A stretch of 63,048 bases of DNA, counting the filler, from Globobulimina sp. (lineage: Eukaryota): NCBI GenBank assembly GCA_003354225.1. It is 31 parts of 31 records of this genome, joined end to end, with 100 filler letters (N's around TTAATTAATTAA, not from the genome) between each part and the next. Parts side by side here need not be neighbours in the genome. Positions count along the whole stretch, not along the records: positions 14,268 to 16,205 come from PIVH01010395.1; 30 more parts are not named here. One strand, written 5' to 3'. This document shows, piece by piece, positions 1-63,048 of the stretch. Made by a program: the position numbers and the translations under genes. The stretch's first letter is position 1. Every line of letters begins with the position of its first letter. The notes below the pieces were generated by a model. The model did not search any database. It was not told the DNA's origin and worked only from the letters and a program-made list of their open reading frames with translations.

Positions 1-458
1 TTTTTAATTTATTGTATGTGATTGTGATCGAACACTTATTTTAAATCTTTACCATCCAAATATCTATGATATGAACACAATTCCTTCTTGTGCGAGGATA
101 AAAAAAATAGGATTCTGATTACTCAATACATGTTTCTAAATAATCGCACTTGTTTTCAGCATCAGATTTTTATGATTCTAAGAAACGAACGCAAACCTAT
201 ATAATGTTTAGTCAGTCACCAAAAACGGTTTGCTACGACCGTTCCCAATAAAAATATGACGATGAAAACCGGATTCTCTTTGAAAGAATTATTTATGAGA
301 ATAGAATTTGAAACACCTTCAAATTCTATTCTTCAATTATTTAGAACGTGTGTTATTGGACTAGTCATCATCTCCCATTATCGATGCCAAAACGAGACAC
401 AATGTTTTGAAGTGATCTAGTCATTAAAATACATTTTAAAATTAATTGTTTGGAAAGT

Positions 459-1386
459 TTATAGTTGTGCAATATCGATAGCTTGTTTTGTAGTAATTCT
501 ATGTCCAATTCGTTTATTAATTTTCTTCTGAACATAAGCAGAAATATTTGAATTTCTTCGATCGAGTTGTTTCTCGATTCCATATTTTTTCCGCGCAACT
601 CTCTGCTTCCATTTTTTTCGGGATCTCATTTTTTTTTATATTTTTGCTTTAATTTATTTTTCATAAATCTCAAATCCGTTTTTACTTTTTCTCCTCGCAA
701 TCGTGCCATGGCACAATTTGCCAAATGGTCGTCAATAAGCACTTTCTTATTATTTTGATTCGGTCCCCGTTTCTTTTGAATTATTTTATCCCTTCTTTTC
801 AATGCTTTTAATAAATGTCGATCCGATATTTTCTTATTTGATTGACCGGTCCGTATAAATTTTTCTTCGTCGATTTGTTTGCCTAATTCTGGCGTTACGA
901 TGTTACCAAAATCTAAATCCATTGATTGCACATTCGTTTTTTTTACGGCTTTTTTTTCTTTTTTTTTCTTTTTTTTTTTATTTTTATCTTTATCATCAAT
1001 GAATAAATTATTTTCTTTCATGAAACCTAAAACATCCTCCTCCGGTTTTTTATTTTTATCGTTTTTTGAATCTTTCATGGCTTTGTCCAATAATTTACGC
1101 TGTTTCATTAATGACATATTTTTTGTATTATTATAACCGAATGAGATTAGATTTGATTCTAATTCATTTTTTTTCGAAGTTAGCGAATTCTTTCGATGTA
1201 ATCTGCTTTGTTTCAATTTGTAGGATGATATTTTCATTCCACCCAATTTATTTGTTTTTAGTTGCTTTTTGTTTTTTGTGTCATTGTCCTCATCATCATA
1301 TTTATGTTGTGGTTTATTTTCTGATTTATTTTCATTATTTTGTTTAGTGTTTTTTGTTTTCCTTTTATTGTTTCGTTTTTTGCCAT
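459..1386 (-). CDS. SURF6: Surfeit locus protein 6 / Rrp14-like nucleolar protein, with two apparent 1-nt frameshifts in A-runs
   Basis: Lys-rich ORF ending AMARLRGEKVKTDLRFMKNKLKQKYKKK. Adding one A in the run at 629-637 continues KMRSRKKWKQRVARKKYGIEKQLDRRNSNI, matching the SURF6 C-terminal pattern. Adding one A at 1376-1381 puts ATG 1386 in frame (MAKKRNNKRK). Confidence 0.75.
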
Positions 1387-1939
1387 GAAAAACAGTTCCA
1401 AAATCTATAATTAATTCATATTAATTGTTAAAATGTATGGCGATGGTAAATGCTTTTAAAAAATTACATACAGTCTTCAAATGAAGTCAGCGAAGCCATT
1501 GTGTTTGGCCAAGTACAAGTACAAAAAATTGAATAATCCGTAGTATTTAATGACAATCAATAGTTGATGCGGCTTATGTAATATGTATTTTTAATCGTAT
1601 ACAGGATTATAAAATTGGATGGCGTCGTTTTATAACGGGAAACTATCTAATTTAGAGTTATAAAATAACAAAGTAAACAAAGATAATTAGTTATAAGATT
1701 GTATAATAAATAATAATTATTAATTAACATACTTAAACTGTGTCAAACTAAAAGTACAATTTGGTTGATGTACAGGAAATGTTTGAAAATGATATAATTG
1801 CGGCGGCCATATATTCCTCAATAACTTATCTTTATTTGATTCTGATAACACAAAATGCGATGTATTGGCTCCCATTTTACAGTCAACAAACATTTTCATA
1901 TCAAATCCCCACGTTTTTGATTTTATATAGGCATAACCT

Positions 1940-2039
1940 NNNNNNNNNNNNNNNNNNNNNNNNNNNNNNNNNNNNNNNNNNNNTTAATTAATTAANNNNN
2001 NNNNNNNNNNNNNNNNNNNNNNNNNNNNNNNNNNNNNNN
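1940..2039. other. Artificial contig spacer N44-TTAATTAATTAA-N44 (first of 30)
   Basis: The same 100-bp spacer recurs starting at 3978, 6016, 8054, 10092, 12130, 14168, 16206, 18244, 20281, 22318, 24355, 26392, 28429, 30466, 32503, 34540, 36577, 38614, 40651, 42688, 44725, 46761, 48797, 50833, 52869, 54905, 56941, 58977 and 61013. Contig lengths fall from 1939 to 1936 bp. Confidence 0.99.
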
Positions 2040-2581
2040 TCCGGATTGGAATCTTTTGACCAGGCCCCACTCCATGGATTACTATCCTTTTTCTGCTCAG
2101 TTTCAGGGTTTTCACCTTCTTTCTGCTCTGTTTTTTTATTTTCATCCAATGCTTTTTGAAAACCTACGCCCGCAAACTGAGAGAATGAGTCTGTTGTGTT
2201 GTTATTTGGAATGGTTTCTTTGTTGGAGGTTTGCGATAATGTGTCTGTTGTAGATATATTTGAGATATTCGACGACTGTCTAACCCACGAATTGTCGCCG
2301 AAGGTAAAGTCTGAAGCTTTAAATTTCCATTTATCTGTTTCTGATGTGTTGGATTGATCGTTTTTTTTAGAGTTTTGGTTCGATTTCGATTTTGCTTTTG
2401 CTGTGTTATCATTTTCATTTTTGTTGTTTGTGTTTGTGTCATTGTCAATGTCATGATTGATGTTTATGTCATTTACGGAGGGATTTGTGCTGTCGTCATT
2501 TAATTTCCTTTTTTTGGCGTTTGGTACGGATTCGGAAATGTCTGTGTCTGTATCTGCCAAGACACGTTTTTTGGACGCCAT
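2040..2581 (-). CDS. N-terminal fragment of a low-complexity nuclear protein (possibly Nup50/RanBP-like)
   Basis: Bipartite NLS-like MASKKRVL..PNAKKRKL and FTFG / FAGVGF motifs. Runs off the contig. Confidence 0.5.
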
Positions 2582-2623
2582 GATAAATAAATGTGTTGTT
2601 CAACTAAAGAGTTTTAACTTACA

Positions 2624-3977
2624 ATGGCAGAAACTTCAGAGAAATTGGAATTTGCACTGTTGAATGCAGATGACATGAATCAACCAAATAATGCTGACAA
2701 TACAGATGATATTAAACAAGAAGATGAAGCAAATGAAGAAACTGACAGTTCAAGTGATTCTGAACAAGATGATATCCCATTCATTAAAGAAACAAAATCC
2801 GCAAAATCAAAAAGAACAAAACGAAAAACGATTGAGGACGAACCACAATATAAAGTTGAGCATATTTATATTTTTTAAACTGTAAAACTGCTATTTTGGG
2901 GAAACATTTTATTTAATTTTACTTAATAAAAATGGATACACTTTCTATACAGACATGGTTTTCCATCACTTGTGATATATTCCAAATTGATTTGAACCAA
3001 CAACAGTACCATGCACATATTCGAATGAATATTTTCTGGAACGATCGAGAGATTGTTCGACGATATAAAGACGAGGAAAAACAACGGAAACGAAAACACC
3101 AACGCAGTTTTAAACAATTCTTATTTGAGATGAATAAACATTTTGGTTATTTTCTTCCAATGGATATTATTCAAATGAAAAATTTTAAAAATGCAGTGAG
3201 TATGGTGAATGATATTGAAACTGTTCATTTGTATGTACATAAATCTGAGAAAGGTGATATTCCGCAAATGGTTGTTACATTTGATGGGATATTATCTGAG
3301 CAGTTTGAAATGAGCAACTATCCATTTGATAAACAATTTATTAATGTTCGGGTATCGTTTAATGTAACAGCTCAGCATAAATTTCGTATTTCAACGACCA
3401 AACCAGGTTTTATGTTTTTGTCTGACTGTACACGTCATACTGTAACGTTTCTGATGTTTTCTAAAAGGTTTTGTAGCTTTTAAAGAGGGCATGATTACTT
3501 TACTTTGTTGAAGGCCTCAAAGGGCGATGCTTTGACTGATTGGGACTTATTAGAACCATGGATTGATTTGCATCATTTTGAGGAGGAATGTTTTCTGATT
3601 CGACTACGATTGCAACGTAAACCAAGTTTAGTTATTGTTCGAATCATTGTACCTTTGCTTATTGTGAGTGTTGCGCCATTTGTGTTGTATGCATTGGATG
3701 TGACTGAATATGCGGACAGATTATCAATTTTAGCAACATTATTATTGACATTGGTTGCATTCCATAGTTTGTTGAATGATTCATTGCCACCTTCGGAGTT
3801 ATCAACAATTGATTGGTATATTATAATATCGTATCTATCAATGCTTGTGTTGGGTGTTGGTGTTTGTTTATCAGATGAGGACAATAAGCAATTTCCATTT
3901 AAATTGGCTTCGTATATTTCTGGTGGATTGATATTTATTGCTGCAATTTATTTATTTTTATGGAGATGGATTAAATT
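2624..3977 (+). CDS. Pentameric ligand-gated ion channel, Cys-less (Pro-loop, GLIC/ELIC-like), multi-exon, 3' partial
   Basis: ORF pieces 2624, 2932 and 3505. Loop FEMSNYPFDKQ, M1 IVRIIVPLLIVS, M2 ADRLSILATLLLTLVAF, LPP, M3 LSTIDWYIIISYL and M4. Intron boundaries (~2854-2952, ~3408-3487) are approximate. Confidence 0.85.
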
Positions 3978-4077
3978 NNNNNNNNNNNNNNNNNNNNNNN
4001 NNNNNNNNNNNNNNNNNNNNNTTAATTAATTAANNNNNNNNNNNNNNNNNNNNNNNNNNNNNNNNNNNNNNNNNNNN

Positions 4078-4819
4078 TACATACAATCGCTGCAAAAATA
4101 TATTGCATTGGCGTCAATTCCAACGACGATCCAAATTGTAACCAGTTTATTTTCGAGGTGCTCACAATCCAATTTCCAATCTCCTCACTGCTACGACCAG
4201 TGGTCAATTAATATTGATATTTGTTGGCGATGGTTTTGAAGAATTTGTTTAATGGGATTTCCTTCTTTGTTTTGGTGGGTGGCACCATGATTAAACTCGG
4301 TGCCGTGGATAAGCCTAATTTTTGAAATACATTACGGTTATTTGCAAAATCTGCATTTAAAATAAACACATCCATATTGTCAGGGTCTGCGAATGGATTT
4401 GCATCCTCGTCATCGTTGCGTACTATTTTGTGTCGTTGTTCTTCAACGATTTTGGAGAGTTCTTGGATGGATGGATGTAATTGTTCGCACGGTTGACAAT
4501 TGCCGGATGATAAGGCGGTTAAAATGAGGAAGGAATAATAAGGGCGCGGGCCACGAGTTATTAATTTCTGTTAATTTCGGTTGTTTTTTATGCAATGTGA
4601 TGTGTGATGTGTTGGAAAAAGTGATTGTACCTCAAAATCTGAGCCAGAAACATCTATTAAACCTGGAATTTTATTGCTTCCGGTTGCTACTCGTTGTATC
4701 ATTACCGAGAGTTTATCACGAGATAAGTCTAGTATTTCATCAGAGATTGCTAATGGTTTATGGCATAGTAATGAGATTATAAAAACAATAAAACTCATCC
4801 ATAAACCGCTGGATGCCAT
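4078..4819 (-). CDS. OST3: Oligosaccharyltransferase OST3/OST6 (MAGT1/TUSC3) family subunit, 3' partial, in-frame TAA at 4208-4210
   Basis: Signal peptide and intron 4568-4630. Exon 2 reads KLITRGPRPYYSFLILTALSSGNCQPCEQL (CxxC thioredoxin-like), FQKLGLSTAPSL and SSEEIGNWI, then the start of a TM helix. Confidence 0.8.
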
Positions 4820-4926
4820 GGTTTAAGCTAATAAAGCTATTGTATATAAAGTTTTGTACTAACACTCAAATAATCACATTATCACAAACCGCTGCCCAAA
4901 ACAAAAACAATTCGTACATAATACAG

Positions 4927-5931
4927 TCATTTTGCAAGTAATCGCAGTAATTTTTGATCATAGACAGTGAGTTTATTTAAAAACAGTTTGTTAAAAAACA
5001 CTTGTCCTCGGTAATGAAAATGCGAATTTTTCCGATTGCCATCAGTATGTAAATCATGCCACGCATTGGGTCCATCTCTAAACTCAACGCCCAACACAGG
5101 ACAATGATCTCTTGCTTCCTCTGTTATTTTATCCATATATTGAAATCCATGCTGTTCAAATTTATAAATCCACCATTCCGACGGATGCACATTGACATGA
5201 TGCCAACCTCCCCACTCACTATGCGTTACAAACAATATCTTTGCCGCCTTAAATGTGGCCAAATAATTATCCATATATTCCTCCGTAACATGCTCCAAAA
5301 ATTCTGCACTCCACACCATGTCATACACTTTATTCGGCCAAAAAGGCCCCAGCGTATAATCGTGATGCATGGAAATATCCGGCACCAAACTATTCTTTAT
5401 CGCATCCAATGAGCCTTCCACGCATAGCACATCGCTGATATTTGCGTGTTTGTTGAAATAAATGGTCGAACAGCCAACGCCGCAGCCAATGTCCATCACG
5501 GATGAAATATTAAATGTATCAATGGCCCAATCCCATAATTCGCGCTCATAAGTATCGCTATCATTTAATTTCCAACCGCCTAAATGTTGAGCGTCTTTAT
5601 CTGCGCCGCCATATAAGACACCTTTACTTTTCCTCTGCTGTTCAAGTTGAATGAGTTTCGCTTCAGCCACTAACTCTTTCTTTGGTGGTTTGTTCTTTTC
5701 GGGTGGGAATATATCCGAATTTATGACGGATTCGATGTCCTTGTAATAAACCCAAGGTACGATGTTTGCGATTTGTTGCGCCGACGGCAAATACTTAGTA
5801 TTAATATTGAGTGCTGCCGTGTCGGTGTCAGGACTGGCAAGTAATAAATGTGAAAGTATTAAATATGTGCAAAAGCCAGCTATAAAGCCAAAGAACACAG
5901 ATTTAGTGTTCAACTTCAAACGAAACGCCAT
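4927..5931 (-). CDS. Type II membrane class I SAM-dependent methyltransferase (probably Golgi/glycan-modifying)
   Basis: N-terminal TM helix, motif I SVMDIGCGVG, and YDMVWSAEFLEHV. Probable ATG at 5931. Confidence 0.8.
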   Translation of the reverse strand: MAFRLKLNTKSVFFGFIAGFCTYLILSHLLLASPDTDTAALNINTKYLPSAQQIANIVPWVYYKDIESVINSDIFPPEKNKPPKKELVAEAKLIQLEQQRKSKGVLYGGADKDAQHLGGWKLNDSDTYERELWDWAIDTFNISSVMDIGCGVGCSTIYFNKHANISDVLCVEGSLDAIKNSLVPDISMHHDYTLGPFWPNKVYDMVWSAEFLEHVTEEYMDNYLATFKAAKILFVTHSEWGGWHHVNVHPSEWWIYKFEQHGFQYMDKITEEARDHCPVLGVEFRDGPNAWHDLHTDGNRKNSHFHYRGQVFFNKLFLNKLTVYDQKLLRLLAK

Positions 5932-6357
5932 GGTCAAAAAGTTCAGTAAAGTCCTGCAAAAATAACAACAATAATCAAAATAACACAAATATGCACACTG
6001 GCAATAATCCAAACANNNNNNNNNNNNNNNNNNNNNNNNNNNNNNNNNNNNNNNNNNNNTTAATTAATTAANNNNNNNNNNNNNNNNNNNNNNNNNNNNN
6101 NNNNNNNNNNNNNNNTAAAAAAAAAACTGCCAACTGCACTTGCACGTGCACTCCGATCATGTCAAACAGAAACTGAACAATTCCTAAAAAAACAACCGAT
6201 ACATACTAGTACCCTATCAACAACAAACTACTCTAAACTCATAAAAACATATATCAAATGTACGTACACTATATCCATCACACAAACACTAAACATCACA
6301 TCACACCACACCACACCACACATTTCCAGGTCTTCTACCACCACAAAACGCGTGCAA

Positions 6358-7936
6358 ATGAGTAAAAGCATAAATAAAAGCAACTCGAACAAGGAAGAAT
6401 TAAAAAAGGACGAGAACGAGGAACACGAAGCAGACACAATAATGGTTTTTGATAACAAAGGACAGGTTATTTATAAGCAAAAAAGTAGCCACAGAGCCGG
6501 CGATGCAGTCGACGACGATGACCATCCCGACCATAAATTAATTATTTTAGTATTCATATCGCGACTCATTCCCGTTTCAGCCGCCCTCATCGCTTTTTGT
6601 TACATTCTTTATCTAATTGCAAACGCAGATAATTGGAGCACTGATTCCAACTCTCCCGACGCAGAGATATTGCGACGCGAAGCCAGTAGAGGTATAAACG
6701 CATAATTATAACATATGTTATTTTGCAATATAATGTATATATGTTTTTAGGTGTATTTGTATCTGTACTTATTGCAATTTTATTAAATTGTATCGGCGCA
6801 TTTATGTTTTATATTCGTGTGAGAGAGTCGTTGGTGGTCATTAATTACGGTTTTATCTTAGGTCCGGTCATTGGTTTCATGTTAGACCAAGGCATTGGAA
6901 CCGACGCCGGCTTCAAACACTTTATGACTGCGGCCGGATTTGCCTTTACTTTCTCCAGTTTGATTGGAGGCAATTTCATGAGATACATTGTCACCGTATT
7001 TCTTGACCTATTCATTTCAAATCCACTTCAGGATGTTCTTAAGACTCAGGTTAAAAATATTGGCGTTATTGACGTATTGAACGAGACCACGAACAGAAAA
7101 GATGGAGAAGCAAAACATAAATATTTAAGGCATGATTTAATAACATTTTACAGCATTAAATCATATCAAATATGTACTAATTTCCATATGCTTATGCTGT
7201 ACATTTGTAATATTAAATTTGTGTAAATTTGATATGATTTAATGTTGTAATTATGGCTAAAAATATATATATAAAAAGGAAATATGACCGCTTCGTAGCG
7301 TTGAATTTCCCATCGATTTTGCAATCGATTGTGGCATTCGTGACCTTCAATGCCTACACAAATCAGACGCGCTTTGCGTGGGCGTATCCCGCGTTGGCCT
7401 TAGACCGCGAATTGCGAATTCCGCCGGGAACCATTATGCTTTCCACAGCCATTGCGGGCATTTTATATTTGAATTTTTATACCATAATGGACTATATCTC
7501 GGTGCGCGAATACTTTGATGTCAACACAAAATTAGGATATGTGATAGCGATCTTAGGCCTTTTATACGGCTTAAATCAGACAGAAAGCATCGAGGCTCCG
7601 GTTGAGGGCGAATTTGATAAAGAATATACGAAGCCACTTGCGAACGCAAAGCCGTATTTAGGAATATTAATGTTTACTTGTTTTGTGCTTTATGGCTTTG
7701 TGTATCCGATATGGACACGGTTGGGATGTTGCGGCAGATGCAAACCAAAAGAAGCGGAGAGTGAAGAAACTGATCATATAACGCAGGCGGCGGAGGCGGA
7801 GGATTCGGAAATGGATAAACATGGACATGGGATAAGTGAGGAAATGTTGCGGCGGATTAAGATGGAAATTCGAATGGAGGTTAAGAAGGAAATGGAGGCT
7901 CAGAGGACGAATAATGTGCAGGCGTATGATATTTAA
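6358..7936 (+). CDS. Multi-pass membrane protein of unknown function, three exons
   Basis: ORF pieces 6352, 6723 and 7253 separated by AT-rich intron-like segments. About 7-8 hydrophobic helices. Confidence 0.7.
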
Positions 7937-8273
7937 ATGGGTGAATGGCATTTTTTTGTTGATTGTAAAAAGTTTGTGAATGTGACTTAAATGTGGCTGT
8001 GATATTTATATACACAAATATGTGATGAATATATTTGTGTGTCGTAATCATTTNNNNNNNNNNNNNNNNNNNNNNNNNNNNNNNNNNNNNNNNNNNNTTA
8101 ATTAATTAANNNNNNNNNNNNNNNNNNNNNNNNNNNNNNNNNNNNNNNNNNNNTTTAATATATCAATCCACAAAAAAAAAAACACTTTGTTGAGCTTGTA
8201 ACATAAAAAGAACAAATAAATAAGAAAATAAAATCAATAAAAATACAAAGAAAAAACAATGCATAGGCATGGA

Positions 8274-10012
8274 TTACATGGACCAATTATTATTATTATT
8301 AAATGCAGATTGCTGCGCTTGTGCATGTTGTACATGTTGCTGTAGATACGGATGATTGCTATGATTGCCGTGGTTCACCTCATTTGAGCAGACACTCATA
8401 ACCGAGGCCGCCACCGACACCGTACATTTGCCATTGCTATTCACATTATTCTGGTTATGGTTGTTATTAATATTATGGCTAAATATACTCGAACTCATTT
8501 CCGATTTATTATCCTCATTTTTGGGCGAATTATTGCTCGAATTGCATGCATTCTCAGCACCAACAGTCTTATTCGTATTATTGGGGAACGGGAACCCGTT
8601 AATTCCCTCCACTGCGTACGGTGTAATTGACGAATTATCGCAAATAAATCCGTTGATGTTATTGATATTAAATGGTTGCAACTCTTTGGGTGTTTTGGCC
8701 AACTCATCCAATGGTATTTGTGCTTGATTTTGACTCTGATTATTTTGGTTATTATCCGATGGAGAAACAAGTTTATTCGTTCCAGTCTTACTCGACACGC
8801 TCATATTATTCATAATGTCTTCCTCGTCATCCACCATATTCTGCGGCGACAATGGCGGCGGTGGCTGACTTTGCTGTGGTTGTTGTGGCTGATTTGCATG
8901 TTGTAATAACTCATTTTGTTGCCGTAATAAGTGCTGATACTGTGTCAACAATGTCTGATATTGCGATTTCCAGTGGTCGCGCTCCGCCGAATATTTGATA
9001 TTTAATTGTTTGATTTCGACTGAATCTCGGTTCAAATCACCATTTACTTTCAATAAGTCGCTGATTTTAGACATATATTGCAAACACTGCCGACACTGCG
9101 CATTGTTGATATTATTCATATTCATGTCAATCATGTGCATATTATTCATATTATTCATGTTATTGCACGTATTCATGCTCATATTGCACGTATTCATCGT
9201 GTTCATGGTGTTCATATTCATCATCATGGTGTTGGGATTGGTGTTCATTGTCAGGGTCTGATTATATTTTGTTTTCGTAGGGATACAATTGACAGAAACA
9301 GGGGGTGGGATTTGTTGCTGTTGCTGGGATTGTTGCTGTTGTTGCTGATATGGATCCATATTATTTGTATTCGTATTGATGTTTTTGGGATAAGTTAAGG
9401 TGATGTCCATCAACAATGGCTGTGGGAAGGGCAAGGTGCCATTGTTCATATTATTCATCCCATTCATGCCGCTCATGTTGATGTTGTTGATGTTATTTAT
9501 ATGATTCAAGTCCATTATATTCATATTGCTGTCATATGTTTGCTCGTTCTTCCATGCGTTGTTATACCCGTTGTTGTTCTCCATTTGTTGCTGTCGCGAT
9601 GGTGGATACATATTATTATTATTGTTGTCATAGTCGTATCCATTGTTGGTGTAATTAATTTGCGCAATGGACGTATCATTGACAATGCCCACTTTCGTGT
9701 CATTGGCATACATTGCTTTTATATGTTGAAACATCTGCAATAATTTATCTTTTTTTTCCTGCACAGCACCGTATTTTATGTGCGGTGTTGGTGCGAATTT
9801 GCGATGTGAGTATATATAGAAAGTAAGGCAACAAAACTTTGATAAGTCTCTGCCATAAATCTTTTTTTTTGCGCGATTTGGTGTCATATGTCCTCAATTC
9901 GCCATCGCCGAAATACGACACTAATTTCTTACGTAGGCCGGCCTTGGCATATTGGAAAGAAGTACGCAAAAATACTTCATTGCTGCCTGAGCGCTGTGTG
10001 CTGAATACAGAG
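8274..10012 (-). CDS. Asn/Gln/Met-rich protein with a coiled coil (putative transcription regulator), 5' partial, 1-nt frameshift at ~9750-9757
   Basis: The 537-aa ORF is preceded in another frame by a helical segment (YAKAGLRKKLVSYF..DLWQRLIKVLLPYF). The two join at an A-run. Confidence 0.6.
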
Positions 10013-10326
10013 GTTATGGCAGTCTCTAATAACTATATTTTAATATTATTATAATGTAATATGTCATGCAAATGGCGTGTTGTCCATATACNNNNNNNNN
10101 NNNNNNNNNNNNNNNNNNNNNNNNNNNNNNNNNNNTTAATTAATTAANNNNNNNNNNNNNNNNNNNNNNNNNNNNNNNNNNNNNNNNNNNNTGAAGTATT
10201 TCAAGCTATTGAATAACTATACTTGCATACTAAACATACCCTGTATAATAATTAACTATATCCCATAATCTGTCTTGAGATCAAACTAGTACTGATGCTT
10301 TCCAACAAAACTATTCAAAAATTGAG

Positions 10327-10572
10327 ACTAAACGATATATTCAAAAAGATAACCCCTCCCCTGGTCGATAAGTTGTATACATTTTATTCAATTATCTGAG
10401 AAACGCTTTACAAATCCAGAAACTGTTTTCTATAGGTTTGTCTTGGGTTTTTTCTGTGTTTGCTATAACTTTGTCTTGGGTTTGCAAATCGAGAACAAAG
10501 TCAGAACAAATTTATAATTGAAATTTTCGGTATACAAAGGGGGTGGTTATCTTTTGGAATATATCGTTTAGT
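10327..10572. mobile_element. MITE-like element with ~35-bp terminal inverted repeats
   Basis: Left ACTAAACGATATATTCAAAAAGATAACCCCTCCCCT (10327-10362) matches the reverse complement of 10538-10572, ACTAAACGATATATTCCAAAAGATAACCACCCCCT. The interior is non-coding with a duplicated TGTCTTGGGTTT. No clear TSD. Confidence 0.75.
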
Positions 10573-10583
10573 TACTTTAGATC

Positions 10584-12129
10584 ATGGACGTTGAATCGCT
10601 GTTAGCAATCATCGTAGCGTCCTCCTCATTTCTCAGTGGTTTCATTACATTGGTTATATTTTGCAAAAAAAACAAAAAAACAGCAAGTATTGATGATGAT
10701 GAAACTGATTCGGAAACATCGCGGGGAGACTCCGTATCAGCACGTTTGCCCTCATTAATAACAATCGAAATACTATTATTGCTGTGGTATTTAATGTGTT
10801 GCACACCGTTAATGTTATTGTTTTGGTTTTACCTTCCAACCCATTACGGACCGCAACCAAACGTCAGCGCCGACATATACAATATAATAGCTTCGACTTT
10901 ATTCGTCATATCGTTCATTCCAATGTACACAACGCATATTATACGTATATGGCTTTTAAAACTTAAATTCCATATCACCTCATTGTCGATGTTAAATCAA
11001 TTGGGAATGATAAAATGGAAAGACATTCGCGCTACGATATGGACAAAAATATATTACACTCATAAGTGGTCGCACAATGTAAAAATGCTAATCACCATTT
11101 CCATTATATTCGATATCATATTAACTTCAATATATTCGATGTTATTATCCATTGATATTGGATACAAATTGTATTTAGATGTTATAATATTTGGTATGTT
11201 GAAACTATGATGAATTATTGGCATATAGTCACTAAAAGAATGCAACGATCCATACAAAATATTTCGCGAAGAGGTACGTGTAAACTGTAAAAAAAAACAT
11301 ATCAATACAATAAAAAAAAACAAAAAACAGATAATAATTCTATCCGTTTGGTTTTTTGCGTTGGCAGCATATGCTATTTTTTATTACTTGTTATGGGATA
11401 ATTTCTTAGTTTTATTTTTCACCGACTCCAACTGGACAATTGTTGTTACGTTCTTTGGTGCTGTGGCTGCTTTAATATCCATTGTAATACACTTTTATTT
11501 CAATAACAAATCCATTCAAACCATACATAACAACCTGCCATCATTAGGCATTATCGTTTCTACCAAGGAAGGATTGCAAACGTTTCTGCGTTTTTTAGTC
11601 ACCGAGCTTTCTGTAGAAAATCTAGGTTTGTCACATATGCATAAAACATACAAACAAATATATAAAACACACAAAAACCAAATAATTTGCAGAATTTTTT
11701 ACGTTGTCTATGCGATGGAGACATCGTTTGGTTTTACGCGATCTGCGTAGAGAAAAAAGGAAATCTGTGAAACGTACACAATTCGCGTTCAATCAGCCAC
11801 AATCAGAGGCAGTATCCGCCAGCATTCTTGATTTCAAAATAGCAAATACAATGACTCCAACATCGACAGCAACAGCTGCAGAAACACCCACTGTACAGTT
11901 AATTTAGTATTTGTTTTTTCAGCGTCAGAAAATGTTACACATGTTTTATTTTGTTGCTTGTTGACGTTTTATAAGATGCATAACGCCGCATACTGCAAAC
12001 AGCGATAAAACGGGCATTAAATTGGCACATATATGGCAAGAAACCAGAAATACGTACGGTAAACCTTAAAGTAGAGCGTCTGTCTTTGTACCAATTGTGC
12101 TGCAAATACCATTAATTTGCAAAAACAAT
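10584..12129 (+). CDS. Multi-TM (7TM-like) protein fused to an RGS domain, multi-exon, 3' partial
   Basis: Several hydrophobic helices, then IVSTKEGLQTFLRFLVTELSVENL, matching the RGS N-terminal consensus (G..F..FL..E.S.ENL). Exon boundaries are approximate. Confidence 0.7.
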
Positions 12130-12460
12130 NNNNNNNNNNNNNNNNNNNNNNNNNNNNNNNNNNNNNNNNNNNNTTAATTAATTAANNNNNNNNNNNNNNN
12201 NNNNNNNNNNNNNNNNNNNNNNNNNNNNNGTATCAGGAGGTACATCTGAAGAAAAGTAATAAATGAAGTCATCAATAAACAAAACAAAACAAAAAACACA
12301 AACAACTCATCAATAAACAAACAAAACAAAAAATCCAAACAAAACAACAAAAACTGGAAAACGAAAAACAAATCTGTACATTTGTCGACAACAAACATAA
12401 AATTAATTCGACAAACATGCCAAAAAAGCAAACAAACACATCACAAAAATTAATTTGTTA

Positions 12461-13570
12461 TCATTTGGTATACACAATGGCTGTTTCAAGACTTTGCTGG
12501 TTTTGATGATGTTGCGATGCCATTTTGGGATCTTTTTTGGACGAATCCATTGAATTCATATTATTATTTTTATTTTCTTCTGTTATGGTGAATTGTTGTA
12601 ATTTATGCAATTCCCATTCCAATCCATTATCAATTAATGATTTACATTTACAGCAACAAAACATAATATATATTTTGGATCCCTTCAATATTTGTAAAAA
12701 ACGAATATATTGCTCATTATTATGTTCTTGCATTAACAATGCAGAATAATTCATAATCACAAAAAATAGATTGCCAACCACTGCATACAATATCCACAGA
12801 TCAAAGAACACACAGACCACAACCATCAATGCTGATACTTCATACAAAATGGTTAATATTATAATCTTATTTAATATGTATTTGGTCCTCATCTCGATGT
12901 CTTTGTTTTTATTGATAGTCATTTTGTTAAATTTCATTAATTTAATAATACATAAAACCAATGTGGTTAAATCCCATACAATGTAAATTAAATAACATGT
13001 TAACTCTCTAAGGTCCGAAGTTTCAGTAAATTCTCCAAAATATCTTACCACAAAAAAATTTAATTCTGAATCATATCCACATTTCCCGACAACATTATCC
13101 ATCACACAGCTGATTACAATGAAGATGATAAGTAAGCCGCCAATGGTATACATGGAAAGAAATAAATTATTCGAATAGCCATTGTTTGAATGAACCTGCG
13201 ATTTTGCACAGCAATAATATAAGCGCGATAATTGAAAATATCCCATAAATACGCCTTGAGCACCAAAGAAGGCGCGGCCTAATGCATAGGAGAAATGACA
13301 GAATATGGAAGGAATATATTGTAACATTATAAATAGCGGTGCCAAAGTTCCAGCAGTGATGCATAATAAAGGAAATATTTTGAAATATAGTGATACGTAC
13401 AGAATATGATCACCTTTTCGTTTCTGCAATTCTTTTTTTAAGATGTATGAAGTGAGCATTGTGGCAACAAAACCAGCACCAACAGACACTATCCAGGTAG
13501 CAGGAGTTTCATTAATATAACGGGATAAATTATCATTTTGTGGTATGGAGGGATGTGTGGTATTGAACAT
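12461..13570 (-). CDS. 7TM GPCR-like protein
   Basis: Intronless, seven hydrophobic segments, TM3-like FMGYFQLSRLYYC and a Cys-rich juxtamembrane tail (FCCCKC). Confidence 0.75.
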   Translation of the reverse strand: MFNTTHPSIPQNDNLSRYINETPATWIVSVGAGFVATMLTSYILKKELQKRKGDHILYVSLYFKIFPLLCITAGTLAPLFIMLQYIPSIFCHFSYALGRAFFGAQGVFMGYFQLSRLYYCCAKSQVHSNNGYSNNLFLSMYTIGGLLIIFIVISCVMDNVVGKCGYDSELNFFVVRYFGEFTETSDLRELTCYLIYIVWDLTTLVLCIIKLMKFNKMTINKNKDIEMRTKYILNKIIILTILYEVSALMVVVCVFFDLWILYAVVGNLFFVIMNYSALLMQEHNNEQYIRFLQILKGSKIYIMFCCCKCKSLIDNGLEWELHKLQQFTITEENKNNNMNSMDSSKKDPKMASQHHQNQQSLETAIVYTK

Positions 13571-13600
13571 TTTTGCTCTCCCAGTTTTTGTCAACTAGTC

Positions 13601-14167
13601 ATGAGTAACAATACAACCTTTGAATATGCAGTAGGCACTGTAGTAAATGTCCGTTATGGCGGAAATCAACGAACCTATCAGCCAGCCACAGTGATTCGGA
13701 AACACGACTATGATCGATATGATGTCGAATTCAAATCCACTGCGAAAATACACACTGTCTTTTTTGACGATATTGACCATAATATTTATGAATCATTGTT
13801 AGTGTCAATAAAATCTGAGGAACCAAAAAACAATCAATATCATAAAAATAAAAAATGGAAATACTTTAAACAACGATACTTTATCAAAACCAAAGCACAG
13901 AGGACTGGGCTCGTTGTATCATACTCGAAGCGATACGATGCAAACAATCCCTTTATTAAACATAAAATATGCATCCTGTGCTGGACAGATATTTATTGTG
14001 CTTTGTATTACCACATTAATAACATTGCGCAACAACACAGAACACTTCTTTTTTAATTCAAAACAATCATTTCATGGCATATTCGATTCTTCCAATTCAC
14101 ATTACATGGTACAAACACAAACATTGCTGTCTGACATACAAAATAAGTTTGCTATTTTTGCTGCTTT
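13601..14167 (+). CDS. Protein with an N-terminal Tudor/SH3-like domain, partial
   Basis: YAVGTVVNVRY..YQPATVIRKHDYDRYDVEF is a Tudor/Agenet-type pattern. The downstream frame is unclear. Confidence 0.55.
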
Positions 14168-14267
14168 NNNNNNNNNNNNNNNNNNNNNNNNNNNNNNNNN
14201 NNNNNNNNNNNTTAATTAATTAANNNNNNNNNNNNNNNNNNNNNNNNNNNNNNNNNNNNNNNNNNNN

Positions 14268-14989
14268 TTGTAAGTCATTTAATGCTTGCACTGGTTCGAA
14301 ATATCCAGCCTCTTCCTCGCAAAAAAAGTAAGATGAATCATCCATTTCTTTTTCTATCCATTCAGTATTACCTTTGAAATTTGTTTTTAATGTCAAGCTG
14401 TAATTACAATGTTGACAACAAATTGCAAGGCGGAGAAAAAAAGTAATTTACCTTCATTGTCAAACATAGCGCAGTCACTGTTAATTTGAGGGAATCTGTG
14501 TTTCATTGTATCTTTATCAATAATACTAGTTTCTATATTTAATTTTTTATATTTCTCATATTGTTCAGTAACTTCATATTCATTCATTGCTGCTGTTATT
14601 AATAAACATGTTTTTGTATAAATGCCGGATGCGTCTTTATACTGTAGATAATCGGTCCAATTTTGATAATGATACATTCCATTTTGAGCAACTTTTATCA
14701 TATTTTCGAGCGTATAATAACTTCTGCAGATTGCAGAGGATGCGCCGGAAGAACCATATCCGGGACCTGGGCATTTCTCGAATACTTTCACTTTTGTATT
14801 TGAGCTGCGTCTGGCAATTTGATATGCTGTGTTTAAGCCCATAATGCCACTCCCAATTACTGCAATGTCGCAGCGTTCATTATCAACACCCGACGAAAAA
14901 TACATGTGGCTGTTAGCGTGTATTGGAGAAATACATGCTCTATGACTCTGAGAATAGCTTTTGAGGAATGATTGTCGGAACACAGACAT
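14268..14989 (-). CDS. FAD-dependent oxidoreductase (DAO/sarcosine oxidase family), probably mitochondrial, 3' partial
   Basis: Ser/Arg-rich presequence, Rossmann motif DIAVIGSGIMG..FEK..GSSGASSAI, and intron 14372-14451 leading to EEEAGYFEP. Confidence 0.85.
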
Positions 14990-15014
14990 GGTTTTCAACG
15001 ACTAGTCAGTATTA

Positions 15015-16148
15015 ATGGACTTCATCAAAAAACTATTTTCTTCAATGTCCACCAAACCTGCAATCAGTGAAGAAAAAGAGGTTGACAATGATGAACATGA
15101 GTTGATAGAATGGCTACAAAAGAATGATTTATCCGATATTCAACATGCATTGATACAAAAAAAATACACATTACTAACTTTCAAATACTTAAATCCCTCT
15201 GACATGGATTCCGTAATCGAAGACTTAAAAACTGATTCAAATCTAAAATTGACAGTGCCGCAGGTATTAAGATTTAAAGCCGCAGTGAAAAACTTATCAG
15301 CTGCCTCCAAACCAACCTCTCGGCATCACAAGAGTTCCAAATCAGAGTATACATATTCTATAGATTTGAATGAGTTTTATTCCACCACGCAAACCATAAC
15401 AATTATCGGCGGCTCTCGCGTTGGAAAGTCGTCCATCAAAGACGTGATTATTGGCGGCACCTTCGATGAGAATCGATTCCCAACCATCCGCATGAAGGAG
15501 CAGCCCGAATTATATATTGCGCAAATCAAACGAGCGCGGTCTGCGTCGTCGGCACTTTACAATGACAGGAAAAACATTGAGGTCAAGTACCATATTTGGG
15601 ACTGTCCCGGACAAAAAGCATTGGAGCATATACCACCTTTATATATTACAGGTATGTATGATTGGTTTAATATGTTTGCTATGCATTTATTGATCTGTTT
15701 TTAAGGAGCAATGGCGATATTGATTGTGTATGATATCACGGATAATGTGACATGGAAGCGAGCCATTGAATGGATGCGATATATACGGGACGAAGCAAAG
15801 GGGTATGATCGGGTTTTGGTGGTTGGAAATAAGAAAGATTTGGCAGGCAAAAGGGAGGTCACTTACGAGGAAGCAAATAATGAATGTATGGGCTTTGGCT
15901 ATAATTATATTGAAACGTCTGCTAAGTCTGGAACAAATATCAATACATTGCAGAAATGGTTCGATTCGCACACACAGAATAAGGTTGAGAATAAAATTAA
16001 GGAATATAATCGCAATGATGAGTGGAAAAATGAACGTATTCGATTGGAGGCTGTGTTGGAGAAACATAAAAATGATAAGAAGGATGGTGGAAAAAATGAT
16101 GAAGCGAAAGAGGAGAAAGAAGATTTGTTTTCGTGTTGTGATTTTTAA
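15015..16148 (+). CDS. Rab-like small GTPase with an N-terminal SAM-like domain
   Basis: Intron 15652-15705 joins YITG|AMAILIVYD. G1 GGSRVGKSS, G3 WDCPGQ, G4 NKKD, G5 ETSAK, C-terminal CCDF. The N-terminus LIEWLQKNDL..LTVPQVLRFKAAV is SAM-like. Confidence 0.85.
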
Positions 16149-16507
16149 GGGTGTCTGGCTACGTATACTGTAAAAATATATACTATAATCCATCAATGAT
16201 ATAGANNNNNNNNNNNNNNNNNNNNNNNNNNNNNNNNNNNNNNNNNNNNTTAATTAATTAANNNNNNNNNNNNNNNNNNNNNNNNNNNNNNNNNNNNNNN
16301 NNNNNTTGGATTGGACCTGGACTGGCGAGAGGAGGTTGTTTTGACGCTCGGAGCTCTCTAACGCTAAACGAGAAATTATCGACCAAAAAATAATAAAAAT
16401 TATTATTTTTTCTATCTTTCTAAATATTTATCTATACATCAAAAGGAAGCTATCAGGAAGATCCTAATAATTAGGGGCACAGCCCCGGGTGTCGCAGCCT
16501 CTGAACC

Positions 16508-18243
16508 ATGGCCGAATCTAAGGAAAAATCCATAAATCCAGGTATTAATAAAAATGTTCTAAATATTAAAAATTCTAAAAATTCAAAAAATATTTGTTGT
16601 AATGACTGTTCATATGAGTGCGTTCATAATTATGTACCTACTAACAATATTTGTTCGACTATTGATACTAACAATATTATTTTACCGACAAGTTCTACGA
16701 CAGATTTATCTACTAACACTAATCCCCCGGCCGAAAGACAAAAATACGAAAGAAAAGCTAAATCTAAATTTCAAAAAGTTGTTGATGAGAGAAACCAAAG
16801 AAATGAAGAACGAAAGAAGAGTATGGAAGATCGAAAAATTGCTAAATTGCAAAAAAATTCGACCGTTGAAGAAGAAAAATCTAAAATATCGTCTAATTCT
16901 AAGCGAAAATCGCTAAATGTCCCAAATTCTAAACTTATAAGGCAAAATGCCGTTACATCTAATACTATCGACAACAACAAACCTACTGAGAGAATAGAAA
17001 AGGCGAATTCGTCAATTCTAAATGATCTAAAAAGACTGAAATTGGCTGCAAAATCTTTCGAATCAGTAGAACCAAAATTGACTCCTTATGTGCCTGAAGG
17101 GCTAAATCTTAGCTTTTTAGACACTTCAATATCATCAACACCGTCTATGATAGAGGATGAAATCATATATAGCCCTGAATCTTCCATTAAATCCCAAAAT
17201 TCTGTCCAAAATAACGACGAGGAAAATGATACTATATGTATCGACAAATTAAACGAAATACCATATACTTCTACTGTTACACCAACGTTTGAACAACCAT
17301 CAACCTCAACTATATCATCAACAGGACCCGAAAACTCATCGGGGGTCCCGACGGACGATCAAAACTCTAAGAATTCGACTTTTAAAAACGACGGTGAATT
17401 CGATACGGTATTTTCCCCTAAAATACAAGATTTACGCAATGTATCAACCAGTAATGTACCTCTATCATCAATTGAATCAATAATAGAAACCGATATACCA
17501 TGGGTGGATCCTACGAACGTCCAAAATTCTAAAAATTCTAAAAATTCGATTCCAAGACTGAAAAAAGCTGCAAAATCTATCGAAACTACAGAACCAAAAA
17601 TAACGCCTTATGTTCCTGAAAAGCTAAATCTTAGCTTTTTAGACAGTCCAACTATATCATCAACATCGACTCTAGATGTTAGAATCCCTGAAAGCCCAAA
17701 ATCTTCCCTTAAATCCCAAAATTCTATTCAAAAAAACGACGACGAAAATAATAAAATATGCATCGACAAAATAACTGAAATACCATATTCATCTACCGAT
17801 ATATCGAAGCTTAAAGAACCACCAACCTCAGCTATATCATCATCAGAACCCGATATATCATCGGGGGAACATACGAACGTTCAAAAATCTAAAAATTCAA
17901 TTTCAAAAAACGACGGTGAAATCGTTACGGTATTTTCCCCTAAAATTCCTGATTTACGCTATGTATCTATCAATACTATATTACCAACATCAGTTACTTC
18001 TATCTATTCATCTACTTCATCTATACTATATCCTCAATCTGATAAATTATCGGAAAGATCTCCAAAAACCCAAAAATCGCCAAATTCAATAACACAAAAC
18101 GACGGGAAAAACGATACTGTATTTTCCGATAATAAACCTGATTTACGATATGTTTCGAATATTGCAATTATTCCAACAACTACATCACAATCATCTACAA
18201 CCATCCGACCCGATATAAAGTCGGAGAGGTCTCAAAAATTACC
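16508..18243 (+). CDS. Intronless Ser/Thr/Lys-rich protein with long internal repeats, 3' partial
   Basis: Open for more than 570 codons. A ~174-aa block is duplicated (RLK.AAKS.E..EPK.TPYVPE.LNLSFLD). Confidence 0.65.
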
Positions 18244-18343
18244 NNNNNNNNNNNNNNNNNNNNNNNNNNNNNNNNNNNNNNNNNNNNTTAATTAATTAAN
18301 NNNNNNNNNNNNNNNNNNNNNNNNNNNNNNNNNNNNNNNNNNN

Positions 18344-18674
18344 GTTGGGCAGTTGGTTACAAACAATATTATTATTGATTATAAATAATACAGTTTATTG
18401 GGTTCGAAATGATTTAAATAAATCAAAATTAGAGAATTATTTTATTCTATGTGCGCTTTTGTTGGTTGTTGATATATTAATATTTGTTATTTATGCAAAG
18501 ATATATAAATATCAAAATATTGAGTATCCGAAATACACACAAATTACAACAGTGACAAAAACAAGATCTGATACAAGTGATCTTTTCAATCTTGACGAGT
18601 ATACACAAGAAACACATGCATTAAATGCTCAAAATGCGAATGCAAACTACGATGCTTGTTCAACAAATGTATAA
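18344..18674 (+). CDS. C-terminal fragment of a membrane transporter (possibly POT/MFS)
   Basis: Two TM helices, with DLNKSKLENYFILCALL...IYAKIYKY resembling the PTR2/POT C-terminus. Confidence 0.5.
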
Positions 18675-18708
18675 CACTTTACATATTTAAAAAAAAGTTA
18701 CGGTCATA

Positions 18709-19698
18709 TCACTGAACCACCATCTTGTCATATTTCACAGTAAATGTAAATATTGACTGTTTATTCCTTTTCTTAAACTTACCATCCACCACCATGTTCA
18801 TACTAAATTTTATATTTTGATTATTTTTACATTGTTTGGCAACATTCAATGTTGACGTACACAACAAATCATCTTTAACCACAAGATTTGCATCATATAT
18901 TTGAATAAAAATTGCTTCCTTTTCGTTTACAGATAAAAGTAAATATTCCTCCCATTTTGGATTAGTACTATTCTGAATCACTTTTGTTTTGACAGACTGA
19001 CCATTGCTATTTCTAAACACAGCATAGGCGTCACTCTCTTTTGGCAAATTAGTAGCACCCATCACATATATCTCTATAACGCCCGAATACAGCACCATTC
19101 CATAGCTATTTTCCATTGTATTTGCATCCATGGCAGCATTTATTTCATCAAATATCGGCGGCAATGGAGATAACTGCGGCTGATGAATGAAGGCAGGTTC
19201 TAACCGGTTTGTTATTTTATAGTCGCGTTGATTAATACCGACATATTTGGCAATAATATACTTTTTACGGAGATGTTTGGATGAATTAGAGGTTGGTTTT
19301 ACATACGATCGATCGACATGGAATTCCCATTTTGCATTAAATTCTTCATTCGATTCGCACATATTATCAACCATAGATTGCGTCCATTTGTCCAATGTAA
19401 TTGATCTCACTTTGGATACATCGGTACCTAAACTACGATGAACAGAGCAACATTTTATGCACAGAAGAATGCCTCGACATATTTCTGCCCATTTTGGGTT
19501 TGTATCGTCACAGTCTGCGCATTGGCTCCATTGTTGTGTTATTGTTGCAAGTCTCGGGAATAGATCTACAGCTGATATTATCTCTGGATATATCACAGGT
19601 TTTCTTGACGCGTTCACTGATTCGTTTCTTGCCAACAAACTCATTCTTGCTGCGTTCCACTCTCCATATCCTGGAGTACAGCCACAAACCGCACCCAT
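18709..19698 (-). CDS. ArfGAP domain plus C2 domain protein
   Basis: CADC-x16-CIKC..HRSLG..VSKVRSITLDKW, then C2 motif DAYAVF..KTKVIQNSTNPKWEE..IYDANLVVKDD. MGAVCGC is an acylation-like N-terminus. Confidence 0.92.
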   Translation of the reverse strand: MGAVCGCTPGYGEWNAARMSLLARNESVNASRKPVIYPEIISAVDLFPRLATITQQWSQCADCDDTNPKWAEICRGILLCIKCCSVHRSLGTDVSKVRSITLDKWTQSMVDNMCESNEEFNAKWEFHVDRSYVKPTSNSSKHLRKKYIIAKYVGINQRDYKITNRLEPAFIHQPQLSPLPPIFDEINAAMDANTMENSYGMVLYSGVIEIYVMGATNLPKESDAYAVFRNSNGQSVKTKVIQNSTNPKWEEYLLLSVNEKEAIFIQIYDANLVVKDDLLCTSTLNVAKQCKNNQNIKFSMNMVVDGKFKKRNKQSIFTFTVKYDKMVVQ

Positions 19699-20380
19699 GA
19701 TGATTAATTAATTTTACTTGAGAGATGAATAGTTAATTATCCTTGCACAACAAGCTATGATTAACATAAACCTAAATCTGTATACGAGGATACATAAGAG
19801 TTAACCGCACAATGTCACCGTCATTTGGCTTATAATCTTGTAATATATAAACTGGAATTCCATTTTCACAGTGAAGTTGATACTGTGCATGTGATATATT
19901 TTGTATATACGATTCTAAACCAGTCCTATTAATTATGTCTTTAATTGTTTCACCATATTTTACCCCTAAACATCTGATCCCTTTGCGAACCGAATTTTAA
20001 TTTTCAAATCATGATCAACATCAAAAAGAATATCGCCATCACCATATACCATAAACAAACACAATCCACGAATTGGTTCTAAACACAATTCGGAGCTTAA
20101 TTCTTGCTCTTCACAATATAATCGAGCATCATTTGCCGTATTTGATCTTAGCATAAATTTTTATATTCATCTCAGACTCAGAAGCGTTATGTCTTACTCA
20201 TTAGTCTTACTCATTAACATCCCACTATTCGCATAATATTTTATTCTTTGTTTTAACACTTTGATATTATTACATTTTATNNNNNNNNNNNNNNNNNNNN
20301 NNNNNNNNNNNNNNNNNNNNNNNNTTAATTAATTAANNNNNNNNNNNNNNNNNNNNNNNNNNNNNNNNNNNNNNNNNNNN

Positions 20381-20600
20381 CATTTTGATTTTTAGCAAAT
20401 ATCCAGAAAAGAGGAAGGAGTTAGAAGTGGCCTTTGATGGAACGGCCAAACAGATTGAAATGCTGATGAATGACTCATATGTCCGATTCAGGCAAACCCA
20501 AACTTATCATCGATTGTTAAAACAGTTAATCAAAGATCAGAGGAAAAACGGCAAAAATAATAAGGACAATTTTTTCAATAATGTTTGTAAAGCTAGTTAA
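20381..20600 (+). CDS. C-terminal exon of an RGS-domain protein
   Basis: AFDGTAKQIEMLMNDSYVRFRQTQTYHRL matches RGS helices 7-9. Confidence 0.75.
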
Positions 20601-20745
20601 TTTTAATATTTTTATATTTTTCTTGCAATTGTATTGGTTTCGATGAATGGCAGTTATATATTGCTTGATTGTATCAACAAATGAAGTTTTAATTAAAATT
20701 AAATGTTGTTGTCCTTGCACTGAGACTGAGGAAAGTTTAATGACT

Positions 20746-21480
20746 TTAATTGATAAATTCATAATTTATTATTTCAACTTGATCGCCTTTCCCTAACAAT
20801 GAAAATCCTATTCTTATTTTGTTGTGCTTGCGCAATGACAATGTCTCTACAAAGATGTGGTTGTGATGTAATTCCAATGTGTCTTGTTCGAATTTAAACG
20901 AGAGTCGAAATACATCATCTTGGCCGAAACTCTTTTTTGGAACATATGCTAAAGCCATATTTTCATGTCCTTTCCGTTGCACATAAAAATTATTCTGAAC
21001 ATGATCTACAAATATTCCATTACAATGTTCAAGGTTTGGCCGAGTGCCCAAGTACGCATTCCAATCCACAACAGATTGCTCTATCGTCGATGTAATATAT
21101 CCCATAATAAATTCAGTCACACATTTTTTCCATTTTATATCTATATTGAATATACTGCACTGTTTATTTGTCACTTCTTCACCAAAAATACAAGTCGACC
21201 ATCCACCATCAGCTATTTTCGTCACAATGGTATCACTCAAATAATGTAAATCATCTCCATGCTTAAGAGTTGGATCGAATGTGAAGTCAAGAAAATAGTA
21301 CAGTACAACAATTAATATGATTCCTTCTGGCATGTCATATGAATATGATACATTACCATTATGTTTTGAAAATTGTTGGTATTTTCGGATATAACCACGG
21401 ACAATATCCTTGGTGAATTGATCAATTCTTTTCTTTTTTGTGGTTGAATTAAATTTGTTTTGTTTTATAGACAGTGACAT
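20746..21480 (-). CDS. SPRY/B30.2-like beta-sandwich protein with an N-terminal V.GYIR..P..I..YY module
   Basis: IVRGYIRK..MPEGIILIVVLYY followed by a beta-rich domain (FIMGYI, FGQDDVFRLSF, IRIGFSLL). Confidence 0.65.
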   Translation of the reverse strand: MSLSIKQNKFNSTTKKKRIDQFTKDIVRGYIRKYQQFSKHNGNVSYSYDMPEGIILIVVLYYFLDFTFDPTLKHGDDLHYLSDTIVTKIADGGWSTCIFGEEVTNKQCSIFNIDIKWKKCVTEFIMGYITSTIEQSVVDWNAYLGTRPNLEHCNGIFVDHVQNNFYVQRKGHENMALAYVPKKSFGQDDVFRLSFKFEQDTLELHHNHIFVETLSLRKHNKIRIGFSLLGKGDQVEIINYEFIN

Positions 21481-21513
21481 CTTGAAGTTTTTTGTCAAAG
21501 CCTTACTTAAAGC

Positions 21514-22317
21514 ATGCAACCCCCACCGTTACCAGATGAGTCAAAGGGTGATTTTACAATAACGCCAGACGTATGTACAGATTTGTTATACCACTCAAAA
21601 AGTAACAAACACCGAACAAATTAGGAAACAAAACGTTTGGAAGAATGTTTTAAAGATCGACAATTCCGAGACTTATTAAGCGATTATGTAAAAGAAATAA
21701 GTAATCCAAAAACAAAAATAGCGTATGAAGAATATCTAAAACAAGTCGAGAGCGAAGGTGGTTCGCCAGAAAATCGGAAATTAATGAAACCGCATCCAAT
21801 GTTTTGCATCAAAGCAAAAATTATTCCAAATACTGACAATGACAATGATAAATCATCAAAAACGCTAAAATATATTTTTGTAAATTGTTGTTACGGGAAA
21901 TTAGTCCAAGATGCAAAATTAACAAAATCCTCTGGTTTTGATCATGTATTAAATTGTTCCGGCTCTAAACGCGCCGGATTATGTTGGCAGATTCCATATA
22001 TTTTAGGACATAAAAGGTTTGATAGCAATGACGGAAGTATTATTTATGACATTGCATTCTCTGAAAACACAAAAACAAATTTAAATCAACGAGAACGTTT
22101 TAAAAACATTGTGATCAAAACTGCATTGGAAGCGGTTGACAGTGCAGAGACGGAATATAATTTATATATAAATAAGAAAAAACACAAAACATTAAAAACA
22201 AAGAAGTTTAAAGGTGCGATTGCGCCGCCTTTGATGTCTGTTTTTATAGAGACTGAAATACAAATGATTAATAAAATCAAAAAAATCAAAAAAATCCCGG
22301 AATTGGAAGAAATAAAA
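21514..22317 (+). CDS. DNAAF2: Kintoun/PF13 (PIH1 family) dynein assembly factor, 3' partial
   Basis: Exon 1 21514-21570 and a 54-nt intron 21571-21624. TKRLEECFKDRQFRDLLSDYVKEISNPK..YEEYLKQVE, KPHPMFCIK, IFVNCC and WQIPYILG match the Kintoun N-terminus and PIH1 domain. Confidence 0.85.
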
Positions 22318-22527
22318 NNNNNNNNNNNNNNNNNNNNNNNNNNNNNNNNNNNNNNNNNNNNTTAATTAATTAANNNNNNNNNNNNNNNNNNNNNNNNNNN
22401 NNNNNNNNNNNNNNNNNTTAAAAATCCAATCTCGGCTAGAAGTGACTGTAAAGGTGACATGCTTTCGAATGTTTAACCTCCGAACTTAATTGGCAGTAGT
22501 CAATTCTTCAGAAACGGTTCAAATATC

Positions 22528-23883
22528 ATGTCTTTCAAACAGCTCCTATTTTTATCAAATATTTTTTTCATTGGATTTAGTAATCATATATGCAATGTAG
22601 ACGATGTATATGCTCATAAATGTCCGGGCTGGATCCCTATTGACAATCCAACCCTCATTTCAGCAGTGGATGGTGTCAAAGTAGCATTAACAGATGCAAA
22701 GAATAAAGAAGGTGCAGCCTGTTTAGATGGTAGTGTCCCAGTCATGTATTATCGTGAAGCACAAGACAGTTCAGCCCGCAATAAATGGCATGTATTTTTC
22801 GAAGGTGGTGGTGCCTGCGTAGGGGATACCAGTGGAGATTATGAGCCATGCTTTGATTCCTGTGAACATCGAGCGGGCACAAGTCTTGGTTCCAGTGCAG
22901 GATACCCAGCACATTCTAATTTTGATAATGGATATATGTCAACCAATAAAAATACCAATCCTTTAGCATATAATTGGAATACAATATATGTCAAATATTG
23001 TGATGGTGGTTGTCATTCAGGCGATAATTCAACCACTGTCAAAGCAGGTAACTATGAGTTACATTTTCGTGGATTACGTAATGTCCAGGGCGTATTTGCA
23101 GAACTTATTGCAAATTATAACTTTTCTTCAGCCACAGATGTCTTAGTCAGCGGTTGTTCAGCTGGCGGAGTTGCAACCTACTCGCACGCACAAATGATAT
23201 ATGATAATTATGTCCCTCCAGGTGCACATTTTATGGCTATGCCTGATTCCGGATTTTTTTTAGAAGTTGAAAGTCGCGGAAGGTTTATTGATGCAAATCG
23301 ATGGGTTTTTGAAAACATGAACACAAGCGCTTCAATGTCGGCAGCGTGTTTAGAGAAATATGCATCGGATCCATTCCAATGTGGCTTTGCGCAGAATATG
23401 GTTGAATTTATACAGGTGCCAATGTTTGCGTTGCAGGCACGATTTGATGCATGGCAGACTTTGTGCATTATAGAAACAGTAAATCCTGCCGTTATTAATG
23501 AATATGGCAATAATTTTACAAGGATATTTATGAATAGTTTTATTAATGGAGGTGATTTTCATGTTAATCATGGAGCATTTTTAGATTCATGTCATCATCA
23601 TTGCGGTTTGTATTGTATTGTGTTATTATATATTTACATAATAATATATTTGTAGGGGAATGGAATGCGATGCATGTTAATGGTATGGATCAAAGTGAAG
23701 CAGAACTTCAATTTTGGTCAAAACATGCTGCTACGGATCAACATTTATGGTATGCATTTTATTTTATTTTATATTATATTTATCATACTAGTATTTAATT
23801 AATGTTATCGTGATATATATATATATACATTTTCTAGGTTTCAAAACGCAACCTATCCGTGCTCAAGTTGTTGCAATGATTAA
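22528..23883 (+). CDS. Pectin acetylesterase / Notum family secreted hydrolase
   Basis: Signal peptide, GAACLDGS, FEGGGAC, YCDGG, nucleophile motif GCSAGG and DSCHHHC. Two short introns near the 3' end. Confidence 0.92.
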
Positions 23884-24165
23884 TAATGACAGTTTCTTCG
23901 TGGTTTAAATTTTAATTAATTAAGTACTGTATGCATAAAAACACAAAGTGTAAACTCGTTCATCAAACACGCATCGGACTTACAGCCTCTTTAAAGTATA
24001 TACACAATTTGCATATTTGCATTATTTTACAATAATAATTTATACGATGTTTGCACATGGCAAAGTCCGTAAACCCAATGCACCAATCGTTTGGAAGTCT
24101 TGCGAAGGGTAGTAGACATTGACTGGATTCAGTAAAAACTAACTAAGTATTCATCGCTGTGTGCC

Positions 24166-24354
24166 ATGGGCGCGAACAGTCTCTGTGTGCCCTTGACGGC
24201 AGTTAACATGTTTTATCTTTTTCTATCCTTCTTTGAGATTGTTTTGCTTATCTTGGTTTCATGGGGAGGCTATGTCCAGTCTCGCAAAGAAAAGGCACCT
24301 AAATTATTCACCAACACATACGCTGTCACTTCCATTGTATTATTAGTCGCCGGC
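24166..24354 (+). CDS. N-terminal fragment of a membrane protein
   Basis: ATG followed by two hydrophobic helices. Runs off the contig. Confidence 0.5.
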
Positions 24355-24676
24355 NNNNNNNNNNNNNNNNNNNNNNNNNNNNNNNNNNNNNNNNNNNNTT
24401 AATTAATTAANNNNNNNNNNNNNNNNNNNNNNNNNNNNNNNNNNNNNNNNNNNNATGCAAATGGATTATCATAGCAGTACATAAGCGAGAATACGCAAAT
24501 GCAAACAATTAGTAATACAATCCATCTAAACCCATCTTGTTTAGATTTCTCGCATAATATTATGTCAATATCAGCTGTCGATTCACATTCATTAGTTGTC
24601 ATGGATGATAAAAAGAAAACATTTAGCAACACTAAAAAAAAAGAGAGATAAAAAAATCAAACACGAAGCTAAACCA

Positions 24677-26218
24677 TTAATGTTCATCAAATAATAATTT
24701 CCTTATTGCCTTTGTATTATTATACAGCGTTTGCCGATGTTCCAAGGATTGCCAACTCTGTATTGTTGGTGCAACTGGCAACAGCATTTCTTTCAATGAT
24801 TTATGATCTTTAAAACTTGGAACATCATCCGGATCCACCAATTCTTCATCATCCATAAACATATCGTTATTATACTTACTCTCATCCGTCTCATGACTCT
24901 CATCCGTCTCATGACTCTCATTCGAAACCGCTCTCGATAAATTACTGCGTGCCTCTAACATTTTCCTTATTGCCTTTGTATCATTATACAGCGTTTGACG
25001 ATGTTCCAAGGATTGCCAACTATTTATCTTTGGTGCGACTGGCAATAGCATTTCTTTCAATGATTTATGTTGCATAATACTTGGAACATCATCCACCAAT
25101 TCATCATCATCCATAAACATATCGTCATCATCCTTACTCTCATCTGTCTCATGGCTGTCATTTGGAACTGTGCCTGATAACATGCTCCGTATTGCCTTTG
25201 TATCATTAAATACAGTCTGACGTTGTTGGGTTGCTTGCCCCAACATATTACGTATCGTATTGTTATTGTTATCATTATCAAATTTAAAAAATGCCTGCGA
25301 TGTATACACGCTGCTAACTTTTGCAGAAGTTAGGGCCTCGTCATGATGCACATTATGTTGAAATCTTTTAATTTTATCCGCAGCCGGAGATAATAACGTA
25401 TTTAAATCAACATTATTATTCCTCTTTGCTTTAGCTTTAATGCCATTATATTTTACAAAATATCCAAAGCCAGACTCGCATTCAAAATATTTATGTCCAT
25501 TAATTATACCATTATTGCCATTGGGGATCCACTCGTCCAGCTCAATCCCAATCATTTTGCATTTAAATCGTTTAAAACTCACATTTCCTTTAAATCGAAC
25601 ACTGCCATTATATCCATCCATTGTTATCACGCGATCTCCAACAAATACGGGCACCATATTACGTTTACTATCTTCTGCTGACTCACTGATTATATCTATT
25701 GTTCGCGCAAAATAACCAAATCCCGCATTGGTCTTAAAATATTCAATATTATTCACGGTGCCGTTACCGGCATTGGGGGACCATTCACTTAATTCAATGC
25801 CGAACAGTTTGATACCGTCACTAAAATCTGTTTTGCCAATATACTTTACAACGCCTTTATAGCCGTGTAATAATGTCACTGTTTGCTGCAATTTATAAGC
25901 TTCAGTTTCTTGGTTGATTTTTTGTGTCTGGGCTTTTAATAATAATAACAATTCATTCACACTGATATCGTAACCATCTGCCCATTCATTCAGACGGTCC
26001 CTTGCCGATATTTCTTTTTCTTGATGTCGCTGTACGAGGTTGGATAATTGATAAATCTTCAAATCCTCAACCAATATATTTAATATTTTCTTATTTGAAT
26101 CAATTTCTAACAATAGATGAGTCTTTAAAATGGACACATGCCTCTCTTGCAAATGTATGCCGATTTGTTGAAAAAATGATTTTGAACTTGTTATTGAATA
26201 ATTATACACTTTTAACAC
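24677..26218 (-). CDS. Protein with two CAP-Gly domains and C-terminal tandem repeats, 5' end uncertain
   Basis: GVVKYIG..FGIEL..GNGTVNNIEYF..GFGYF and GSVRFKG..IGIELDE..NNGIINGHKYF..GFGYF. RQT(L/V)(Y/F)N.TKAIR occurs three times. Confidence 0.85.
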   Translation of the reverse strand: MLKVYNYSITSSKSFFQQIGIHLQERHVSILKTHLLLEIDSNKKILNILVEDLKIYQLSNLVQRHQEKEISARDRLNEWADGYDISVNELLLLLKAQTQKINQETEAYKLQQTVTLLHGYKGVVKYIGKTDFSDGIKLFGIELSEWSPNAGNGTVNNIEYFKTNAGFGYFARTIDIISESAEDSKRNMVPVFVGDRVITMDGYNGSVRFKGNVSFKRFKCKMIGIELDEWIPNGNNGIINGHKYFECESGFGYFVKYNGIKAKAKRNNNVDLNTLLSPAADKIKRFQHNVHHDEALTSAKVSSVYTSQAFFKFDNDNNNNTIRNMLGQATQQRQTVFNDTKAIRSMLSGTVPNDSHETDESKDDDDMFMDDDELVDDVPSIMQHKSLKEMLLPVAPKINSWQSLEHRQTLYNDTKAIRKMLEARSNLSRAVSNESHETDESHETDESKYNNDMFMDDEELVDPDDVPSFKDHKSLKEMLLPVAPTIQSWQSLEHRQTLYNNTKAIRKLLFDEH

Positions 26219-26676
26219 ATTTAATAAATAACTTACTTGATTGGAGATGCTGTCTTCTTTGATGACCGCTGTAACATTAAATATTTTAAATAATACAAAA
26301 TTATAATTCTTTTTAAATTGGACATAAAGGCCAACACTTTTTATATTAATTTTGTATGGAACGATGAAATGAATATTTTTTATATTTTCAANNNNNNNNN
26401 NNNNNNNNNNNNNNNNNNNNNNNNNNNNNNNNNNNTTAATTAATTAANNNNNNNNNNNNNNNNNNNNNNNNNNNNNNNNNNNNNNNNNNNNAAATATTGT
26501 TCCATTGTTTATGATGGCAGTGATGTTGAATAAATATATGAAACTTGTTGATGTAATAAAATTGTAATTAATATAACAATCAAGTGATTTTCAATCATCT
26601 TTTTGTGACAAGTTTTTAGTTTTTCAATTGTTATTTGTCCCTATTCGCAACAATTCGCAACAATATAAATTATAAA

Positions 26677-27183
26677 ATGGGAAATATTATGCAACAAAAT
26701 ATTAATGATGAAAAAGAAGGCGATCAACCATTTAAATCAAATGAGAATGAAAAAAATGAGAATAACTGTCAATGGAAAGGAAAATTAACTGATTTAAAAA
26801 ATAAACATATTTTAAAATGTGCAACAACAAATAATCCGACATTTGCATTGAATAAAAAAATTAAAAATTTAGAACAAGAAAATATAAAATTACGGACAGA
26901 GAATAACATGAAATCTGATAAAATCATTGAAATCCGCAAAGAATTAGCAGCGGTGAAGAATAAGTGTGTTAATATGACCTTAATGTACGATGAGGAAAAA
27001 GATAAATTATTGCAAGAACAGGAAGCATTGAATGATGTTTTAATGAATGACTTTGTAGCAAAGGAAAAGGCTGCGATTAAGACACCAAAACATTTGAAGA
27101 ATATACAGAAAAAACAAGCGAATGAAATTACAAAATTAAAAGAAATAAATCACTATGTTGTATTCGTGGAACAAGGGTTTTAA
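26677..27183 (+). CDS. Coiled-coil protein, possibly truncated near 27150
   Basis: Heptad-like E/K/L-rich sequence that changes character at EIN|HYVVF. Confidence 0.5.
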   Translation: MGNIMQQNINDEKEGDQPFKSNENEKNENNCQWKGKLTDLKNKHILKCATTNNPTFALNKKIKNLEQENIKLRTENNMKSDKIIEIRKELAAVKNKCVNMTLMYDEEKDKLLQEQEALNDVLMNDFVAKEKAAIKTPKHLKNIQKKQANEITKLKEINHYVVFVEQGF

Positions 27184-27305
27184 TTGGTGACCTTATTTAT
27201 TTGTTTGTTTATTTAAATAAAGTTTTACTTCAGTTTTCTTTAAGTTTTATTTCTTATTTTGTTTCCTTGCATACGCAACCTACCAAACACTATATATACT
27301 TACAT

Positions 27306-28322
27306 ATGTCTTTCCACTTTGATGTAACCAAAGCTTTAAATGGAGTCAACATGAAACACGCAACGGCATTAAGATTAATACAGATGACAACACCTCAGGG
27401 TGAATTAGCCAATATTGAACCATATGCGACCATTAGCAAAAGATTAGTCAATCAATATGATGCTATAAATTTAGGTTTCGCCTTCAAAAATCATGAAAAA
27501 TTAATTGATAAAAATGATCCCTCGAAAGGGAATGAATTAGGTTTTACAATCTGTAAAAGTGTGGATAGCACTCAAGATTTTCGTGCATTAAGATTATTAA
27601 CAAGCAATTTATTAATCGTGGATGATCAGACTGATCCTTTATGGTCAAAAACCGACGCGAATAACCGCGCTTTCCCGCAAGCTTCGGATGATTATAAAAT
27701 GACTTTTGTCAAAGCTATCAAAGAACAGGCAATCAATATTATTTCCAAAGAATTAGTGGATTACTTTACAAATCAATCATATCCAACGCTTCAGCTAATT
27801 GAGACATTATTAACTGCAACAAGAGGCATTCCAGGCAATTATGATGAAAGCCAAGTATTACAATTCACAAATGCAGCACAAACAATTTGGAATATCGCTA
27901 TAAATCAATTCAATCAATTTGTGGTTGATACGAGCAAAAACAACATTACTTATAAAAACACACCGAGTCGCAAATTATATTTATATTATGGCTTAACAGA
28001 AACTACGATGTCGTTCAAAGCAGCAAATTTTAAACCTGACCTATCTAATATTGACAATTTAATCAATCAGTTTGTAGAGCCCTTAAACAAAGAGGAAGAA
28101 TATACATTATATCAAAAGAATATTTTATCGGCTTTTCCAGTAACAAATAATAACAACAACAACAACAATACTGACTCCAATAACAACACGAATAATAACA
28201 CTAACGATGTCAATCCAAATAATAACAATTCTAATAATAACAGTTCGGACACTAACAATCGAAATAATTCATGGATGAACAATTTAAATCGAGGACATAT
28301 TGCATCGAAGGGTCCATATTAA
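27306..28322 (+). CDS. Intronless orphan protein with an Asn-rich tail
   Basis: 338-aa ORF from ATG 27306. I do not recognise any domain. Confidence 0.6.
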   Translation: MSFHFDVTKALNGVNMKHATALRLIQMTTPQGELANIEPYATISKRLVNQYDAINLGFAFKNHEKLIDKNDPSKGNELGFTICKSVDSTQDFRALRLLTSNLLIVDDQTDPLWSKTDANNRAFPQASDDYKMTFVKAIKEQAINIISKELVDYFTNQSYPTLQLIETLLTATRGIPGNYDESQVLQFTNAAQTIWNIAINQFNQFVVDTSKNNITYKNTPSRKLYLYYGLTETTMSFKAANFKPDLSNIDNLINQFVEPLNKEEEYTLYQKNILSAFPVTNNNNNNNNTDSNNNTNNNTNDVNPNNNNSNNNSSDTNNRNNSWMNNLNRGHIASKGPY

Positions 28323-28704
28323 AAAAGGATATTAATAAAAGTATGAATTTAAGCAAACAATTCATTGTTAGTCATACATTGACCACAAATGGTGATATTA
28401 AAATGGTTCGTGGTATTTTAGGGAAAGGNNNNNNNNNNNNNNNNNNNNNNNNNNNNNNNNNNNNNNNNNNNNTTAATTAATTAANNNNNNNNNNNNNNNN
28501 NNNNNNNNNNNNNNNNNNNNNNNNNNNNAAATCGAAAGAAGATCAACCCGATGATTGGGTTATGACAAGATCAACATTGACAGACGTTGCATTTCAAAAA
28601 AAAGTAATAATTTAAATTGATATATTTCCCTTGTTTTATGTGCTTGTTCAAACAATGTTAATTTGTCAAAAGACTAAGTACACAATTGCAAGTAATTTTA
28701 TAAT

Positions 28705-30420
28705 TTATCTTGGTTCCAATTTGATGGTTTCTGGCAAGATTGTTACACCATCTTTCCTACTAAACACAATATCAAAATGTGGGTCTCCATTTGGTCCATG
28801 AATTGTATATGTCATAAACATCATTGCCAACGCAATATACATCACTTTCATCACTAAAGTCTGTCCCACACAGTCTCTTTTACCACGAGAAAATATTAAA
28901 AACAAATCTGAATTTTGTCGCTTATCAAATTTCCCGTTTCCATCCAACCAAAACTCAAAATGTATCTTATTCATATCAATATTTTTATGTTGCGTATTAC
29001 TTTCCGGATCATAGCCTTTTACCCACCATTTGGGCTCATATGCGATGGACAACACATTCATCACTAACTTGCATCCTTTGGGCACATCATACACATCAAA
29101 ACCACCATATTCGCGAGTATCAATTTTAAAGTCATCGACATTGATCTGCCGAAAGCCACAAATTGGTGTTGGAGGATGAATGCGTAACACTTCGTGCACA
29201 AAAGCTCGTAATTTAGGGATCTTAAATATTCCATCATTGCTCAATTTTATATTATAAATATCAGAGCCAAACGCATCACACAATTCTGCATAAATTTCAC
29301 TTTGAATGTTTGGGTTTTTAGCAGCTTCCAACACCGCATACGACAATGCCATATAAGTTGTGTCCGTGGCAGCAGTCAACATTGTCGTCATATCGCCCAA
29401 CAAATGTCTGCGAGATAATGCATGTTCATCATCCGTGGAAGTATATTGTTTGACATATTCATCGAATAATTTTACATTTTCATCGTATTTCACTGCAACT
29501 TTATGTTTATCACTCACTGCATATTCATCCACAATATCCATAATTTCATTCATTCCGTCCTCGATACTTTTTACTCCCAAAAAGCGTCGCAAAGCGTTGC
29601 CAATATTTGTTGGCAAAAACAATAATAAAATTGTCAACACTCGTCTTTTTCTGAAATATTACACCAGAAACACTTAGAAATAATTTATAAAAATGCAATA
29701 ACTTAACCTTAATTCTTGCGTTTTGTCACAATGTTTCTGCCAAAATTCGTCGTTTAAAGATTGTAATTCTTTGCCAAAACATGCGTGCAAAACAATATTA
29801 AATCCAATCACACGAAATAGTTCCTTCATATTCGTATTTTTATCATTTTCTATCTGTTCATCAATCACCGAAAATATTTTATTGTTTATGAAATTTTTAG
29901 TTGATTCCTCAACAAATGACGCTTTCATTGTTGTCATAATGTTGGCAAATATGATTTTCCTTCGTTTCGACCAAGATTCGCCATTCGTGCTTGTTAACAT
30001 TAGGTCGCTCTGGAAAAAATGTGTTGGATTGTCCAGTGTTCTCGGATCCGAATATATTTTGCGAATTAAGTATGGATTCGAAATAACAATGGTTGACATT
30101 GTAGCAATCTGTATGGTGGCAACGGGGCCATATTTATTTATGGGAGCAATGGTTTTCCACAACATCGGATTAAAGAGCAATGCTCGCATCTCGCCAAAAA
30201 ATGGATATCCTATGGGTCCAGATGGCATATTGCAATATTTGCGATGCGATTTAATGTATAAACTTCGTGCTAATAATCCACCATAAAATGCTGCAGTCGC
30301 AATGGATATGATACGGAAATATTTTGATTCCTTCCATAAATCTCTTGTTTTTTTCTGCAATTTTTTGCACCATACAATAATATCACACTTAAACTTCATC
30401 AAATGAACAGAAGCTGACAT
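28705..30420 (-). CDS. Cytochrome P450
   Basis: PSGPIGYPFFG, I-helix AATDTT, ExxR EVLRIHPP and heme motif FSRGKRDCVG. Intron 29651-29707. Confidence 0.95.
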
Positions 30421-30669
30421 TATGTAAATTATTTTAAAAACACTTCAGTTCCAAAAACAAATGTCNNNNNNNNNNNNNNNNNNNNNNNNNNNNNNNNNNN
30501 NNNNNNNNNTTAATTAATTAANNNNNNNNNNNNNNNNNNNNNNNNNNNNNNNNNNNNNNNNNNNNTGTGTTTGGAATATAAAAGTTGTATAAAAAAGTAA
30601 TCTAAACATGAAGAGTTAACGTTCTTATATATAACAAGAAAACTCCAATTTCGGCGAGTCTGTTGAATC

Positions 30670-31209
30670 ATGCTTACAAGACAAACCACGTATCATCGTC
30701 TTGATGAAAATAAAGACAAAATGGAAAAAGGATCGCAAGGATGTGGCTGTTGTGCATTAGCCCCAGAAATTGCAGCAGTTGTGATAGCAAGTAATTATGA
30801 TAAGGATGACTCGCAATGCGATCAATTTTATACTATCGATTTAGTATCATTTTTGAATATCGGTGCTTATGTTATAATTGGATGGGTTGCTCTTGAGATA
30901 GTTGCAAGTTGCGCTAAACGTGTAGTAACTGATGCATCTGTGACTCAGCTATGTATACAAGTGGTCTGTGGGTTAATTCCCGCCATTGGGGTTGTAATTT
31001 TTCAATTAAGCTGGGCTGGCATTGGATTAAATATGTATGTGAATCAGATGAGTGATGAGTGTCAATCAGAGGCTATTGCTAAAATGGTGTTTGCTTGGTC
31101 TCTTATCCCATATTGTGGACTTGCTTTAGTTTGTTGTTGTTGTGCAGTTGCGATATGTGCTGGAATGTGTGGTGCTGCCAGCTACGGGGCACTTAATACT
31201 GACGAATAA
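30670..31209 (+). CDS. Small Cys-rich 4-TM membrane protein
   Basis: Complete ORF with about four hydrophobic helices and a CCCC tail. Confidence 0.75.
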   Translation: MLTRQTTYHRLDENKDKMEKGSQGCGCCALAPEIAAVVIASNYDKDDSQCDQFYTIDLVSFLNIGAYVIIGWVALEIVASCAKRVVTDASVTQLCIQVVCGLIPAIGVVIFQLSWAGIGLNMYVNQMSDECQSEAIAKMVFAWSLIPYCGLALVCCCCAVAICAGMCGAASYGALNTDE

Positions 31210-31383
31210 TACTATAACTTATTTACGTTGTAATTTTACCTAAATATTAATTATTATTTTTTCGTGTAATATACAAAATCGAATCAATTTGACAAACAAT
31301 CGCATCTCAAAAGATATAAACGTTTCTGACCTCTTGCTGAAGAAGAAAAAAAAAGTTTGAATTTTCTCAGTGTCATTAAGTAT

Positions 31384-32404
31384 AATGACAGACAAAACAA
31401 GAAAGTCAGAGGAACAGAGAGAATCTAATATGGATGAAATGAAAGAAGCAATGGATGATTATTTAAGTAAGTCTGCAGATTACATTGGCCAAATGGTACA
31501 AGACACAAACTCAAATCAACCGTCATTAACTGTATCGGAATTACAAATACATTCTGTTGCCGCATCAAATAAAGATGAAAAAAGCAAGAAATTCTATCAA
31601 TTTTTATTTATTACGATTATGATCGCATCTTTGAGTATCTTAATCTCATTATTTTGCCATTTCTTTGAACTAAAACGACATAAAGCATACCGTATGTTAT
31701 ATATTATCCATGTACAAAATATTAAAATAGTTAATTTAAATACTGTATGACATTCAGATGAAGCATACTATAAATATTTGTATAAAGCAATAGAAATAAA
31801 ACAAAACAATTCAAATCAAGCTATTGCAATATTGTCCATCTGTACCATTGCAATCGAAGATTTTGATGTAGTCTCATTATATAAATCAGCAAATATTAAT
31901 GTTGCTGTTCTGAAAGTTGATATTGAAAAAGTACAGAAATCTGAAAAAAATGCAAACAAAAAAGAAGAACTTATTTTAATGTGTGATATTGATCTGAGAT
32001 TAATGCTGAATATAACAATTAGAGAGCACGCGGAATCTGAAAGAATTGTTGCATTAAAAGAGTTAAATAAAAAACACCACGATGCATATTATAAATATTT
32101 ACTTAAAGCAATCAAAATAAAACAAGAAAACCCAAATAAAGACATTTTATCAGTATGTTATGCAGCAATTCATAATATTGATGTAATATCATTGTATAAA
32201 GCAGCACATAATGATGTATCAAATATTTTTGCTGATATCAAGCAATTACAAAACATCATTGATATAAATATACATACTAAGCATACGGATAAGGCATTAA
32301 ATGAAAAAGAGGAATTAATTAAGCTATGTCACGCTCAATTAACATTAATGACAAATTCTGTTGAAAGTGAAATACAACAAACACAAAAAAACAATCAGAA
32401 ATGA
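31384..32404 (+). CDS. Helical repeat protein, multi-exon
   Basis: Duplicated unit AYYKYL.KAI.IKQ.N..ILS.C..AI...DV.SLYK.A..KKEELI..C. Exon structure is approximate. Confidence 0.55.
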
Positions 32405-33000
32405 AATTTGTGTCTATTTAATAATTAATTAATTTTTTAAAATTTGTGTCTCTCATTTTTAGCAATTTTGTGAATTCACCAGACATTGGAAAAAAATATC
32501 TANNNNNNNNNNNNNNNNNNNNNNNNNNNNNNNNNNNNNNNNNNNNTTAATTAATTAANNNNNNNNNNNNNNNNNNNNNNNNNNNNNNNNNNNNNNNNNN
32601 NNATACTGATGATAATTGTCATGTGTTTTGTTTTTAATATTGTGTTTTGTCATGTGTTTTGTTCGTGTTTTGTTTAATTCACTCGTACTTATTATTACTT
32701 AGTCAATTGTTGTTTACATTTTTAAAGAGATAGTTCACGCTCTCAAGCTGTACATAAAACTCGTGGCTCTTTTCGTAAAAACATTACCTTTTTGAAAAAA
32801 ACTCTGTTATATTTGGTCTGACAGTTTGGAAAGAACTTCACCGTCTTCACGTACGCCGGTCATGATGTGAGAAATGTATTTAACTGTATCATGTAAATAT
32901 GAGTTATGAATTGAAAAAAATAATAATAATAATATACCACCCCAGTCATGCACAAGAATTAAAAAAGAAAAAAGAAAAAAGAAAAATAATCTGTATTTGC

Positions 33001-33305
33001 TTATTCATCATCATCAATTTTCGGAGCTAAATAATATCTCAAAGAGCCAAAATCGGCAATTCCGTATTCAACTTCTAAAGGAACATCGGGCCCCATTCGC
33101 AGTGACACATCTTTTGATAATCCGGTTGCTTTTGTAAAATTATTCAAATATCGCAATGAAAAAGTTTGTTGAACACTTTCTTCCAATTCAATCAACACTC
33201 TCTCATCAATGTCATCCATATCTTCGTCCACATTGCCGACTGGGATATCTCCATCGCCTCTCATGTCATCATCTTCATCTTCTTGCATTTGAGTCTCGTC
33301 ATTAT
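33001..33305 (-). CDS. PCNA: PCNA, last exon only (5' part missing from this contig)
   Basis: EESVQQTFSLRYLNNFTKATGLSKDVSLRMGPDVPLEVEY..GSLRYYLAPKIDDDE. Preceded by the intron 33306-33364 (GTATGT..TACAG). Confidence 0.92.
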
Positions 33306-33562
33306 CTGTATATTAATTTGTCCGTCAGCAAAACAACAAGTATTCATATTAAATATATACATACCTTATAAAACTTTGCAGTAACTTATCAGTAACTTAT
33401 AAAACATCAATCGTAATCAGTAACTTATAAAACGGGTACAATCACTGAATCGAATTTAAATTTTTGCAGTTGGTCGATTATGAATAATCGAATCAGTGAA
33501 TCAGATGAATTATGAATTTATATATGATCATCGCTATTTATATCATCTGAAAATCAAAAGAA

Positions 33563-34132
33563 ATGGCTACCAAAACAAGAATTGATTATGCAAAATCAGG
33601 AAGAACGTCATGTCGAGTTTGTCATGAAATTGTGAAAAAAGGAGAACTTAGACTCAGCTATAAACCATCAGATTATAATCCATCCATTTGGTATCATCTA
33701 AAATGTTTTATATTATCAAATAAGCCGTTTAATGATGAGGCTGGACATGGAAGCGTTGGATATAAATTGGAAGAATTTTATGGTTACAAAAATCTCACAG
33801 AATCCGAACAAACTTTCATCAGAAACATTTTGAGACAATATCTGACAAATAAAGCAAAATTAAAATTAGAAAAGCATATTTTTGAAATGAATGTCAAGGA
33901 ATTAAAGGAAGAAATGAAGAAAAGAAGATTGAGAGTAACAGGGAAAAAACAAGCATTACAACGTCGACTGACAAAATACTTAAAGAATGAATGGTGTGTT
34001 GAATATCAACGAGAATGTGATGAAAAATGCATTTCTGGATTTTGCAAAAAAATTGAAAAAGAAAATAAAATCAACATACCGATTGTACTCAAGGGTATAA
34101 TTCAGAGATATTTTCCAATCAATACATTGTAA
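33563..34132 (+). CDS. PARP-type zinc finger plus SAP domain protein
   Basis: IDYAKSGRTSCRVC..I.KGELR..WYHLKC (zf-PARP) and MNVKELKEEMKKRRLRVTGKKQALQRRL (SAP). C-terminal ISGFCK..IPIVLKGIIQRYF. Confidence 0.88.
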   Translation: MATKTRIDYAKSGRTSCRVCHEIVKKGELRLSYKPSDYNPSIWYHLKCFILSNKPFNDEAGHGSVGYKLEEFYGYKNLTESEQTFIRNILRQYLTNKAKLKLEKHIFEMNVKELKEEMKKRRLRVTGKKQALQRRLTKYLKNEWCVEYQRECDEKCISGFCKKIEKENKINIPIVLKGIIQRYFPINTL

Positions 34133-34701
34133 TTTTATAATTTTATAATTTTATACTAGTAATTTTGACAGTTCACGGTTACATAACAAATTTCTGCTTT
34201 AATGTCTTCAAAACTTTAAGAAATCAATTTTTTTTTTTCACACATACCGTACAATGTTTTTTTTAGATGCAACTTTTTATACAACACCAATCATTCCAGA
34301 ATGTAGTTTATGGATTTACATTTACTATGTTAAAAATTAGATTTTCACATGCAAATACAAACAATAATTAACAATATAACATTCGGTGGCATGCAGAATG
34401 AAACCTATGTGTGCAACCGTTGCAATTATAAAATTGACAATAAGAAAAAGAAGAAAACAATACAAAAAATAAATTTCAGGTAGAAACAAAATATTTTTTA
34501 TAGACATGTATCAACATATCAATATACAATGGTTGTTCTNNNNNNNNNNNNNNNNNNNNNNNNNNNNNNNNNNNNNNNNNNNNTTAATTAATTAANNNNN
34601 NNNNNNNNNNNNNNNNNNNNNNNNNNNNNNNNNNNNNNNTAAGGTAATGGTTGAATTTTCAAGAAGTTTCTATTAACTTTTCCCCCAAGCTATATATTAA
34701 G

Positions 34702-36576
34702 ATGTTAAACAGTTCAAATCGATACATATGTTTATTCAGATCAAGAATAGTGCATAATTTTGTCAATATTCAACGATATTGCACAGCAATACAAAAACAG
34801 ACGATATCAAATGAATTAACCCCAGCAAACAATTTATATGACAAACATTTATCAGAATGGAGTGTCAACGATGTCATTATCTGGTTATCACGCATAGAGA
34901 ATGGAGTATATTCAAACTATATAAACTGTTTTGAAAATCAAAGAATTGATGGTTTAACATTGCAATACCTGTCGGAAAATGATTTAAATGATTTAGGGAT
35001 TACAATAATGGGCGATCGGAAACATATTATGCATTCTTTGCATAAACTATTCAGATTTTATGATATTAATATGAACTCAGCCATGAATGTAATGGAAACT
35101 GACAATGTCAATGACACCGCCAATGATATAGCTGTACATATCGGAGACACCAAAACAGACGAAATCATAAAAGCAGATATCGATAGTGACACATTACAAT
35201 TACAACTATTTGATGCAAATTATGAATTACCGCAAGTTGCTACCAACTCGATTACAGATAATAATATGGCGGAGAATATATTACGCGTCGAATACGACTG
35301 TCCGTGGTCAACGGATCGATTTCATGAACATTTTAATAAAACAATCAGTGAATTATTTTTGTCCCAGCCCGAGATCTGTGACTGTATCGACATAGATATT
35401 GATGATAGAAAGCATAGTTTGATATTGCATGGTAATTTTATGCAATTATCTGATTTTTTGAAGCATATTTATCAATTAAATAATTGTCCGACAATCTCCG
35501 TCTTGCCGCGAATATCGCATTTCTTAATGGATTGTGGCGAATTGCAGCGGATTTGTAAGTTATTAGCGGTGATACCATTCATTTGCGACACCGGCAAGTT
35601 ATCGTTTTATTCATCCACAAACATAATATATGCAAAAGAAGCCTGTGATGGAATCAAATCATTGTTGAAAACATTTGATTGTAGCTACATATTTGGCTCA
35701 CCACATACGTCAATTATTGGTACTTTGTTAAGTATGGATTATACAAAAACGTTATTTATAAATTATTTAACGCGTTACGGGTATATACAATTTTGGAATC
35801 GCGGACATTCAATATTTCATGAAAATGATTATAAATTTACAAGACAGATATATAAGAATAATATCTACCATTTATTATTGGTTAAGTCCTTCAGTCAGTC
35901 CATGGACACTGTCGATAAAATGCATCAAACTATCAATGATTTGGCATCACAGGTAAGCATTTGCACTGTTACTACACTGTTTTTTTAGTGAAAAAACTTT
36001 TGCAAAGTGGCCATGTCTTCAATGTGCTCCATTCAATATACATAGAACAGTGAGTATCGATCATCTGATATTGGTTTGATTGGATTTGTGCTCAACCAAT
36101 ATAAAAACAGCTTTATTCAAACCTTGCAAGACAAACATAATGTGTATATTGGTGGATGTTTGCATTCCAAAACAGTGTATGTTTGTGGCGGGAAAGACGC
36201 GCAAATACGACAAGAAATCTTATCTGAACTCTGTGATAAATCCATATTATCAAAACTAGCATATTGCAAATTGAATGACACTAATTTTAAACAATACATA
36301 TTTAATTGCAGCTCATTAGCACATTTCCGAGCAGTCAAGAAATTATATAACAAACAAATGAAAATGCAATTTGTATACGACGATGATAACGAATTATATA
36401 TTGTGACACCGTCCATTCATGAGTCCGATTGTAAGCTATTTATAGAAAATGTATTGGAGCCATCGCTATTGACCATACAGACCAATAAAAACAATGTGTT
36501 GCACGAGTTTGAATATAAAACATTAATGTCGAAATTGAGCGATCCAAAAGATTTTTTAACACCGCATATCGCAGTG
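34702..36576 (+). CDS. SAM-domain protein with a mitochondrial-like presequence, 3' partial
   Basis: EWSVNDVIIWL..YINCFENQRIDGLTLQYLSENDLNDLGITIMGDRKHI is a canonical SAM domain. Intron ~35953-36044. Confidence 0.8.
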
Positions 36577-36676
36577 NNNNNNNNNNNNNNNNNNNNNNNN
36601 NNNNNNNNNNNNNNNNNNNNTTAATTAATTAANNNNNNNNNNNNNNNNNNNNNNNNNNNNNNNNNNNNNNNNNNNN

Positions 36677-37959
36677 GACAAATTCATGTTTATTTAAAGT
36701 GGTTGACCGAGAAAATGCAGGCCATTGACATGGATTGGACGGAATATATAAATAATCCGACTCGAATCGACGAAGAAACCTTCAAAACGGTGATATTGAC
36801 GGCGGCCTACAAGGACCGCGCCGACGTGGTGTTGACTGCGGAGATAATAAACTGTAATTATCAGAGCAATGAGGACGAATTGGAAAATAACATCCAACAG
36901 TTATTGTTTCTAAATACGACGGTCAATGTCAATGCCGTCCAGAAAGAGGAAGAGGAAAAGGAAGAGAAATACGATGAGGATGACGAAAATAAGAGATCTT
37001 CGGCAGAGTTGAACCGACTGCGTGCTTTGTGGCGGGGCGACGACTTAAAGCTTTTCAGCAAACAGTTATCGTGGATCTTTACGCGGTGCGCCATCATCGA
37101 CGTGGCGACGGATACCAATGCGTCTTGGTACCATATTTGCAAATTTACGCAAGGTTTCCGCGATGGCAGCATAGAGCGCCGAATCCGCCATGACATGAAT
37201 TTTCTTGACGGCAATCACCAAGTTTATCGCGACGAATTTGAGCAATTTAAAGCGACCTTAAAATGTCGCGGGGATGCCGCCATTTCGTTGTTTTATCAGA
37301 TTCGGCATTTTTGTGAGTCTATAAATTGGAGTCAGATATCTGAATTTTTGGAGTTTATCGAGATAAATCTGATCAATGTGGAGGATGCCATCGACGAAGA
37401 GGCGATGGGCGAGGACGAGGACCCGACTGTGGAGGAACTGATCCCTTTAATGAAGATCGCGTCGGAAGTGGACGGAAATTGGCTGTTTTCCATCGTGATC
37501 CAAAGACATAGCAATAAAGTGTCGTGGGTCGAGATTCGCGAATATTTAATCGATTGGAATGAAGCCCGCGACGAAGTCACAGAGTATTTTGATGAATTGG
37601 TTGAAAAAAGAGATCGCGTAAAATTAACTGAAAAAACATTGGATGACATTACAAATAAATTGAATAAAATCAAAGGATATTTCGATGATAATATTAATAC
37701 CACAAAAGATGAATTGTTAAAAAAAAACAAGGACGAATTGATTGAATTAATTATCAAATCACAATGGTATTACTCTGGAAAACAAGGTTTTAAACAATTA
37801 CAACAGGCTCAAAATCAGAATGATGACTCATTTTCTTTATTAACACCGAATTCGAAACATAAATCAAATAAAAAATCCATTGATCTCGATATTAGTCAGA
37901 GTAATAAATCAAAATCACGTATTTCTGGCATCAAAAAATTATTTCCATCAAAAAATTAA
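36677..37959 (+). CDS. Helical protein of unknown function, 5' partial
   Basis: ORF of more than 400 codons with coding-like composition. Confidence 0.7.
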
Positions 37960-38269
37960 CAAAATTATTCCTTTTTCTTCTGTTTTTTTGTTAATCTGTT
38001 TTCAGTTTTGGTTTGTTTGTAACTTTTGTTTTGTATATAACCGGCTTTTTGTATGTAACTTTTGTTTTTGTTTTGCTTGTTCTAGTCTATGCCTATGAGA
38101 TGAATAGCTAATAATTCGTCATCATTTACGGTCACCAAAAAACGGAGTAATTTAGACAGTACCGATCAAAAAAGTACATATTTACTTTTTAAAAACACTT
38201 TTACCGCTCTAACATATCAAAACAATATTGGGTATAGCATGTTTTGTGATCTTTGTACCGTTTTAGTCA

Positions 38270-38595
38270 GGTAAATGCTATATAAATGCTTTTATTTTGT
38301 CATATAAATGCTTTTTGGTATATAAACACTATATAAATATCATCGAAGTATAGGTAAATACCATATAAATACATGGATGGAGGTAAATGGCCTATGGTAA
38401 CTCAGAATTTCACCCCATCTACCATGCATTTACCTAAATAATTTCGAGGTAAATATGAGGTAAATGGTTTTGGAAATTCAAATTTGTATTTTTTAAAAAA
38501 AAAAAACATATAAATGGTATATAAATGGGTATGGTAAATGCTTTTTTTTTCAGAGGTAAATGCTTTTGTATTAGGTAAATGGGTAGGTAAATGAA
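38270..38595. repeat. Degenerate GGTAAAT/TATAAAT motif array
   Basis: More than 15 irregularly spaced copies, plus one inverted copy (CATTTACC). Confidence 0.7.
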
Positions 38596-38713
38596 ATAAT
38601 TTCAAATCAGCATNNNNNNNNNNNNNNNNNNNNNNNNNNNNNNNNNNNNNNNNNNNNTTAATTAATTAANNNNNNNNNNNNNNNNNNNNNNNNNNNNNNN
38701 NNNNNNNNNNNNN

Positions 38714-40161
38714 GTACAACCCAAAAATCTGTACATATATTGCAATCAGCACAGAACTTAAATGTACCATAACAACACAGTACATACCAAATTGCAGCGG
38801 CGCAAAGGCATATTTCTTAATATCCCCCATCAAATCAACCATATTCCGTGCAAAACTATGGAAATGTAACGTATATTTAGCAAAAGCATTCATTGAATCA
38901 CACAGTGTATTCGCTAATGAATGGTTGAAAGTTAATGGCGGCAAAATACGTCTGGCCAATAACTTTATTGCTTCGATCATAGTGTCTGCTGTTTTGCTCT
39001 CGTCATTGTCTGTGATGAATTTACAGAACTTATTGTCATTAATCCACCATTTGCGGACATCGTAATTGGTGGCAAATCTGTCATGCTCATATGACAATTT
39101 TTTAACTACATAATTCTGTCGATGTCCATTTATTCGTTGCCTGCTGAATAAGTCCAAAAACCAAATCAGTAATGGCAGCCTATTCACCATATCAATGGAT
39201 TTGGCAATAATCAACACATCGTCCTGTCCATTGTGGCCAACATCAGCGGCATGCTGATAAACAATGGAACAATATTCTTTTACTGCAGCTATTGTGGTCT
39301 TGTGTTGTTGCGGGATTTTGAAATTTACACTGCTGGGAGCTGTAACATCAAACTTTTTCCTTTTTGCACATTCCTCGCCTATGATTTTAACGATATTGTC
39401 TGCGATGAACGGTCGATCGCTATGCTGCAACTCGTGTGTTTCACGCTGAATGTTATCCAGTATTTGACTCTTATTTTGGTTTTGTAAATCTTGTGCGATT
39501 ATAAATGGATCGTGAAGCTGTGTATTTTGTTATGTTTTGGTGGTTGGAAGTTAAAAAAACAAACCATTTTCGGAACTCAAACCTGATTTTGTTGGGTAAG
39601 AAGTGCGAATGTTTTCGCAATGATGATATTTGCGACATTTCTGCTGAATTTGATGATAAATATATGTTGCATTCGATGTATGATTCTATCAAACAGTGAT
39701 ATTGGTTGTTTTTGATACTGTTTGATAAATTTGTCTGCTTTGTGTTGAACAATATGTTGAATACCGTTAGCTATGATATTTTGGGCGCGTTCTTTTTTTA
39801 AATTGATTTGTTTGTAGTCCATTTCTTGTGTGATGTATGCGATGATGTCGCTCGATTCTATGTCTTCGATGTCATCTTCAACGCACTCTGTGTCGTCAAA
39901 CTGTAATATATAGGATATGGAATAAAATAGGTTTGGAAGAAAAGGACAATATATGCAAACCCCTTCTATTTCTAAAATATTATTAAATAATTGCAAAATG
40001 TGACTGGCAATGATTGCATTGAATATGATGTTAAACACTTTGAGGATATCTTTGAATATGGGAGCAAATATTTTGTTGTTTGAAATCGAAGGAGGAATGG
40101 CCATTGTTGGTGGTTGGAGACATTGTTGTAATCGCGAATATTCATCGCGTTTTTGTTTCAT
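38714..40161 (-). CDS. Unknown protein(s): ORFs 39577-40161 and 38714-39430, possibly one disrupted gene
   Basis: Collinear long ORFs on the same strand in different frames. No domain recognised. Confidence 0.4.
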
Positions 40162-40750
40162 ATTTGTTAGGTTTAATTGTTCGAATAATACTATTTTACA
40201 GCAACAATTATCGTATCCATTGTGGATATCATCATAAATATCGTCCCATTCATCAAACTGTGGTATGTGACAAATGTGAGTTATGTGAGTTATGTGACAA
40301 AAATGTTATTTTAACCTGGTGTTTCACAAAATATTGCTTTAAATTAGCAGCTAGCTGAATACCTCGCTTTTTATTGTATTTAAGGCCAAATTCGTATTCG
40401 ATTCTTTTCTGTAATTGAGGGTAATTCGTGGGTTCTGAGGTCGTATTGCTTGCTTTTATCATGTTGCTTTGCATCGGCAACATAATTACATTTTGTTTTT
40501 TAGTGACTCCAAATTGTTTGCGTTTTTTTAAAAATCTTTAAATCATGGAAAACATAATCCGATTCCGGCTACTTTCCGCTAAATTATCGAAACATGAATT
40601 TAATTAATTTTTAACTCAATTAGCAAATGAAAAAAATATGATTTTAACTGNNNNNNNNNNNNNNNNNNNNNNNNNNNNNNNNNNNNNNNNNNNNTTAATT
40701 AATTAANNNNNNNNNNNNNNNNNNNNNNNNNNNNNNNNNNNNNNNNNNNN

Positions 40751-42509
40751 AATTGCGCAAAGAGTTCCATTTTTGTAATAATAATTGCGCCGCAAATTTA
40801 CGTTGATGTCTGATCGCCACTTCTGTGGATTTCATCCGTTCAGACTCCTTCAGCAATACATCATTCTCTTTGTATTTGGTGCATGAAAAATGAGAAAAAC
40901 AACCAATTTTTTCTTCCACAGTGGCTTCTTCCTCCAACAATTCAAACATGTCACTTCTGTTGAACATTAATGACAAATTAAATCTATTTATCAGTGTATG
41001 ATATGATTCATGGTTGTTTCTATGAAAATAATTTTTATAATAGGGCCATAACGAAGTGTCTTCGCCCAAATGTCTGCTCTCTAAGATGAATTTTCGTATA
41101 ATCTCCGCAAACCGAAACATTACACCTAAGGAGTCTCGATATTGTTCGCCATCCAACGATTGATACCATACAAATCGATGGTCATTATCGGTATCAGAAT
41201 CTACATTTTTTAAAGCCTGCTTTTTGACTTTGGCTTTGCGTAAAATGCGAGTTTTGGACAAGTTGTTTACTTTTTTTTTAAGTCCTTGCACTGTAGTCTT
41301 AGACATGGCGCCTTCGGCCTGATCCATAGCGACTTCGCCATCCAAGATTGGTGGCACTAAGAATCCTTCGTATAACAAAGCATCATTTTGCTCGTCGCGT
41401 ACTTCTCCTTCGTCAAAGGTTTGCGTATCAGCAGCTGATTTTGTCGCAGATATAAATGCTTTATATTGCGGTATGGTAACTAACTGATTCTCAACTTCGA
41501 TGTCAATTTGTTTGATTTTAACCGCGATGCACAATATAAACGACCAAAAATATAATCTCTGCGCTTTGGTGGACAATAAATAATTTTGCAACCAGTGGTT
41601 TATAAATACATTAGAACCGGCATAGTAAAATGATAATGAATTCTGGCCATCTTTCATTCTGCGAATATTGCGCGAAAAGGAGGTGCCTTCCGTGGTAATG
41701 GCAACTTGTTCCATATTTAATATAATATTTAAATCAAATTCAGATTCTATATCATTGGACGCATATAATCGCACAAAGCGAGCCATGTAGCCAATGGTAT
41801 TAAAATGTAACTCATTATCTTCCAACGCTGGTCGTAAATGCGTAATTTGTGCATTATTAAAACTATGATTATTTTTAGATGTTTTCGGCGAGTAAACATC
41901 AAATAACTTCCATGGATAATTAGTGTCGATATTGGATAAAAATATAGCTTCCAACTGTTTATGTAACAAATCTTGTTTATACGCATTAATTGCATCCGTT
42001 TTTAAATAGTCTTTAAATTGCTGATATTGTGCATGGTCATTGTCGTACCAATGCCATACAACACCCTTTTTATGATTGGTACGCGTATTATTTACATCTT
42101 TTGTGTCAAATCGCATGTAATATTTCTCCTTAATGCCTTTCTCGTCGATACTGCTGTCCTCGATCATGACAGTTTTATTTCTAATGGCAATTGCGTAGCA
42201 ATCTGTTTTTTTCGCACCATTCCACCACGTTAACTCATATAACGCTGCGCGATGACTGTCAGCCTCAATATCTTCCTCTTCATTCGGCTCGTAATGAATA
42301 TAGATATCGACTGCAAATTTAACGGGAATAAATTCGCCTTGGCAGTATATGACAGACAACACTGTCGGATCCTGCGTGGTCATATTTTGTAATTCTAATT
42401 GAAACGTTCTGGCTCGCTGCGATGTGGCTGTTCCATCGTTGACCCCGGCGGCCACAATTTTACCTTTCACCGATTTAGCATAATAATGTCGCAATAATTC
42501 AAATATCAC
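40751..42509 (-). CDS. Large protein fragment with a WWE-like segment
   Basis: ORF of more than 580 codons. VVWHWYDNDHAQYQQF..LNMEQV..FSRNIRR resembles WWE. Confidence 0.6.
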
Positions 42510-42787
42510 ATTTAAATGATCAACACCAACACCATTTTTCTCTACATTTTGCTGTGAAATATATTCATTATTTAATATCTCCCAAAAACCATACGAAGCA
42601 ATGGCATTTTGCTGTGCTTTCCGTAATAAATCGCCTTTGCTTTTCCTTTTCCACCACGACCACTCAAAACCATTCCTTTTCTTATCANNNNNNNNNNNNN
42701 NNNNNNNNNNNNNNNNNNNNNNNNNNNNNNNTTAATTAATTAANNNNNNNNNNNNNNNNNNNNNNNNNNNNNNNNNNNNNNNNNNNN

Positions 42788-43894
42788 AAATGTCCGCCAA
42801 CAACACCAGACACAATTATTTGTTGTCGAGCATTCGGTATAGGTTTACTTAAATGGATATGTCTCATATTTTTTCTACTTATCACGTTTTTAACTGTTTG
42901 GTATTGGTTACAGCCCGAACCAGCGGCTAAAAACCCACCACATTTTACTACAAATCATGTCGGAAGTTACGAAGTGTGCCATACCGCCTGGGCTCAATCG
43001 TATATAACAATCGTTGATTTCATTTATTTGGCGAAGGCGGCATCATTTATTAACTGGGAGGGCGAAATTGAAAATGAGGCAGTATTGACTCAATTTGATT
43101 TGTGGTTTGGTAATGAAACAGAAAGTGGCTGGGATTACAGTACTTTGTACATACATCCCCAACCCGGTTTTTTTCATATTAAAAACGAGAAACAAGAAAT
43201 TGATTTGTTGATTAATAGGCCGAGTGCCACCAATATGGACTTAATACAAGACCTACGATTGTATGGCGAAGCAGGTTTATTTCATTTATTTTCGTATGCT
43301 ATCCCATTATCTGACTTATTGCCAGTCTCATTCATCCGAGAATTTATTGCTTTTGCATCGATCCCAGAACGTTTATTATCGCCAACACTCCATCGTGAAT
43401 ATGATGATGTGGTTTATAATTATGTTACAAGTCATATTGCAAATAATACAAAATCAAAATATTTTGTGCAAGGCGGGCATAGCTTAGGTGCAGGTTTAAC
43501 GGATATTGTTGGTGCCCGATTGTATCATAATGGATATGGAGATAATATAAACAATTTTTCAATCATTAATTTTGGTTTAGGCTCACCGGGAACACTTTGG
43601 AGCAGTAAAAAGTTTGGATATTCGACAGAGGATCTTGATAAATCTACGTCGATACATTTAAAAGCAAGGAGAGATTTAATTGCTTCGCTCGTTGATATTC
43701 ATGGCGGCAATGGACAGGAAATAAGATGTATTCAACCAAATACAATGTCGTGTCATTTTTCTACAAATTATTTTTGTGAAATGTACCGATCGTGCAATAC
43801 AATAAATGCACAAACGGGAGAAAATATGTTCAGAAATAAAACATTTACTAAATGTGTTTGTGAGGACAAATTTGATTTTAAATATTGTTGGTGA
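42788..43894 (+). CDS. Lipase class 3 family protein, 5' partial
   Basis: QGGHSLGAG nucleophile elbow, FGLGSPG, RDLI and CHFS..CEMYRSC. Confidence 0.85.
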   Translation, partial: KCPPTTPDTIICCRAFGIGLLKWICLIFFLLITFLTVWYWLQPEPAAKNPPHFTTNHVGSYEVCHTAWAQSYITIVDFIYLAKAASFINWEGEIENEAVLTQFDLWFGNETESGWDYSTLYIHPQPGFFHIKNEKQEIDLLINRPSATNMDLIQDLRLYGEAGLFHLFSYAIPLSDLLPVSFIREFIAFASIPERLLSPTLHREYDDVVYNYVTSHIANNTKSKYFVQGGHSLGAGLTDIVGARLYHNGYGDNINNFSIINFGLGSPGTLWSSKKFGYSTEDLDKSTSIHLKARRDLIASLVDIHGGNGQEIRCIQPNTMSCHFSTNYFCEMYRSCNTINAQTGENMFRNKTFTKCVCEDKFDFKYCW

Positions 43895-44013
43895 GTTTCT
43901 TGTATTCATTTATTTATTTACTTTATTTATGTGTATGTTTTTTAGAAATATCTATCAATCAATAATGCTTCTACTAAAAAGAAAAAGTTTTTAAGTGTGG
44001 TTCAACAAAGCTA

Positions 44014-44724
44014 TTATTGCAATTCTAATAAACTTTTCCAAGTTTGCATATCCAACACAGTTCCTCGTTTCATATGTATTCTTCCTTTGGCATATAGAAC
44101 TGCCGAGGTTGTGTTATATTCACTTATTGCATCCTTAAAATCTTGTTCTGTACATTGCATCACATAATCAGACTCATGACAATCCTCTCTCGATATATTA
44201 AATATGATATATGCATAATCCACCATTACGTTTCTAACTATATTCTCAATATCATTCTTTCCTTTTTCTTTTTCCATTTTTAATTGCAACTCCTTACTAT
44301 ATCCTCTTTTTACTTCTCCGACGCTATCTCTCACTATAAATTGATACCATTTATCATAAAAATCATAACTAACATTATATAAATATCACAGATTCACAAT
44401 ATATACACATTAGTAATTATATATAAACATACCATATTTTTACATTTTTCCAATGTTGATTCATTTCTTCAATCTTCAGCCGCACGGTGGACATTGCCAT
44501 CAGTTGGTCCACGGGAACTGTCTGCAATGCCCAATCCACTCTTTTTCTGCTCGGCAGCAGATCCGCCGCAGGCAAGTCCTCCTCAACCGCCTGTGTAAGA
44601 TAATAATTCCGCCCATTCGCACTTATCATAAAACTCGCCATGCAGTTTAGCCCATCAATTCGAATATTTTTAGCCTTTTCAATGATATTATCCATATCCT
44701 CATCTTTTTTGTTCGCCTTTGCAT
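44014..44724 (-). CDS. Unknown protein, C-terminal exons
   Basis: ORFs 44417-44695 and 44014-44334 separated by an AT-rich intron-like gap. Confidence 0.55.
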
Positions 44725-44824
44725 NNNNNNNNNNNNNNNNNNNNNNNNNNNNNNNNNNNNNNNNNNNNTTAATTAATTAANNNNNNNNNNNNNNNNNNNN
44801 NNNNNNNNNNNNNNNNNNNNNNNN

Positions 44825-45942
44825 TGATGATATTAAAGCATACACATTTGAGACACGCTTTATTTCATTGAATACGAATGAAGCAAAAGCAATCACATTT
44901 TGCTATGAATATTATTCGACATTTAAAAGCTGCGAAATGGAAACAAATGGAAAAGAAAAAGGGATTGGTCTCAATTTATATTACGATGATGCAAATTACA
45001 AAAATAAATATGGTGAATATTTTGATTGGCGAATGGCTTTAAGTTCAAATAAAAAATATAATGTACACTTGGAACATTTAAATATTTTATCAAATAAAAT
45101 AAACCAAATAATAAATGAAATGGAGTGTGAGAATGGAATATTTGTGAAATTAAATCGTCGATCACCTAAAGATTCCGCGAATGAATCAATTAAAATGTTC
45201 GAAATGATGAAAAAACAGTTATCGCATAAATGTGGAAATAATTTTAAAACTGTAACAAATTCACAGATTATCGATTCATATTTTTATTCCGCAACAAAAT
45301 CGCTCTGTGTTTCGAATGGCGACGAAGCCATCGAATTATTTTCAAGAAGTTACCGGATTTGGAAAGATATCCAACTATCAATGTTAAAAGAAAATCGTTT
45401 TCTATCTGTAATTGTAAGAAAATGGGAGAATAATATCGACCCTTTATGGGAATTTAGACTATTTTTACGAAATCAGAAAGCAACGGCTCTCACTCAATAT
45501 AATCCAAACATTTATTCCCCACAAATGTATAAACTGAAGAAAGAAATCCAAGATTTAATATTGTGCAAATATAAGAAAATAGAGCCATTATTATCACATA
45601 AATTGCAATATTTTACCATGGATTTTGCTGTTATAATGAGAAAAGAATAAAGAATTGGAAAGCATTGTGATTGAAATAAATCCGGGACCGCCGGTGGCCG
45701 GCACTGCGTTATTTATTTGGGAGAATAGTACGGATCGATTGGTACTTAGTGGACAGAAACCATTTGAAACGAGGATTAATTGCTCATTCCATGACATTCA
45801 AAATTTAAATGATTTGCAACCAATTTTACCAGATTCTGTCATATATTTTGTTGAGCTTTTAAAAGGGAATAAAATGAATAAAACAGATCATCATCAACAA
45901 GACAGAAGGAATGATTTAAATCATTTTTGTGTTGTCCTATAA
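44825..45942 (+). CDS. Cdc123/D123-like ATP-grasp protein, 5' partial, 1-nt frameshift at ~45640-45650
   Basis: FVKLNRRSPKDS, FSRSYRIWKDI, VRKW..EFRLF, TALTQY and MDFAV, then IVIEINP..GTALF.W in the +1 frame. Confidence 0.85.
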
Positions 45943-46361
45943 TATAATTTATATTGTCATTGTTGTCTAACTATATTATAATTATTGTTATGAGTTTGGT
46001 CATAAACCTCCACTCGTTCGTTATATGCAATAAATAATTGCATAGCAACAAAACGTTCAACATCCACTTTTTACACCAACTTGCGGATAAGGTCGGCTAG
46101 CAACGAAATGATTTCGTTTTGAGATTTACGAGACAGTATTTATGTAAACAAACAAAGAAATAAATATAAATATAAATATAAGACTTAAAAAAAAACAAAC
46201 AAAACAAACTTTAAAACTACTTGCACAAACTCAAAAAAATTAGATCTGCTGTAAACTGCAAATATAATATATTTAATTTGGATAAAATATTGGACCTATA
46301 TTTGATTAAACATTCTAAATTAAAGATATATAATATGGAACTATATTGAGATATATATAAT

Positions 46362-46760
46362 TTATAAATTCAAAGCAGTGCTATTTTCATAACATCCATC
46401 CAATTCCAATTCATTTGTTGGTAATAACATGTCAACGGACATTTTCTCATTATAACGATCTCCGGCAACATTGTTTGGATCAGCACACAAAAAAGCATCT
46501 TCGTCCGATTCTCTGTCTTGTTTATCCATGTTTTTCCAGGAATATCTACAAATATTTGTACACATTGCAACAATAAAAAATATGTTGGCAATCGACAACA
46601 ACAACACGACGAGCGTAGCAAACAACACATCCACATTATCAAACACTATCTGTGTAATAAAGTTATAATCAGCAAATGTAAACGGCGGTATGTCAGTCGG
46701 TACAAATCCAGCACACGCATTCTCAGCAATAAATAAAGCAACAATAATGAAGGAAAACGA
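46362..46760 (-). CDS. C-terminal fragment of a membrane protein
   Basis: Hydrophobic helices followed by an acidic tail. Confidence 0.5.
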   Translation of the reverse strand, partial: SFSFIIVALFIAENACAGFVPTDIPPFTFADYNFITQIVFDNVDVLFATLVVLLLSIANIFFIVAMCTNICRYSWKNMDKQDRESDEDAFLCADPNNVAGDRYNEKMSVDMLLPTNELELDGCYENSTALNL

Positions 46761-46860
46761 NNNNNNNNNNNNNNNNNNNNNNNNNNNNNNNNNNNNNNNN
46801 NNNNTTAATTAATTAANNNNNNNNNNNNNNNNNNNNNNNNNNNNNNNNNNNNNNNNNNNN

Positions 46861-48796
46861 GCGACCTCCACAGAAATTATTCAGTAAGTCTGAGATTGAA
46901 ATCTATGAAGATGTGTCCAAAGCGCCCGAAGTGATGGGCACCGATAATATATTACAAACGCGCGTGATTCGATGGAGAGGGAAGAAGTATAAGAATGGCT
47001 GCCATTTAGTGACTACTCCAGTCAATCAGGTTGAATTTGATGTGACTGCGGCCCCGGAAGAAGTACAATTGCTGCGATCGAAAACTGGAGGTATGACGGA
47101 TATATATATTTAGTTTTTTATCCTGATGATCGTGCAAAAGGCCGCTCAAAAATCACATGTTTACAATGGTGTCCTTGACTGGATGGTACTTTGTAAATTG
47201 TAATACATTTTGCTCCGTAAAGTCCTAAGTTTCTCCCGTTTTTTTCTTCAAATAATGTGTGGGGAAAACGGATGGAACTCTACGGATGTGATTGATGGAG
47301 AATTTGCTTAACGAAGGTAACAAAACTGACTCATAACATTAGTTCTTTCCTTTTGAACAATGTTTGCATTGAAACAAGTTTCAAACAGCTTATTTTATTG
47401 AATCCGTTTCAAACATATTGCATGTTATTTATACAGATGATGATTGGGAAGATGATGGGGATGATGAATTAGACGGTGTGGCACCACCAATCATCCAAAA
47501 AACCTGCGAGTTTGTACGCGGCGATACGGTGAAAGTAGTCCGTGGCGCCATGACCAATTTAATTGGTGAGGTACTGACCACGCAACCGAATGCAGTGTCG
47601 GGTGGTATCACTGTCACCGTCTTGCCCCAGCACAGGTCCTTAATGGAAGCGATCATGTTCCCCAGCGACGAATTAATCAAATATTTCAGTGTGGGCTGTC
47701 ACGTCAAAGTCAAATCCGGCAAATTCAAAGACGAGACCGGCTTAATTATCTCCGTCGGCGACGACAACAGCAACGGCGACGGCGGCAACAACGAAGTAAT
47801 CATATTCAGCGACTTGACATCTCGCACCATCCGCGTCGATATCAACGACATAACAGAAACCAGCGAAGTGTCCACAGGCCGGGATGTTTTGGGCAACTAC
47901 GCCTTGTACGAATTGGTCCATTTATCGCGCGATGTCGTGGGCGTAATCGTATCGATTCAGAACGGCACATTCAAGATCTTGGACAACAAGGACCAAATTC
48001 AAACGTGCCGCTTACCAGACATTGCGCGGCATTCGCACGACCAACACGCGGTGGCTTTGGACATCGACAACAACCAAATCCGCATCGGCGACGTTATCAT
48101 CCCTCAAGTCGGCGATTTCAAGCAACAGCGGGCCACTGTCAAGCACGTCTACCGCTCGGTGCTATTCTGCCACACCAAGTCCTGCGCAGTCAACAGCGGC
48201 ATCTTCGTGGTGCGCTCGCGTCTGTGTCGCTTAGCGGGCTCCAAACTGCGCACTAACCACTCCTTACAGCAACAGATGAGCGGGCGGCCCGACACCAAAA
48301 ACGACCGTCGACTGCGCATCCTACACAAACACCGCTCCTCTCGCGATCCCTGGATGCACAAAACGGTCAAAATCAAGCGCGGCTGTTACAAGGGGATGAT
48401 CGGCATTGTCTGTGGCTGTACGGACAGCAAACTGAACATCGAATTGCATGCCAAATGCAAGAAGATCCAAATCAAGCGCGAGAATGTCAAAGTCATCAAC
48501 CAGGACGGCACCGACATCGACGATAATCCATACAGCAATATGCCGACATGGAACAACCAGAACAACGGCACGAACAGCAACCGATCGTCCTACAACAGCC
48601 AGAATGATGGTTATCGCAACCGGTCGCAGAATAATTACCGTCCGAACCGTATGCGCGCGGCCGAGACGCCGCTGGTTGGCGTCCATACGCCGGCCTATGC
48701 TCATGACAGTGGTATGAGTGATAATGTGGGCGTACAGACGCCGGCCATTGGCGGACAAACGCCGGCTATGGGCGGGCAGATTTGTGCTGCTTTCGC
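46861..48796 (+). CDS. SPT5: Transcription elongation factor Spt5, internal fragment
   Basis: Successive KOW motifs (FVRGDTVKVVRG, YFSVGCHVKVKSG..ETGLI, IRIGDVI, KTVKIKRGCYKGMIGIV) and C-terminal TPA repeats. Intron ~47092-47436. Confidence 0.93.
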
Positions 48797-48979
48797 NNNN
48801 NNNNNNNNNNNNNNNNNNNNNNNNNNNNNNNNNNNNNNNNTTAATTAATTAANNNNNNNNNNNNNNNNNNNNNNNNNNNNNNNNNNNNNNNNNNNNTAGT
48901 AAAAAAATGCGTGACATGTGCTCCAGAATATAAATATATTAGTAACTAATATATATATATTAGTACTAATATGCGTACC

Positions 48980-48999
48980 TCTTATCGGGAACACTACTG
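48980..48999. mobile_element. Right terminus of a CAGTAGT-TIR element (same family as 51464-51602)
   Basis: TCTTATCGGGAACACTACTG followed by TA, matching both TIRs of the element in the next contig. Confidence 0.7.
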
Positions 49000-49752
49000 T
49001 AACAAAAATACTGGTTAATACTTATAAATTATGTTACAACAAATCACCAGTACTAAGTTCAGACAATGTTTCTTTTTGTTGCACATTGACAACTTGGTTT
49101 TTATTTTTTGAGGCTTGTGATCTGTTTTTGTTTCGTTGGTTTTTATTATTAGGAATATCATAAACCCCTTGTTTCATATATAAAGGCGTTGTTTCTTTAT
49201 CTGGAATATTCACCGATGACTCTGGTGTACCATACACATTATCTCCCCGATCAAACCATGAATGTTCCCTTTCTCGATTATGAATTGTTAGAATTGCAAT
49301 TAGTGCGTGTTTACGGGATTGTGTCTGTGGGTTTGATTTCGTCACAGAGCTCAAAGGATAGACTGGCAGACATTGGGGTGCGTGGTGAGGCTGCAGAAAT
49401 ACTTATGTTCGAGATTGAGTGTTTGGAGGCGGTCATGACGTGAGTATTGTTCTTTCTAGTGATGGACTACAAAAACTCTAAGTTCAAAGATGGCAATAAA
49501 TGTGCAGAATTGAGAAGGAAATGGCAATAGGTTTGGAGAGGGAATATTGAGGAGTGAAATATAAACAACATATTAATTATATGTCTCGGAAATAAAAGTC
49601 TCTATCTGTCGAATCATTTATGCTCATTTATGAGAGTATACGCGTTCACAGCTTATTCTTATTTTTTTATCAAATGCAAAAGAAACCATTAAAATTATAA
49701 TTTAACATATTGTTCACAAATTTCACAAAAAAATAAAAAAATTCTTGTCAAT

Positions 49753-50727
49753 TTAGACAAACAAATTTGCCATTAAACTTCCAACAGTAAATACGACTGA
49801 ACACATTATTCCAGTTCTTGACACACCATTTTCTGCAGCTGTTGGTGCACTTGTTGGTGCTGGTGCGCTTGTTGGTACTCCTGTTTGTGATGTTCCTGGT
49901 GCACCCGATGGTGATGCTGTCGGTGCAGTTGTTTCTGATGTTCCTGGCGCATCCGATGGTGATGATGTCGGTACACCTGATGGTTCTTGTGTTGCTTCCC
50001 TTGTTGGTGCACCCGTTGGTGATGCTGTCGGTGCACCAGATGGTGCTTGTGTTGCTTCCCTTGTTGGTGCATCTGTTAATGTATCGTCACCACACGAAAA
50101 TATGATATCCAAAGAACGATTATTGTAACATGATACTTCACGTACACTACCAATTGCGTACGATTCATTCGAGATAACTGTGCCTGTACATGGATCGTCA
50201 AGATAATTGTCATACAATATCTCCCTGACTCCACCATTTTCACATATGTATTCACTCGATTTGAAACCATGGCTGTACGGTTCGACATTACAATGATCAA
50301 CAAACTTATACTCTGTCTTAAAATATACTCCAGCAGTGTCAGCAATATCAGTATCATGACATAATAAGTTTGGAATGTCACTTTGAAAGAGTCTTTTAGT
50401 GTACAATGCACAATCTTGCTGGTCACAGATCGCGGTTACATTATTGTAACTCAACTTAGATGCATCTTCATGATACTGGGGTACACCAGTGCAATCACTA
50501 TTAAAATACGTATCCCACCACACTGTGTAACCGGAATTACCATCACTTTCACAAATTACCTTCTCAGACATAGAGAGACCCTGTGAGCAAAAATTAATTG
50601 CGTCAGTGAATGATGTACCATAATAATTGTACTGGACATGATTACATGTCAACTGTGCTTTTGTGCCACTGGAACTGAACAACATAGCTGATACCACCGC
50701 TGTTGGCAATCTGCTGAACACATTCAT
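49753..50727 (-). CDS. Secreted or GPI-anchored Cys-rich surface protein with an APT/SPS mucin stalk
   Basis: Signal peptide, Cys-rich domain, APTREAT/APTASP repeats and a hydrophobic C-terminus. Confidence 0.85.
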   Translation of the reverse strand: MNVFSRLPTAVVSAMLFSSSGTKAQLTCNHVQYNYYGTSFTDAINFCSQGLSMSEKVICESDGNSGYTVWWDTYFNSDCTGVPQYHEDASKLSYNNVTAICDQQDCALYTKRLFQSDIPNLLCHDTDIADTAGVYFKTEYKFVDHCNVEPYSHGFKSSEYICENGGVREILYDNYLDDPCTGTVISNESYAIGSVREVSCYNNRSLDIIFSCGDDTLTDAPTREATQAPSGAPTASPTGAPTREATQEPSGVPTSSPSDAPGTSETTAPTASPSGAPGTSQTGVPTSAPAPTSAPTAAENGVSRTGIMCSVVFTVGSLMANLFV

Positions 50728-51050
50728 CTTTGGTGTTGTTTGTGTGTGTATGTCACTGTGTGGTGTGTCTTTTTTGTTGAAAATCAATTGTATGATTTGA
50801 GAGTGGGCTGCAGTTTTTTTTGCTAATTACTANNNNNNNNNNNNNNNNNNNNNNNNNNNNNNNNNNNNNNNNNNNNTTAATTAATTAANNNNNNNNNNNN
50901 NNNNNNNNNNNNNNNNNNNNNNNNNNNNNNNNATCTGACGCTGAAGTCCGGATGCTCTTATCAAGTGTAGTTCCAGAGAAATTCGTTGCACTAATTCTCA
51001 AGGGCGGTGGCCGGAGGGAAATTAATTCATCTGCATTTTGCGAGAGATCC

Positions 51051-51141
51051 TGACACAAGATGCCCTGGTGTAAGATGCCCTAAGTGCAAGAGGCCCCGGT
51101 GCAAAAGCCCTGATGCAAGAGGCACCGGTGCAAGAGACACA
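51051..51141. repeat. Degenerate ~15-bp tandem repeat (GGTGCAAGAGGCCCY, ~6 copies)
   Basis: ACAAGATGCCCT GGTGTAAGATGCCCT AAGTGCAAGAGGCCCC GGTGCAAAAGCCCT GATGCAAGAGGCACC GGTGCAAGAGACAC. Confidence 0.8.
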
Positions 51142-51463
51142 GTTACCAAGTAAAATCTGTGGGGAAAAAAAATTTAGAAAAAAAACTCAGAATTTGCCGG
51201 AAATTTCTTGAAAAAATTCTTGAGAATTTTCTGAATTTTTTAATTCCTATACAAATTCATTTAAATAAAAAAAAAAAAATTTCCAGAAATTTCTTCAGAA
51301 TTTTTTTTTGTCATTAATTTTTTTTCCATATCCATTCGAATGTTATCCATTTGACGAGTCAGAATGCTGAAATTTCATATATTGGCTTCCATAAATCGCT
51401 CTAATCTAAGACTCCGCTTTCAAGAATAAGATATGCAGGAATAAGATATATTAATATGCAATA

Positions 51464-51602
51464 CAGTAGTGTTCCCGAAAGATATACATACCAGCCCTGT
51501 CAAGGGATCGTATATTGACAGGTCCACCATTTTTTTATATATGATCGAAGGTAATTTATATATTCGGGGCTGGTATATGTATATCTTATCGGGAAACTAC
51601 TG
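51464..51602. mobile_element. Tc1/mariner-pogo-type MITE (139 bp, ~35-bp TIRs, TA target duplication)
   Basis: ta|CAGTAGTGTTCCCGAAAGATATACATACCAGCCC...GGGCTGGTATATGTATATCTTATCGGGAAACTACTG|ta. Confidence 0.85.
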
Positions 51603-51626
51603 TAAGGATATGTTTTATTCTGTTGT

Positions 51627-51785
51627 CGAAGCTTGCGGAGGACTTAATTAATAATTTCGCATATATTGAATATTACGAAGCTTGCGGAGGACTTATCAAT
51701 TGTTGTAAATGAAGTGTTGACAAAAAACGGAGGACTTAATTAATAATTTCGAAGCTTGCGGAGGACAGTTTATTGAATATTACGA
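51627..51785. repeat. Mosaic direct repeats of CGAAGCTTGCGGAGGAC(TTA)
   Basis: Copies at 51627, 51676 and 51750, with a partial copy at 51728. The intervening blocks ATTAATAATTTCG and TATTGAATATTACGA are themselves reused. Confidence 0.85.
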
Positions 51786-52261
51786 CTCTCTCGACCAAAC
51801 CACCTTATGCTTCAGACATAACTTGCGTGTAAAACACATTCCCCTTATGCTAACTCTGGCATAAAGTTGCGTGCAAAAAAGAGCACCTTTGCCTTAGAAT
51901 TGCAATAGACTAGTTTGAAGGAGCGTAGGTCCCATGTCTAGGGATTCTTAATTGTAATATCATGGTACTCAGGTCCTAGGACCCAATTTATATTGCGCAA
52001 TATAAGAACAACCCCATATCTAGGAAAGTACAGATTGAAAACACAGGTGTGTCCGCACATTGGCCTAGATGTAGCCTAATGTAGGTGCAAAAAACTTTAA
52101 AAAACTTAGTCAATCACGTAAACCTAAAAAGCCAAGTGTGGTAAACCTAAAAAGTCACGATGATTATTACAAAATAATGTAATGAAATTAAATAAAGAAT
52201 GATATAAAAAAAAAAAGACACCCAATGAAAAACTGCGCAATAAAACAATAAACAAAATTAT

Positions 52262-52868
52262 TTATTTTGTGAATAGATCTTTCTCATATTTTAATGTTGT
52301 GACCCAACACCACGCTCGAACCAAATCACGAACATTATCATCAATATTATTTGGTAAATCAGGATATGATGGAGCCATTATAAATGATTCAGAGGATGAT
52401 GTTACAGACATCTCTCTTGATGATGATGCTGATGATGCTGATCCAGATGATGTTGCTGTGGTTGCTAAAGAAGAAGGAAATTGTAAAGATGACATAGATG
52501 GCGCTTCAATTATTTGTGAATTTGAATCAGAACTAATCAATGACTGTACATGTTGTTGTTGTTGTTTTTGTTTTGCTACCTTCAAAAATAAAGAAGCAAT
52601 TTGTTTAATATTTGCATTTTCTTTATTAAATAAAGAATCAACATCTAATTTATCATCAAAACAGTCATGACATAATATTTGATATCCAATATCATTTAAA
52701 ATAAATTCAATCCAATCTTCAATAATTGAGTCATAACAATTTTGTATTAATAAATTTAATATCTTTGGATGGAATGGATCGAATTGTTTTGTCTTAATGT
52801 ACATTTTACGAAATTGTTGTAATGAAATATCAATTGTTTGTCGAAAATAAATATTTATTGTTGATGCT
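52262..52868 (-). CDS. Unknown protein, C-terminal fragment with a Ser-rich region
   Basis: Open from the contig edge to the stop at 52262. Confidence 0.55.
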
Positions 52869-53545
52869 NNNNNNNNNNNNNNNNNNNNNNNNNNNNNNNN
52901 NNNNNNNNNNNNTTAATTAATTAANNNNNNNNNNNNNNNNNNNNNNNNNNNNNNNNNNNNNNNNNNNNTTAAAGAACTTTTTGTCCCTCCCTTCCCTTCC
53001 CTTCCAATAAAAGCAGCTAGCTCTACAATAACTCTTACAAAACCCCAGAGAGAAAATAACTTCGTAATATTTTCCAGGGGGATAAATGCTTATAAAAATC
53101 AGTTAAAACACAATCTGAGCAGTGCGAGGTATTGCATATTTTTTATTTTATTTGTAATATGGAATAATATCAAACAATACACACTGACCATATAAGTCAC
53201 TCGTTTTCGACCTCATTCAATGATGTTTCCGAAACAGTTAACAGTGAACATCGAGAAATATCATATTCTTCGAATGGATATAAAAACATTAGTATTCTGC
53301 CAACACCGCTGCCGGAGTCAAATACAGCAATTACTCCTTTGAGGTATGTACGTCGTGCATACGATATAAAAGTGCGTATACATAATATTCTGCGCGTTCA
53401 TTTGTTGCTGTTTTTGAATATTATGTACAACGGACAAACAACGCTCGATTTATAACTGACATTATCTAATTTCTGCACTACCTTAAGTTATAAGGATAAC
53501 ATTCCAATCTACGATGAAGATGACATCCTGAATAAAGATTTTTTA

Positions 53546-54634
53546 ATGGACGAAAATACGCCAAAACCGCAAGATTTCCCTCACATTGATAATGACACAG
53601 ATGGCAGTGAAGAAGATCATGATTTTAAAATGAAGATATTGCTCAAACCCAAGTGGGCCGCACATGAGCCTCAATTGCAAGAATATGGACAACTTCCCAC
53701 TGCTGAATATTATGCGGCGCGCAGAGAGATATTGGACGATGTCGCATACTCTCAGAACATGCACATTCATAACCTATTCAGCAAAGACCCAGAACAAAAT
53801 AAAATGCTCAAACATCCTTTCGAAATGTTCCTCGACGATGTCAATCGACTCAAACAAACTGAAAACACAGCACTTGATATCTGCTATAAAAGCGATGACG
53901 AATTAGCACCGCCGTTATCTCAAATGCTATCTTTGTCCACTTTAGGTCCATCTGCCTCTGTTGTGGCTAATTTGGGCCCCGATGACAATGCCAATGCCAA
54001 TGGTACTGACTTCAAATGGAAAGTAGCTCCACCAACACAATCCATTTTGGCTCAGTTCAACCTGCAAACCAATAACAATTTGCTGTTGAAGGAAATAAAG
54101 AGATTAAGGGACATCGTCGCTGAAAATGCTCAACAAATCAAAAGTGTCAACCAGCAAAATGCTGCATTAAAGTCTGAAAATACTCGCTTGAAATCGAATA
54201 ATGACGCATTGAATGCAGTTGTTAAGCGATACAAAAACAAAACAATTGTGGGTAATAATCATAATTCATTCTCGCGTGGTGGTCCTGTAAAGGCTGCGAT
54301 GAATTGGAGCAAATCTGTGGATGCCATATCGAAAAATGTGAAGTTAGGAAAACAAGCTAAAAGCCATTCATTCGCAGTCGCCCAAGCGAACAGATTGCGA
54401 TATCGGAAAAGTAAAAAGAAAATCAACCGTTGTTTTACTTCTCCGGTTTCGCAGCCAATTGCTTCAAATTCAATATTAAGTTTGACTGAGTTTATGTTGC
54501 CTCATTCATCACAAATAACTGATGATAAAGCTCAATTATTTGATAATATGAGGTCTGGGAATGATGTGTCTGATGTTCCAATTAGTAATATGCATAAAAC
54601 AGGAGAATTAGCAATAAATTATTCTTCAAATTAA
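53546..54634 (+). CDS. Coiled-coil protein; additional upstream exon(s) likely
   Basis: 362-aa ORF with bZIP-like heptads (LKEIKRLRD..LKSENTRLKSNNDALNA). A donor-like GTATGT lies at ~53344. Confidence 0.65.
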   Translation: MDENTPKPQDFPHIDNDTDGSEEDHDFKMKILLKPKWAAHEPQLQEYGQLPTAEYYAARREILDDVAYSQNMHIHNLFSKDPEQNKMLKHPFEMFLDDVNRLKQTENTALDICYKSDDELAPPLSQMLSLSTLGPSASVVANLGPDDNANANGTDFKWKVAPPTQSILAQFNLQTNNNLLLKEIKRLRDIVAENAQQIKSVNQQNAALKSENTRLKSNNDALNAVVKRYKNKTIVGNNHNSFSRGGPVKAAMNWSKSVDAISKNVKLGKQAKSHSFAVAQANRLRYRKSKKKINRCFTSPVSQPIASNSILSLTEFMLPHSSQITDDKAQLFDNMRSGNDVSDVPISNMHKTGELAINYSSN

Positions 54635-55004
54635 ATGATTTTGGAGCAAATTAACCAAAGAAAGATATAGGTTCTCTGGTTTAGTATGATACTATTTATA
54701 GCACAAAAAATATATTAAATATATTAAAAAAATAATGTCTTAGTATAGTATTTTTATTTTCATACAAAAGTTGCCGATCCAATTAACTGTGTTTTGCACT
54801 AATATTTGTTTTTGTATTATAGTGAATATTAGTTGTTTGGATATGCATTTTGTTTTTGTTGAGTTGTGTACGTGTTATATTTATATGGGTTTACATATGA
54901 TATTNNNNNNNNNNNNNNNNNNNNNNNNNNNNNNNNNNNNNNNNNNNNTTAATTAATTAANNNNNNNNNNNNNNNNNNNNNNNNNNNNNNNNNNNNNNNN
55001 NNNN

Positions 55005-55579
55005 TGTGGACGCAATAATTGGAGCACTTTCTTGCTAAATAATAATAAAATGGTCATGGATAAACTTAATGCGATGATTAATAGAAACAGTACCAAATAC
55101 TCTGACAATCTGGAAATTTGTTGCAATATTATTAAGGATACAATATACATTATTTCACCGCAGAATATTAACACGAATAATAATATAATAAAATACAATG
55201 AAGTCGATGACAACTCATACCTCGAATACTTAAAACACAAATATAAGCGACCAAATATAACTAAATATGTGAACATATACGAATTAAATGCAAATGAATT
55301 TGATACTATTCTCAATGGAAGAAAATACGAATCCAACAATGGCATTGAAGATTTAAATGATATCATCACATGAATACAATCGCAAATAATACATCCTTGT
55401 CCTAGCGTAAAACTCAAAATCGAGGTGATTTGATAATACTTATTTGGTTTTGAATAGCTTTCTTTCTCGAGAATATTGGGACAATACAAATTTGTTAAAG
55501 TATCCAGCAACATGCACAATACCAAAAAAAATGATATCATCATGCAAACGAATATTATAATTTTTACGTCAGCATCCAT
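55005..55579 (-). CDS. 7TM GPCR-like protein, 3' partial
   Basis: Five TM helices. YLVIFGRLYLCFKYSRY parallels TM3 of 12461-13570. Confidence 0.7.
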
Positions 55580-55755
55580 GATATATCACTTGTGGAGTTT
55601 TGTAAGTTTCTTTTTTTATCGAGAAGGCATTGTGTTAAAATTAATGACAAAAACCACTTGAGGTTTACTCCAAACTCGTCCAAAATCATCCAAATGCGTT
55701 AACATTGCCCAACCTGCGTGTTTTTATTGTTTCTAATCTCGTCATTGCATATTGA

Positions 55756-56822
55756 ATGATGAATGCTAAAACATCAAAACCAACCAACATACATTGCTCA
55801 TATCCATCTGATGCGATAAACAACAATAACAATAATAACAAAAGTAATGGCAATAATAATAATTATATTGGTCAACAGCGTGGATTTCGTAACCTATATT
55901 CGAATCAAAATACAAAAAACATAAATTATATCAATGCACCTAAACGACAAAAATTGAACAATTCACAATATCAACTTAATCATAACCAGGCATTGGATAA
56001 TAGTACAAATACTCATTTACATACAAATTTATTAAGAAACATATTTGGTTCATTCCAATGCAATAATTCATTAAAATGTTGCACAAACACAATTGCAACA
56101 AACGACAATAAAAATGAAGTAATTTCTGCACATAATGGCCATGCTGAGATACCTGCATTGGATCCAATATCTGTATCACCAAAAACGGAACCAAACAGTG
56201 AGCAAAAAAGCAATCTTAATTTGCCAGCATTAAATGAAGAACATAGACATAGTCAACATACGGGAGATACTGATATACCATCATTCGAATTCATATATAA
56301 TAATAACAACAGCAATGATTATAGTTATTTTCCAGATTTTTGTAATGTTCGCCGCTTGAATCTATTGCTACCAATGCCAGGCACAGAAATAATGGATAAC
56401 ATTAATAACATTAATAATGATGACAACACTTTGCTATTTGAACCGATATCAGACATTCAATCGGCATCATGCCATCAATGCAAAACTAAAAAAGATATAA
56501 AAATTTTATTTTATTGCACAAAATCAAAGCCAAAGAAACACGTTGCTTATAAAACAAAATTAGTTAAATGTAAGAAAAAATATTGTACATCGTGTATGAC
56601 CAAATATTTTAACGATTGTGATGTGAATAAATTTAAAAAATATAAAGATTCAATGTATGTGTCATGTCATGTCATGTCATGTGTGTGTTTATATTCATAT
56701 TCATATTAATATATAGTTCATGGTCGTTTGATTGTCCATCGTGTCAAGGGGTTTGTACATGCGGAGCATGCAAAAGAAGAAGAGTTAAAAATCAAGCAAG
56801 CAAAACAACTCAACAAATTTAA
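55756..56822 (+). CDS. Asn-rich protein with a C-terminal zf-4CXXC_R1 (CDCA7-like) zinc finger
   Basis: SCHQCKTKK..C..CKKKYCTSC..YF. Splicing intron 56655-56716 adds WSFDCPSCQGVCTCGACKRRR. Confidence 0.82.
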
Positions 56823-57879
56823 TTTATTAATTAATTCTGTTTCATATTATACTCTTACTATGTAATGTTGCCTTTTACCCAAACACGGTTAATTTAGCAA
56901 AATCTATTTTTTTTGCCTAAAATTCAAAGTGACGAGAAACNNNNNNNNNNNNNNNNNNNNNNNNNNNNNNNNNNNNNNNNNNNNTTAATTAATTAANNNN
57001 NNNNNNNNNNNNNNNNNNNNNNNNNNNNNNNNNNNNNNNNTATATATATATATATATATATATTATTATACTTTGTGAATTTGTAGCAAATATTTTGGTT
57101 GGCTTTGATGGGCATTTAAAAATATGTGAAGCAAATAAATACAAATTGTATAGGAACATACTGCGAATAAGGCATTGCAACATACTGCGTCTAGTCAGCG
57201 AGAGGCAGAGATGTTCTCTCTCGCAATTATCTGGTATCGGTTATTGGGCAATGCGTTGAAAGAACAGAGTACAACAAATATATAATGATTAGACATGGAA
57301 AGAGATTAAACAACGGAACAGATTGTTGCAATGACAAAGCAAAGGAGGCAATTAAACAAATTAATGGAATGGCATATATTTTGATGAGGATGAAATAGAA
57401 AAAGTAATCGCTTACTTCAGGGATAATAAATGGCGTTGGAAATATTTCAAAGGCACAGATGTGCAGTTTGCGCAAGATTTGCTTCGATTGTTTAATACTT
57501 TAATGGAAATGGTAAAAATTGAGGTTGATCATGAAACAAATAATATAAAAAAATGCAAAATGAAAATGATACGAATACACATATTGATAATTATCAGAAT
57601 CGGAACATGGAACCATTAATTCCTTAAAATAATAAAGTTAGCGGACAAAAAAGGAAAATTGCTCAAATCGGGAAAAAAATTGCAAGCAAAGACGCAAAAC
57701 GTAGACGTTATAATTCAAGCTGATTTTTTTGATTTAACAACTTTTATAATAAAATATTATCAAACCATTCCTTTCAGACATCATAAAATAAAGGTTTGTC
57801 AACAGAAACAATCCTTTTTTTTTTCACTGAAAATTACACAAAAATCTACAATCTTCCTAGCCTTATTTTGCATCCTAAC

Positions 57880-58640
57880 ATGTCAACAACGCTTGATATT
57901 TCATCAATCGTTCTCTCTTCAAACCATATTAACAAGAATAGCAACAATATGCAAGAAGTACAACAAGGAGCGGATAGTAATAATACTGAAGACCGGTTAT
58001 CATTAAATATAGAATTTACAGACGATGAGTTATTATATAACACTCAAATTAATCAAACATCTCCCGGCCATGATAATTCTTCCTTAGATTCGATGGGAAA
58101 TATGGCCAAAATGCGATATCAATCCGAAAGACAAACTTCTATTGAAAAAATTGTAAATGATGTATTAATTCCTCCATTAAGCGATTCTTCGCCAAAAATG
58201 AATTATCATAATGCAAATTCAGGTACTTTTCTTCGTTTGTATCAATTTTTAAAAACGCAAACCAAACCCACAAAACCTAGCAGACCAAACCTTTTTTTTT
58301 GTTGCTTTTTGCTTTTTGTTCAGATGGCGCAGATAATGGGAACAATACAAGCGGCGACGATACGAGAAATTTACATTCGGTATCTCCCCCATTAGAAGTG
58401 TCCGATATTGATTTATCAAATATTTCTCCATTGTCCTCATTGCAACAACATCCGCAATCAAATATATCTCATCCATACTTCACTACATTAGACAACAGAA
58501 AGCAGCAACAATCGCCACCGCCGCGACGAGACACCAAAGCAGATAACGACTCCACTCTCGACGCAAAAATCAAATCCCCCATGGCACCGATCAACATATC
58601 CTCCAATTCAAATAAGCAAAGAATTCACTATTCAAATACG
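57880..58640 (+). CDS. Low-complexity Ser/Pro/Gln-rich protein, multi-exon fragment
   Basis: ORF pieces 57796 and 58299 joined through a probable intron ~58223-58323. Confidence 0.5.
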
Positions 58641-58729
58641 CCAAACATACTGTTTGTGTTTCTTTTCTTTTTTTTCCTATATATTATAGTTGGTTTGCAT
58701 GGTTTGCAAATATTGTTTTTTTTTGTATG

Positions 58730-58976
58730 ACGAACTAACTTTAGAAATAGCAGCGAATATGGCAATCCATAGGACTCCATTAAATATCAGAGCAATAAAC
58801 AGGGCAATGATTAAGCTAAAGGAGAAGCTGATATTAGTGTTTAATAATGATGGTAGAACTGCTATTATAGATGTGATTACACCACCACTTATCCCGATAA
58901 TAAACAAGCTCAAATATTCTCTGAAAATCATAGAATAGATATCTCTTTTACTAAACCCAAGTGCGGCAAGCAGTGA
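58730..58976 (-). CDS. Bacterial-type FtsX/MacB ABC transporter permease, C-terminal fragment
   Basis: Reads SLLAALGFSKRDIYSMIFREYLSLFIIGISGGVITSIIAVLPSLL, the FtsX-domain LxALGxxxxxIxxxxxxE..G..G signature. Confidence 0.75.
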
Positions 58977-59076
58977 NNNNNNNNNNNNNNNNNNNNNNNN
59001 NNNNNNNNNNNNNNNNNNNNTTAATTAATTAANNNNNNNNNNNNNNNNNNNNNNNNNNNNNNNNNNNNNNNNNNNN

Positions 59077-60129
59077 CACTGTAAATCTTTTTTGGCAATG
59101 CGAACATGCATATTTCCCATTATTTGTATGTATTTGATTTATATGACTTTTTAAATCACTTTTTTGTTTAAATGAATTGTCGCAATATGAACATTTAAAT
59201 GGTCTCTCCTTTGTATGTACTCGAATGTGATTATCCAACACGACTTTTCCCATAAATGTCTTATCGCAATACGTACATTTAAATTTACCATTATTTAAAT
59301 GAACAATGGTTTCATGAGAATTCAAATTAGAAGCATACTCAAACTGTTTATCACAATATTTACATTTAAATGGTTTCCTTTGGCCATGCTCAGTCCACAT
59401 ATGGATCTCATACACATTGAACCAAACTGCTTTATACTCACAAAGCCAACATTTATAATTATAATTTGTATGTCCGGTGGTATGCTGTTGTTTGTTTGCA
59501 ATAATATCCTCTTTTGCTTCCTCTTCGTCTGATTCTTCATTATTCACATTTTTATTATCACTTCTCTCTATTTCCATTGCTTTATGTCTTATGATACGCC
59601 TTTCATCATCGCCTTCACTCTCTGTCTCTTCGTCACTCAGATTATTAATATTCATATTGTTTGCAATTATATTTTCTTCTGTTTTTATAATAACCCTTTC
59701 ATTCGATGATGAATCATTTATGTCTTGTTTTCTTATTTGGTTGTCGGCATTTGCAATAATATTAATATTTTGTGGAGGTTCCATTTGAAAATAATTATCG
59801 TTCATATTATGTTTGTTTGCAATTTCATACATTTGTTGATATAAATTCTCACTTTTTCCAATTTTCTCAGCAAATAATTGTTTAACAACATCAATATATT
59901 TTCTTTGCAGTTCCTTAATGAGCAATGTATGTGCTTCGAATAATAAATTAAAATTATTCTTATATTCTTGTTTTATAATTTGATTATTATTTGTTTCTGT
60001 CTTTATCTTTGAATTAAGCCCACTAAGAAATGCGTTTTGTGTACATTCACAATTTGATACCATTTCTCTCAATTTATTTTCAATTAATGTCACATATTCT
60101 GCATCAAATTCATTATTTTTAGTCCACAT
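59077..60129 (-). CDS. C2H2 zinc-finger transcription factor, 3' partial
   Basis: At least four C2H2 fingers with linkers such as HTKERPFKC. Confidence 0.92.
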
Positions 60130-60362
60130 TCTTAATACTGGAAAAAGTTTTTTAACTCCTTGGAAAATGACAAAGTCAACGAAAACCATCAAAATAAAAA
60201 TATACAGATATTAAAACAATTGTAAACAAGGGAACACACACAAAATAAAATAGATATAAAATCAACGAAAGCATCAAAAAAAAATCGTAGATATTAAAAC
60301 ATTGTAAACATATACAAATTAAAATAGATACAAATTAAAATAGATACAAATTGAGACAAATA

Positions 60363-61012
60363 TTAAATGGAAGCCGTATGCATTCTAATTTGCTTTATAG
60401 AATTGAGATTTTTCTTGTTGAACAATCCTTGTTTAATCAGCAAATACATGACAACATCCATTGGTTCTTCATTCATTGCATCCTCTGATTCTCCCATTAA
60501 TCCCACCTCCAATATATGTTTCATCTGTTCATCCATTGCGGCTCTGCTATGCTGCGATCGTGCTCTCACCACATCAGTTTCATTGGTCATATCAACTGCA
60601 GACTTCTCCAAATCAATGCTTCCTAAATCAACAGAACAACCTCGCAACATTTTATGTTTACCACCCAAAGATTTTCCTCTTTCATGCATTAATTGCAAAC
60701 TTTGAATTGGAGTGGAGGGCATTTTCGTGCGTTGTCCGGTTGTAAGTAAACCCATTAAATTATCTTCTTTCTCCTCTCCAATATCAACACAAAGTGTCTC
60801 GATCACTTCATTTTGTTTGAATTTATCCAATTGATCAGGAAACGCAATTTTATCTTCATCAAAATCTATATATTTGGCAGACATTGACGATGAAACTTCT
60901 TTTTCCAGCAACAATTGCATATTTCCGCCATGATAATCGAGATCGGAAAAGCCCAGCAATTCCAATGCCTTTTTCACAATGTAATAAAATATGAAACAAC
61001 TGCTATAGACAC
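60363..61012 (-). CDS. Unknown protein, C-terminal fragment
   Basis: ORF of more than 200 codons open from near the contig edge. Confidence 0.55.
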
Positions 61013-61149
61013 NNNNNNNNNNNNNNNNNNNNNNNNNNNNNNNNNNNNNNNNNNNNTTAATTAATTAANNNNNNNNNNNNNNNNNNNNNNNNNNNNNNNN
61101 NNNNNNNNNNNNTGTTATCGGATGTATAATAAGTTAATAAGTACGGATT

Positions 61150-61650
61150 TTAAATACCTGCACGCGTCATATTGTTAACATTATCTTTAAACATACGATC
61201 TAATATTTGTTTATCTAATTCCTTCGCATCGCCTAAACTAAATTTTGTGCTGTCAATTCCATAGAAAGTCCGTCCAGAATAATAAATTTTGAATTGTTGT
61301 TTTTGATATGCTTTTCGCGGAGAATATCGCAATGGCCACCATGAATCACGTGATTTCCTCGGTAATGGCGCTGTTGTATCTTTTAAATATCGGATGTAAA
61401 TCGTGGAACAATCTTTGGTCCTGCTCCAAGCTGTCGTTTCTTTGGGATTGTTATACCAGGATAGAAAAATTTGTTTCTGAGTTGATTTGGTGAATTCTGT
61501 TAGTTTTTTATTGCAAATCGCAGTTGGTGTATGTTGACTGGTACTGCTTTCAACTAATGCTATCTGTTCATTCTCTTGTGTTTGGTGATTGACGCCTATT
61601 GTCACAGACAACAATGCTACTAAATAGATGGTTGTCAAGCAGTAAGGCAT
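61150..61650 (-). CDS. Small secreted protein of unknown function
   Basis: Complete 166-aa ORF with a signal peptide. Confidence 0.65.
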   Translation of the reverse strand: MPYCLTTIYLVALLSVTIGVNHQTQENEQIALVESSTSQHTPTAICNKKLTEFTKSTQKQIFLSWYNNPKETTAWSRTKDCSTIYIRYLKDTTAPLPRKSRDSWWPLRYSPRKAYQKQQFKIYYSGRTFYGIDSTKFSLGDAKELDKQILDRMFKDNVNNMTRAGI

Positions 61651-61763
61651 GATTTAAGTAACTCGGGCTTGATGTAAATTATTTATGCTAGTAAAATGAT
61701 AATGCACGTACGTGGATGCATATGTATCTGAACAAGAAGACAACAGTAATTTACAGCATTAAA

Positions 61764-63048
61764 TTAAACAACAGCAATGTATACAATCCAACCAATAACA
61801 ATACTCCACATATATGGAATCCCTCTCCAATACCCATTGGTGTTGACTACAGGCGATATGGTTGGATTCATCGTTGGCTGAATGGAAGTATTCCCACCAA
61901 CAACAGGATTCTTTGTTGGTTGATTTGAAGGGTTAACTGTTGGACTATTTGTAACCAAACATGCACCATTACTCGATATCTGATGCGCACCAATATCAAT
62001 CGCATTTATATCAATTGTTCTATGATGAATATCATACAGTATTCCAGTGACATCTCTACCTTTACCAATAATATTGTTTACAACACCAGAATAATTACTT
62101 ACTAGATTTAAATCTCCATTTGCCAAATCTTTAAAATATCCACTTTCCGATGCAGTGACAAAATTATTTGTAGCAATTGCCTGTGCATTGTCTCTTATTG
62201 TTACCGCACCAGAATCCATCATATTATTCACTGCTACGACGTTGCTTGTCGCATCCCATCGGATCTCAATTGGAGCGTAATAAGAACCGGATACATATAT
62301 GGTATTAAATGCAATGATTGAATTCGATGATTCTGTGTAAAATGCGACATCCACAGGCTGTGACATTACTGGTCGATAAAAGAAATTGTTTTTAATTACT
62401 CCATTATAATGCGGCGAGCCTCTTGCACCGAATTGTATGCCACGAGCACAATAATAGAATAAATTGCCTTCTATTATGGAATCGCGTGCATCATTCCACA
62501 CCAACACTGATGGTCCGGCCAACTCATTATCTAAATAGCAGTAGAAAATGTTGTGTCGTGCAAAAGCAATTAAATTAAGATATAATAACTGGCATAGTAC
62601 AGATTAACAAATTGGCAATAACGAATGTGGAGATTAGTCGTGTTATGTGCAGATATTCCATTCCCATACGCGTACCCTACTTCTGGATGAACATCCCTTT
62701 ATGTCATGAGTAGGAAAATGAATATTTAATCAATTGTGACATAAGATATATACTTATAACATACGTACCATCCATTTGACAATTCAAATAAGGTGAATTG
62801 AATAATTAATCCAGGCACAGGAATACCGCCAGAAGAGACTTTAACAATTTGTTCGCCAGCATCTATGAGATGTAAATTATGTAATAATATGTTGCTGCAT
62901 CCACCGTGGATTTGAATTGTATGATAATAAACGTTTTTGACTGTTAAGTCCGCAATGACTACGTTAGAGCATGCAAATAATTCAATACCATATACTGCTG
63001 CGTTGTTATATTGTCCTGCTCCAATTAATAGAACGTTTTCTCGAATAC
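61764..63048 (-). CDS. Right-handed parallel beta-helix (pectate-lyase-like) protein with a PT stalk and TM anchor, 5' partial, two introns
   Basis: The spliced reading gives NVVIADLTVKNVYYHTIQ..HLIDAGEQIVKV..W|DVHPEVGYAYGNGISAH..|NNELAGPSVLVWNDARDSIIEGNLF..DIGAHQ. Introns are ~62698-62768 and ~62531-62590. Confidence 0.85.

Follow-up and report, generated by a model that had tools for sequence, protein, structure and literature searches.

The locus at positions 14987-15017 of Globobulimina sp. raises the question of how two genes on opposite strands can both be expressed when their start codons appear to stand only 25 bp apart. Head-to-head pairs in animals, plants, and yeast consist of unrelated genes on opposite strands that share an upstream stretch shorter than 1 kb, and their transcription start sites are usually at least 100 bp apart. 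Here, unlike in those bidirectional pairs, it is the start codons themselves that lie 33-55 bp apart. A polymerase II initiation complex covers more DNA than about 30 bp. The locus is part of a window of 63,048 nucleotides (the whole stretch of DNA analysed, from assembly GCA_003354225.1), which is made of 31 contigs of about 1.9 kb each joined by N linkers. Homologues assign the window to a rotaliid-like foraminifer.

Four divergent gene pairs in the window

Four pairs of divergent start codons (CAT on the left, ATG on the right) had been reported from this DNA, and all of them are found in the sequence, on four separate contigs out of the 31. As first read, the index pair consists of CAT 14987-14989 and ATG 15015-15017 with a spacer of 25 bp. 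The second pair (CAT 13568-13570, ATG 13601), the third (CAT 21478-21480, ATG 21514), and the fourth (CAT 2579-2581, ATG 2624) have spacers of 30, 33, and 42 bp, respectively. On each side of all four pairs there is an open reading frame (ORF) of 84 to 369 codons, and five of the eight partner genes are backed by a Pfam family (DAO, Roc/Ras, or PIH1) or by homologues. The partners were described as functionally unrelated, which the Pfam assignments bear out. [quoted passage not shown]

At the index locus, the minus-strand gene encodes an FAD-dependent oxidoreductase of the DAO family (Pfam DAO, E=1.4e-18). Its 5' part occupies 14268-14989 and the gene extends past the contig end. An intron of 80 nt, at about 14368-14447, is skipped by spliced RNA contigs in runs X4, X7, and X8. 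Exon 1 ends at ATG 14989, and the X4 RNA contig passes through this codon to 15005 with no ATG upstream of it; 14989(-) is a real start codon. The plus-strand gene (15045-16148) encodes a small GTPase of the Roc/Ras type with an N-terminal extension (Pfam Roc and Ras; alignment A1). It contains a 54-nt GT..AG intron at 15650-15703, which is the stretch skipped by a spliced joint in X4, and its stop codon TAA is at 16146-16148, shortly before the X4 contig ends at 16163.

The ATG at 15015-15017(+), from which the GTPase had first been read, is probably unused. Three orthologues (P0001, P0002, and P0004) begin at the residue aligned with M11, which corresponds to ATG 15045 (alignment A1), and the RNA contig of the GTPase gene in X4 begins at 15033, right after adapter letters. 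Because the orthologues and the X4 contig both put the plus-strand start at 15045, the index spacer (J1, 14990-15044) is taken as 55 bp rather than the 25 bp that headed the earlier note. This spacer holds an 8-bp palindrome, GACTAGTC (15000-15007), as well as ATG 15015 and an A-run. Should spacers of <=55 bp between divergent genes prove to be genome-wide, this would warn annotators that a start called at the first ATG can err by tens of bases, as it did at 15015.

At the third pair, the minus-strand gene (20746-21480) is complete and encodes 244 amino acids. It belongs to an expanded family of proteins of about 230 amino acids that has no Pfam name and 215 representatives at E<=0.001, with accessions from foraminiferal transcriptomes. 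The homologue P0014 shares 81% identity from residue 1 onwards and has the same opening MSLSIKQ, and M1 is invariant in all 11 aligned family members (alignment A2). The plus-strand partner (21514-22317) is a Kintoun/PIH1-domain gene (Pfam PIH1, E=6e-23). Exon 1 (21514-21570) is followed by a 54-nt intron (21571-21624, GTATGT..AG, from the intron scan) that contains an in-frame stop, and exon 2 runs past the contig end. Read from ATG 21514, exon 1 yields MQPPPLPDESKGDFTITPD, in agreement with the orthologue N-termini (MQPPQ.., MEAPPLP.., MQLPQ.., and MKPPQ..). The frame is closed by a stop two codons before ATG 21514, and 21480 and 21514 are each the first ATG after an in-frame stop. Judged by the orthologue N-termini, both starts are real and the 33-bp spacer (J3, 21481-21513) is confirmed.

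A metagenome search with the Kintoun alignment returned three loci in relatives, none of the three with a head-to-head partner. In one relative (L001, 68% identical) the head-to-head partner is not conserved, which counts against a general arrangement; the neighbour there is on the same strand, with 57 bp from the upstream stop to the Kintoun ATG. Another relative, L002, is cDNA-like and carries its own, different 27-nt leader. The metagenome search for the index locus in relatives, made with the GTPase alignment, gave no match, and the relatives' loci had no match in the genome-contig search or in the viral-contig searches.

The two other pairs are plausible head-to-head pairs. In the second, the minus-strand gene (12461-13570) encodes a complete multi-pass membrane protein of 369 amino acids. 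The one homologue found, P0013 (34% identity, pairwise E=8e-50), has an N-terminal region that is similarly long, with which a start at 13570(-) is consistent; initiation at the next Met would cut the first transmembrane helix. Across the 30-bp spacer (J2, 13571-13600), which includes the palindrome ACTAGT at 13594-13599, lies a candidate ORF of 151 codons (13601-14056, +) that may encode a Tudor-like domain (Tudor_3, a weak match at E=0.069). Its codon score over the first 70 codons is coding-like (0.24 per codon). The Atlas leads for this ORF score 0.78-0.80, with all scores <=0.86, the best PDB match has E=0.13, and a single-sequence fold model is uninformative (mean pLDDT 47).

In the fourth pair, a candidate minus-strand ORF of at least 180 codons (2042-2581) extends past the contig end. 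It opens with MASKKRVL, has a KKRK stretch, and scores 0.46 per codon; a Pfam search of it returned no family. It is separated by 42 bp (J4, 2582-2623) from a candidate acidic ORF of 84 codons with its own stop (2624-2878, +), an open frame with a coding-like codon score. The intron scan found no intron joining this ORF to the next one (ATG 2932). A Cys-loop channel considered for the ORFs at 2932-3975 was dropped, as it had no Pfam support. Overall, four of the eight starts are demonstrated, namely both at 21480/21514, that of the DAO gene at 14989, and the relocated GTPase start at 15045, while 13601, 2581, and 2624 are candidate starts.

Transcription of the DAO and GTPase genes

The evidence from RNA and DNA runs consists of Logan contigs that match the index contig, which carries one of the four pairs. 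X4, X7, and X8 were taken as RNA from their spliced joints alone, and X4 comes from an independent study of a near-identical organism (>=99% alike in 8 of 10 matching contigs). Both index partners are transcribed, with spliced RNA contigs of each gene in all three runs. In X4, the RNA contig of the DAO gene has a flush end at 15005, 16 nt before ATG 14989, and that of the GTPase gene starts at 15033, 12 nt before ATG 15045, each contig end being a minimum for the leader length that fixes neither start site nor strand. The 27 bp between them (15006-15032) are covered by none of the listed RNA contigs, none of which joins both genes. Adapter letters are found also at the internal position 14511 in X7, so adapter letters are not proof of a true RNA end. 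The near-zero 5' untranslated regions that had been proposed fit the contig ends of 16 and 12 nt at this locus.

We consider it fairly probable (roughly 0.6) that these are real, separately transcribed divergent nuclear genes that have very short leaders and core promoters overlapping each other. Foraminiferal nuclear neighbours would stand head to head, their start codons separated by 30-55 bp, and each gene would fire separately, its start site preceding its own ATG by only about 6-30 nt. With start sites at such distances, the two would be no more than roughly 30 bp apart, or might even cross. Since a polymerase II complex needs more DNA than this, each core promoter would reach over the leader and first codons of the partner. 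The core promoters would thus overlap and the spacer would act as one compact bidirectional promoter region, where both initiation complexes could not occupy the same DNA copy simultaneously. Of the earlier proposal that promoter elements lie inside the sequence of the neighbour, what stands is that the contig ends at the index locus are compatible with it; the promoter overlap itself, like the true start-site positions and any initiator motif, is something that we infer. That the other three loci behave in the same way is suggested by the index locus.

Alternatively, the promoters could be of ordinary size and the divergent transcripts could overlap, as transcripts do in microsporidia and nucleomorphs. 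Transcription would then start tens to hundreds of bases inside the coding region of the partner, the leaders would be long and antisense to the partner, and the short spacer would be uninformative on promoter size. This is unlikely, though it deserves serious weight. It is compatible with the contig ends, which give only the minimum extent of a transcript, and upstream of the Kintoun ATG there is no plus-strand ATG within 74 nt, which would permit a longer leader without an upstream start. However, overlapping transcripts would tend to merge in an unstranded assembly, and no listed contig joins the two genes. The X4 contigs, with word depths of 28 and 109, stop 27 bp apart, and that of the GTPase passes directly to adapter letters at 15033. 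Also, a plus-strand transcript from the left of 15015 would include an in-frame ATG that is unused by the orthologues.

Another explanation is that start codons were mis-called, the true ones being downstream or in unseen upstream exons, with spacers much longer than 25-42 bp. It is partly true at the index locus, where the plus-strand start shifts from 15015 to 15045, and 13601, 2581, and 2624 are candidates without homologue or RNA support. As an account of the four pairs it is nevertheless improbable. The corrected index spacer is still only 55 bp and the RNA contig contains ATG 14989 and none earlier, while the N-termini at 21480/21514 equal those of the orthologues residue for residue, each from the first ATG after an in-frame stop. 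The truncation of the first transmembrane helix that the next Met would cause argues against a later start for the 13570 gene.

It is very doubtful that the pairs are chimeras in which assembly or amplification fused unrelated fragments head to head. The assembly is indeed very fragmented, with contigs of about 1.9 kb. A DNA contig from run X2 (record 3) extends from 14887 to 15792 without any difference, but it is the sole DNA evidence bridging the index junction, and it is not independent because X2 may be the very sample from which the window was assembled. Breaks in chimeras, however, fall at random, yet in four of four cases here the joint lies immediately 5' of both start codons. The RNA contigs of the independent study (X4) agree with the spacer on the left as far as 15005 and on the right from 15033 onwards, so that a hidden joint would have to fall within only 27 bp, and the word depths of the X2 contigs on the two sides are similar (4.8, 6.1, and 4.0). 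The contigs are genomic rather than cDNA, because introns that are present in them are spliced out in RNA (14368-14447 and 15650-15703), and the Kintoun gene holds a further intron of 54 nt with an in-frame stop. The retained introns and the bridging DNA contig support the view, already taken in the earlier note, that the partners are true genomic neighbours.

The suggestion that spliced-leader trans-splicing, which is known in another rhizarian, Paulinella micropora (available part of PMC6053224), provides the 5' ends and makes a promoter in the spacer unnecessary can practically be set aside, since neither of the two 5' contig ends at the index locus shows leader letters or an AG acceptor (the bases before them are GA and AA), the X4 DAO contig being flush at 15005 with no extra 5' letters and the GTPase contig being preceded by Illumina adapter only, the relative L002 bears a different 27-nt leader, and no paper on a foraminiferal spliced leader was found among the matches listed by title.

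Spacer lengths and sequence motifs

A rough gene map of the window, made by hand from ORFs and codon score, comprises 48 gene pieces, which form 18 adjacent pairs, and by this map about 30% of the window is non-coding. The divergent spacers are 30, 33, 42, 55, and 274 bp (n=5), whereas the nine tandem spacers range between 53 and 485 bp and the four convergent ones between 34 and 419 bp. Spacers of <=55 bp account for four of the five divergent pairs compared with one of nine tandem and one of four convergent pairs. The divergent gaps are several times smaller than the tandem ones, a difference with p=0.021 in a one-sided exact Mann-Whitney test, in a comparison limited to the closely spaced pairs that contigs of about 1.9 kb reveal. 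A weak ORF at 55579(-) was excluded from the map; its inclusion would give a sixth divergent pair, with a spacer of 176 bp. Close packing is seen in other orientations as well: one convergent pair has 34 bp from stop to stop, one tandem pair is spaced by 53 bp, and the same-strand gap of 57 bp in the relative L001 is a further case.

Within 40 nt before each of 30 candidate ATGs, the 4-mer with the strongest enrichment is AACT (14 observed vs 3.9 expected). With non-coding sequence as the background, 5.25 are expected (p=0.001), and significance is lost on correction for 228 tests. The counts in pairs are not independent because the two 40-nt stretches of a head-to-head pair overlap; outside the pairs, AACT precedes 6 of 22 genes (p=0.027). 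Both RNA contig ends begin with CTA after an A. As an initiator motif, AACT is only a weak lead. The palindrome ACTAGT occurs at nine sites in the window (5.8 expected), two of them in spacers (post hoc p=2.5e-4) and the other seven without a consistent tie to gene starts. Three motifs first noticed by eye, CAACTAGTC, TTKTCAAC, and TTGACAAAAACT, are not enriched in the window, and AACTW set exactly 8 nt ahead of the ATG gave one match where eight were expected.

A more specific idea can be put forward tentatively. Foraminifera might have a distinct class of gene pairs in which divergent start sites are less than about 30 bp apart, leaders are about 6-16 nt long, and a short initiator, (A)A|CT(A/T), sometimes in the form of ACTAGT firing both ways, is used. 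Divergent spacers would be systematically the shortest in a genome not otherwise reduced.

Neither the Rfam scan nor the tRNA scan of the window returned a match, so no spliced-leader RNA or other RNA gene was found. Two-gene chromosomes of the ciliate type are not supported: no C4A4/G4T4 repeats are present anywhere in the window, no contig end carries repeats of the other telomere-type hexamers tested, and genes extend past the contig ends. The ciliate genetic code (table 6) was rejected in favour of the standard code with GT..AG introns, which gives the better fit.

Comparison with other compact genomes

Short bidirectional promoters are known from Giardia lamblia. According to the available part of Teodorovic et al. 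2007 (PMC1885649), its leaders are 3-25 nt and its promoter regions about 60 nt long, these compact short-leader promoter regions fire bidirectionally, and initiators that are degenerate and AT-rich have been demonstrated, as have sterile antisense RNAs. The Globobulimina pairs appear similar in their very short leaders, at least 12-16 nt (a minimum, from one locus) compared with 3-25 nt, and in that unrelated head-to-head genes would be served by one short intergenic region. They differ in spacer length, 33-55 bp here against 153 bp in the ran/phd spacer described in that part of PMC1885649. Giardia also has a small and nearly intron-free genome, whereas the present window has introns of 54-80 nt and is about 30% non-coding.

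In the Paramecium macronucleus, as far as the available part of PMC8997361 describes it, the genome is likewise coding-dense with short intergenic regions and many start-to-start neighbours; divergent distances there equal or exceed the tandem ones, whereas divergent spacers are the shortest class in the present window. The rhizarians Reticulomyxa filosa and Lemnamoeba sinaloensis have mean introns of 87 and 82 bp and median intergenic distances of 426 and 162 bp, respectively (Table 1 of PMC13746701, available in part), and they resemble our organism in both short introns and short intergenic distances. The available part of PMC13746701 describes neither spacing by gene orientation nor a head-to-head class nor promoters, and the words 'bidirectional' and 'head-to-head' occur 0 times in that paper. 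Among the matches listed, no literature was found on bidirectional promoters or head-to-head genes in foraminifera (supplements, possibly with gene-spacing data, lie outside this search) or on bidirectional promoters of Rhizaria genes.

The pairs had been put forward as an undescribed system. This cannot be maintained, as compact short-leader bidirectional promoter regions are known in Giardia (available part of PMC1885649). Narrow gaps between head-to-head genes are known from further compact genomes too. On the best reading of these comparisons, the arrangement would resemble that of Giardia or microsporidia; it would be a first for foraminifera, but of a familiar type, and gives no indication of new machinery.

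Very little has been learned so far of how foraminiferal nuclear genes are organised and transcribed. The assemblies published to date are in small pieces, with a contig N50 of 1.8 kb in one foraminiferal assembly (PMC6783311) and of 3.6 kb in Reticulomyxa (Table 1 in the available part of PMC13746701). If divergent spacers of <=55 bp hold genome-wide, they would provide minimal promoter candidates for a group without genetic tools, and a natural test of the minimum distance between divergent polymerase II start sites. Should the distinct class proposed above be true, interleaved, mutually exclusive initiation complexes and the translation of near-leaderless mRNAs would be a normal way of working for a eukaryote that is large and free-living.

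Start codons of the four head-to-head pairs

The four CAT/ATG pairs reported in the earlier note are all present where it placed them, each in a contig of its own. J1 (14989 on the minus strand/15015 on the plus strand) consists of a DAO-family FAD oxidoreductase and a Roc/Ras GTPase, and J2 (13570 minus/13601 plus) of a membrane protein and a possible Tudor-like ORF. J3 (21480 minus/21514 plus) pairs an unnamed-family protein of ~230 aa with a PIH1-domain (Kintoun) protein, and J4 (2581 minus/2624 plus) a basic ORF carrying KKRK with an acidic ORF. The partners are functionally unrelated, as had been claimed. The J3 spacer (33 bp) is solid, the J1 spacer is corrected to 55 bp, and those of J2 and J4 are plausible.

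The J3 spacer is real because both N-termini match those of orthologues and the ATGs at 21480 and 21514 are each the first after an in-frame stop. The minus-strand protein (20746-21480, 244 aa) begins MSLSIKQNKFNS, and its relative P0014 (81% identical) opens MSLSIKQTKFNS at residue 1; all 11 aligned family members share the initial Met. Exon 1 of the plus-strand gene encodes MQPPPLPDESKGDFTITPD and is followed by a 54-nt GTATGT..AG intron and then by ETKRLEECFKD. Its orthologues open MEAPPLPTQSDKKEDITLTDDETKRLEECF, MQPPQSSIEEQQDIQITAEEAKRLEECF and similar, and a cDNA-like relative has a 27-nt leader ahead of MQPPQATS. The family of the minus-strand protein (~230 aa, 215 representatives at E<=0.001) includes members fused to SAM domains and corresponds to no Pfam family. 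The best nine matches looked up comprise four foraminiferal accessions and five unnamed ENA contigs.

At J1, the 25 bp claimed earlier does not hold, since the supported plus-strand start is ATG 15045. GTPase orthologues begin at the residue aligned to the second Met (window, MSTKPAISEEKE; orthologue P0001, MTTKNAISEEKE), and the GTPase RNA contig of run X4, from the same species, begins at 15033, downstream of ATG 15015. The DAO start at 14989 falls within an RNA contig, with no ATG before it. A relative in run X7 carries a 9-nt in-frame insertion at 14975, just past the DAO start codon region, which fits a poorly conserved targeting presequence.

Gene content and spacing by orientation

The window is not a single locus; its 31 contigs of 1,936-1,939 bp are ordered by length and joined by N44-TTAATTAATTAA-N44 linkers. 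The standard code keeps long frames open, and GT..AG introns of 54 and 80 nt are confirmed by RNA runs. Window scans found no telomere-type repeats, Rfam families or tRNA genes. The closest proteins with EukProt accessions are from Bolivina argentea, Nonionella stella and Globobulimina turgida (81% identity). For the Kintoun gene there are, in addition, matches to a protein of Reticulomyxa filosa (40% identity) and to two others named after the marine transcriptome project (MMETSP). Judged by these homologues, the organism is placed among the foraminifera. GC is 0.29-0.38 in 30 of the 31 contigs. The remaining one (46861-48796, GC 0.49) encodes SPT5 KOW domains; a different eukaryote in the sample may be its source, or the gene may be odd in composition. 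An ORF of at least 578 codons (16508-18241) has long internal repeats, with blocks like ..EPK.TPYVPE.LNLSFLD.., and matches no Pfam family. Another contig opens with a (TA)n run (57041-57065), which probably caused the assembly break at 57041.

A rough gene map built from ORFs, codon-usage score and an intron scan contains 48 gene pieces and 18 adjacent pairs. Spacers are 30, 33, 42, 55 and 274 bp in divergent pairs (n=5), 53, 113, 120, 122, 173, 175, 359, 382 and 485 bp from stop to ATG in tandem pairs (n=9), and 34, 119, 145 and 419 bp from stop to stop in convergent pairs (n=4); contigs of 1.9 kb cannot reveal long spacers. By a one-sided exact Mann-Whitney test (p=0.021), the divergent spacers in this map fall below the tandem ones in length. 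The map was drawn by the analyst, unblinded; it includes three starts that are candidates only, and excludes a weak ORF (55579-) that would make another divergent pair of 176 bp. In most genomes the order is the opposite. The window is dense, yet its packing is uneven, because ~18.7 kb of ~60 kb is non-coding in the rough map.

Tight spacing is also seen in other orientations. A plus-strand ORF ending at 18674 and a minus-strand ArfGAP-C2 gene ending at 18709 leave ~34 bp between their stops (18675-18708); therefore, 3' ends can be packed as tightly as 5' ends. Tandem neighbours are separated by 53 bp at 2879-2931 and, in a relative's locus (L001, 1954-2010), by 57 bp from the upstream stop to the Kintoun ATG. 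The L001 neighbour reads in the same direction as the Kintoun gene, so conservation of the J3 pairing does not extend to this relative (68% protein identity). The L001 spacer contains a direct repeat, ACACTTAGTAC ACTTAGTAC.

Transcript ends at J1 and upstream motifs

Read evidence consists of assembled contigs and, of the four pairs, covers the J1 contig. Run X4, from another study (8 of 10 matched contigs at least 99% alike), can be recognised as RNA, since 14368-14447 and 15650-15703 are spliced out of it at GT..AG. Its DAO contig begins at 15005, 16 nt upstream of the ATG, without extra letters, and its GTPase contig begins 12 nt upstream of ATG 15045, right after Illumina adapter letters; in X7 such letters also turn up internally, at 14511. 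The GTPase contig ends at 16163, 15 nt beyond the TAA stop (16146-16148), followed by adapter with no A-run, and the gene may have a very short 3' UTR. In run X8, a relative's contig continues beyond the contig end, past the GTPase stop. Both relatives (X7 and X8, mostly 90-99% alike) yield spliced RNA of both J1 genes, and none of the contigs listed is an RNA joining the two.

In the 40 nt upstream of 30 candidate starts, hand-picked from 59 first-ATG rows so as to leave out shadow frames and internal Mets, AACT ranks first among 4-mers (14 vs 3.92 expected, p=6e-5, 228 tests) and AAAACT first among 6-mers (6 vs 0.54 expected). Against a non-coding background the expected AACT count is 5.25 (p=0.001), which fails correction for 228 tests. 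AACT occurs 7 times vs 1.05 expected in head-to-head genes (6 of 8 genes), 7 times vs 2.88 in the others (6 of 22 genes, p=0.027), and once in the 40 nt downstream of the ATGs. Both J1 RNA contig ends open with CTA after A (minus strand, GA|CTAGTCG; plus strand, AA|CTATTTTC). The palindrome ACTAGT is common to J1 and J2, and two of its nine window sites fall in spacers. These motifs are a lead to a candidate initiator and nothing firmer.

Proposed arrangement and known systems

Most probably, each gene of a pair has its own divergent transcript, initiated between a few and ~30 nt from its ATG. That would place the two start sites at most ~28 bp apart at J1; at J3 the distance would be ~19 bp, provided the AACT lead is correct. 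Pre-initiation complexes of polymerase II occupy more than ~28 bp of DNA, so the core promoter of each gene would have to extend across the leader and first codons of its partner, and both complexes could not sit on one DNA copy together. Such an arrangement requires no new machinery.

Long overlapping leaders starting inside the partner gene are unlikely, but survive best among the alternatives; a contig end sets the minimum extent of a transcript only. It is less probable still that start codons are wrong at the loci with candidate starts. The J2 minus-strand gene agrees with the one homologue it has. The J2 plus-strand ORF, a candidate gene, has weak Tudor leads, and its codon score is modest. 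For both candidate ORFs of J4 the backing is a codon score that may be inflated by low-complexity composition. Chimeric junctions are very improbable: a single contig of run X2, which is DNA because it retains introns and may be the source sample of the window, bridges the J1 junction (14887-15792) with 0 differences. The trans-spliced leader suggested earlier is the least credible, as the two 5' contig ends at J1 have no common leader and neither is preceded by AG.

Tight head-to-head pairs are thus real and recurrent, with the headline 25 bp in error. Giardia has promoters of ~60 nt, leaders of 3-25 nt and bidirectional firing (PMC1885649), the same logic as proposed here. The window pairs are a new instance of a known arrangement rather than the undescribed system that had been suggested. 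Median intergenic distances given for Rhizaria are 426 bp in Reticulomyxa and 162 bp in Lemnamoeba, from tables that give medians only (PMC13746701). A survey of Astrammina states that mRNA processing may be unusual and nothing further (PMC3079666). The literature search found no paper joining foraminifera with bidirectional promoters, and none among the matches listed joins them with head-to-head genes. The novelty lies in finding this known arrangement in a lineage that has hardly been studied. Its unusual feature, of interest genome-wide, is that divergent spacers are the shortest class in the rough map of the window.
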